Below are positions 1-64,000 of a stretch of DNA of 64,000 nucleotides, one piece after another. The DNA is from Podarcis vaucheri (Eukaryota), in NCBI GenBank assembly GCA_965113315.1, contig OZ220369.1. One strand, given 5' to 3'. The position numbers were made by a program, and so were the translations under genes. The notes beneath the pieces are model-generated. The model was not told where the DNA came from. It was given only the letters and a program-made list of their open reading frames with translations, and searched no databases. Each line of letters starts with the position of its first letter. Position 1 is the stretch's first letter.

Positions 1-1696
1 CACTCAATCAATGGGGCTTCCAGAGACTACTTGCTTAGGGGAGGTTTTTTTTTGGGGGGGGGCATTCTAGGAGGTGCTCAGTCCTCTGGGGTCACTAGGA
101 AACTGAACCCTCTCAAGGCAACGGAATGTGGCTTTGCAAGCAAATGAGCCCTTGGGAATCCCAGAATTCTCTGGAATACTGGTGTGTGGGTATTTTTTTA
201 AAAAACCCTCTAATCCCCCTAGATCTTGGTGCAAGGGGATCAAACCCCCTCAAACGACAGCAACTGGAGAAGGATGACAATTCCACCTATTTTGCAAATA
301 TGTGCCTGCTATGGCCATGTTCAAATGGAAATTGGAATGAGCAACTTGCTTATGTTTCTTTTCTGGGGCTAGGGATGAACCCACCAATGCTGTGGGCATG
401 ACCCGGGAGAACCCTAGGTTCTTCCAGCCCTGCCAACCAATGCTGGAGACATCCTTGGAGAGGTTGCAAGGTGGTGCCTTGATCGGTCTTGAAGGGTAGG
501 GCAGCCGGGATCAAGAACCACCCCCCACCTGTCTTCTGCCCCAAAACACCCTTGGGGCTTCGCTTCTGCCAGCTGACAGCCCTCTGCAAAGATGGGAGAA
601 ATGGACTGGCACATCTTATTGTGGGTGAGCCGAATGGCAGCATTACCCAGGAGCAGGTCAATGCCCACCTTTACTCCCCGCAGAAGAGACCCAGCCCTCC
701 CCTGCATCCCCTCCCCTCCTTTTCCATACAAGGCGAGAGCAGGGCTGGAGGCTACTCATACACAAAGATGGTGCTGCAGGTGGGCAAACTTTCACACAGT
801 GCCTCAAGATTAAGGTGATGGGCAGACAAAGCCTTGTGTATGTCTGAATGGGCATAACACTGCCAGTCTCTTGCCATCTCCCTTACTGCAGTGTGTCTCC
901 TAACCATATTCCGAAGGTGGCCCCCTCATCTGTTTCTAGGACAACCCCCCACTCCCTTCCACCTCTTAACTGAAGGTGTGGCAAACCCCACAGCCTCTGA
1001 GCATTGATGTAATCCTTTGCACCAACACTGGTGCAATGGGCCCTGACCGTGTGATGTTGCAGCATCTGAGACTCCTCACCTCCCACTGTGCCCACCCTAG
1101 CCAAAGGCCACTCCTGGGGTGCCTGTCCCCCCCCCACCCCGCAGCAATAACCTCACACTGCCCCATTTTTGGCCAAGGAGGTCCTGTAGCGGCTCTAGAG
1201 AAGAGTCCAGAAGGGGTCCGGCTTCCCATTATCTGCATTGCAAATTCCTGGCCCGTTGGGTGACAAATTTCCTATGTGAAATTAAAGTGAAACAGGGATT
1301 TTGGAGGGGAGAGAAGTGGGGATTCAAAATGAAAAAAGGGGGGCCTGTGGCTGGGGCAGAGGCTCTGTTACAGGGAAGGGAGAGGTGTGGACGTCTTCAA
1401 AGTGCTCTGGGATTGTCTTTGGCTGCCACCAACTTGGAACGAAAAATATCTTTCCCCTCCCCAGTCTCCCTGGCTGCCAACAGGGCTCCATCCAGTCTCT
1501 CTCTCTCTCTCTGTCCTGACTGGTGGCGGATGAGGATCACCCCATGGCAAGAGGGGCGCTGCGGAGCAGGGACCGTGGGTTGTTTGACCGTGATGCCAAG
1601 GTGTCCTTGTCTTTTGCTACCCGCTTCTGGGATTCAAGAGGGGGTGGCTGCACGGGAGCGGGGCCAGGCCAGGGGGTGGAGGCTGCTCCCCGAGAT

Positions 1697-1813
1697 TCAG
1701 ATGAGCGAGATTCGGACAGGGATACTGGGAGACTCCGTCCTTTGAGGAGAGTGTTGACTCACTAGATGTTCAACCACCGTGTGTTTTGACATGTGCTTCA
1801 TCAAATAGGTCTC
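1697..1813 (-). CDS. ZNF362: ZNF362 last coding exon (ETYLMKHMSKH...VRISLI*)
   Basis: ctccag| acceptor; TGA at 1697-1699. No AATAAA seen downstream in the window, so the 3' UTR probably runs past position 1. Confidence 0.96.
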   Translation of the reverse strand, partial: ETYLMKHMSKHTVVEHLVSQHSPQRTESPSIPVRISLI

Positions 1814-4639
1814 CTGGAGAGGGAGAAAGGGAAGATCAGTTTCAGGGAAGCAGGAAGCGGCTGCCCCCCCCCCCCGTCTACGGTGACGTAGATTCATTTC
1901 AGCATGTCTGGGTCCTCCCTTCACCTCCACCCTGACCTTCTCCCACAGCATGATTTGGGGGAGATTGGGGAGTGGCCTGATCTACAGAGGGGATCTCCTG
2001 GCCCGCCACAGTTTCCCACAGGGCAACTGGGGGAGAAACACCTCCACCCCGCAATCACCAAGCAGAAAACTAAAGTAAGCTGTGCACCCACACCCCACAA
2101 TATCCCGACTTGAGTATTGTCCTCACAACTATGGAACCTGGATGGCTTTCAGAGAGGATTGGACCAATTCAAGGAGGACATAAAGCTATTGATGGCTACT
2201 CTGATGCGTTTTCCTCCTCACAACAACTCTGTGAGCTGGGTTAGTCCCAGAGCGGTCAACTGACCTCCCCCCCAAGGCCACCCCCAGTAGACTTCATGCC
2301 CAGTGCGTGAGGGGATTTGAACTCGTGTCTCTCTTGCACTCCCCACCTGCCTTGCTTCCTGCCCAGCCAACAGCCCCTGCTACTCACTGAAGTGTAGGCC
2401 CGCCCACACATGCTGCAGCAGTAGGCCTTGGCGTGCTTGATTGCGTGTGCCGAGAGGTGGATCTGGAGCGAGGCAGAGTCCGAGTAGGCCCGGTAGCAGT
2501 TCGGACACTTGTAGGGCTTGTCCTTGTTGTGTTGCCGTTGGTGAGACTGGGTGGGAAAGGGGCAGGAAGGAACAGGGGATTGACATGGCAGCCCTCAGAA
2601 GTCCTGGGGGTGGGGTGGGGTGGGGAAGACCCTTAAACAAAAAGCCACCTTGCCACCAACCAAGGTACCCCCTTGCAACTCTGAAGACCCAAGTCCTTCT
2701 ACACTACTACTTTCACTGAGATCTCTGCAAAATCTTTTATCAAGCCCTCCTTGCTAAATCTGCAGTAGGGCAGTCAGATGAGACTTGCACCCTTTCACCC
2801 AGCTCAGATCAAGATGCCAACCTTGCGAAGTTGCTTAGGCTGAGAGATACCAGCTGGCCCCCAAGGTCACACCCAGTGAGTTTCATGGCTGAGTGGGGGG
2901 AGGGATTTGAACCTGAGTCCGGCACTCTAACCACTATACCACATGGGTTCTGTGCTGTAGCGAACAAAAAAATCACTAGGAACTGACCTCGGGCATTTTG
3001 TCATTTTCCTCTGGAGTCTGTGACACAACTGCAACTTTTAAAATGTTGATGCCAATTTCATTTTACTCTGTGCTACATACATACATAAAGCTATTACCTG
3101 CCTTTCACCCAAAGGTCCCAAAGCAGGTAATAATGTTCACTTGCTATTATCTTCAGCAGTTAAGTGGAACCTCCGTCTTTAGAGGGAATAATACCTTTGA
3201 ACCTCAGAAGCCGCAGGACAGACAAGAGGGCTCCCCCCCTCTCTCTGGGCCAAGCATTTGAGCCCCCAAAGGTGTCTGCTGTTGGAAGCAGAGGACTAGG
3301 CTAGATCAGCAGACCATCAAGACAAATTTTTTGGGTGCTTGCAGCATAAGATACATAAATATTCAACATAGGAAAACCTCAGTCCTGTCTTGCAACACAG
3401 GGCACCGAATAAATGCACCCCAATTATCTCTAACCCTCAAATGCTTTGACCCACTCCGGGACTTCCAATTCACCTGGCACATACCACCCGAATTCCCAAC
3501 CGACTGACCTGGAGGTTTGAGAGCTGTGTGAATGCCTTTTCACATCCGGCATGAGGGCACTTGTAGGGTCTGTCTCCGGTGTGAATTCTGAAAGGCAGCA
3601 AGAGAGAACGCTGAGGTGTTTTCCGCCTCTCCTCCATTGCTTCACTTACCTGACTCAGTTCACAAACCGCCTCCCGCAAAATATCACACAGCAATTTCAT
3701 ATTAGGAAATGGTGAAATTAGTGGTTACAAATCAGGACGGTTTTGAAAGGTATGGGCCACCATCTGGTTTCAAAATGGCGCCGAACTGTACCCAAACATG
3801 CACAGAATCTCGATCCTAGGGTCCTGTCCTGTCCTAACGCATAGCAAAGAGGCAACTTTCCAAAATATGCAGTAGATACATAAAACAATTCCATGTCTAC
3901 AGGCATATTTACAACCGTTTCGTATATGTTAAAATCCCACCCTAACCAAGTTTGAGAACTGCTGGTTTAATCTATCAAGTAGGAAACAAAACTTGGAAAA
4001 TGTGCACCGTTATGCGTCAATTTATTCTGACGTTGCTGGTCAAAGAAGTGGGGTGTGTGTGTGCCATTTGACACACACTCACTCAAGCCATGAGGACTAA
4101 AGGCTTGCTTTTTTACTTAACCTTGTTCTTGTTAACGAAAAGGAGGATTTCCAGTTTCTGGTGGCCATCTTTGCTTCCCATGCTCACCCAAAATGGCAAC
4201 CCAGTCGACTGATCCCAGCGAGCATAAGCAGGTCCCTTACCTGGTGTGTTGCTGGAGGTGGGAAAGTTGGCGGAAGGATTTCTCGCAGTAGGAGCAGTGA
4301 TAGGGCTTGACGCCCAGGTGGATGCGCAAATGCTGCGCCAGGTAGGAGGCGTTGGCGAAGGACTTGGAGCAGTGGGGGCACTTGTGGGGCTTGGCCTCTG
4401 TGTGGGACTTGGAGTGGATCTGCATCTCCGACTTGGTGAAGAAAGTGAGGGGGCAGACTTTACACCTGGAGACGGTCAAGGACAAGAAGGGGGGGGAGCG
4501 TTTCAAAGACACAATTCTGCATCAAAACATAGTCACTATCATCATTTATTTCTTAACGATGTCTTTAATGTCCTGCAGTGAGAGGCTCGGACAGGATAAC
4601 CCTTGGTGTCCTCTCCAATTCTGCCATTCCACGATATAT

Positions 4640-4671
<32 letters not shown>

Positions 4672-7600
4672 CACACAGTGGTACCTCGGGTTAAGTACTT
4701 AATTCGTTCTAGAGGTCAGTTCTTAACCTGAAACTGTTCTTAACCTGAAGCACCACTTTAGCTAATGGGGCCTCCCGCTGCCGCCGCACTGCCGGAGCAC
4801 AATTTCTGTTCTTATCCTGAAGCACTATTTCTGGATTAGCGGAGTCTGTAACCTGAAGCATATGTAACCTGAAGTGAATGTAACCCGAGGTACCACTGTA
4901 TATATATCAATATTGATATATATAGATATACATATCTTCTCCCAAGTTGGGATTCTAGCGTCAGAAAACATCATTATAAAATAGAAAGTATTTTTTTAAA
5001 AACCCAGTTAAAACACATCCATTAAAATACGCCAAAACACATTTAGAACCAGCAATAAAAATGTAGGCTGCCCTGACACATCAGCCTAGTGGCCAGCATC
5101 ACCTGCTCCTTGGTTTCTAAAGGTCTGTCTGAGCAGTAAAGTCTTGGCTCATTACTTCACTGTAGCCTACTCTGACTGGCAGCAGCTCCCTAGCAAGCAC
5201 ATCCAACAAGTTGCCACTTTTGGGCTTCTCTGGGGCATTTCCTCTCCACACCATGGCTGGGAAGCTATTTCCGGCTCCATGGGTCAGAGTATCATCAGGA
5301 TTGGTCAAATTTGAGAGGTCAGCCGCCCATCTGTCAATGATGCAGCATGTTACTGCATCACATGACTGAAAAGTAGCTGGCCCCACCCCCCCATCAAAAG
5401 CCCATTGGTGGGAGTGTCTCCTCCTGCTCACTGATTGGTCCATGGAGCTCAGTATTATCGACTCTGACTGAAAGCAGGTCTCCAGGCTTTTTTTCAGGCA
5501 GGGGACATTCCCAGCCCTCCCTGGAGATTCCATTGCGGATTGAACCCGGGGCCTTGTGCTCTGCCGCTGAGCTGTACCCATTCTCCTATCTCGAGTTTAA
5601 ACTGGCACAGTCCAAGAACAGTGACCCTATTCCTGACATAATTTTTATTTGATTTCACAAGTACAAAATTGTAAAAGATAACCTAACACATATCCACAAT
5701 TTAGAGATTCCTCTGAATCTCTGACTTCCCACCTTCCCTTCCCCTCCAGGGGTTCTGTTATTAAAACTTTTCCACTGCATCTTTTTCTGCACTCCATTTT
5801 TCAAAATAACTTCATCATCTCCACAATACCCGCTACATTACAAGTGTTATTGCAATCCTGCTAATGTTTTCATCTGTTTACAGTGGTCTCCAAGATAAAT
5901 CATACATTTTCCCCATTCCTTATTAAAGTTTTGGTCTTCTTGGTTCCTGAGCTTTCCGGTCTTCACCTGTTCATCCTTTGTATGCCATTCCAACATCAAT
6001 CTATACATTTTCAACAGTAATTTTATATTGTTTGCTAACAGATCGTATTCAGATTTCATAACTGAAAACCTCTTCTTATCCATTTTGACGATATCATTGA
6101 CCCTATTTCTGTACACAGAATCATAGAGTTGAAAGGGACCTCCAAGAGCAATCTAGTCCAGCTCCCCGCCATGCTAAGGGGCCTGAGGTCTCCCCACCCC
6201 ACTCCCCCACCCACGCTGGCGGCAGAGTGTTAACCCCTTCCCTCCCACACACCTGTACGTCTTCCCCTCTTTGCCGATGTCGCCCGAAGCCAAGATGGGG
6301 TAGGGCACCACCAGGACGGGGGGCCCCGTGGGGTTCTCCGCCTTGATCTTCTTGCGGCCGCGCTCCGCCTTGGGTGCCCCCCCCAGCAGGCTGTGACCCT
6401 GAATGGTCTTGATGGAGTCCAAGAGCGGGGGGCTGGTGATCCCTGAGATGAGGGTGGGCGAAGAGGCAATGAGACGGCTCTGCGTGGTGGAGGTGGGGGT
6501 GGAGGGGGTGCTGGTGCCCGTCCCAGCGCTGGATTCCGAGGTGCTGACGGCCGTGGCGCGGGACCCCAGACCCAAACCTGGAAGACAGAAGCCAGGGGTG
6601 GAGGGAGAGGACAGCTTAAGACAAGCCCCAGAACATGCCAGGAAGGCTGAGGGGGAAGGTTTTTGGCAACAGCTCAGAGCAGCAGTGGTTCATAAGCATT
6701 TGCCAGCATGTGGAGGCAGAGCGTAGCAATCGTGACTGGCAGCTACCCATGGTCCTCTCCTCCATGGATTTGTCTCTTTTGAAACCGTCCAGGTTAGTGG
6801 CCATTGCTCCCTCCTGTGGGAGGGAGTTCCGTAGTTCAACTGGCAGCCCTGTCCTTTCTTTTCTCTGTTCTGAATCTTCCAACATTCAGATTCACCGGAT
6901 GTTCACATATTCTGGTCTTAGGAGAGAGCTGTCTCCTCTCACCGGTAAGGCACAAGCTTGAGCTTCTGAATACAGCATGGTTGCATCTTACCCAAACCAT
7001 TGGAGCAGACCCCCATGGCCAGCAGGTGGCAGGGAGGGAGAGAAAGAGAACATCCAGCACTCCCAGAACCAGTGGCCCCAGCTTAAAGCTCTTTTTTTTT
7101 TTTAGAATGAAGAATACACACACATACACAATTTTCAAATTTACAAACAATCATCAAGGAAGCTGTGGCGTTTGCCCTCCTAGGTGTGTGACACCATACT
7201 GGGTTCATAGGGAAAGGGTTAACTAATTATAAAATGACTAACCAATGGGAACCCAGGGGGCAGAGTTAACTGGGTATAAGGTTTAAGCACAGAGGGGTTT
7301 TTTTTGGGGGGGGAGTTAAGAGTGGAGAAGACAGTCTGGAGTTAGAAGAGACAGATAAGATAAATCTGTGGGTTGGGCTAGTCTGGTGTGAGAGGGAGAG
7401 GATTTGTTAAGAGGAGTCAGTCAAACAGTTGAGATAATCAGTCAGAAGGTATTAGGAAGGTATAGGCCGGTAAAGAAACTAAAGTTAAAATAGTGTGTGT
7501 GTGTCCTTATATTAACTTTTTTTCCTCCTGCATCTTCTCTGTTAATCCAGTTCTATTAAATCTCCATTACAACCACAGTCCAACGTTTAACAAGTGTCAT

Positions 7601-7704
7601 TCCAATCCTACTAATTATTTTAATTGTTTACAGTGATTTTTAAGGTAAATTATATATATTTCCCATTCCTGATTAAAATTTTGGTCTTCCTGATTCCAGC
7701 TTAA

Positions 7705-7763
<59 letters not shown>

Positions 7764-9344
7764 TTTATACTCCACCCATCTGGATGGGTTTCCCCAGCCA
7801 CTCTGGGCGACTCCTAACAGAATATGAAAAGCATGATAAAACATCAAACATTGAAAACCTCCCTGAACAGGGCTGCCTTCAGATGTCTTTTAAAAACCAG
7901 ATAGTTTTTATTTCCTTGACAACTGATGGGAGTGCGTTCCACAGGGCGGGCGCCACTACCGAGAAGGCCCTCTGCCTTTGAAGCTCTCTGCCTTGCTTGC
8001 ATTCAACTTGCAGGATTTCAACCAGCTGGCCTTCAACCATGTATGGTTGAAATTGCGCAAGTTAAATGAGAATAAGATGCGGTTGTGCCGTGTGTGTGTG
8101 TGTACACATAATATCACAAGCTGCTCAAAAAGCACACACTTGTTCTGGGCTTGCAGAAAATTCATTGCATGTGCACAAAGACATAGCTTCCCGGTGCCTG
8201 CTTGCCCCCTTGCCCCCGGCTTACCTGTGACAGTGCTGGTGGCTGGGCGAGCGTGCAAGGCCACGTCGGGCTGGGGGACCGCCTGAGGGTGCAACCCGGG
8301 GACCTGCTGCAGCTTGGGGATAGACATGATGGACTGGCTCCCCTCGGCAGGTGAGGGGGGCACCAGCAGAGGCTGCTGGGAAGACACGGAAGTCGGGGGC
8401 AGGTGTGGGGGCCGGATCTTCTCTGCCATGAGCTGCTCCTTGATCTTGTTGATGAGAACTAGATTGTCCAGCTGAAGGGGGAAGAAGAACAAAAAGTTAT
8501 CGACCAGCAAAGGGAGCAGTGTGCGCTTTTCTTCTGGACAAAGGTGTGGGCAAGCAAGTTAGGGCAAGTATGGAGAAGGGCTGCAGCTCAGTGGTTACAG
8601 CACCGGCTTTGCATGCAAAAGGCCTCAAGTTCAATCTCGGCATCTTGAACCACAAGGAGTAAGCGTAGACAACAGGGATGAAGAAGAAATTCAGTTTGGG
8701 TTTTAATGCAGATCTACCTAATTTGCACTTCTTCTTTTTTAAACATCTTTACTGAAAGTTCAAAATGTACATAATTATATGTGCGCTAAACATGGTGAGA
8801 TGTAAATAAAAGAGAGAGAAAGAAAGAGAATCCGTGTACCCAATTTTCACTTCTTGAAACAACATGTGGGCTGTAATGCAGGGACTTCTTTGAAATCCCC
8901 ATTCCTCCAAATTTTGTTCTCCAACAAAAAACATGTACAAAAATTGTACATATTAGTGAACAGAACACACAAAAATTCATTAAATTGGAGAAAACAGCTT
9001 GCAAAAACGAGCAATTCGCATTAAAATGCTGGTGGATTTTCAGGAGGACTTCTCAAAAATAAATTTTCAGATGGATGCATGAATGATGTGAACTGAAGAC
9101 TTGAAAAATGAAAAAACAGAAGCCAATAAATCTGTTTATTCTTCCCAGGCAATACTGAGCTAGACCAACCGAGGGGTCTGACACAGCGTCAGGCAGCTTC
9201 CTATGCGCCTCTGAAGATTTGGGGGTATGTGTGGACTAGAAACTTTAGAAGACCTTGCATGTTTGGAGAACAGGTCCTTACCTGACTGGGCATCGTGGGA
9301 GGGGGTGGCCAGAAGTAGGGGTTGTTAAAGCGCGGCTCCGCCAT
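1697..9344 (-). CDS. ZNF362: Zinc finger protein 362 (ZNF384/lin-29/rotund family C2H2 transcription factor), spliced CDS, 404 aa
   Basis: Join (minus) 9282-9344, 8225-8471, 6253-6577, 4241-4465, 3509-3587, 2388-2546, 1697-1813 = 1215 nt; all introns GT..AG, phases consistent. Translation MAEPRFNNPYFWPPPPTMPSQLDNLVLINKIKEQLMAEKIRPPHLPP...CKVCPLTFFTKSEMQIHSKSH...HTGDRPYKC...IPVRISLI matches vertebrate ZNF362 as I recall it. Confidence 0.97.
2388..2546 (-). CDS. ZNF362: ZNF362 coding exon 6 (SHQRQHNKDKPYKCPNC...CSMCGRAYTS)
   Basis: Read manually; cccag| acceptor, TCA|gtgagt donor; 159 nt. Confidence 0.96.
3509..3587 (-). CDS. ZNF362: ZNF362 coding exon 5 (IHTGDRPYKCPHAGCEKAFTQLSNLQ)
   Basis: tttcag| acceptor, CAG|gtcagt donor; 79 nt. 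Confidence 0.96.
4241..4465 (-). CDS. ZNF362: ZNF362 coding exon 4 (C2H2 fingers 1-3)
   Basis: Within ORF 4237..4512: CKVC..HSKSH, CPHC..HLRIH, CSYC..HTR; 225 nt. Confidence 0.97.
4676..4898. mobile_element. pogo/Tigger-like (Tc1/mariner superfamily) MITE, family A
   Basis: TIR CAGTGGTACCTCGGGTTA / TAACCCGAGGTACCACTG, inserted in a TA-rich microsatellite. Confidence 0.85.
5640..6110 (-). mobile_element. L1/Tx1-type LINE 3' fragment
   Basis: ORF 5847..6116 ends TGKLRNQEDQNFNKEWGKCMIYLGDHCKQMKTLAGL; homologous to 56975-57450 and ~7520-7700. Confidence 0.65.
6253..6577 (-). CDS. ZNF362: ZNF362 coding exon 3 (Ser/Thr-rich region, RGRKKIKAEN, VLVVPYPIL)
   Basis: Overlaps ORF 6174..6575; ttccag| acceptor, AG|gtgtgt donor; 325 nt. 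Confidence 0.95.
6690..6885 (-). mobile_element. CR1 LINE 3' fragment
   Basis: ORF 6616..6885 contains RNSLPQEGAMATNLDGFKR.DKSMEE, the CR1 ORF2 terminus. Confidence 0.75.
7164..7505 (+). mobile_element. Possible truncated LTR
   Basis: Begins TGTGGCG, has CCAAT then TATAA followed by a purine-rich tract; right end not identified. Confidence 0.35.
7709..7980 (-). mobile_element. L2-type LINE 3' end with (TAA)n microsatellite tail (7709-7763)
   Basis: CCCCAGCCACTCTGGGCG..CAGGGCTGCCTTCAGATGTCTT..GCCACTACCGAGAAGGCCCTCTGCC; relatives at ~18805-18910, 36820-36940, 46745-46925. Confidence 0.7.
8225..8471 (-). CDS. ZNF362: ZNF362 coding exon 2 (LDNLVLINKIKEQ...PATSTVT)
   Basis: Within ORF 7956..8510; cttcag| acceptor, G|gtaagc donor; 247 nt. 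Confidence 0.96.
8575..8645 (+). mobile_element. tRNA-like SINE head (degenerate; not a functional tRNA)
   Basis: GCAGCTCAGTGGTTACAGCACCGGCTTTGCATGCAAAAGGCCTCAAGTTCAATCTCGGCATCT; relatives at ~15330 and ~24010. Confidence 0.6.
9282..9344 (-). CDS. ZNF362: ZNF362 first identified coding exon (MAEPRFNNPYFWPPPPTMPSQ)
   Basis: Acceptor ttttgctttccccgcag|G ATG, donor CAG|gtaagg; not in the ORF track, read manually. Confidence 0.95.
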
Positions 9345-9679
9345 CCTGCGGGGAAAGCAAAAGAAGAGGGAGAGAGGTGGTTATGGTGGGTTAGGACTGG
9401 CCGTGGTGGCAAAAGACATCCTCACACCTCCGGGAAGGAAAAACACATTCCCACTCCCGGCTCCCCAAATGACAGGCAGCTCAATCCTAGCCTCAGGCGA
9501 GAGCCAAAGAGGGCGATGATCCAATCACAGAGGAGGAGTAATAAAATAAGAAAGGATTAAGTCATTCTTAACACTTTCATCACTTCACTAACTTGATTTG
9601 GGGGTCAAATACTCTCCAGTTTAGTCACAATTAAAAAAACACAGAGATTAATTTAACCATGACTCCCGGTTCATGTAAT

Positions 9680-9681
<2 letters not shown>

Positions 9682-9722
<41 letters not shown>
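9682..9722. repeat. (CA)n microsatellite, ~20 units
   Basis: Direct reading. Confidence 0.95.
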
Positions 9723-9723
<1 letters not shown>

Positions 9724-10226
9724 CCAAGCCCCTGCTACAAACCCCTCCCCAGCTTCCCTTTCCAACCCTATGTAGCTACTAAGCTCGCTTTTCACTTTCC
9801 CAATCCCATTTTTTTGGTGTGGAAATCCCGGATTGTGATGCAGCACTACAAATCTGCAAGTGGTGGCTGCATGACCACAGCCTTACACTTTTATGCATAT
9901 AGGAAGATAATGACATTGTATTCAGCATGATTGTTTACGGAGCACAACTAGACAGGGATGGTATTTGGGGTCCATAATGACCTTGTCTTGGTGCCATTCA
10001 CAGACCCCTAATCCCTTCCTCATACATCTTCCCCTTCAGATCAAAAACTGCTAGGGTATGGTCCGAAGACACACTTCTTTCTGACCACTTTGCCTGGGTC
10101 AGGTCAGGGCCTAAATGGATGACCAGGTCCTCCCTTTCGGCCTATGATGGAAGAAAGGTGGGATATAAATGTGAGAAACTGATGATTTAATGGTTAAGGT
10201 CTCTTTGCCTTAATTGTTTCAACATA

Positions 10227-10485
10227 CCGTATTTTTCGCTCTATAAGACGCACCAGACCACAAGACGCACCTAGTTTTTGGAGGAGGAAAACAAGAAAAA
10301 AAATATTCTGAATCTCAGAAGCCAGAACAGCAAGAGGGATTGCTGCGCAGTGAAAGCAGCAATCCCTCTTGCTGTTCTGGCTTCTGGGACAGCTGCGCAG
10401 CCTGCATTCGCTCCATAAGACGCACACACATTTCCCCTTACTTTTTAGGAGGGAAAAAGTGAGTCTTATAGAGCAAAAAATACGG
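10227..10485. mobile_element. Tc1/mariner-type MITE family C with internal perfect hairpin
   Basis: TA|CCGTATTTTTCGCTCTATAAGAC...GTCTTATAGAGCAAAAAATACGG|TA. Confidence 0.85.
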
Positions 10486-11980
10486 TAATTCTAGTCGGTA
10501 TCAAAAAGGCCGGGGCCATTTCAACCTCCAGTGCCTTGAACCTGCAGTCAATTCCCCCACCTCACCCCAGATTCGATTTAATCAGCTTTTGACCTGGGTG
10601 GCCTTTTAGGGTAACCATCAAATTTTTATTATATTAAAAAATAATGGGAGACAGTACCAAACAATTAACCCCTTTACTGTAGGGAAAATATAGTGTTATG
10701 AAGCAGCACAGGCTAGGAGAAATTGCTTTGCCACTTTTTATATGACAGAATCATAGAATCTTAGGTTTGGAAGGGACCCAGGGGTCATCTATGCGGGAAT
10801 CTCAGCTAAAGCATCCTTGGCAGAGGATTGTTTTAAAGCTATTTATAAACCCATATTATGTGGGAAGACAAAACTATGGTCTGGAGACTGTCAGTGGTCC
10901 AGGTGGTCCCCAAAAAATGACAAGGAAGGGCAAACATCTAAAGCTGAATCAACAGAAGCTTTAGGCTGCATTCCTATTCACACTTACCTGGGTGTAAGGC
11001 CCACCGGTCTCAATGGGGCTTACTTTTGAGTAGACATGTACAAGCTTGCCCTGCCAGTTAAATACATGGTGGAAAGCAATTCATTTTAATCTGGGAGAAC
11101 AATTTTAAATCAGCAGGGTTAAAAATTAAGGGCACATTCGCCTATTTTTGAGACTCTTCTGGACTGTGAATTGCTCCCACAATAGCGAATTGATAAGTAC
11201 AGACAAAGTTGGTCTTTGCTTCTACAATGGATGGTAGCTTAAAAAATGTATTATTTAATTGTTTTTGTCCCAGGGTCTGTTTGAAGGCCCACAAGGCCAC
11301 TCGTTTGCTAACGCTAATGGCTGGATGAATGCCCCACCTAGGAACCACCTGGGATTTCATGAAGGGAAGAAAGGTTGGATTTCAATGTAGGAAAATAGCG
11401 GCTATATAAAATTAGCTTGCGGTTCCTTCAATAAATATTGTTCTTTACTATTTATAAATATCGTTCTTTACTGTTTATATATACACAGCTTGATAGTAAA
11501 AAATAAATAAATCCACAAACCTCAAAGCAGCTTAAAAAATATAAAACAATAAAATTATCACTAAGAAAAATGAACAACAATAATTGAAAACTTTTGAAGA
11601 GTTAAACAATAGACTAAAAAAACCAATTAAAACTCACACAAACTTTATAAAACATCTAGACAGGCTTGTCTAAACACAAATGTTTTTAGTAGCTGCCTGC
11701 CTGATCTCAATAGGCAGAGTTCCAAAGTGCAGGTGCCGCCACACTAAAAGACCGAGTTATTGCAAATGCAGAATAGATGTTATGCAGCACTTGTAACAGT
11801 TCCACCAATCGAAGCCGCTGAGTGGGTTCAAATGGGGGAAGGTGCTCTCCCCCCACCCCAAAACTGTCACCTGCACTGAGATTTGATAAGAAGTAGCATT
11901 CTTATTTAACAAGTGTATTGTCTGGAATTAAACCTTTTAAAAATGCTTTAGTTGGATGATTCTCTAACTAAGCCCCGCTA

Positions 11981-12131
11981 CAGTGATACCTCAGGTTACA
12001 TATGCTTCAGGTTACATACACAGCGGCAGCGGGAGGCCCTATTAGCTAAAGTGGTGCTTCAGGTTAAGAACAGTTTCAGGTTAAGAACGGACCTCCGGAA
12101 CAAATTAAGTACTTAACCCGAGGTACCACTG
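11981..12131. mobile_element. Tigger-like MITE family A, internally deleted copy
   Basis: TA|CAGTGATACCTCAGGTTA...TAACCCGAGGTACCACTG|TA; opposite orientation to the 4676 copy. Confidence 0.85.
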
Positions 12132-15100
12132 TATTTCCAAATTGTGATAAGTGTGCTTGAGGAGGGGGTAACTTAGGAGAGGAAGGTGAGGCCAAGGAGT
12201 TGTGGGGGTTCTCAGGAATGGGGTGGGAATACTGGCTAATGGCTCCTTGGTTCCGTAACCCTCCTAGTAAGTTCCAAGTCAGCAAATGCAGACTGAAATC
12301 CCATATACTTCACCTCTGTATTCTAATAACAGCCATAAAGATACGCAACAGAAACCACATACAAGTTAAAAATGTGAGATATCGGCTAACTATTACAGAA
12401 AGATGTTTTCTTAAATTGCTCGCATAAGCCTGGCTGCACCGAACAGTTTTCAGCAAACGTTGAAAGGTTAAAACAGACCACACACGCTAAATCTTGTTGT
12501 TCCACAGGCCTAGGCAGATGACACTAAAGGTTCAGTTTTGTGGCACTGTCAAATGTGCCCAATGAACCCAGGGAATGACCTTGGATCCTCCTGCAGATGA
12601 TCTCAGTGATCAAGTTGGGATAAAAGGGTTCAGGCGATCCCTAGGTGCCCTGGACCCAAGTTGTTCAGGACTTTGTAAATAGCAAACACAACCCCAATTT
12701 CCCAGCATTTGAGTCCCTTCCAAATAAATAAAACAAGGGCTTCCAGGAGCTGAATTATGCACCCAATTGCCACATCCCATCCTTGCAGGATAACGGTATG
12801 TTGAAAAAAAACAAAACACACCTTTCTCTAAAGTGGGATACAATTACACTGCAATGTGTGAACATGACAATCTAGTACCACACAGATACGCTTCTGAAGC
12901 TGGCCTGGAGATCCCTGTTGCATGCCTATGTCATCATCAACCATGGAAGCCTGTTGCTAGGCAGACTCAAACTTTTAAAATAAAATAAGTAACTACGGCT
13001 AAAGGATGCTGCTAGTCTGGGGGCCAAACGCTGTAAATGTGTGGAGAGTTTACAAAACGCTTAAAATAATAGGGTTGCCCACCTCTCCGAAAAAATGCAA
13101 CCATGCCAACAAAGTCTATTTTTGTCCCTGCTCAACAGTACAGTTTTTGACGACGCCCCTTTAACGCAAACACCACTAGTATTTTGTTTGGAAGGTAAAA
13201 TGCGGCCTCTACTGTTCCAATCCATGTTTAAAACCCAGTCTGAAAGCATCTAGATGAGCCCCATGCTCTTCAGATGCTTTTGACTACAACTCCCATCAGC
13301 CCCAAAAGTATCTGGGGGGTGTACCAGGCTGAGAAAGACAGGTTTGAGGGGGAGGGGTCAAAGGACAGTAGTAGGGGATGAAGCTGACTGGGAAAAAGCA
13401 AGAGACCCTTTTATTCCAATGCGTTCATAGCCAGAGAGGCAAAATGGAAGATGCCACACAGCAGGAAAGCAACTCAAAGAGAAATTACGGGATAGCAGGA
13501 GACATTTGGGACATATCCCACCCAGCAAAGCAATCAAAGTTAGCAATGGGTCTGGGGTTTCATGGCCCCTGTCCAACCTTGCCAACTGCAGAGGACCGCA
13601 GATGCCAGTCTGAAAATAAATTCTTAGAAAAGGTAGCACATGTTCATTGTATACATACATATGTATATGTGACTATATATACACACACAGAGAGAGAGAG
13701 AGAGATGCAAATTTTGGCCAACTTTCAAAAGGAGTGAGGACATCCCCAAATTTTGTCTCTTGCTGCAATGGTTTACTGTGGAGTGCCAACAGGAATTGTG
13801 GGCCCCCGACTTTAATTTGTTCTGGAAAACTAAGAAAACGCCTGCTGCCCTTTAAACAAAGATTTCTTTAAAGGTTTTTTTTAAAATAAATAAATGGGAG
13901 AAGGACAGCAGATTCTGGGGAGCCAGGTCACCCTGTCAAATTGCCTTCCCAGAGACCATCAATTTAGTCGTTTTATAGCTAGCAAAATACGGTAACTCTT
14001 CTAGGACAGAGGTGGTGGGCAGGCTACAGGCTTGCAGACTCTGATTTGTTCTTTGCTAGAATCTTGAGGGCTAGCAACCGGAGTCAGGTAGAAAAAAATA
14101 ATAAACTGCTGCCATATTTTGAAAAGCAAAAAAGAGGACACATTTGCCAACTTCTACTTTTAACTATGGATTGCTATGACGAAGTTTACACACCCATGAA
14201 AAAGAGGCCATATCCCGGAAAAAGAGGACATAGGGTAACATATAGCCTAAAACGTAAGGAATAAAGGTGCCCAGCGCAGGAATTTGTGATCCAAGCTCAC
14301 AAGTCCTTTCATCAAGTGAAGTGCAGTGGAAAAGTTCCCCAAGCACAACATTTATGAGTTTATTTATTTAGCCGGATTTATATACTGCTTGGTCATCGAA
14401 ACTTCTAAGCTGTTTACATTAAAATTCCAATTTCTAAGCTCAGTTAGGAACAATTGCAAATATAATATTAGACAAGCATGTCAGTTTCAACACATTTAGC
14501 TTTGTTTACTAAACACAAGCAAACCAGACCTGCTAAATTCAATCCCTGCCTAAGGCTGGGCATCAGAACATTTCCGCTGCAAAGTTATCTATGGATTCTA
14601 CTATTCTATCCGAGGCAAAATAAATAAATAATAAATAAAATACTCTCCTTTGCACAGGAAAACGTTCCAATTCCAAATTCTCCGCGGCAAAATGGAAAGA
14701 ATAATAATCCAATGCAAGTTGCTGTCATTCGCATAAAAAGCATTTCCGGAAATGTTTTTCCAGTTCAAAACCTTCCAAGAAAGTCTCACCTTCTACACGA
14801 AACCCACTATTTTTCAGTAGCCTAATTTAGGAGGTAGATAGCATGTGACCTGGCAGACCGACAGAGCGACATGGGGGCGGGGCGGGGTGAGATCTACAGC
14901 ATCCTCTGATCTGAAGCAAGCAAGACCTAGCAATCATCTGGTTAAGTCCTGCCTTGAGGACCCTTACAGCCAAGGGGCCTCACAGTCAGGTCAGCAGATA
15001 TACACACACATAAAGAAAGATGCAATACAAACCCATTTTAGCTCAGGCACTATGACCAGGCCTGGCACTAAAGCCCAGCACCCTTGGGCAGCTACTATGC

Positions 15101-15394
15101 CTCTCCTGCTCTCATAGGGCTGATTGCTCTCGCCCACTTTGCAGGAATTTTTTTATCGGGGCAAAGGAATTCAGCACTGAGTTTGGCAGTTTCCCACTCC
15201 AAAAATGAAGTGTGTCCGTACGACAATTTTATTACTGATCATTTACTTAAATCATTTCTGTCCATCTCTTCAGCCCCCAAAAGCTCTGAGAGTGACTTCA
15301 CAAATGCAAAGCAATGTGTGCTCCATACTTAGAGCACTGCATTGCATGCAAGAGCCCTCAGGTTCAATCCCTGGTATTGGCAACCCCAGATCTA

Positions 15395-15731
15395 CTTGGT
15401 GCCTCGCAAGACGAAATTAATCCGTTCCGCAAGTCTCTTTGTCTAGCAGTTTTTTCGTCTTGCGAAGCAACCCTATTGGCGGCTTAGCGCTATTAGCAGT
15501 TTAGCGGCTATTAAAGGCTTAGCGGCTATTAAAGGATTAGCGGCTAAAAGGCTATTAGCGGCTTAGAAAAAGGGGGGGAGCGAAAAAAAATCGGAACACT
15601 TGCAAGACGTTTTCGTCTTGCAAAGCAAGCCCATAGGGAAAATCGTCTTGCGAAGCAGCTCAAAAACGGAAAACCCTTTCATCTAGCGGGTTTTCCGTCT
15701 TGCGAGGCATTCGTCTTGCGGGGCACCACTG
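15395..15731. mobile_element. Tigger-like MITE family B with internal (TTAGCGGC)-type tandem repeats
   Basis: TGGTGCCTCGCAAGACGAA...TTCGTCTTGCGGGGCACCACTG|TA; homologous to 24607-24932. Confidence 0.85.
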
Positions 15732-17802
15732 TATTAATCAAAATTTTTTACTGCCGTGTACTGGGAGACTGAACGCAGACCTGTTTGAGATCTTGACCTC
15801 CCAACTCTAAGGCTTAATACTGATGGACAAACCGGCAATCTATGTCCGAAAGAGTCGATCAGGTGGGGAAGCCACTACTTTTCAATAAACCTTGCATGCT
15901 TTTATTTTATATGCAATGTCGATAAAAAGTGGTTACAGGCCTCCGAGGACACACGGCAACTTGTGGAATGATACCTTTGTTTAAAAATGGAAATGACCTA
16001 TAAGTGAAATGTAATTCAACAGACATTTGGTGCTTCTGTGCAAGGTGGGTAGTATTGTTGAATTTCAATAAGTGAGAACAGCTGGGAAAATAATCCACAA
16101 TTTAATTTATTTATTTTTAAAAAGTGGGAGGGCTCAAACTGGGGACGAGATTGCCACTCACCCAGGTTCTAATCTTCCATGCTAACATCTACTAGCCACA
16201 ATAACTGCACATAACCTCTAATTTGCGGAAATGTCCTTTAGAGGAAGGGCAGTAGATCAATGGTGGAACATCTGCAAAGGGCCCCCGGTCTCGTCCCCAA
16301 GAGCATCTCCAGGTAAGGTATGAGAATGACCCCTGCCTGACACCTTGGAGAGCTACTTGCCAAGTCAGTGCGGACCATACTGAGCTAGGATGGACCGGTG
16401 ATCTGACTTCCACATAAGACATCTTCCTATGTTCTACATTCCAATGCAGTTACACCTCTCGAATACCAAGATACTTTGGGAAGAAACTATCCCCTTCCTA
16501 CTCTGCTTGAGATCTCCTAGAAAGGCACCTCGCTTTGCCACCACGGGAAACAGAATCCCGATGGATTCCCAATCTCGGTTCCCCCTTGAGGTGTCCTGCA
16601 TCCCAGCTCCCATCAGCCCCTTGTCAGTGTGGCCACCACTGAGGAACAATGGGAGCTGCAGACCCAAAAGATCTGCAGGGTAGCGGAAATGCTGGACAAG
16701 TGAGCTCCTGGTCTCAGCTGGCAATGCAACAGCATATCTGCCAGGACTAAGGAAGGTATTTTCGGCCCACAAGGCCAGGGGCCAAATGCCAGGGTGGGCA
16801 GAGGGAAAAGAAGGCCAGACAACACGTGCAATGCTTACATTTTAGCCATGCAAAAAGCTGCAAGTTTCTTCGTAGCCCATCTCTCTGTCCAGGCAAGCAC
16901 AGAGGCCGTTAGCAGCGTCCCTGCCAGGCAAAAACACTTTGGAAGGGCATGAAACAGGGCACAGGGAGAGTCCTGGGGGGCAGATCAAGAGGTGTGGAGG
17001 GCCACATTTGGCCCATGGGCTGGACTGAGAGGAAGGACTGCTTTTGGGGGCCTGTTATACCAGGGAGAGGAGTCGTTTTCAAGGTTCACGCAGCCAGGGC
17101 AGGTCAGGGCCCCGCTGCAGCTCTGCAAAAAGGGAAGACATTAGCAGCGCCGTGGTTCGTACTCACAGGCTGGCCTCGGAAGCCCGGTGGCCGCAGCTGC
17201 CCGAGGAGACGTGAAGATGGTGCTCCAGGCTGGCGGGCGGCAGACGGTCCCCCGCTGGTGCAGGCAGGTACGAGCACCAGTGCCCAGGGCTGGCCTGGGG
17301 GTTTCACAGGCCTTCGCCAGCTCCTACCCAACTGTTGTTAAAACAAGCTAGGGCCCCATGTGGGACTGCTCTGCTTTTGAGGCCCCCTCTGTCTCGCCTT
17401 GCTGAAATAAAGAGAAATAAATAAGATGTTTTGTTTTCCCCCCACGCAGAAATGGCAGGTTCGCCGATGGGAAGGGATGCACTGGCAAACACTGCCCAAC
17501 CCCTGGAGAGAGAACCAAGCTGAGCTTTTGAGCTGCGGCTGGTCCTGTAAGCCCCACATAGCTCAATGGAACCTCCAAGTCCAGGGGCCTCTCAAGCCCT
17601 GGGGAGCAGCAAATCGTGGAGGGGAATTCCATTTGGGACCACTCAGTACGGGCTATTTGCACCACCTTTCTCTAGTTTTGCAACTGAGTTGTTTTGACTG
17701 CAGGAAAAGACTTGATTGAAAATAGCGCTTGTGTGTATAGAACTGATGAAGAAAAAATGAATGGCGAAGGAGCCCACAGTCTTGGGTAGTGCCAATTTGA
17801 AA

Positions 17803-18035
17803 GGCAATGTGGTGTAGTGGTTAGAGGTCTGAGTGAAGGACTACGACCTGGGACAGACCAGGGTTCAAATTCCTCCACTTAGCCATGAAGCTCAACTTGG
17901 GGTCCTGTCACTGTCTCTCAGCCCAAGTTACCTCACAGGGTTGTGGGGTAAAGGCAAATAATTTTTTTTGTGGGGGAGGGAGAACTGTGTATGCCAGTTC
18001 AAGCTGCTTAGAGAAACAGTGAGATATAAAACAAT
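17803..18035 (+). mobile_element. tRNA-derived SINE (Squam3-like)
   Basis: Box A TGGTGTAGTGGTTAGA, box B GGTTCAAATTCC, body AGCCATGAAGCTCA...CCTCACAGGGTTGT. Confidence 0.75.
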
Positions 18036-18036
18036 A

Positions 18037-18253
18037 CAGTGGTACCTTGGGTTACATACGCTTCAGGTTACAGACTCCGCTAACCCGGAAATATTACCTC
18101 GGGTTAAGAACTTTGCTTCAGAATGAGAACAAAAATTGTGCAGCAACGGCAGCGGAGGCCCCATTAGCTAAAGTGGTGCTTCAGGTTAAGAACAGTTTCA
18201 GGTTAAGAACGGACCTCCGGAACGAATTAAGTACATAACCAGAGGTACCACTG
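18037..18253. mobile_element. Tigger-like MITE family A inserted in the tail of a SINE
   Basis: TA|CAGTGGTACCTTGGGTTA...GAGGTACCACTG|TA. Confidence 0.85.
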
Positions 18254-21200
18254 TATATAAATAAAACTTGGAGCTGGCACCTGGAATGGCAGGGCATCAG
18301 AAAAAATTATTGCTCAAAAATTTAAAAGACTAAGCACAAGATTGGAGAGCAACTGGAGAGGAAAAGCAGTGTGGGGGTGGCGCTTCTAAAAGGATTAAGT
18401 AACAAATTAAGCTCTCCTGTCACCTCTCTTGTAAAAGGGAGCCAATCCCTAGAGATTGAGCCTTGGCCTGGAACTACAAATGCTGCCAAACTTAGCTGTG
18501 GATGGCAGCCCTGGGCTGTATCCAACCAAATCCTACTTAGAAGGATTTCAATGAACCTAGGGCAGGAATGTCCATTCATTTCAGCGTGTCTACTCTGAGT
18601 AGGACTATCACTGGCTCTCCCACATTCCAGCGTGCTATATCATGTGTATTCATCAGGCTGCCAGTCTCAGAGGCCCCCCCAATACAATGTCAGAATAGGG
18701 TAACCAAAAGCATCAAAGGGAGATGGAGCGACTCCCCCATGAAGAAATGCTGTAGCACTTGGGACTTTTTAGGTTACAGAAAAGGCGAGTGAGAGGCAGG
18801 ACGATATTGTATTTTAGTGTTCTGTTGGAAGCTGCCCAGAGTGGCTGGGTAAACCCAGTCACATGGGCGGGGAATTAATAATAATAATAATAATTAATAA
18901 TAATAATAATACATTTATAAAATTAAATGTGGCATGGAGAGAGTGGATAGGGATTGGCCTGATCCAGCAGGCTCTTCTTAAGTTTGGATAATGCCGAAGC
19001 CGGCGCAACAGAGAATGTGCATCCTCAAAACATGTCAGAAATTTTTCTGCAACAAACTGGTGCTGCAGTTGCACACAAGTCTAGCCAACAGGTGCCCCAA
19101 CAGGAAACCTGGAAGCAGGACCCAAGCACAAGAGCGCTCTTCCCTCCTGTATTCCGTGAACCTGCTGGATCAGGCCAATGGCCCATCTAGTCCAGCCTCC
19201 TGTTCTTACAGATGGCCCATTGGGAAGCTGGACATGAGTGAAACAGCACTCTGTCCCTCTGTGATTTCTAGAAACTGGTATTCAGAGGCATGCTGCCTCC
19301 GACTATGAATGCACAGCTTAGCCTTTCTGGCTAATAGGGTTGTTACTAATGAAAATGAACCCTAAACATTCAAGGAGGGGGGGGAAACACACACAGGGCT
19401 ACAGTCCCAAGCTAGTGAAGCCCAGATTCTGGACTCTGCTTCTGGATCACTTGTACTGCATCAGGCATTCAAATAGCCACTGGCCTGGTAAAAATCAGCT
19501 CCATTTGGAGGAAACTTACAAAAACTGTTTTCTACTATCTCCTTTCCTTTCTTCTTAAAATTATATTGAATATACAACTCAAAGAGAGAATGAGCATAAT
19601 GCAAACACAAGAAAATCTACCATTTGAGATCCGAAGTTGCATGAATCTATTTTCACCAATTCGATGAACAGTTTGTCAAGGTTATGGAAACTGCCGAATT
19701 GTAAACCCTGCAAAATAAATTATTTCTAAGGATAGAAAGGTTTTCCCTCTTCCAGCAGAAGCAAAGCTTTACTTTACCAGTGCCATATCATCCTAGTCCA
19801 CAAGGAGCCCCCTAGAACCTAATGCAACATCTGGAATGTTCAACCAGCTAGCAGGTCTTTTCCTTCTAGCTACAAATCACTGAGATAGATAGGTCTGGGC
19901 ACGTGCGTGAGTCATTTTTAAGGTCTCAAACTGCACAGCTGCCTTCGGTTCCAGATGTTGGCACAGATCCAACCTGCCTGTAATAACATCTCCATCCATC
20001 AGCATCTTCCTATTCTTTGAGATCTGCTGGTGTCCCCGCTTTGCATGATTTAAAACCAGGTGGGGTTCAAGCAGAGCTCTCTTGGTGGTGGCACCACAGC
20101 TGCGGAACCTGCTTCCCAGGGAGGCCACACACAGCTTCCACCGCATCTGAGGCTGCACCTTTGTAACTCCCTCCCAGTAGAGCTGTGCTGGGAGGCAACT
20201 CTCCAAGCTTTATGGAAGCTCCTTCATTGGCTTTCCCCTGAATGATATTCTGTCCCACTGACTGGATGGAGGCTGGACTATGGTGGTGCTATCTGTGTTC
20301 TGAGTCTGCTCTTATTTTCCTTCTGTTTTATTCTTAGGATTCCTTCCTGGTTTCAGTTACGCTAATTTTTCTTTTTATTTGTCTTTATTGTGATGAGATG
20401 CTTCAGGTGGTCTTCCCCCAGAGAAGGAACATATATTTAAAAATAAATAAATGCAAATAAATAAATAAAGCAAGCATCCGCATTCTAAACTGCACGGGGC
20501 TTTAAATTTTAGCGTGCACACCTTGAGTTTGGTGGCATATTGGCAGCCAGGTAGAACTCCTTTAGAACTGGTGTGATACGTCCCTGGCAAGCAGACCTGC
20601 TTAACAACCTATCTGCTGATTTTTGCCCTGGCTGCAGCTTCCGAGCCAAGCAGACAGCATTGCAAAAGTCCAACTTTGCAGTTCCCAGAGAATGGAGCAA
20701 GTAGTTAAACAATGGCATGTGCTGCCCGAGCTGCGTCACCAATTTAGGCGGCTTCAAAGGCGTGGAGGCAGGTTTCAGAGAAATTAAGGGAGGGGGAAAA
20801 AGGCTGTCAATGGTGACTGTAAGCTTCCAGCAGGAGCAGCCTATCTGATCCACCAGAATTAGGAGAATTACTCTGAAAGGCCCACAAGCCACCTCAGTTT
20901 ACCCTGCTGAGGAACAGGTGGGCGAGCCTGGCGTAAAAATAGCTGATGAGGCACTAGGTGGCAAAATGTATGTTCGCAGGGAATGCCAAAAGGCAGCCTA
21001 TGGGTTGTTCCCTAGAGACTTCCTGTGCTCTCTTCTGAACCCTTCCAGTGACTTGGGCTTGATAGGGAAGCCCATCAGTCGGTTGCTAAGCAACCACTCC
21101 GTCTGTTAACTCACCCTAGGCCAAAGATGAGGAACCTGAAGCACTCCAGATCCCATCACCTCTAGCCGTTGGTCCTGCCCTCTGGCGCTGATGGCAGCTG

Positions 21201-23444
21201 GAGGCCTACCACATCTGGAAGAAGCCCTCACAGGCTCCCACCTCTGTGTCAGGCTGCTGAGGTGGCTGCCTCAGGCAAATCGGCTGGGATGTCAAGTAGT
21301 CAGCCCTTTGATTAATTAATTGCTGCCAGAGACAGGATTTCTGGGATTTTTCTGCCAGGTGTCTAAATAAACTCAATCTGCTCTGGGTACAAAGCACTTT
21401 GGGTGATGCCATAACTCAGAGTAGGCCCACTGCAATCGGGGAACTTTAGGTCACATCCACACCATTCCTTTAAAGCATAAGGATGCCACTTTGACCAATT
21501 CCTGGAGTTCCCTGGGAAGGACTGTTAAACCACAACCACAAAATAACCTGCAACCATAAAAATAAGATGGGTCCTAAAAATATTTGGTTTGCTTGAACAA
21601 TGACTTATGGCCATTACAGAAGAGATGTGAAAGGCCCTCTCTCTTTTCCTTCCTACTATATGGCACCCCAAATATCCTCATGTCACCCCATCTATTTCTT
21701 CATCCTTCCAATTAAATGTCACTTTGCTGCATGATGCGCTGAAGAGGCCAACTTCTTTTCATTCCAAGCCTTGAAATGAACCCTGAAAAGCAGCTTGCCT
21801 CTTCAGCATGTGCCAGGAAAATCGCAATAGGACCCATGGTTTCTAGGAAGGCCTTAGAGCCTACCAGAAACTGCACAGTGGGCCACTTTTAGCCCCAAAC
21901 CCAACATTTTAAGAGAAACTACTCATTAGCAGGGAAACAACAGGGTTCCCAAACTTATATCCCCCCCCCAAAAAATTTTAATGCATGGGTAGGCAAGATT
22001 TACTGAATGGGAGATGGGTGCTTAACTCAGATGTTGAGAAAGTTGATGCAAGTCTTAAATCTGCTTTTAGTCTTGTTATTTCAACTTTCTGAATATCTTA
22101 AATTCTTGCCACCAGTTTGTTTTTTTTAGTGATAATTTTATTCTTTCATCTTTTCTGTAAACTGCTTTGAGGTTTTTCTAAAACAAAATTGAGCAGCTGA
22201 ATATCAGATACTAGAGACTAGCAACATTTAACTATTCTTCCCTGGTCTGTATGATTTATGCCGGAATAACTTGCAGCTAACTAAACGTTTGAGCTGGAAA
22301 TATGACCCTGCAATTATTATTATTCATTTATTGTTTTGTTTATTGTTTATTAATTTACTGTTTGTTTATTATTTATTAATTGAATTGAGTTGATTATTTA
22401 TTTATTAAATTGAGTTGCCAAAGGCAACTCAAAGCAACTTCCAACCAAATAAACAAACAAAACCCCACAGATACATTAAAACCAAAACAAACAAACAAAT
22501 TAAACTAATACATTAAAAATACATTTAAAAACATTCTCCCACACTCTAAAAGGCCAGACTTATAGAAGACCGAAGGCCTGGCTAAAGAGGAAAGTTTTTG
22601 CCTGTTGCCTAATTTATGTAACAAGAGCCTCCCCAGGGAGAGTATTCCTCAAATGAGGAGCCACCACCGAAAAGGCCCCTTCTCGTGTTGCCACTACCCG
22701 GATCTCCCATGGAAGGGCCACACGAAAGAGGGGGCTCAGATGACGTATGCAAGACCTGGTTTGGTTCATGTGGAAAGAGGTTGTCCTTAAGCTTCTTAAC
22801 TGCTCCCAATCCTGCTCCTTAATTCTACAGCTGAGAATTAGCTGCTTTTGAATCTGTACACCAGGGATGGGGAGCCTGAATGCCTTCTGCATGTGCCTCC
22901 CTGGACTCCCAACTCCAATCAGTCCAGTCAGCAATGGCCAGTGAGCTGCAGAAGAGGCACCCTACAGCAAGCCAACACCTAAACCTCAGCCCCAACCGCA
23001 ATACAGAGAGGATAATACCAGCCAGCCTTACAGGGCATTCATGTACCTAAAACTCCAGTATGCTGCAAACCCGCTAAGCATCATCATCACATTATTATCT
23101 CTATATATTGGGAGAGGGGCTCAAGCTTCAAACTTCATGAAAAGCAACGAAGTGGTTTGTTTTGAAACCAGCCCATAGCTACGCTCCCAAGGAGAGCGCA
23201 TCAACGCAGACAGTTGTGTGGATCTGCGACATAGAATATTAGATGGGCGACAGGTGAGCCTGTTGGAATTTGGCTTCAGCAAGGCGGGCGAACAGATGCG
23301 GACCTGGGATCACAACCTTGATCAGCCAGGCAGCACAACTGCAATGCTACACAGAATTATACCCATGAAACTTCCATGAACTCAGAGGAGCTCACTTCGG
23401 ACCACATTGCTCTAACTTGTAGGAGGACACATTTGAGGACAAGC

Positions 23445-23805
23445 CCACCGGAAGCTGGAACTACATCGCTGGAAGGAACCACAAAGGTCATCTAGGCCAA
23501 ACTCCTGCAATGCAGGAATCACAGCTGAAGAATCCCTGACTGAAGGTCACCCAACTTTGGCTTAAGAACTTCAAATGAAGGCGAGTCCACCACTTTCTGA
23601 GGGAGTCTGTTCTGCTTGTTGAACACACCAGAAAGTTCTTCCTCATGTTTAGTCAGAATCTCCTTTCTCGTCATTTGAATCGACTGGTTTGGTTCCCACC
23701 CTCTGGGGCAGCAGAAAACAATACTGCTCCATTTTTGATGTGACAGCCCTTCAGAGATTTGAAGATGACCATCATATCACCTGTCGGTCTTCTCCAGGCT
23801 AAATA
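23445..23805 (-). mobile_element. CR1 LINE 3' fragment
   Basis: CAGCCCTTCAGAGATTTGAAGATGACCATCATATCACC, GAGTCCACCAC, AGAAAGTTCTTCCT on the + strand; similar piece at ~37845-38030. Confidence 0.75.
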
Positions 23806-24606
23806 TGCGTTCTTTAACGTCTAAACAGAAATGCAAACCATCTCCCAAGGTCTTGCCATTTAAACTGCGACCATGAATTAGGAGCATGGGAACCGGCGTA
23901 TATATGGAGCCAGACAACTGGTTCACTTGGCTTAGTGTCTACACCAATTTCCAGTCGCTCTCCAGGATTTGAGGCAGGCGACAATCACAGCCCAATTTAG
24001 GGACGCCATTTGGGGACTGAACCCAGGGGCTTCTGCATAAAAAAGCAGATGCTCTACCTTTTGAGTATCTCCTCCATTATTTTCCTTATTCTTCCACCAG
24101 CTCTACACCAGCCTTCTCCAATCTGCTGCCCACCATATATTGTTGAACTCTTGCCACCACCAGCCAGCATGGCCAAATGGTCAGGGATGACAGGTACTGT
24201 GGCCCCAGATTTTTCAAAGGCTGGCACAGACTGGTCTATAGTAATTGGTAGTAAAACTTGAAAGCCTCATTATCATCTCATCTATCTGCCAGAACCAGGA
24301 GGGTTCATCTGTTAACCCTGGCACTCCAGCAGACATCAGCGCTCTGAGGAAAAAAAGCCCAGAGCTGAGTTCTTCCCACTATTCCTGCTCCACTAAATAT
24401 ATGATCAAAGGGAGATCATCTGCTGATCCACCTTGTATGAGCAGCAAGGGAACCATGCAAGTGTCACATGCAGCTTTAAAAACTCAAGATATAGTATCTA
24501 ATCGCCAATGGCATCTTAAACCTAGGTTATGGTCATCACAACAGAATGTCCAGGCACCATTTTTCTCCATTGATGTTTGTGGTTGTTGTTATAATTATTA
24601 TTATTA

Positions 24607-24932
24607 CAGTGGTGCCTCGCAAGACGAAAAGAATCTGTTCTGTGATTCTCTTCGTCTAGCGGTTTTTTCGTCTTGCGAAGCAAGCCCATTGACAGATTAG
24701 CGGATTAGCGCTATTAGCGGCTTATCTGCTGATCGGATCAGCTGATAAGCGGCTTAGCGGCTTAGAAAAAGGGGGGGGGAGGAAAAAACCCCAGCAGGAA
24801 CTCGCAAGACATTGTCGTCTTGCGAAGCAAGCCCATAGGAAATTCGTTTTGCGAAGCACCTCCAAAACAGAAAACTCTTTCGTCTAGCAAGTTTTCCGTC
24901 TTGCGAGGCATTCGTCTTTCAGGGCACCACTG
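24607..24932. mobile_element. Tigger-like MITE family B
   Basis: TA|CAGTGGTGCCTCGCAAGACGAA...GGGCACCACTG|TA. Confidence 0.85.
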
Positions 24933-27899
24933 TAATTTCATTTCTATATCGCTTTATATTTTAATGAACAGCTCTCAAAAACACCTTCAAATCAAACGAT
25001 GCAGAGTAAAACAAATCCAAGCTTCAAGGAAAACATTCCAGATCCTTCTCTAAGTGACCTTTTGCTTTCCTCAGTCACCAACCTGGCCCCCCCCCCCCGA
25101 GAGCTCTACATGGTCGCAAGTGGACCTGCGCCTGAGGCAAAACGCACCTGGCTAATTTCAAACACTGGTTGCTCCCCCCCCAAACCAAGATCCCCAACGA
25201 GGTTCTGGTCAGCCAAGATGTGGGCGAAGGGCCCTGAACCATGACCACTACCCCTCCTCCAGAGGGTGAAATGGCTGCTAGCCACAAGAGCTATCTTCAT
25301 GGCTGGAGGCAGTAATGCTTCTGACTACCAGTTGCTGGAAGCCACAGGAGGGGAGAGTGCGCTTGTGCATGGGACCTGCTTGTGGGTTTCTGCACCTGAA
25401 TGGCCACTGTTTGAAGTGGATGTTGGACTAGATGGGCCACTGGCCTGATCCACTAGAGCTCTCCTCATGTTCTTATGTTTAAATGAAAGGAACAAACGTC
25501 TCCGGCTGGCCCACATGTGCTCGGTCAACAACAACCGTCCTGTACAAGAATGATGCCGGAGCTGTTTCCTCAACTGGGAGCAAGAACCTCTGGCTCTCAT
25601 GCGCAACCCAGTCGCCCTTTCCCACAAGCCTGTCTCCCGTGAGTTCGGTTTAATGGCCGTATTCGGCGTGGCAATGCGCTGCCATTTACTCCATTTGCCC
25701 TCATCAACTGGCGGTTTTAGTTCACACCATCAACCGTCCTAAGCATCTCCCACCAGGAAGGGGAACGCACAAGAAGCATTTCCCTCAAAATAAGTTGCTT
25801 TGCCAAGGCCTCTCTGCTGGAGGAGGGGAACCAAGTGCCCTTTCCCACAGAATCTTCCAGCAAGAGGCAAGACAAAAGGCTCCACCGAAGCCTTGGTTGC
25901 TGGTCACTTTCTGGAGGGGAGGGGGTGTGTTTGGCCCCATGGACCATTTTTGTGAGGGAAAAGAGGATGGGTGGGGTGTGGAGGTTCTCCATGAGGGAGC
26001 CCATCTGGGTCAATTTAGGAACAAGAGAAATAACAGCAAGCACACAGCATGCAAACCAAACATTTCTTGGCTTTTCTACCAGTGTTATACCGGTAAATGG
26101 TGTAAAAATTAAGCGTTGCACTGAACATCAGGTCCTTCATTCATTTCCCTACAAATATATCCACGACCAGGATTAGGCCCAATTTGTTCACGAACGCATC
26201 GTTTGATACAGAAGGCCCTCATTCTTCCCGCACCCCAAAACCAGTTTTTCTAAGAATTACGAACCCAGGAGTCTACTTCTGTGCTTCTGCATGAGTCACT
26301 GTTTGGGATGCGACTCCTCACTGGAAGCCTGAGGTGGTTACCAATGCAGAGATGCAACAGCCAGCCTCCTTTAGAGTGTTGGTGATTTTGGTTTCCAGTA
26401 TACACTGGGAATGATCCCCTCACACCAAATTATGAGACTTTGTAGAGTTGCCCATCCCCAGGAAGCAAGGCCTGAGTTGTAAATAATGCAGAGACACAAC
26501 GAGCATCCTCCTCCCTGGGGATTCTCATTCTTAGCAGCACATTACCGGTTCTCCTGCAGTAGACACTTTGGGAATTGCTAGGGTATTCTTTTGGCTTCTC
26601 CCCATAATCACATAACTTTAAGCATCAGGTCTGTATTTGTTCATGAATACGTGGTCTGAAACCACAGCTCCTAAACATGAAGGAGGGCCCAGTTCTCAGA
26701 GATGGAGCCCCCTTCCCCAAAATACAACAGCAACATGAACACAGCCAAATGAACACAGAACAGGAAATACCAAGCCAATTCCTCTTGGGGTAAGGAGTCC
26801 AGTATTATCGAAAAGAGCTCTGTGTGACCCGAAAGCTTGCAAACTCATACAGCAACGTTAGCCGGCCTTGCTTGAGGAAGAGCCAAAACCACATCATCTC
26901 TATCACCGAGTCTTACCTGACCTTCTAAGTTCCTATTCTCTGCCACCGACAAAAGTAACCAATGTCTTAAGATGCCAAATGGATCAACTACATGCACACA
27001 CCAGGGCTGTCTGAACCCCTCTTTCAGCAATGTCCAGTCCAGGATGGCCCAAAAACTTGTGTGCCGCCTCTCAAGAATGTCTCCACCTCTTCTAAGGCCT
27101 CTCTGCCGGCCCGCTTCAAGAACAGCCACCCAATCCAACCTAACCCAAGCCGACATTTGGGGGTGGGTGGGTCAAATTGTGGCATTTTGGGTAGAAAGTC
27201 TCCAAAAGGCAAACTGCAAAAATTATAACTGAACAAAAGGACGTGGAGTTATGCCTCACAGATCCATGCACAGTGCACCATTCCACTGGAGGAGCAATAA
27301 ATGAAATTTTAAAAACCAGCACATTTCCCAACCACTGTAGCCACCTCCCCACTACCGTCCAAAAATAAATCCATGCTTGTCTTAGGATACATTGCTTCTT
27401 CTTTTTTAAGTCCAATGGCAAATGAGCCCACACAAGATTCGGCCACCAAACATCTTAAAATTTAAGTCTAGACCAAACACCACATATACAGGGAGACAAA
27501 TGCACATGGAGACATTAAATAGAAATATACGCACATACATATAAAAGCTTATGTTTCTCTGAAACTGTACAGACCTTTCTCTACCGAACTGCAAAAGTGG
27601 GGTAGGGGGGTGGGGAGAGAGAGACAGGATCTCCAACATTTTTTTTTAAGCTGCAGATTCCACACCAGGAGAAAATACCACATTCCAATTCAAACAGCTA
27701 ATTTCCAAACTATTCCTCAGCAAACGTGGCATTTGCAAAAGCTGTTTTAAGAAAGCGAGCACAATACCCCATTAAAAGAAAAGGCATGTAGAAAAAAGAA
27801 AAGAACCAACAAATTCAGTTACAACCCACCCCCCATTCCTTAAATATTCCAAAAGGGGAAAAAAGGAAAGAAAACTGTACAACTCCGAGTAACTTGGGA

Positions 27900-29950
27900 G
27901 AGAGGGGGTGTCCTTTTTTATGCAATATTTTCATAGCCAACTTTCGCATAAGTTAACTTCAGTTCTAAAAAAAAATAAACAAACAGCCATTTCTTTTTTT
28001 CCCCCTCTCCCCTTAAATAAAAGTGCAATCGACACGCAATTCACAGTGCAAGAAGCAAAAACAACAGTGCAACATCCCAGACTCACACACACAAAAGCAA
28101 AGCAAGATTGCAACAACGCCAACCCCGCTCCCCCCCAAAAGCACAAAACCCCAGAACAAAGCAAAACACCCCTTTTCAGGTGCCCCCGGTTCCCCCCTGG
28201 GCTGCCTCTCCAACACTCTCAAGACAGTTTTTTTTTTATTATTATTAAAATTTGCAGACAAAAGGGGAAACAAAAATGGCAGCCTCGCTTATTTTTAAAA
28301 CAGAAACGGGGACGCCATATTCTGCAGATCTGCAAAAAAGGGAGAAATCGGAAGCTTCGCCTGGACTCCGAGAGGGGAAGAAGAGAGGAGGAAAAAAAAA
28401 ATTTCAGGCAGCCGCAAAACTAGAAAGTCGGAGGGGGGAAAAACGGGAGGAAAAAAAAAAATTAAGCTCCTTTTTGCCCTCGCCTTTATTTGCATTAAAT
28501 CATTGTTGGCCGGAGGTCTTTTTGCACCAAAAGGGGTGTTTTGTTTTATTTATTTATTTAACGTATTATTCTTAATAATCTTTCCCTCTTTTGAATAGCC
28601 CGGCTTTTATTTATTTAAAAAAAAAGACACTTCCTATACCAATACACATGCTCCGCTTGCAAATTGCAACCCAAGCCAGAGATCCGTCTGCAAAGGAAGA
28701 AAATGGGCACCCCCGTTTCGCTTCCTCTTCCTCGCCTCCTCCTCCTCCTCCATCTCCACCCGCCCAACCTTTAGTTACGTCGGGGGGGGGCGGAATAAGG
28801 AGGAGGAGGAGACGACCGGCGAAAGGGGGGGGACACACACCGGGAAGACAGTGCCCCCCCGCACGATCTCCGGTGCAGACCTGCTGCAAATGCGCGCATC
28901 GAATTTGCAAACGCACCCTCTCCCCCCCCTTTGCAATCTTAGCCTGAAACTGACATGCATTTGCAGAAAGCCACAGAAGGAGAGGGGGAAAAGCATGCGG
29001 CGTTGCTACTGAGCTGCAACATTTGCAATCTAGCCCCTTCTCTCCCCCCCACTCCACAAATTTAACCCCACCACCCTCCAACCTCGCCAATCCTTGCTTG
29101 GAGCTGGCCTGGGAGAGCGCGTCCGCCTCTCTGCCCTTTCCTCCATAATAACAGAACACAGTAATCGGAAGAATACACACCTTCGATTGCAGAGGTTTTG
29201 GCAAACGTGGGGCGCTTTTAATGCAAATAGACATGAGGCGAGAGTATAAATATCTAGAGATAAAGACGGGTAATAATAGAGCCACTCAAGTCTTATCAGG
29301 AGGGGGGGCAAAAAGGAGTGGGGTTTTTTTTAACACTCCCCCCCTCCAAAAAAAAAAAAGGATAACACTCCCTACCAGGGCGATCTTGGGAAGTTCAGTC
29401 TCTATAGCTTGGGTTTTTTTTTCCTCCCCCCCCCTCCCCGCCGAGTGCTTATAAAGCTCAGTTCAAATCTTCCGGGTCGGCCTGGAGTTCACTTCTGGTT
29501 TTTGCAACAACCCAAGCCAGCCAGCCGGAGGGTTGCTTTCTATGAGGTCCGAGCGAGCAGCAGAAGGGTTTTTCCTCTTGCGACCGATTCTTCCTTCCGC
29601 CTCCAAAAATAAAATGCTTTTTTAAAGAAAACTTGCTTTTTAAAAAAACAACAACAGAAAACCTCCCTATTCTTTTTGATCGTGTTATTTTCTTTTCCCC
29701 TTTTTCCTGCAATCTTTTTTTTTCTTTCTTCCTTGGTAGTTGTGTGCTAAAAGATTCACTTCTTGCGAGAGAGTTTCCAAAAGGGGCAGATCCAGGAGAG
29801 GCGAGGGAAATGGGGGAGGGAGTTTTGGAAAAGAAAACATTGGGGTGGGGTGCAGAGGGGGTTTGGTGGGTGGCGGAGGGGGGGTGTCTTGTGGGTTTGG
29901 CTGGCTGCAGAATGTGCCCAGACATTGCTTGCTAGGCACAGAACAAGAGA
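27900..29950 (-). promoter_or_regulatory. ZNF362: Probable ZNF362 promoter and first non-coding exon(s): CpG-retaining, homopolymer-rich region
   Basis: High CpG retention, no recognisable interspersed repeats, YY1-like AAAATGGCAGC (~28273), octamers ATTTGCAT (28488-28495) and ATGCAAAT (29221-29228), candidate minus-strand splice sites (~28944 acceptor, ~29180 donor). The exact TSS cannot be determined. Confidence 0.65.
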
Positions 29951-30751
29951 TGGGCTGGCTTACGAGCCTGTTTCCTCCACCCACTGATTTTTATTTTATT
30001 TAAAAAGCAGATTCCTAATCATCTCTCCCCCTCCCCAAACACAACCCCCAGCACCAAAGTTGCCTTAGGCAACTTTGAATTTCCAATATAAATTCATAGG
30101 CACCTCCCTCGCAGGGGAAAATAAATTAAAGGGTGTGCTGGTTAATTCAGGAAGGCCCGTGGCCCTGGAATCCCTCTTTATCTGGGAGCAAGCAGCACCG
30201 CAAAATCAAAAGCACGGAACTGTAGAGTTGAAAGGAGTCCCCAGGGGTCATCTAGTCCAACCCGCTGCAAATGCAGGAATCACACCTTTGAGTTGCTTTT
30301 GTTTCTAATAATATGCAAAGGCTACTGCTTGTCTAGCCAGGCTTCTACTCTGGATTTGGGGTAGATGGGAGGTAAATCCTGAACTCAGGACCAGGTCATG
30401 TGATGGGTGACATCTGCAGCTCCACAGGGTGTCTGGCTCTGCTGTCCCCTAAAGAGCACTTTGCTCTGTAAGTGTGCCTACCCCGGATGAATGTTGTTTC
30501 GTCTAGATTAATATACAGTACCTCCTTTGATTCACAAGATCTCAGGGTGCCTCACAGGATTAAAAATACAAAGTAAAAAACCAGTAAATAAAGCAAAAGC
30601 AGAAACAGTAACCCCTGTCCCACAAACACATTTTTAAATAATGTAGAATATTTAATTGGCCTTACAAAAAACACACACAACAGAAATACAAAATATAAAT
30701 TAACATATAACACTTAAGAACAATTTAAAACAACCTCAGCCTTCCCAAATA

Positions 30752-30920
30752 CCGTATTTTTCGCTCTATAACACGCACCCGACCATAACACGCACGTAGT
30801 TTTTAGAGGAGGAAAATCCGTAGGCATGCCACCCGTAGGCATTTCCTCCATAACACGCACAGACATTTCCTCTTACTTTCTAGGAGGAAAAAAGTGAGTG
30901 TTATGGTGCAAAAAATACGG
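30752..30920. mobile_element. Tc1/mariner-type MITE family C, short variant
   Basis: TA|CCGTATTTTTCGCTCTATAACAC...GCAAAAAATACGG|TA. Confidence 0.85.
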
Positions 30921-31360
30921 TAATTCAGTTTTTTCTGCCAGATGTTCTTGCTGTCAGCTGAGACTTAAGAATAAAATTGCCAGGCTGTTAATTTTGGAAA
31001 TAATACGTCCCCTCTTGCCCCCCCATGCTATGCCCCTGTTGGGAAGACCGTTCCATAGAGAGGGAGCCACCACTAACAAGGCCCTTTTGTTAAAACTCCA
31101 GCTGTCATCAGCCTCAGCCAGCATGCCCAATAGACAAGGATGATAGGAGATTTAGTCCAAGACCTGGGGGACACCAAATTGGGATTATACACAACCTCCA
31201 TCAGCTGTATTTCACCTCTTCCTGCTTTGTATGGGTCATTTCAAAATGGCAACAAGTGTCACTGGCTTCTATGAGTGGGATCCTCTCACCTCTCTGGGTC
31301 CAGAAGTGGAATTGGGTGGGGTGGGGGACACCCAATGAGGACTGGCCCATTTAATTATTA

Positions 31361-31545
31361 GGTGTAGTGGTTAGCGTGTTGGACTAGGACCTGGGAGACG
31401 AGGTTCGAGTCCCTACTCAGCAATGAAGTTCACCAGGTGACCCTGGGACAATCACTGCCTGTCAGCCTAACCTACTGCACAGGGTTGTTGAGTTCCTTGA
31501 GCTCCTTATAGGAAAGACAGGACATAAGCAAGCAAGCAAATAATA
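31361..31545 (+). mobile_element. tRNA-derived SINE (Squam3-like)
   Basis: GGTGTAGTGGTTAGCGTGTTGGACTAGGACCTGGGAGAC..GGTTCGAGTCCC...CAGCCTAACCTAC..CACAGGGTTGTTG. Confidence 0.75.
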
Positions 31546-31922
31546 AGAGAGCTCAATGAATGCCACCACCTTGAGCTGGCACCCAATTCATGCTCTACGT
31601 TCTCAACAGCCCTGCAAGGTAGGCCAGCATTATCATCCCCATGTAGCTGACGAGAGATCAATGTCTTGCACAGGAGTGCCTTGCAGGTGTCATTGGGCTC
31701 CAGCTCTCATCAGCCCCAGAGTTGACTAACCCTGGTTCTTACCTCAAGGCTTCCCTAATCAGTTTGGAGCTGGGCCGAGTTTTGAACCCAGGACTTAAGT
31801 TCTTAGCTGCTGCTGCTACCTCACCAAGGAAGACTGCTGCTTCATTTGCCCCACACGCAGATGTGGAAGAGAAAACATCTCAGCACGTGCTTCTGCTCTG
31901 CCCGTAATTACGCATCAGCGCA

Positions 31923-34362
31923 CTCTATTTGTGCTGATAAATTGCCATATGACTACAGTAATGCACCATAAATCAGTGTTTCCCAACCTTTTTTGGGCAA
32001 AGGCACACTTGTTTCATGAAAAAAATCTCGAGGCACACCACCATGCCAGATGGGGAAAGGTCACTTTTTACTTATGTAAAAAGAAATAAAAAAATAGTAA
32101 CAGCATAGAAGGTAATGGTTAGGCTAGCATCCCTCTTCCAAATATGCTAGGTTTTTATTTGCAGGGACTGTTCTACATGGGAAAGCATTCAGCACTGTCA
32201 TTCTCCCATCTGCCATCTGAATTGGTACTATTCTGGGTCAACTTACTCTGCTGCATGTGTAGATGAAAATGGCACCAAGTGTGGGGGAGGGGGCAGAACA
32301 GGTTTCAGATACAGGATATTAAGCATACATGTACTTCAGATTGAACTGGTTGCTTGCTTTGCAAGTTTTCATTTCCCAAATGACTGCCTTGGCAAGCGCA
32401 ATACCTACCAGGCTCAACGCCGTTCTCGCGCTACCGCTTCCCGCGCTCTCAAGGACCCGGGAGGAGGAAGGCGTGAAGGCAATCCCAAAGGTGCGAAAAC
32501 CTTGCGCATGCGCAGGCCTTCCGCCTGCGACAGCCCAGTAGGCCGGCCGAAGCGAGCGGCGATGGGATGTGGGAGGGAGCTCGCTCGCCGCCCCGCGTGT
32601 GCCTATGTGGGGCACGTTACAGCCCCGTGACGTCAGCGCCACGCAGGCAGCCAGGCAGGCAGACGGCGAGAGCCCCGCGCTGGGCGGCCTCTCCTCGCCG
32701 CTGCCGCCCGCCTCTCGCCGCCCGACTCGCCCGCCTCCCTCCCACGGCACACCAGGCAACGTCTCGCGGCACACTAGTGTGCCGCGGAACACTGGTTGGG
32801 AAACACTGCCATAAATTAATCCCAGGACAGGGAGTGAGAGAGAGTGACCAGACAAGCTTTACAAGCTCATCCCAGAGACCTCTGCCAAAAGAACAAGAAG
32901 GGACCAGGCTGGGAATGGGTGGTATCTCTCCGCCCGTCTCTCACCTAGGCTCAGAGTCAGACCAGTTGCAGGCGACAGCAGCCTCGCTGGATAGATCATT
33001 GGCTTCGTACCAATCAGCTCATTCTCCATAATGGAGAAACCCATGTTCAGGTTTGAAAACAATGTCTATCTCACTGTAGTCTCCATCTTCTTACAGCTTC
33101 AGCTCACTCTAGCAGCAACCTCAGGTGATAAAGCAACAATAGGGCTGCTGCTAAAATGGACCCCCCTGAGAAACAAGAGGGAACGATCCACACACACAAA
33201 CAGCTCAATGAGCACTGGGTGTTCTCAGTACCCAGAGAGTGCTAGCTGTCAGCTGGAAAAGGAAAACAATCAGCAGGATGGAACGGTATCTGGGAAATGG
33301 GCATGGCCAGCCGGCTGGCTGGCTCCCTGGAGTATTATTGTCAGGAGGTGAAAATATACTGCAGCAATTCATCATGCCTTGGGGCACATCCACATCACAT
33401 ATTTATAGCAGCACCATGGCATTTTAACCAGTCGTGGCTTTCCCCAAAGAATTCTAGGAGCTGTAGTTTTGTTAAGGGTGCTGAGAGTTGCTGGGAGAAA
33501 TCTCATTTCCCTCCGAGAGCTACAATTCTCAGAGAGGTTTAACTAGGGTTGCTATATTTCAATAAGTAAGAACCAGGACACCCCAAAAATTGTGTCCGGG
33601 TGGGAATTCTAGCTCTGTGAGATGAATAAGGGTTTCCCCACAACTCTCAGTAAATACCCTTGACTGTTAAAGTAGTGTAAGAGTGTGGCCAGTTTTCTCT
33701 TCCCTTTGTCCTTCATTTGGTTTTGGAAAAGCTTTGTCCCAACATTTTGCTGAAAGCTTTTTCCTACTTAGCTGGGTGCTTTGTTCCTAATTCCCCCTCT
33801 GCAATAGTCTGGCTTGTGCCGAGCCAAAAGTCAGGAGGATAGGTGTTCTTTGGATTTTGGATTGACTCTCTCTGTATGTGATCATCCCATAACCCGGTAG
33901 CGGCCATTCAAAAGCAGCTGGGCAAGTTCTAGCTTAGCATTGGAAAAGAGCTACTAATTTAATAATGGATGCTTGGTTGGAATGAGTCCTCATGGAAAAC
34001 TGTCAAAGCAATTTGAAGTTTTCTTTTCATTTTTTTTAACCCACAAAGGTCAAGGATGTTTTTGAGAAAACATGGCCTGTGTTTATTCAATACACTAGAA
34101 AGGGCAATGCAACCATGAAACCACCAGCAGCTCATGGTAGCCTCTCAAACCACCTATTCAGATGAGAAAAACAATCTTCTGCAACCATTTAACACCCCAA
34201 CATGTAAACCCATTCCCAGCCTGGTCCCTTCTTGTTCTTTTGGCAGAGGTCTCTGGGATGAGCTTGTAAAGCTTGTCTGGTCACTCTCTCTCACTCCCTG
34301 TCCTGGGATTAATTTATGGTGCATTACTGTAGTCATATGGCAATTTATCAGCACAAATAGAG
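31923..34362. repeat. 155-bp perfect inverted duplication: left arm 31923-31973 + 32817-32920 (split by the hAT element), right arm 34208-34362
   Basis: Reverse complement of 34208-34362 matches the joined left arm base for base by eye. Confidence 0.93.
31974..32808. mobile_element. Young non-autonomous hAT (Charlie-like) DNA transposon, 835 bp
   Basis: 15-bp TIRs CAGTGTTTCCCAACC / GGTTGGGAAACACTG; exact 8-bp TSD CCATAAAT (31966-31973, 32809-32816); subterminal palindrome GCGGCACACTAGTGTGCCGC (32766-32785); no transposase ORF. Confidence 0.92.
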
Positions 34363-35259
34363 CTACTGACTCTATATGCATCTAATCTGAACGCATGGAG
34401 GGAGGGGGGGCGGGCCTTTGGGAAGCAATCTTACATGCATTTGTTCACTTGTACCTTTGCAACGATTATGAAAAACACAAAAACAAAAACTATTTTAGTA
34501 TTTATAAAAAAGAAAGACACCTCGGCAATCTGTGTTGTACAAAGCAGCGGACAATACATTGCAAGGGGATTTCTCATTTCTGCACATGAAATAGGCACCT
34601 GCGCACAAGAGACAGGGTGAACATAAGACCACCAGAAGAGCCTGCTGGATCAGGCCAGGGGCCCATCTAGTCCAGCCTCCTGTTCTCACAGTGGCTGACC
34701 GGATGCATCCTGTGGGTGTGAGTTCCATAGTTTAACAATGTACCCTCTTTAGAGATGTAAATGTTTAGGGAGGCAGCTGAACCTTGACGTATGGGACCAG
34801 CTCTCACGGAGAGCATTCTAACAAGGGATGGACAAAAGGCCCAAACGAGGACCATGATCTACCAGGGACAAGGGCCCCCAGAATAGGGACAGCGTGTAGG
34901 GTTATGAAAGGTGTGGAATAACAATAGGCAAACAGTCAGCTGTATTCTGCACACACATGCAGCGTATCTTAAAACCACAAGAGGGAGCCAAAGCATAAGA
35001 AAATAAATCTGTGGGAATATTAGTCTGTAAGGAGATTTGTAAGACCACATCTTTGTTTTGTGTGGGTTGGTGTGCCTCTCTGTGTGTGTGTTCCCTACGT
35101 GCACATCTTTCAGAAGGTTTGGGAGGAAAATTCAGCTGGTTTGAAGCCCCTCCCAACGCTGCAAGGGGGGCAGTGACGATCTGCATTTCCCCTTGCCTAA
35201 AGGAACACCACAGAGGGGCTTGGCTGATGTCACTAGGAAGGGAATTCCAAAGTGTAACA

Positions 35260-35396
35260 CAGGCTTCCTCAAGCTCGGCCCTCCAGATGTTTTTTGGCCT
35301 CCAACTCCCATGATCCCTAGCTAGCAGGACCAGTGGTCAGGGATGATGGGAACTGTAGTCTCAAAACATCTGGAGGGCCGAGTTTGAGGAAGCCTG
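35260..35396. mobile_element. Palindromic hAT MITE (URR1-like, ACTACAATTCCC family)
   Basis: Long imperfect TIRs CAGGCTTCCTCAA...TTGAGGAAGCCTG; 8-bp TSD GTGTAACA/GTGTAATG. Confidence 0.8.
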
Positions 35397-35961
35397 GTGT
35401 AATGCCTGAGTCATGAGGGCCAGCTAGAGAAGTCTGGAGGGCCACATTCAGCCTGTGTGCCCAAGTTTCTCCACGTCTGTCCAAGAGGGTGTTACCCTCC
35501 TCCAACTTTGGTTTCAAGAGAGATTCGACAAACAACAATTGTCCCGCCATCTCATCAAAATACAACTCAGCAGCAGGGCAAATTTATTTATTTGGAGAGG
35601 GGGTTTTGTGTGGTAAATCTGCTCTTTAGCCCCACCCCCAAAAGTTCCCATACAATAAATTAGAAACAAGATGATCCCTGCCCACAGGCTCACAGTCTAA
35701 AGGACACGACAGAAGATGAAAGAAGGAAGGAGGAGAGCATAAGAAAAGCGAAGCAAACGTGGGCACCAATTCTTAAAGTTGGTTTCTTAGAATGGCCAGC
35801 TGTTATGGAAAGAGTTTGAGGACAACAGGAGCCCAGTGGATATGATTTTAGTGGCTTTCTATGAGGTACTGTGGCCCTGCATCTAAAAAGTGATCTCTGT
35901 TACTAGAGAAAAAGCTGCCTCTATTCCTATCGCTGAAATGTACCTGCTTGGAAAGCTGCAG

Positions 35962-36108
35962 CAGTGGCGTAGCGTGAGGGGTGCAGGGGGGGCCGGCCGC
36001 ACCGGGCGCAACATCTGGGGGTTAGGGTTAGGGGGTGCAAATCCACGGGTTAGGGGGCGCAAATTACTTGCCTTGCCCCGGGTGCTGACAACCCACGCTA
36101 CGCCACTG
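35962..36108. mobile_element. hAT (Tip100-like) MITE, 147 bp
   Basis: TIR CAGTGGCGTAGCGTG / CACGCTACGCCACTG; exact 8-bp TSD AGCTGCAG (35954-35961, 36109-36116). Confidence 0.9.
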
Positions 36109-36129
36109 AGCTGCAGTCTCCAGGAACTC

Positions 36130-36500
36130 TGCAGAACACAAGAAGAGTCTGCTGGATCGGACCAATGGCCCAACAGATCCAGCAGCCTGTTCTCACAGCG
36201 GCACCCAGATACCCCAATGGGAAGCCCAGAAGCAGGACCCAAATACAAGAGCCCTCTCCCCTCCTGTGGTTTGCAGAAACTAGTATTCAGAGGCATGGCT
36301 GCTTCTGACTATAGAGGCAGAGCAGAGCCATCATGGCTAGTAGCCATCGACAGCCTTTTCCTCCGCCAGGAATTTGTCCAATCCTCTTTTAAAGCCATCC
36401 AAGGTGGTGGCCATCCTTGCCTCTTGTGGGAGGTAGTTCCACGGTTTAACTGCGCACTGTGTGGAAAATTACTTTCTTTTCTCTGCCCTGAATCATCTGC
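36130..36500 (-). mobile_element. CR1 LINE 3' end including 3' UTR
   Basis: AAGAAGAGTCTGCTGGATC...AATTTGTCCAATCCTCTTTTAAAGCCATCCAAG; short 3'-UTR relatives at ~19160, 25300-25480, 34620, 44270-44440, 61250-61630. Confidence 0.75.
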
Positions 36501-38734
36501 CATCATTCAGTTTATAAGAACGTAAGACTGTGGATCAGACTGATGGCCCATTTACCTCAGCCTCCTCTTCTCACAATGGCAGACCAAATACCTGCCTCAA
36601 GCAGGACTAAGCACAAGAGCAACTCTCCCCTCCACGACACAGTATTAACAGACCCTCCAAGTGTCCCTGTTTCTCCCTAGATTTACAGAAGTCACCCTGG
36701 TTTCTAATTTGATCCCAGAATGTCCTCCTTTTCCTTTGGACGTCTCTATTTTCAACAGAGAAATGCTGGAGAGTATGGAGTCGAGGCAAGGAGATAAGTA
36801 ACTATACAACCTTTAGTAGACATCCAAAGGTAGCCCTGTAGAGGGAGGGTTTTTAAAATGTTTAATGTTTTTATGTATGTTGGAAGCCGCTCAGAGTGGC
36901 TGGGGCAACCCAGTCCGGTAGGCGGGGTACAAATAATAAAATTAGTATTAGTATGGAATAGGGTGTTCCCGTTTTCATTGCAGAAATGTAGGAGGGTATG
37001 TAATAATAGCTGCTGCTCCCCAGAAAAAAGGTAAAATTGGGGCACATTAACCAGGATCTGCTAAAGCATTGCTTCTGCCTCCTTCCCTGACTGCTTCCTC
37101 CAGAGGTGCAGTTGAAGAGATTGGGAATGGAAAAGAGGCGGTGTGTGTGTGTGTAAATGTTCCTGCCTTTAACCAGCTTCCAAAGAGGAGCGAATTCTGT
37201 GTGTTTCTGATAGGAGGGCCCCAGCCCTGCCAAAACAAACAGGAGGGGAGAGCTTGGCCGCCGTCCAAGAGTAGCAAGGGGCCCTTCGAGCTGCCGAGCC
37301 TCGGATGTCGTGCGGGCAGAGCGCGAGAGGAGTCCTCTAGGCAAAGCTTTGAAAACCGGCCCAGGAATGCGCCTGCCACAGGGCTCCCACAGCACAGCTG
37401 CGCGGCGTGTTTAGATAGCATCCTTCGCGCCACTGGAATGTCGGGGCAGGGAGCTAGCAGGGTGGGTCGCTGGCCTCTGCGAGGGGAGCACAGATCTGCC
37501 CCCACCAAAAGCACAGAAAGTGAGAGGTGGCCTTCTTTCGAAAGCTGGATGCAAACTTTTGAGTTACACTGGATTCTGCAGGCAGAGGTGTACAACATAG
37601 GGAGTTGCCTTATCCTGATCTGGCCCTGGAGTGTTCAACCTGACAGATTTAGGCTAGAAAGCTTTTCTGGTCTCTGATACTATTTTAACTGGAGCTGCCA
37701 TAAATTCCACCTAGGTCCTTCTGCACTTCAGAGTTTCCTGGTTTTTTTGAACCACCTCTTTAGAGACATAGGTTCCCAGGTTCACCTTGGTGCAGCAGAT
37801 CCTGACTTTTAAACGCGAGTTGCTGTCTGTATCACCTTTGGTCACAGAATCTTAGCTGGAAGGGGTTCCCAAGGGTCATCCAGTCCAACCCCCTGCAATG
37901 CAAAAATCACAGCTAAAGAATAGCCACCCAAACTTTAAAAACCTCAAACAGAGGAGAGTCCACCACCTTCTCAGGCAGTCCATTCCACTGTCAAACTGCT
38001 CTTACTGTCAGGCAGTTCTTCCTAATGTTTTGGGGCTATTTTATAATATTGTTTTATAAAATCTTTAAATATTTTAAAAGCCAGTCCCACCCATACAGGG
38101 CAAAGAGCTCTCTTTCTCTCTCCCTCTCCCCCCCCCCTGAGATATTGTTTCCAAGAGAAATCCCTCTGTTCGTTCTACAAATTGATGTCAACAATCAAAT
38201 TGATAATCAATCACTGTTCAGCTGAGCATGACCAGCAGGCGCAAAGAGTTGTTTGGAAAAAAAGTTACAGCCAGTCAATGGAAGGAGGAGACTTACAGTA
38301 TGTTACAGTGTAAATTCTGTCATTCAGGGCTTTCAAACATTTCACATACACCATAACTTCCTGCAATCCTTACAATGACCCTGAAAGGTAGGTCACTATT
38401 ATTCCCATACTGTACATGTAGCGTGGGGGAACTGAAGCTGAGAGGAAGTGACATGTGTTGCCAGCAGAGGCAAATTTCAAATGAGGGTGTTATCCATACA
38501 CATCTCAGCCTAGACAATGCTAAAATAAAGAGAAACCTAACCAAACAACAACCACCCCCCCAAAACTCGTCCAGCTGCATTTGAAGCAGTGAGGGTGTGA
38601 GGCGACGGAACAGGACTTCTGGAGCAAACTGAGTGAGAGAAAAAGTTTAAGCATGCCTCCAAAGTCAGTTTGCTGCTTGGAGGCCAAGTCTGGCCCCGGG
38701 GGATCAGGGTGGAGAACAGTGCCTCTCCCCAGCT

Positions 38735-39358
38735 TCAGTCCCCCTGGTAGATGATTTTGATGGAGGTGTCCGCCTCTGCTTCCTGCTTGACGCTGCAGCT
38801 CAACGTTGAGAAGAGACAGTGATTCACTTCTTCCAGCCAGTCCAAGATGCGCTGCTCGGTCTCAGGGTCAAGCTGAGGAGGCCTATCCCGAGAAGAGAGA
38901 CAGTCCGGCTCTTCTTCTGCCTCCGACGCCCGATCTCTCTGAGGCTCTTGTGGGCCGTGGGCCGTGTGGGGCGGCCCGGTTCCTCTGCGCCCGAGGCCTT
39001 CCCCAAGCAGGAGCAGCTGCCCTCCCCACACATAGGGTGCAGAGTGCCGCCCACTGGGCAACGGAGGCAAGAGGAGGCTCTGAGAGAGAGCGCCATGTCC
39101 AGGGACTCTTCTCACGTGATGGGAAGGAGCAGAAGAACCATTCCGTGCTCCTGGACTCAGCCTGGCAGGCTTGCTGCTGTGGCTTTTCCTTTGCTCTGCC
39201 CAGGCCTGGAAGGGCAGCGGTGGCTGTCGAGAAGGCCCTGGTGCCAGCAGCCCGCGGGCAAGGGGGGCACGCAGGCCCCGCCGCGACCCAGAGGCCAAAG
39301 ACCTCCCTGCGATGGAGGCCGAGAGGCGATGGTCTCCTCCTCCTCGTGGCTTTGCCAT
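38735..39358 (-). CDS. Uncharacterised protein, ~207 aa, single coding exon; low-complexity Pro/Arg/Ser-rich body with ordered C-terminus (LDPETEQRILDWLEEVN...DTSIKIIYQGD*)
   Basis: First true ATG of ORF 38735..39433 is at 39358; preceded by a polypyrimidine acceptor (ttctctccctttccaag, ~39405); CpG-retaining, repeat-free; protein-like amphipathic C-terminal motif. Confidence 0.6.
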   Translation of the reverse strand: MAKPRGGGDHRLSASIAGRSLASGSRRGLRAPLARGLLAPGPSRQPPLPFQAWAEQRKSHSSKPARLSPGARNGSSAPSHHVRRVPGHGALSQSLLLPPLPSGRHSAPYVWGGQLLLLGEGLGRRGTGPPHTAHGPQEPQRDRASEAEEEPDCLSSRDRPPQLDPETEQRILDWLEEVNHCLFSTLSCSVKQEAEADTSIKIIYQGD

Positions 39359-39924
39359 CCACCTCCTGGCGCCTCTTCTCTCACCTTCTTTTTTGTTACA
39401 GAGCCTTGGAAAGGGAGAGAACGAACTCCACAAAAAGGCTCGCCTTGTCGTTCAGCTAAGGCTTCTCTTTTTTTCTCCGGATCACCCCAAGTGGGAAGAT
39501 GTATCCCCTGGAAATCCCAAGCTCCAATAAACCGAAGTGGGGGACTTTCCCTGGCAATGCAGACACTCCGCAGGACCTTGTCGAGTTACAGGACTCTTGT
39601 GTGGTCTACGGCTGAAAAACGACACTGGCAACTGACAAGGCTGAGTCTTTCATTATGCAGAGATCGGCTGCATGGTTTTCTCGGTAACAAAAGTCCCTGT
39701 TTGCTCCAGGGAGGAGGAGGAAAATGCCTCGTTGCCAGCAGATCACACTTGAGTATTCCAGCAACGAGGACGGCAACGTGTACAGGACGGTCACCCTCCA
39801 AATTTGGCTGCCTCATTTGCAGCCGTACATCAAGTAGAAAAAATAAACAACAAACCAAGCTAGCGCAAGGGAAATTGCTGGATTAGGTGGGGCAATCAGA
39901 TTCTTATTTTAATGATGTGGAAGT

Positions 39925-40420
39925 CTGCCCTGGTCAGACCCCACCTGGAGTCCTGTGTCCAGTTCTGGGCACCACAGTTTAAGAATACTGACAAGCTAAA
40001 TGTGTGCAGATGTGGGTTGACCAAAGGTCCAAGGTCATAAAGGTGGCTAGAAACCAAGCCTTATGAGAAATGCTTGAGGGAGTTGGGTATGTTTAGCCCG
40101 GAAAAGAAAATACTGAGAGGTGATGTGAAAACCATCTTCAAATATCTGAAGGGCTGCTCCATGGTAGCTTGTTCCCTGCTGCTTCAGAGGGGATGGCCCA
40201 AACCAATGGGTTCTAATGAGAAGAGATTCCCACAAAACCTTAGGGAGAACTTTCTGCCAGTAAAAGGTGCTCTACGGCGGAACGGATGACTTTGGCAGGT
40301 GGTGGACTCTTCTGCACTGGAGGTTCCTTAACTGAGGCTGGATGGCCATTTGTCAGGGATTCTTTAGCTGTGATTTCCACATGGGAGGGAGCAGGACGTG
40401 ATGCTCATTGGGCTCCCTTG
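39925..40420 (+). mobile_element. CR1 LINE 3' fragment (degenerate ORF2 C-terminus)
   Basis: Translates to LVRPHLESCVQFWAPQFK...LRELGMFSPEKKILRGDVKTIFKYLKGC, typical of the CR1 ORF2 end. Confidence 0.85.
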
Positions 40421-41264
40421 CACCCCTAGTCGTTGATTCAGGGATCTCTAATATTCTTAAGCAAAAACTTCAAAACAATCCTATTAAGCCTGCCCTTATT
40501 TAGAGATCCTGAACCTTTGACTCTTGAATGTTATTGACCATAGGCTTTCAGGAGGCAGGGGGCGTTGGTGGAGAGAAGAAAGACCACACAAGATCCCGTA
40601 TATACATGCACCAGGGTGGGCCGGCTTCAGGAGAGGCTGGAAACTGCTCTCTGTTAATATTAGGCTAATTTCTTTCCTCTCCCCCCTGACCCTCAAGGGG
40701 CCCGTGAAAAATCTTTTGAAGGTCCTCTGGAAATCTCACTTACATAAACATTCGCTGGGAACGCGTCAAATGCTCTAGTTTAATGGACCTCTCATTCTCC
40801 CACCCACCCCAACACAAATCCTGGTTTTATTTTTAAATGGATCAAATTGCCATTCTGATGCCCTCCCTCAAACTACCAGCTATGCAGAAATCACGACCTT
40901 AAGAATAGCCGAATGCCTTAAGAGAGTGATGGGGAGCCTGTGCCCATGCACAAAACTTTGTTGAACTTCACTGAACCCCACTGGGGTTGATGGTAGTTAA
41001 GGGTTTCCCGTCACTCTTGAAAATATGGGAGCACCCTCCATTGCTAAACCAAATTCTGATTACAGCAGTCCTTCAGCTTAATTTGGAGCCGAGTTCATCT
41101 CAACCCAGCGTAAGAAAGCTTGACACAGGGTCCAATGTGGAATGCCACACTTTTTTCTCTGGCTCTTGGGTCTTTCCCTAGAGACGCACCTATACAGGCT
41201 CTGCTTTGCACCCTCTGTGAGTGTTTTTGCCTTGCTGAAATGCCCTTAAATTCTGGGGATGATG

Positions 41265-41482
41265 ATTAATTACATTTGCACCTCACCTTTTTCTCCAAGG
41301 AGCTCAAGGCGGCTTACATAGTTCTCCCCATACTGTTCTCACAACCACCCTGTGAAGTAGTTAGGGCTGAGTGCAAATGGCTGGCCCAAGATCACCCAGC
41401 AAGCTTCATGTCTGAGTGGGGATTTTAACCCCAGTCTTCCAGGCCCTTGTCTGATATTCTAACCACCATGCAGCACTGGCTC
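41265..41482 (-). mobile_element. tRNA-derived SINE (Squam3-like), near full length
   Basis: Reverse complement of the same consensus; further fragments at ~2205-2330 and ~2835-2945. Confidence 0.75.
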
Positions 41483-42890
41483 AAAGCTTCTTACTTGCCT
41501 GGAGGATAGAGAGGGGCATAGAAACAAGCTTACTGTGCAAAGTCATGCCTGTTGCTCCACCCACTTTTGACCGTGGCCCTGGCCACCACTGGCAATGTGC
41601 CCCCCAGAAGGCTGCTTGAATAAGAATGTGGCCCTCAAGAGTGAGAAAGATTCATGGCCCCAAAGTAGCACGGACAGGCACTTCTTCTGGCAGGGCTCAG
41701 GTTACTCTCCTGAGGTTGTTGACTCTCCTTTCTTGGAGGTTTTTAAGCAGAGGTTGGATAGCCACATGACATGCATTCTTTAGCCGAGATGCCTGCATTG
41801 CAGGGGGTCGGATTAGATGGCCCTTGGGGTCCCTTCCAACTCTACAATTCTAAGATTCTACGAAGACAGCCAGCCCAGAAGAAAAGTTTAAGGGGGCTGG
41901 GTCAGAAATTAACAGCCACTGCTGCCTCTATCCCCACTCTTATTATGAATCTGAATAAGATGATGGCATCCCCCGCCCCCAATGAAAAGGAGCACAACTC
42001 AGGCTGATTACAGATCCATGATAAACACGCTGGGAAGGGACTAGCGCCACAGAGTGGGTATGCGATATTACTGTTAAAACTGTTACGGTGTGACATGAAA
42101 AAAAATCTGATCAGGCCCTTTGGAGGAAAAGTTCAGCATAAACTGAAATAATGAATGGAAGTTCGCACACTTGTCATTTTCTCCTTTATTTGTACTCTTT
42201 CCCCCCCGCATCACTGGCTGTTACATTTCCCAGTTCGTCCATGCAATCAATGAAGGCTAGAAACTTGGACCACGATACAGGCCTTTTAGGCACAACCAGA
42301 GGGGTTGTGTACATGGTCCTGCGTTATTACCAACTTTTTGTTGCCCCTGTGGAGAGCAGCTCATGGCTCTTCCCAATGGCAAACCACTGATTTTGAAAGA
42401 AGCGTCAGTTTCAAAAACCGAGTTTTCTACGTGGCACGAGGGAGGAAGGGTGGGGTAGATGCTCCCCAACACACACAAGTCTGCAGGCCTGTTTGTATGG
42501 CTTCATGCTACTCTGCTGGCAAGATGTGAAGAAAAGCCAGCGTGGCATAAACTGAGTTTGGGTGTCAGTGCAACCTCTCACATACTCTGGAAGACACCTG
42601 AGTGTCATGGGGAGAAGAGGACTTCAGAGGGCGGCAGCAGCAGCAGCACCACCACCCAGGTCAAGGTTACAAAGCAGGCTTCAGAGTCTGAAGCAATAGC
42701 AGGCCACATCTGTATTGCTAGAAAGCACAACACCTGATTACAGTGGTGGTGGCAGGTGAGGGTGGGTGTGTCTCTCACACCCACAAAGCTTCCTACCTGG
42801 CCCCGATGCCCAATTATGCAGAGATTATAGAGTACCATTATGCCACGTGGATATTAGTGTGTCTCATTAAAATAAATATGATCCTGCACC

Positions 42891-42896
42891 TTTATT
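42891..42896 (-). terminator. Candidate LRRC47 polyadenylation signal AATAAA
   Basis: TTTATT on + strand ~220 nt past the stop; a second candidate near 42186. Confidence 0.5.
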
Positions 42897-43113
42897 CAAG
42901 AGATCCGTGTGGATCCCTGGCTTGGGTAGAAGGTCTTCGAGTCTCTCTCGAGATCACAAAAACTCTGCTTTTAGCTGTCAACCAAGCCCTCTCCAAAGCA
43001 CAGCATTGGATTTCTGGCTGACAAGTTAAAGAAACGATAAAATCCTGCAAGGGGAGGCTGCTCACAAATGCTGTCTAGCGTGCCCCACAACAGGGAAAGG
43101 AAACCAAAGGCGC

Positions 43114-49020
<5,907 letters not shown>

Positions 49021-49028
<8 letters not shown>

Positions 49029-49125
49029 CTTTCTCTCTGCTGGGCACAGCCGCTTCCGCTTCCGGCGTCAGCAGCGCTTCCGCTTCCTGTGCCGTCAGTA
49101 ACAGAAAAAATAGGAAATGGCGAAA
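49021..49125 (-). promoter_or_regulatory. LRRC47: LRRC47 CpG-island core promoter: tandem ETS/GABPA sites and YY1 motif overlapping the start codon
   Basis: GCCGCCATCTT (YY1 consensus) at 49021-49031; CGCTTCCGCTTCCGG and CGCTTCCGCTTCCTG at ~49051-49090. Confidence 0.75.
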
Positions 49126-52100
49126 TGTCCTATACTGTATAGTCTTATGAAGTGGGCGCAGAAAAGCGGGCGGACGTGTGTGTGGCGCATATGGGTGATA
49201 TCCTTAAAAAAGATTTGATTGTAATTTTAAATTTATTTCCCGCCATTCAGCAGGCCCCAGCGCGTTACATTTTCAAATGTAGAATTCAGAAGTAAAAATA
49301 TTACGTGAAAAGCATGTAGATACGGGACATCCAGTTGCCGCTTCCCTTGCTCATTTGCACGGTAATACAATGAAGAGGCCGCTCTAGCCCAACATCCAAC
49401 TTCCATGGTATCTTTATGGTTGTCTGCATAGGTTGCCCCTCACCGGATGTAAACCGCCCTATACTAAAAACTCTATGGCTGTCAAATAAACGAAAACGGT
49501 GCGCCCGAAAGGATAGCGGGCAATCACATCGGGCTTCCTGCGTTTCCTTTTATGTTTGATTGGAATTAACCGAGGAGCTGATTTGCAATTGCCATAACAA
49601 TCAATTTAAATTAACACTGTTTGTTATTAAAATTCAATAATTTTGTGTGTGAAAATAATCATTCATTTAAAAGTGCCCAAAGCACATTCTGTGATTCTCT
49701 ATATGGTGGTTTGTCCATATAGATATGGTCCGAGTGGTCTGCGTACTCTGAAGAAATGTCTGCCGAATGGTGGCTATCTGAACTGCCTCCCTGATGCATG
49801 CAGGGCCCAATTCAAAGTGCAGGTGATGAAACAACGGCTCAATAAGCCTGGATGTATCTTTTAAAAAGCCTTCAGGCCCATGTCCCACTATGTCAGGGAT
49901 TGGGCAGCTATGGCCATCCAGATGTTGCTCCATTCCAGCTCACTCCAGCCTGATCACAGAGATACCAGTGATCGGAGTTGCAGTCCAATCTCTGGAAGAC
50001 CACAGGGACACAGGAGGCTGCCTTATGCCAAGCCAGAAAGCTTGTCCATTGCACATAGTTTTTACTGACTGGCAAAGGTTCTCTGGGATCTCCAGACAAG
50101 GATCTCTGGTTCCCAAACCTTTTGTCCTACCCATCCATTCCATCTTTTGAAAGTTGATGGGTGTTTCATCCGACCACTTAGCAAACTTTTGCTGTTGTAG
50201 TACACATCAAAGCACATGCATACATGTTATAAAGTTTACACCCAACTAATATTTTAACAACTAGTCTTGCCTTTCTAATGGAACAGATGCACCCCTTTTT
50301 AATGGATGAGAAACTCAGTTCTATAATGTACTATATGGGAGCAGGTATTACCTTTCAGTTAACTCCATCCTGTGAAACCCTTACCAGCACATAGCTATCT
50401 GTGGCCAATATAATAATGAAACAGGAAGAGTTGGCTAGATTGCATCCAATGAAAAACACAAATGCAGCTGACAGAATGTGACCAATAAAAACTATGTAAT
50501 ATACAAGTGATACTATTTAAAAAGCCACAGATTTTCATCTGGCTTAAAAACAAATGTTTTTTCCTTAAGTGCTGGCATCATTGTCAAAAATCAGTGCCAT
50601 GTCAGTAGTCCTTATTAGCTTGAAATTTTGGCCCTGATCAACACAGACTTGATCTTTGTTGTCCAGTAAAATAAATCAAGTGCTGAGCCAAACACCAATG
50701 TTCTCAAATGTTTGCAAGTTTGTTGTGGACCACCTGATATCATCAAAGGTCCACAGACCACCTCTGCACTACCTGATCTGCACTATGCTACGGACTTCAA
50801 CATCAGCTGAAAATGCTGCCCAAAGCTTAACTTCTATGCGCAAATCAGACCCACAAGGCTAAGCAGAATTCTTAGCTGCTCTTCTCTGTGGAATTCCCTT
50901 CCTCTGGAGATTCACCCAAATCTGAGCTTGTGTGCCTTTTCTTTAAACAGTCCAATTTTTAATATTTTTATTATAGAATTGGGCTATGGTGGCAAGGACA
51001 GGGCAGAGCATAACCAGTACCAAATCTTTGGAATGGGGGACTACATATAGAACACAATAAACACAGAAATAAAGATATATTTCAAAAAGAGAAAAAGAAT
51101 CACTACCACTCCTTGTTGAAATATAGACCTTTATTATCAGAGCAGTACAAACCTGTGTGCAAGTTGATGTAATAAAAGGAGTGCAAAACTCTGGAATCAG
51201 GCCTGCTATCCAGCAATTTGCTCATTTCCTACAAAACCATACAGCATGGCTAAGTTGCAACATGGCAAGCTATCCAACTTAAGTCTTGAAAACCCCAACT
51301 GAAGACGTGTTGGCGCCAGCTCCCTTAGATGAGCCTCTGACTGGAGACTGGCTTGGTGGGGAGTTGCAACAAACCTTTGCCCCAGATTGGGGAATCTGAA
51401 GGGCAAGCACACATCTTGTGCACCTAAAGATATCCTGCGTTGGAAGTTTTCTCCTGCAAACACGTTTCCCTCCTTAGAGATAACTCGGTTATTTCTAGCC
51501 AAGGTCACCAAGATCCTGTGATTACACAGGAAGGTGTACAGGAAGGCATGTTAATGCAGGAAAAGGGATGACACTCAGGGGTAAAAAAACAGGGGTATTT
51601 AATCTGTATCCCACTGGCTGTTCTCCCAACCCCACCCCTCCACTGGCTTTTTTTACCTGTTATATGCAAAACAGGCCTGGTTTGGGTCAAAGCAGTGAAC
51701 GGGGGTTCTAGGTGCATGCGCAAGTGGGCTCCCCGGCTGCTTCTCTCCTGCCCCAGGATTCCTGTTCTTCAGCAGACAAAAGGGTTGGGAACTTGCATTT
51801 GCCAATGTAACTTCTTGTTCTGCCCTAAACAAGCCAAAGGACAATCCAGGCCTTTGTTTGGGGAAACATCCACCTCCCCTCCCCTTCTGTGTTTCCATCT
51901 GCCCCTTTCAGCAGCAGCTCATGTGCATCATGACCCACAGCATCGTATCTGTGGCCTGGGATGGGCCAGGGCTGAGGGCTTCAAGAGGTTCCAGTACAAG
52001 GCTTGACTTATGGTAGCTTCCGTGGGGATGGAACAGGGTTGAGAGGGGCTCAGATAAGGAGGTGGAACGTGCAGGGCACGTTCCGCAGCTGTTACAGTGG

Positions 52101-55100
52101 CCCCCAGACCCCACTTAAGTGGGCAGGAAAGAGCTTTTCTACGCAACTCACTCAGTGGGTGGGTGTGGAGTGATAAATACACCAACCTGTGCCTTACTCT
52201 TACTTGATGTGCTTGTGAGTAGATAAAAGGAATGCTGTGTGCGCGCGCCCATAGGTATGTTTGATTTGTGCCAGAAAGCGTGCAAGTGCTTAATGCCCAC
52301 TTATGCTCCTCGTAGCACAGCACAACCATCTAAAATTGGAAGTGTCCCACCCCAATCAAAAGTCTTTCCTCTGCTGTGCTAGGTTTGCTGCCCTACCTGC
52401 GAGGACTAGAAAAGGAAGGCTAAAGCAAGTCTTTTCAGAAGGAAAGGAATGAAAGCCCCCTAAGAAAAGCCCTGCTGAATCAGCCCAAGGGGTCCATCTA
52501 GCTTAGCGCCCACCAGATGCTTTCTAGGAGCCCATAAGCAGGGCTAGAAGGGCAGCAGGGTCGCTTTCCCCACTGCCCAGTCTCTAGCTCTTTTAAAATT
52601 ATTTTTTAATAAAGAGGTATGTTACATCTGCATATACACTGAGCCAGGGGCAGTGCATCCTGTTTCACCGCTTGAGGCAAAATGGGAAATGCTGCCTGAC
52701 CCTGCTGTTGCCGCCACTATACCTGCTCCTGCTACTGCTCGCTGTGCCACCAGTATGTCTCCTACTGCATCTGTCACTGGCAGAGAAACAGCACTGCCAT
52801 TGGCACTGATTTCAGGCAAGATCACACTGATTCAGGGTGAGATATTGCCCCAAATAGATGTGATCTTGCCTGAAATGGGCAGTGCTTCTCTGCTGCTGGC
52901 AGAGGTGGTAGGACACTGCTTTGGGGGCTTCTGCTGCCTAAGGCAGCGGCCTCATTCTGCCTAATGGCTGGCAGGCTCTGCACAGAGCTTCCACCTGACT
53001 ATCTCATTCAATCCCCCATGAACTTATCTATTTTTTTTAAAAGCCATCTAAACTGGTGATCTCTAGACTCCTTCTGTTGCCTCCAAAATCCCTCTAGTCT
53101 ACACAGTTGCGAGGCCGTAAAAAATAAAAGGTTAACGTTCACAGTAGTATCTACCCTTTCTTTCTGCTTGTTGAAGAGTTTGCACAATTCAAAAGCCTGC
53201 AGATCCCGCACCAGCCATTACACATCTTATAAGAAGATGCAGAACAAGTTTGATTATGCTGTCCTTTCAGACGATCCGTTAAAGTGAAGGATGGGATGGC
53301 AACTAAACCCTTTCATGACTTGATTAACATTCCTGAGGTTGTTAAGGATTTTCATTAACCTGATCCAGTGGTTTTCAAACTTTTCCATTACATGGGAACT
53401 CCTTTCCCATTAATGGATGCATTGTTTTATCATCCAAAGTGTTATGCTATGCTCTCTGAGGGAGAGCAACCTCCTAGAGAGATTGGAAAATCCTCGTTTG
53501 GGAACACAAGGCTGATATATTATTTAGATCTGCAAGAACTGCAACCACCTGTCAGTTCTCATTTCCAGAGTGCTTTGCACATAGCGAAGATTCTGGGTTC
53601 TCCCCTCTTCCCTATTGCTTCTTAACATAATGTGCTGTGCCCACACATGTGCTGGGTTACTAGAACTGCCTCTTGAGCTCTAGAGATTCTGGTCTGCCCC
53701 ATCTTTTCAAGCAGAACATGATCAAATAGGTCAAATGGGGCAGCTCTGGTTGGACCTCAGTAGTTTAGACTGCAGGTAGGGGAATTAAATGCTTTGAAAA
53801 TGAAAACATCCCAAGGATTCAAGGGATGGGGAGCCTGTGGACCTCCAAACGTTGTGGGCTGGGGCTGATGGGAGCTGGAGTCCCACAACCTCTGGGGTTG
53901 TACCCAAAGTGCGTCCCGTTGATGTTTATTGGCATAACTCACTGCTTTCGGTGGGTCTACTCTGAGTAGAACTAGGTTGGATACAACCGTTGGAGGGCCA
54001 TCAGCTGTCCATCCATGATGTATGCAGAAACTCTAGTATGTCAAGGAGAAGGCCAGGTGAGAGCCCTTTCCTCTGACATTGGAGAGGTTTCTTTTTTTAA
54101 CAAAGTATGCAAGCATTTAAGCATGCAATTCCCACTCCTACCCCCCACTTGAAAGATGAAATGGAACAGCCAAAAGCTGTACCCCCCATACCACCCAAAT
54201 GGCACAAACTGGTTCTTAGGCCAATATTTATTGGCCCCTGCAGTTCTCTCATATGTGCATTTGGAGGTGATGGTGGATCAGCAAAACTTTCTAGAAAATA
54301 GGGTGAGGAATGTACCTTTCAACCAGACAGGAAGAGGGCAGAAAGGCCTATGGTTGGCAGCCCGGCTGCCTAGTTTGTGGGGCTTAAATCTGCATTTCTC
54401 TTGTATCTGATTATGAACAAGGAACAGGCATGGCCTTCCTAGGGTGCCTCAGGTGGTAGGGTTTTTTTTTTTGGGGGGGGGACAATAAGAGCAGCAGAGT
54501 GGGAGACAAACACATCAGACTTATGTGGGGAACATCTCCTGCAGAAACCCCACAGAATCCAGTGGGGAATCTGCAAGAGCAGCAGGAGACGCAACAGATC
54601 CTAATGTGTAGAACACACCTCATGGGCAAATGCTTCAGGCTGAGCCTAGACTGTAAGTCACTGCCTAGAGAAATTCTTATGAGAACTAGGTAGGGCTAGG
54701 AGAACTAGGAGAAAGACTGGCATGGCAAATCCCACCAAATTCAGACAACCCATGTAACATAAGAACCCACCTCCTTGTGCCTGGGCCTGTAGTGCAAGGA
54801 GAAAGTGACCCAGAAACTAGAGGGTGTAAGAAGGCTTAGACAAGGCTTCCTCTTCCCCCTGCTTTTGTGCTGCAAGAGATCACAGTCGAGGAGTGAGCAC
54901 CCACCAGATGGAGTTTTTGATGTGCAACTTCTCCACCTGTGTGGACAATCCCCAGGGAAGAGAGGACCAACCTATCGGAGCCAAACAATCATACAGAGAC
55001 ACGATTGGCTTATAACTGTGCCACTTGGGGAAGGAGAGGAGTGTGAGGCAAGGTACCGCCGCTATCTGCAAGCAGAATCTTAGAGCGAGATACGTAAAGT

Positions 55101-55140
55101 GCAGCCGGTTGCGGAGCCAAAAGGAAAGAAGAGATCCGCG

Positions 55141-55277
55141 TCATCGCTTTGCATACGTTCTGCCAGTGCTTTTATTCATGCCTCCTCGTGGGGTGGGGAT
55201 CTTGCTGCCAACCGATGGGGAGCGAAGCTTCATGCCCGTCGGCCCGGATCTGTTGAGAGGTGCTCCAACAGGCCTGC
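55141..55277 (-). CDS. CEP104: CEP104 last coding exon with SKIP (EB1-binding SxIP) motif
   Basis: ttttcag|GC AGG...GSKIPTPRGGMNKSTGRTYAKR TGA. Confidence 0.94.
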
Positions 55278-57602
55278 CTGAAAATTTGGGGTGGGGGAGA
55301 AGAGTGTTTGAGTTTAGACAGAGAAGAATGCAGGCGCCATTGCAGGATACGCCTCGTTCACAATGCACTCTCGTTCATGCCTGCGGGGCTGAGTGTACAA
55401 CCCCAGGTTCCCCAGGTGAGTGTGGAGATGTGTCTCCCACACAAAACATACACACATCCTTCGAGTCTCAGCTTCCCACGTTTTTTTTTTACAAAAGGGA
55501 CACCTGTAGGTGTCCGGATGCTGGAAGAAAGCTGCCTCATGCTCTGGAGAGGCAAACAGACACCACCCTGCTGCCTAAGCATCATCTGTGTGAAACCAAC
55601 AATGGAGGCTGTACCGGTAACTGGCTGCATTGGCATGCTCTTGTTCAAGGACTGGGCCCGTCTCAGGTTCATGCGGCAGCCGTCTTTGCCCATGAGGTGC
55701 ACCTTCCAGGCCTATGGGGAAAGGAAGGAGGGGAGAAGGTCAAAAAGGGATCAGGTCTTTAACACAGATAATGAAATCAAGCAGGCCGGGGGTAGGGAAG
55801 AGATGCAGCACGTAAGGTGAAGAACCTGGAAAAAAGAGCCTTGCTGGATGAAACCAAAGGGGCATCCAGCCTAGCACCAATCAGATGTCTCTGGGAAATG
55901 GATAGACAGGGAGTAAATGCAATAGCCTCCCCACACCCAGGTAATTGGGAATGCATTGTGTCTAATATTGGTCAAAGGGCACGGTCATAATGACTAGGGG
56001 TCATTGACTGCCTTAGCCTTCTCTATGAGTCTACCCCGCCTTATAGCCAGGAAAGTTAGGGTCCATCTCTGCATCTTCTGGCAGCCAACACCACCGTCTA
56101 ACTGTGCACTGTGTGAAAGAGTTGGGGTCCCTGCTTTCTGCTATGCTGCTCTCGTGACATCTACCTCTGGCCCACCTTGCAGGGTGGTTGGGAAGATAAA
56201 AGGGGGCCGGGAGAGAACCACCTATGGGGAAAGGGCAGGATCAAACGGACACAAATCAAGCAGCTGGAGCCAAATAGGAAGATGAATTCATCCCAGAGAG
56301 ATGCTATAGCTGCATCGAGAGCACTTCTGTGGAGCTGCCCACTATGCTTGTTTCACACTGCCTTGCTGCTGTGCCAAGCTGCTAATACAACAAGACAGGC
56401 AAGGTGCTATGCAATTCTAGCTGCGTGAGCCGGACTTCATCTGGTCAACCAAGATTGGAGGATAACCCTTCTTGTAAGGTCAACCCTTCCTTTCCCTCTC
56501 TTTAAGCAGTGACTGGCCAAGTTAAGGGCGATGGCTCTCACCTCCTCTCCTGGCGTGAAATTCTCATGGCACAACGGACAGTGATTGGCCACTTTTTCAG
56601 GCTTGGCAGCTGGAAAGAGGAGAAAGCAGAGAGATGTCATTGCAGACCGCATGTCCCAATCTCATGCTGGCTTCGGCTGATGGGAGTCCAAAATGTCTGG
56701 AGGGGGCCTGGTTGGCGGAGGCCGCTGTGCCTGCTCCCTGCCAGCCCACCCAGAGCCCCGCTCTTCCTTACGGTTGCAGGCCTTTCCCTTGACATGCCGA
56801 GGCAGCTCGTCCTTTGGCAGGGCTTCGCAGCAGCGCGGACACTTGTCAAAGTTGTCCTTTTTGTCGCACTCTGTCAGCAGGTGCTCCGTCAGGCTGGCAA
56901 TCTCAACCACCTGGAAGGGGACCGTCCACAGACTGAGGCAAGAGCCAAATGTTTCTCTCTCTCTCTCTCTCTCTTTAAAAATGTACTTATAATTTTCAGA
57001 TTTATACATTTCAATAATTTCACAGTCATTTTAACATTTCAAAACTTGGCTTCTTTCCCTCTCTTTCTGTGGTTCCCTAAATTTATTTTTAATATCTTCT
57101 GCATACAGTATCCAAATTAACTTAATTTGTTCATTTATTCATCTACTTTAAAAATATACTCTTATTAAATTGCAGGTTATTACAATAATCTTGCCAATGT
57201 TCTTATCTGTTTACAATTTATCTGTAAAGATTCAATAAACCATTTCCATTCTTTTATAAGAAGTTTGTTATCTTGATTTCTTATTTTTCCAGTAAGTTTC
57301 GCCATTTCTGCATATTCCATAAGTTTTTTGTATCCATTCTTCTTTTGCTGGGACATCTACCATTTTGGGGCAAGTAACATTCTTGCCACTGTAGTAGCAT
57401 ACATAAATAAGTTTCTAAACAGTTTGGGTAGTTCTGTCCCTATAATTCCCTAAAGAGCCAAATGCTTCTCATGCCAAAGCCCTAATGGTCAGCACCTGGG
57501 ATTAAGGGTGCAAGTGTGGATAGGCAGGAGCTCAGCCCTTTCACACCCTGCCACCCAATCACATCTCTGGTCTGGATGCCACCTCTTCTGCTGTTGTACA
57601 GA

Positions 57603-57634
<32 letters not shown>

Positions 57635-60600
57635 TGCGTGCATGGGCTGGAGTGGACCCACATTCTATGGGATGAACTCAGATACAGGATCAGAGGTTGC
57701 TCACCTTTCTGGGCCAGTAAGCACATTTTGGAGTTTTGAGAATGTGCTGCAGGCCCCAGTCCCAAAACAACTGCAGGACAGGGGCATGGCATGACACAAA
57801 ATGACTGCCACATCTAGAGCAGCAAAGATAGACAGGACCACAACATGCTGCACCAAAGGGGAGCCATGTCTCTCTCCAACCTTTCTCAGATCTCTGGGCT
57901 GCTACTGCAGGGCTCACCAACACAGTCCCTGCTGTGGCACACATCCAAGGTCCCCTCAAAAATGCACAACGCGTGTTCGTGGCGGGGGCTCACCTGTTTG
58001 CAGAACTCGCACCTTGTCAGCATTGGGCAATGTTTCCAGTAGTGGAGATCCAGGCCTTCCTCCGTGAAGGATTCGTCTCTCTCCCCACAGAAGATGCAGA
58101 GGCTGGAGTTGGGGAAGAGCAACGAGGGGAGAGGTCAAGGCAGAGGGATTGCAGGGCCTCCTGCACCCTGGTTTGCTTTAGAATGAGGGACTCGGGGCAC
58201 ATCTATGTCCTGCATATCCCACTCTGTGGTCAAATCTCTCTTCCTACCACTGTGTTAAGGAGGCACCTGCAGGGTGATTTATGGCAAAGAATGCAAACTG
58301 GACAAGCTAATGCATTGGCAGTCGGCCTATACGAATGCAAACGACTTTTGCCTAATGCACAATGAACACAGGATTTGAATCTGGGGTGCAGAATATAAAG
58401 AGGGATGCAGGGCCACCACTAGTTCTGCTGAGAAGCCAGGCTTCTCCTTCAGTCTCATCACTTGGCAGCGGCCGTTCCATTAGGCTGCAGCAGAGGAGGG
58501 AAGCAGGGCAAAGAACTTAAAAAAAAATCCGGCCAAAAGACGGGCAGTTCTGACTTATTCAGCCCGATTTATCTGTTCTGGAACTAACTGCTCACCGATA
58601 TTTTTCTTACTTACTTGTCGAGGTAATTTGCAACTGAAGTGTGATCATCTGGAGTGTCTGCTTTTGGAGGCTGTGGGGCTTTTTTCAAGAACTCGGCTTA
58701 AAAAGAAGGAAATAAAGGGAAGGCGGAGGGAAAGAAAAAAAGAAAAGAAATGAAATGAACCAGTGTTGAAATATATTTCCTGGTGAAAAAGGGCACTTTG
58801 TGGAGAGGGGTTAGCGGAGGGTGCATTAGGACAGCCTTTCCCAACCCAGGGTTCCCAGATGTTGTTGGACTACAATTCCCATCATCCCTGACAAACTGGG
58901 CCATGCTGGATGAGGCCGATGGGAGTCCAGCAACATCTGGAAACCCAAGGCTGCAAAAGGCTAGCTTAGGGCATCCCTGACAGCAGTGCACCTGGGGTGG
59001 GGGGTGGGGGTGTCACATCTTCTAAGCACTGCAGAGTGCAATGTATTTTATTGCTGGGAAGAATACAGCACTTTCATCAGCCTTGCCCACTATTGTTGAA
59101 GGCAGAAGGGCACTTGCTGGCAGATGAGAGAATATGCCACGTTGGAAAAGGAGAAAGTGAAATGAGCCTCCAGTGTTGCAGCAATGGCCTTCTCCTGTCT
59201 ACAGAGGGCAAACAAGGCAGTATCTGTGCAAAAGGATAAAGTAAGAATAAAATAAAAGTTGCTTGTATGGAAGGCAGGAATTTCACCTGCTCCTGAGTTA
59301 ACTGAGTGAGGAATTTGGATGTCCCCACCCTCTTCCTTAGAATACACCACGCAGACTACAATAACTTGGAATTCTGTTCCATCACTTAAAATACTCTTAA
59401 CATGTAACTAATGTGTATCCCCATTAAGATCTGTTTACTGAACTCATAGCTTTCTGACTTCTTCTGACCCACGGCAATCCAAGACTCAAGATGAATTGAA
59501 TATGCAGTTTTACAAATACGATTTATAAAAGGCATGTACTATGAGAGAATATTGGGTTTTTAAAAAAGTGCCTACCTTGAGCCTTGGACTTCTGAAAATC
59601 ATTCTCTTTCTCCTGAAGAAGAAAAGTAGAATAAATTAAAAACAAAAATGTAAACGGAATCACAGTACATTCTTACACTTGTTTATACAGAAGCCAGCCT
59701 AAAGTTCAGGGAAACTTGCTCCCAGGTAAGTGCTTATGCAGGAGGGAACCTTGATGTTGTTGGGACTCCACCTCCCATCAATCTCAGCCAGCATGGCCAG
59801 GCATGATGGGAGCTGGACTCCAGAATCATCTGGAGCATCACAGATCAGTCCCCTCTCTCCAGCCGAAATCCTTTTCTTTGTTCAGCAACCGAGGAATTGA
59901 AGAAGAAATCTGGTTAATAACAATGAATTAAATAGAAGGAGAAGGAAGTGGCTGAAGCCATAGCAGAAGTCCAATGTCTGACAGTTGGCATATCTAGTAA
60001 AAGACATGTTCCTAAATGCAGAAAGCCACAGGCTCAGTCCCTGCCCTTTCTAGCCACAAAAGATATTAAATAACAAATCCCTCTGCTTGAGACCACAAAG
60101 AGCTATTGCTGTCGTGAGGCAGAGTTTGATTCAGGAATGGGTTTGCATGGAACCCTTCGCTAAAACAGAGGAAAAACCTTCGTTTCCACAGCACTTTGCA
60201 CTTGATTTTCTTGGGATGTTGGGTGATTGGCAGGTGTGCGGCCCTGCTCAAGTGTCATTTTTTTTGCCCACAAGGCTGATCCTGATAAGGATGGTGGCCT
60301 GTGGAGTCAAAAAGGTTCCCTACCCCAGGTCTATACCAACCGACAGTGGCTCTCCAGGGTTTCAGACGGGGGTCTTTCCCAGCCCTACTTGGGCATATTG
60401 AGGAATGACCTTCTGCATGCAATTCACTTGGGCTTCAGTTCTTCCCCAAAGTTAAAGAATGGAAACCACTGGATAAGAATGTTTTGGGCTAGCCTTGTCT
60501 GGCTCAGTTTAAGGAAGCATGATGTTACTCATTCGAGGCTTCCAAACATCTCAGTGATGCAACAATCCTGGAAGAGAAAGGTTGTTATATTTTTGCACTT

Positions 60601-63380
60601 GAAGTGGTAGGATATTCAGTTTTTAAATGTTTGATGTTTTGTTGTGTTTTTATATATGCTGTATGCCACCAACCAGCTTCCGGTAGTACATGAGGCACCA
60701 CAAAAGCAGCTTGACTAGGAGGGACAGTGGTACGAATGCACATTCAGTCTCCAATGGTGGAAGACTTACACTATTTCAAAAGGCAGGGAGAGAGAATGAA
60801 AGAAACGTTCTATGACTTCCTTCTATCCATAAGGATAAAGCAACGGAAGAGCATTTTAAGACCCTTGGTGGCTATCACATACCTTTACAGCCTGAGCTTC
60901 CATCTGCATGTCCTTCAGAGCTGCCAGCTGACCTTGCAACACTTTGATCTCGTCTTTCTTTTGCTTTTCAGCTTCATCGGTAGCCGTCTTTCTCTGCGCC
61001 TGTCAAAACACACACAGTTGAAGGTTGCTGGGTTTGGGGCCCGAGTCACCAACAACACTGGCCTGATTGTCTTCTGGAACTAGGATTCTGCGAGTTCTCA
61101 GCTTACACAGCATCAAAGTAAGAAAAGGAGGAACATTGAGTAAAGACAGGGACAACGTCTGAATGCACCTGTCTACCAACCTGCAGAATTTACTCAGTCA
61201 GAGAGCAGAGGCAGAAGCCAATGGTGACACGGCCACAAGATGAACGCTGCTGCCTTCAAGGCTGTTTTCCAAGAGGGATTTGACAAATTCATGGAGAACA
61301 GGCTGTTTAGCTCCGAGGGAGTATACCTATGGATACCTGGCATCACCAATGAACAGTGGGAGCAGGAGGCCTGCTTTCTCTATGGCTTGCTACCTGGAGA
61401 CATCTGGTTGGTCATTGTGGATGCTGAACCAGATGGCATTTTGGTCTGATCCAGCAAGGGTCACTTCGCCTTCCTGATGGGTTGAGCCTGACACACAGAA
61501 GAACGTAACAGCTTGCTGGATCAGGCCAGTGGCCCATCTAGTCCAACATCCTGTTCTCACAGGGGCCAACCTGTAGGAAACTGGCAAGCAGGATCCTGGC
61601 ACAAGTGCACTCTCCCTTCCTGTGGTTTTCAGCAACTGGCCATTGTTTTCCTGCCTCAGTCAGCACAGCCTCTATGAAAACCACAAGACCTGAAAAAAGT
61701 TGCATTTCTTACCCTTATTTCAGCTTCTGTGAGTTTGCCGTCTATTTTAGCAAACCCATCAAAAAGCGTCTTGTACAGAACGTTCTTGCGTGTGTTGGCA
61801 TCATCAGGAGGAAGGTAATCCAGGATGACGGCTCGGTGCTGCCGATACATATCCAGGATGATCCGGAGGGCTGTTTCCCGGACCTCATATACTCGATGCT
61901 CCAGAGCTCCCGTTGCAAACTAAGGGTGAAGAAAACATGCAATCGTTTTTTGAGTCTTATGGAGGTGGTTTAAGTGTACATTTGATGTCCTGAAAAACAA
62001 ACGGGGAAAAATGGGTTCTACAGGTTTCCTGTGTGTTAGAAAAAAGCTGGCTGTGCAGGGTGCTAGTGGCTAATGTCTGCAACATCGACAACACACCTCC
62101 CACCTCCAAATAAGTTTTTCTAAGTGATTTTACTGAGAAAGAAGGAGAGTGGGGTATGGATGTATAAGCACAATTGCAGAGTTTGTGCTGCACCTAGAGC
62201 AAGTGGCTTCATTAGGAATGTAGGAAGCCGTCTTAGACAGATTCAGAAACCACTGGAAGCTCAGCTCCCTACCCGCATGACGTTATCGACAGTAAAACCG
62301 GTGTTATCTGTCCCCAGGTCTTTCAGCAAGCGTTCCACTAATTCCACCTGGCTCATTGCAAGATGTGTTGGGGAATTTGGCTTCACAGGCTGCACCAGGT
62401 GAGCAGGTATAATCTGAAGAGGCTTCACTTCGTTACAGAGGGCCATTTCCTGGGGGGAGATGGAGAAGACATGGCACACTCGAGTCAGCGGTTAATGTGT
62501 GGCCCATAAAGGCACAACTCAGCAAAACAGAACTGCCCTCCCAAGCCCTGCAAGATTCAGCAGTGGTTTGAGCCTTACAGGTTTTACTTCAGAACTACAC
62601 AAAGAAGAGGAGTATTTTGTAGTGACATAGATACACACAGTTGTTCCATACCTGTCAGCAATCATGCCGCAGAATTCAGCACTAACTTGCAGCTTCCAGA
62701 TCATGTGCAAGTAATGCAGTTGAAGTGATCAATGCATGAACCTTGAATGTCATGTGTTCAGGCAAACACTTGCATGCAACTGCAAGTCTTTGTGTATTGA
62801 CTAGACTGACCTGGATGAAGTTGGCAGCTGCTACACGAAGGCGGGCAGAGGAGTCCCCCGTCCTGGAGAGAAGGTTGGGAAAGGTCCTTTCCACACAGTA
62901 AGTGGTCTCTTGCTTCCCAAGTTTATGCTTGGGGATGTACTGCGTGATGATCATCTTTAGGAGCTTTAAGGAAGCTTGAAAAACCTACCAGAAGGAAACC
63001 ATCAAGGTGGTTAAAATAGGAACTGTGGTCAAGAGGGAGAGAAATTTCGATTGCATGGGGCTGCTGCGTGTGGAAATCTTTACAACCATGTGAAACTGGG
63101 AGTCACTGGACCCTGCCGCTTTGTTCTCCCACATTCTCATTTAGAAGATATAGAAGAGGGCATTCACAGGGATGTTAGACCCGCCCCCGCCCCCCCGCCC
63201 GATATTGCTCACCGAGGAGACTATGTCTTTTATGGCTCTCACTATGAGGAAGATGGCGCCCCGAAGGAGGTTCTTCAGGTCATCCTTTGGCGTGTTTGTG
63301 GATACTTCCGTCATCTTTTTGTATATGGCGAGCAACGAGTCTTCGCGGTAGGACCATGTCTTGGAATAGGCCCCTGCAAC
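55141..63380 (-). CDS. CEP104: Centrosomal protein 104, 3' part (TOG domain, coiled coil, C2HC zinc fingers, SxIP motif); 12 exons, 503 aa; gene continues beyond the window
   Basis: Join (minus) 63213-63380, 62811-62984, 62273-62449, 61713-61919, 60883-60999, 59576-59612, 58615-58696, 57994-58102, 56772-56910, 56542-56609, 55615-55711, 55141-55277 = 1512 nt with consistent phases; motifs LCIFCGERDESFTEEGLDLHYWKHC, CPLCHENFTPGEE, GSKIPTP, RTYAKR*. Confidence 0.97.
55615..55711 (-). CDS. CEP104: CEP104 penultimate exon (AWKVHLMGKDGCRMNLRR...PVT)
   Basis: 97 nt; donor G|gtacag inferred from phase. Confidence 0.88.
56542..56609 (-). CDS. CEP104: CEP104 exon (AKPEKVANHCPLCHENFTPGEE)
   Basis: 68 nt, canonical splice sites. 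Confidence 0.95.
56772..56910 (-). CDS. CEP104: CEP104 exon (VVEIASLTEHLLTECDKK...KACN)
   Basis: 139 nt, canonical splice sites. Confidence 0.95.
56975..57452 (-). mobile_element. L1/Tx1-type LINE 3' fragment in a CEP104 intron
   Basis: Minus-strand LGIIGTELPK..NLFMYATTVARMLLAQ...EYAEMAKLTGKIRNQDNKLLIKEWKWFIE, frameshifted. Confidence 0.7.
57607..57633. repeat. (AG)n microsatellite
   Basis: Direct reading. Confidence 0.9.
57994..58102 (-). CDS. CEP104: CEP104 exon (LCIFCGERDESFTEEGLDLHYWKHCPMLTRCEFCKQ)
   Basis: 109 nt, zinc-finger motif. Confidence 0.95.
58615..58696 (-). CDS. CEP104: CEP104 exon (EFLKKAPQPPKADTPDDHTSVANYLD)
   Basis: 82 nt, long polypyrimidine tract, AA|gtaagt donor. Confidence 0.88.
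58832..58963. mobile_element. Palindromic hAT MITE, same broad family as 35260
   Basis: CAGCCTTTCCCAACC...CCAGATGTTGTTGGACTACAATTCCCATCATCCC...CAACATCTGG...AAAAGGCT; degenerate relatives near 13250, 21120, 49885, 53825, 59750. Confidence 0.7.
59576..59612 (-). CDS. CEP104: CEP104 37-nt micro-exon (EKENDFQKSKAQ)
   Basis: cttcttcag| acceptor, G|gtaggc donor; required to join phase 0 to phase 1. Confidence 0.85.
60883..60999 (-). CDS. CEP104: CEP104 exon (coiled coil AQRKTATDEAEKQKKDEIK...AVK)
   Basis: 117 nt, read manually. Confidence 0.92.
61713..61919 (-). CDS. CEP104: CEP104 exon (FATGALEHRVYEVRETA...EAEIR)
   Basis: 207 nt, canonical splice sites. Confidence 0.94.
62273..62449 (-). CDS. 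CEP104: CEP104 exon (EMALCNEVKPLQ...DNVMR)
   Basis: 177 nt, canonical splice sites. Confidence 0.94.
62811..62984 (-). CDS. CEP104: CEP104 exon (VFQASLKLLKMIITQYIPKHKL...ANFIQ)
   Basis: 174 nt, canonical splice sites. Confidence 0.94.
63213..63380 (-). CDS. CEP104: CEP104 exon (VAGAYSKTWSYREDSLL...KDIVSS)
   Basis: 168 nt, gccag| acceptor, |gtgagc donor. Confidence 0.94.
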
Positions 63381-64000
63381 CTGGCAAAAGGGGAATGTTC
63401 AGGAGCTGGAACAGCCCAGATCTGCACAAAAGCCGACACCCGTCATTCTTTCATCAGGAAGAGCCTGGCCAGTACTGCTGCAGGGGAGAGACGGCTGGAG
63501 CCACCAGGGGCAAGTGATTCCACCTGCCTTGCCCCACTCCCCTGCCTAGAACCCTTTAAAGGAGGCGCTGCTGTTTAAGTTCTTATTCTTGCTCTCCACT
63601 TATGCCTTTTTTTGGAATTACTCTGCTGCCTTTATGGCAGGAAAATGAACACATGTTAACGCTTCTGAAGTGTTACGATTTAGTTTGATTTTTATGGTAT
63701 TGCACTATATTTTGGCTGGTAGGTTTGCATTTGCATTTATATTGCTTGTGAGCTCCCTTGGGATGTCTTTCTCGGCCGAAAGGCAGCATATAAATAAATA
63801 AATATCACATGCTGGCATGGCATGCTGAGGAGCAAAACCCAGGATGAGTTTATGCAGCTAGGAGCAGGGTTGACTCTCAGTGCCACCCCCCAGGTTGCCT
63901 GTATCGGGCTGGAAAGAGCCCCAGAGGCCAGACCAAGAGGCCTGGGTAGCTGATTTTGGCTCAAATAGGAACAATTTTCAATTCAATTTTCTTTGTACCA

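Follow-up and report, generated by a model that had tools for sequence, protein, structure and literature searches.

The window, by which we mean the whole stretch of 64,000 nucleotides analysed, carries the exons of a ZNF362-like gene on its minus strand. The first coding exon found lies at 9345 (a peptide-motif search for a first coding exon of ZNF362 gave none), and the likely 5′ end of the gene is a CpG-rich stretch 2.7 kb away from an 835-bp hAT element, so that the placement of this element ~2.5 kb upstream of ZNF362 in the initial annotation does not stand as worded. Elsewhere in the window there is another small inverted-repeat element at 30747–30925, with 32-bp arms matching at 84%, and a CpG island at 48251–49250 that holds a leucine-rich-repeat first exon on the minus strand. 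The features of the locus are as follows.

28501–29250, minus strand: CpG-rich stretch, the putative and likely 5′ end of the ZNF362-like gene
31966–31973, plus strand: left target site duplication (TSD) CCATAAAT, found as a single copy in the inverted empty-site copy at 34312–34319
31974–32044, minus strand: 3′ end of the hAT, terminal inverted repeat (TIR) and subterminal part, common to transposase-coding copies (98.6% over 71 bp to L163)
32045–32382, minus strand: AT-rich host DNA captured from G000:C10:110497168-110497573, ~55 bp of it lost by an internal deletion
32383–32410, minus strand: 28-bp piece from a transposase-coding parent (matching L191) with splice donor CTG/GTAGGT, last exon base 32409
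32411–32639, minus strand: CpG-island piece captured from G000:C18:81751474-81751696, where it lies upstream of a TFDP1-like gene; read opposite to this gene
32503–32514, no strand assigned: NRF1 site, in the donor too, palindromic here only via a CpG C>T change at 32503
32628–32635, no strand assigned: CRE TGACGTCA, in the donor too
32640–32742, minus strand: GC-rich segment A, common to many members of the clan of related elements
32743–32808, minus strand: TIR plus subterminal palindrome forming the 5′ end of the hAT, common to transposase-coding copies and to 1430 further places with the same 5′ end but a different interior
32809–32816, plus strand: right TSD CCATAAAT, paired with 31966–31973
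34208–34362, minus strand: inverted copy of the empty insertion site, 155 bp, 100% identical, unique to the locus

The element (31974–32808) is bounded by 15-bp TIRs, CAGTGTTTCCCAACC at 31974–31988 and 32794–32808, that are 100% complementary, and by an exact 8-bp TSD on both sides, just as first described; lacking a transposase, it is non-autonomous. The distinction originally drawn between its two halves also holds, with no CpG in the 351 bp of the AT-rich left half (GC 0.41) against 50 in the right half, where GC is 0.70 and the observed-to-expected CpG ratio (O/E) is 0.99, compared with 0.35 for the window. The CRE and the GC boxes, of which the element has four, were likewise recovered. 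The NRF1 motif had been called a perfect palindrome: the site is real, while the palindrome itself is a product of CpG decay, since the nearest sister copy (L002) has C where the window copy has T32503, and the palindromic form occurs in none of 17 copies sampled regardless of similarity, the majority form still being an NRF1 site. In 5000 dinucleotide shuffles of the CpG half an NRF1 site arose 24 times, a CRE five times and both together never.

The 155-bp inverted copy of the empty insertion site lies 1.3 kb downstream of the element and nowhere else in the genome, and the single CCATAAAT that it holds confirms the TSD. It is likely to be a young duplication of the repair type that either predates the insertion or was copied from an empty allele. 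The possibility that this arm is the TIR of a larger element was ruled out, all three of its matches being this same locus.

A whole-element search of the genome (G000, 1.61 Gb) returned 1724 candidates, and the 40 that were scored are all full length at 98–100%. The TSDs of 30 fetched copies are exact 8-bp repeats in 28 cases and have one mismatch in the other two, with TA at positions 4–5 in 29 of the 30. The diagnostic 3′ junction has 642 matches, a figure that is not itself a copy number: half of the first 30 are plain 835-type copies (813–842 bp) and the other half carry other cargos or are rearranged. Applying this plain fraction to the 642 matches gives an estimated family size of roughly 300–400 copies.

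Copies diverge from the family majority by 1.1%, and CpG sites decay faster than other C/G positions. Across 15 copies, CpG transitions stand at 3.9% per site versus 0.35% at other C/G positions, an 11-fold difference (leaving out L106 and L125, whose interiors differ; with both included the values are 4.1% and 1.2%), and in the 30 best matches at 2.9% versus 0.23%. The window copy has six CpG transitions; it differs from L002 at two positions, both CpG transitions, one of which creates the palindrome, and its sole private change is a CpG transition. The earlier impression that the CpGs are undecayed is thus not confirmed as worded. The 11-fold faster CpG loss indicates that the copies are methylated, and judged by this decay the family is young and methylated; the methylation is a property read from the family, the window copy itself being too young to judge. 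The copy beside ZNF362 is likely to be a silenced passenger.

The initial annotation had proposed comparing the interior with the genome, and this comparison, run with patterns avoiding the element's own junctions, matched both the CpG and the AT-rich pieces to host loci devoid of TIRs. The CRE-block pattern has 17 matches, namely 16 TIR-bounded siblings and one TIR-less locus on C18 (L069), which aligns to 32411–32639 over 230 columns, with 92% identity for the window copy and 94% for the family majority, and holds both the NRF1 site and the CRE. There is no TIR and no native transposon sequence within 1.5 kb of L069, and the piece sits inside a wider CpG island, between minus-strand exons matching PF00999 (Na/H-exchanger) and PF08781 (DP; E 9.5e-5, below the curated cut-off). 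From peptides and synteny we take these exons to belong to TMCO3 and TFDP1, and the piece lies 0.9–1.7 kb upstream of the likely TFDP1-like first-exon donor. The AT-half pattern has seven matches: five longer parents (967–996 bp), one sibling and one TIR-less locus on C10 (L083), which is 98% identical to the AT half over ungapped blocks of 117 and 189 bp. One TIR-less donor per half among the TIR-bounded copies (1/17 and 1/7) supports capture from the host. A single donor supplying promoter, exon and intron to both halves was rejected, as the C18 match stops at 32411 and the surrounding 40 kb contain no match to the AT half. A clan member (L152, G000:C10:110491001) lies ~6 kb from the C10 donor, by chance or as a trace of nearby capture.

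Other members of the clan, which have the same ends, carry other cargos. The 155 loci examined include 143 TSD-bounded elements, whose cargos, after masking of native parts and known donors, form 13 clusters; eight of these 13 (two of the eight overlapping) are island-like, that is, they reach GC 0.55 and O/E 0.65 over their whole length, compared with 4 of 212 flanking control pieces of 800 bp, in a non-random sample drawn by pattern matches, several picked by GC-rich motifs, that favours well-amplifying cargos. A SIX-domain/homeodomain first exon on C26, which we take to be SIX5-like, is a TIR-less donor that is 94–96% identical over 860 bp to 4 of 30 sampled copies; one copy with this cargo (L085, G000:C26:10777770 onward) is broken by an apparent LTR retroelement. 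Five loci of a 1.45-kb sibling (L139, L143, L149–L151) carry a promoter, 5′ UTR and first exon that resemble those of UBE2G1. In an abundant 1.4-kb family (L034, L060 and 18 others) a CpG island, an ATG exon and a GT donor are found with a CRE block at the end; a search for the donor of this cargo gave no match in the genome, and its host origin is judged from its appearance. A 1.05-kb family (L093–L102) has segment A twice in inverted order together with an AT-rich capture, and all ten matches in the search for a segment A donor are TIR-bounded members of this family, none of them a donor. The native-type 5′ region of four loci (L134, L135, L148 and L152) contains a motif that we presume to be CTCF-like.

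The transposase-coding partners of the element, 15 copies in all (16 matches, one copy being split), share its short TIRs. Eight of the 15 have an open frame of 626/627 amino acids with all five motifs typical of hAT transposases, including DDE, CxxH and RW. The only Pfam match of the transposase is a Spin-doc zinc finger, while its relatives include DUF4371-bearing proteins named ZBED5-like or SCAND3-like. Among named transposases the nearest, at 98%, is that of Podarcis muralis, and close relatives occur in a frog (85%), a snake (89% over 88%), a spider (87% over 70%) and a tunicate (83% over 88%), a distribution at 83–89% that would fit horizontal transfer.

Three of the 15 copies (L190–L192, ~4.0 kb) carry element positions 1–429 at 85–91%. 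Positions 765–835 also align to transposase-coding copies, whereas positions 430–764 have no match there and come from C10; the element is thus no simple deletion derivative of an autonomous hAT. The initial annotation had set against its own reading an interior taken from the 5′ region of an autonomous hAT, methylated and silent. This describes the CpG half, which is present in transposase copies and belongs to a family with methylation-type CpG decay, but not the AT half. The original proposal that the element had captured a host promoter fragment is supported as to host capture; the CpG piece, however, was inherited from a transposase-coding hAT, and the two halves come from different contigs. 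The GT donor of the 28-bp parental piece is kept in 15 of 17 copies.

The relationship between the transposase gene and the host island extends beyond this piece. In 14 of the 15 transposase copies the start codon is immediately preceded by the 218 bp that follow in the C18 island, with a pyrimidine tract and an AG, so that a host-derived splice acceptor opens the transposase exon in all 14. The two C18 pieces adjoin in the host (81751474-696 and 81751697-914) and are split in the transposon by 0.5–1.6 kb of other DNA. L193 alone is without C18 DNA, having a 569-bp 5′ end with an O/E of 0.54 versus 0.79–1.01 in the others, and in a tree built on residues 1–220 of the 15 copies and eight relatives it falls lowest among the copies of this genome, with weak support (80/75 and 84/85). 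In the 11 youngest of the 15 copies the CRE/NRF1 block persists in fragments only, the CRE is gone and other CpG-rich pieces have been added, and in L187 and L189 the module next to the NRF1 site is repeated 5–6 times. The first 600 bp are island-like (O/E 0.79–1.01) in all 13 copies with a measurable outer 5′ end, as is the corresponding sequence of L188, measured from its inner TIR only. L163 and 13 further transposase copies have an internal second 5′ TIR of 35 bp, ~377 bp before the ATG, which directly precedes the second C18 piece and could define a shorter mobile unit.

RNA reads bear on whether the captured DNA is used. These came from a related sample, organism A, not from this individual, and are mostly 95–99% alike; there were two bulk runs, of which 12% each was read, and a single-cell run (X21), and none is known as germline. 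X1, which is RNA by guess only, was left out of the expression evidence. Sense depth over the transposase frame is 17–49 and 31–79 in the two bulk runs, with antisense below 3; immediately before the captured acceptor it is down to 0.6 and 1.6, and the same step is seen on L182. The host-derived acceptor is the entry to the transposase exon. Among the loose ends listed at this acceptor, 16 X21 reads carry the transposon version of the CpG exon's end, joined to the transposase exon from a donor at the position equal to 32409 of the window, although the reads come from another copy. In this run the CpG block is thus an upstream exon in some copy; among the listed joins it appears in one of the three RNA runs only, the single-cell library. 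The spliced CpG exon has a 1-bp deletion found in non-autonomous relatives and not in L190–L192.

Most of the listed loose-end reads, 41 from X24 and 77 from X21 (118 of 134), derive from a different exon outside the transposon, for which there is no exact match in G000 and one weak match with four errors in 199 sequences. Their entry into the transposase exon, at L182:4804, suggests exon trapping by a copy absent from the assembly. No joint from the GT donor of L182 itself is among the listed loose ends, and no transcription start was seen in the RNA of organism A, so any promoter activity of the captured block is something we infer. Depth over the C18 block is 2–6 per strand for all hundreds of copies together (reads less than 92% alike uncounted), indicating that most copies are quiet.

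These data give some room to an alternative in which the captures are real yet the CpG block is neutral, transposase expression being confined to copies that have landed in a host gene, whose transcript is trapped by the captured acceptor. The dominance of the other upstream exon would be expected under it, as would the 53 of 59 X24 reads that carry alleles of one copy, the loss of the CRE from the youngest transposase copies and the depth of mostly 0–5 over the 5′ CpG region of L182, outside the parts common to many copies. Nevertheless, the 16 listed reads splice the CpG exon itself, and an island-like 5′ end in every measurable copy, with the repeated modules of L187 and L189, exceeds what loss would predict. 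We therefore consider neutral cargo rather unlikely, and favour a role of the captured island at the 5′ end of the transposase gene.

For the host gene, the expectation is different. The captured exon and its GT donor share the minus strand with ZNF362 and point toward the gene from upstream, and both NRF1 and CRE are intact in the window copy; by analogy with HelibatN3 a chimeric ZNF362 first exon is possible, and bat Helitrons with a captured NUBPL promoter are described, in the portion of that report drawn on here, as driving such transcripts (PMC4778049). Set against this are the 11-fold CpG loss of the family and the CpG transition as the only private change of this copy, the low RNA depth over the C18 block of all copies together, and the very recent insertion of what is one copy among hundreds, two differences from its sister. 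It is thus improbable that the copy is an alternative promoter or enhancer of ZNF362, and because the family is methylated any effect of the element on the gene is unlikely.

The direction of transfer matters to the history of the element, and although a similarity of 92–96% between donor and copies does not by itself give that direction, it is highly improbable that the C18 stretch is a stranded transposon piece that joined the TFDP1 island, as it is without TIR or native transposon sequence nearby, is unbroken in the host and broken in the transposon, is embedded in a wider CpG island and is absent from L193 and from plain deletion derivatives, while in the SIX cargo, which is plainly a cut host exon, the clan is seen to capture from its host. 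With capture from the host as the preferred reading, we propose that horizontal transfer brought in the family, its 5′ end at that time CpG-poor, and that it would then have gained ~770 bp of the TFDP1-like island, read by the transposon opposite to TFDP1, via template switching in gap repair. The capture junctions, with 0–4 bp of microhomology, and the new cargos, beginning 89–253 bp inside the 5′ end, are consistent with such a mechanism. The 835-bp form may have arisen when most of the parental interior was swapped for the C10 piece and then trimmed, and repeated switches 90–250 bp in from the 5′ end, within the GC-rich tract or shortly beyond it, would have produced the sibling families with other islands.

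Overall, the element is probably a non-autonomous hAT of the Buster type that combines two pieces of host DNA: a CpG half derived from the host island that its parent carries at the 5′ end, where it likely serves as promoter and first exon, and an AT half that goes back to a second capture, on another contig. The copy beside ZNF362 is likely methylated and silent. A wider proposal, to which we give an even chance, is that a horizontally acquired cut-and-paste transposon swapped its own promoter for a host housekeeping CpG island and splice acceptor and kept remodelling it from host pieces, its non-autonomous offspring acting as island collectors that have scattered about a thousand promoter/first-exon copies of several genes in the lizard genome.

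The case bears on how a transposon from a distant species comes to be transcribed in a new host. The presence in one genome of the donor locus, a parent without it, intermediates and expressed copies makes promoter gain by a DNA transposon directly testable, and hundreds of young identical CpG islands at scattered sites offer a natural test of how islands stay unmethylated.

Buster/Charlie hATs have 8-bp TSDs with a central TA, TIRs that start with CAG and ZBED5/SCAND3-like transposases. The present family resembles them in its TA-centred 8-bp TSD, CAG-start TIRs and 626-aa transposase with a Spin-doc finger, but differs in that the 5′ region of 14 of its 15 transposase copies has been rebuilt from host DNA. 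Pack-MULEs draw on multiple donors per element. In rice, GC-rich sequence is reported to be preferentially duplicated by them (PMC5861414, from excerpts). The GC-rich bias and the several donors in one element are shared with our clan, although the rice elements, as characterised there, are non-autonomous members of the plant Mutator superfamily.

Among the animal Pack-TIRs of Tan et al. (2021, PMC8277862), as excerpted, hAT is the commonest carrier (208/370), and four multicopy cases are given for reference genomes, a frog example having three copies. Host sequence likewise lies between TIR-transposon ends here, whereas single cargos are present in tens to hundreds of copies and the transposase-coding element has cargo as well; the clan thus departs from the picture given there of multicopy Pack-TIRs as rare in vertebrates. 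In hobo_AC of Anolis (Novick et al., PMC3014272) the filler is genomic DNA with old transposable element fragments, another case of lizard hATs, autonomous or not, taking up genomic DNA and recombining, although the excerpted account names none of the donor, CpG-island bias or use in transposase expression described here. The HelibatN3/NUBPL Helitrons of bats (PMC4224331, PMC4778049), in the passages available, prefer gene 5′ ends and have amplified a promoter and splice donor to thousands of copies; these too are vertebrate DNA transposons amplifying captured gene 5′ ends, but they belong to the rolling-circle class, and their captured promoter drives host chimeras and not their own enzyme. 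Mammalian LINE-1, an autonomous element that has changed its CpG-island promoter along the lineage with tandem motif repeats (PMC5381506), offers a parallel in promoter turnover and in those repeats; it is a retrotransposon, and the excerpted text names no host locus as donor, whereas the donor of the present island persists in the lizard genome.

In the literature searched by title and abstract we found no earlier case in which an autonomous TIR transposon uses a promoter captured from its host. Measured against these partial sources, hAT capture in lizards, Pack-TIRs, promoter-biased Helitron capture, GC-biased Pack-MULEs and LINE-1 promoter turnover are already known, and what sets the present case apart is the extent to which a cut-and-paste element has captured islands in multiple copies, together with a transposase transcript that makes use of captured host sequence while its donor is still present.
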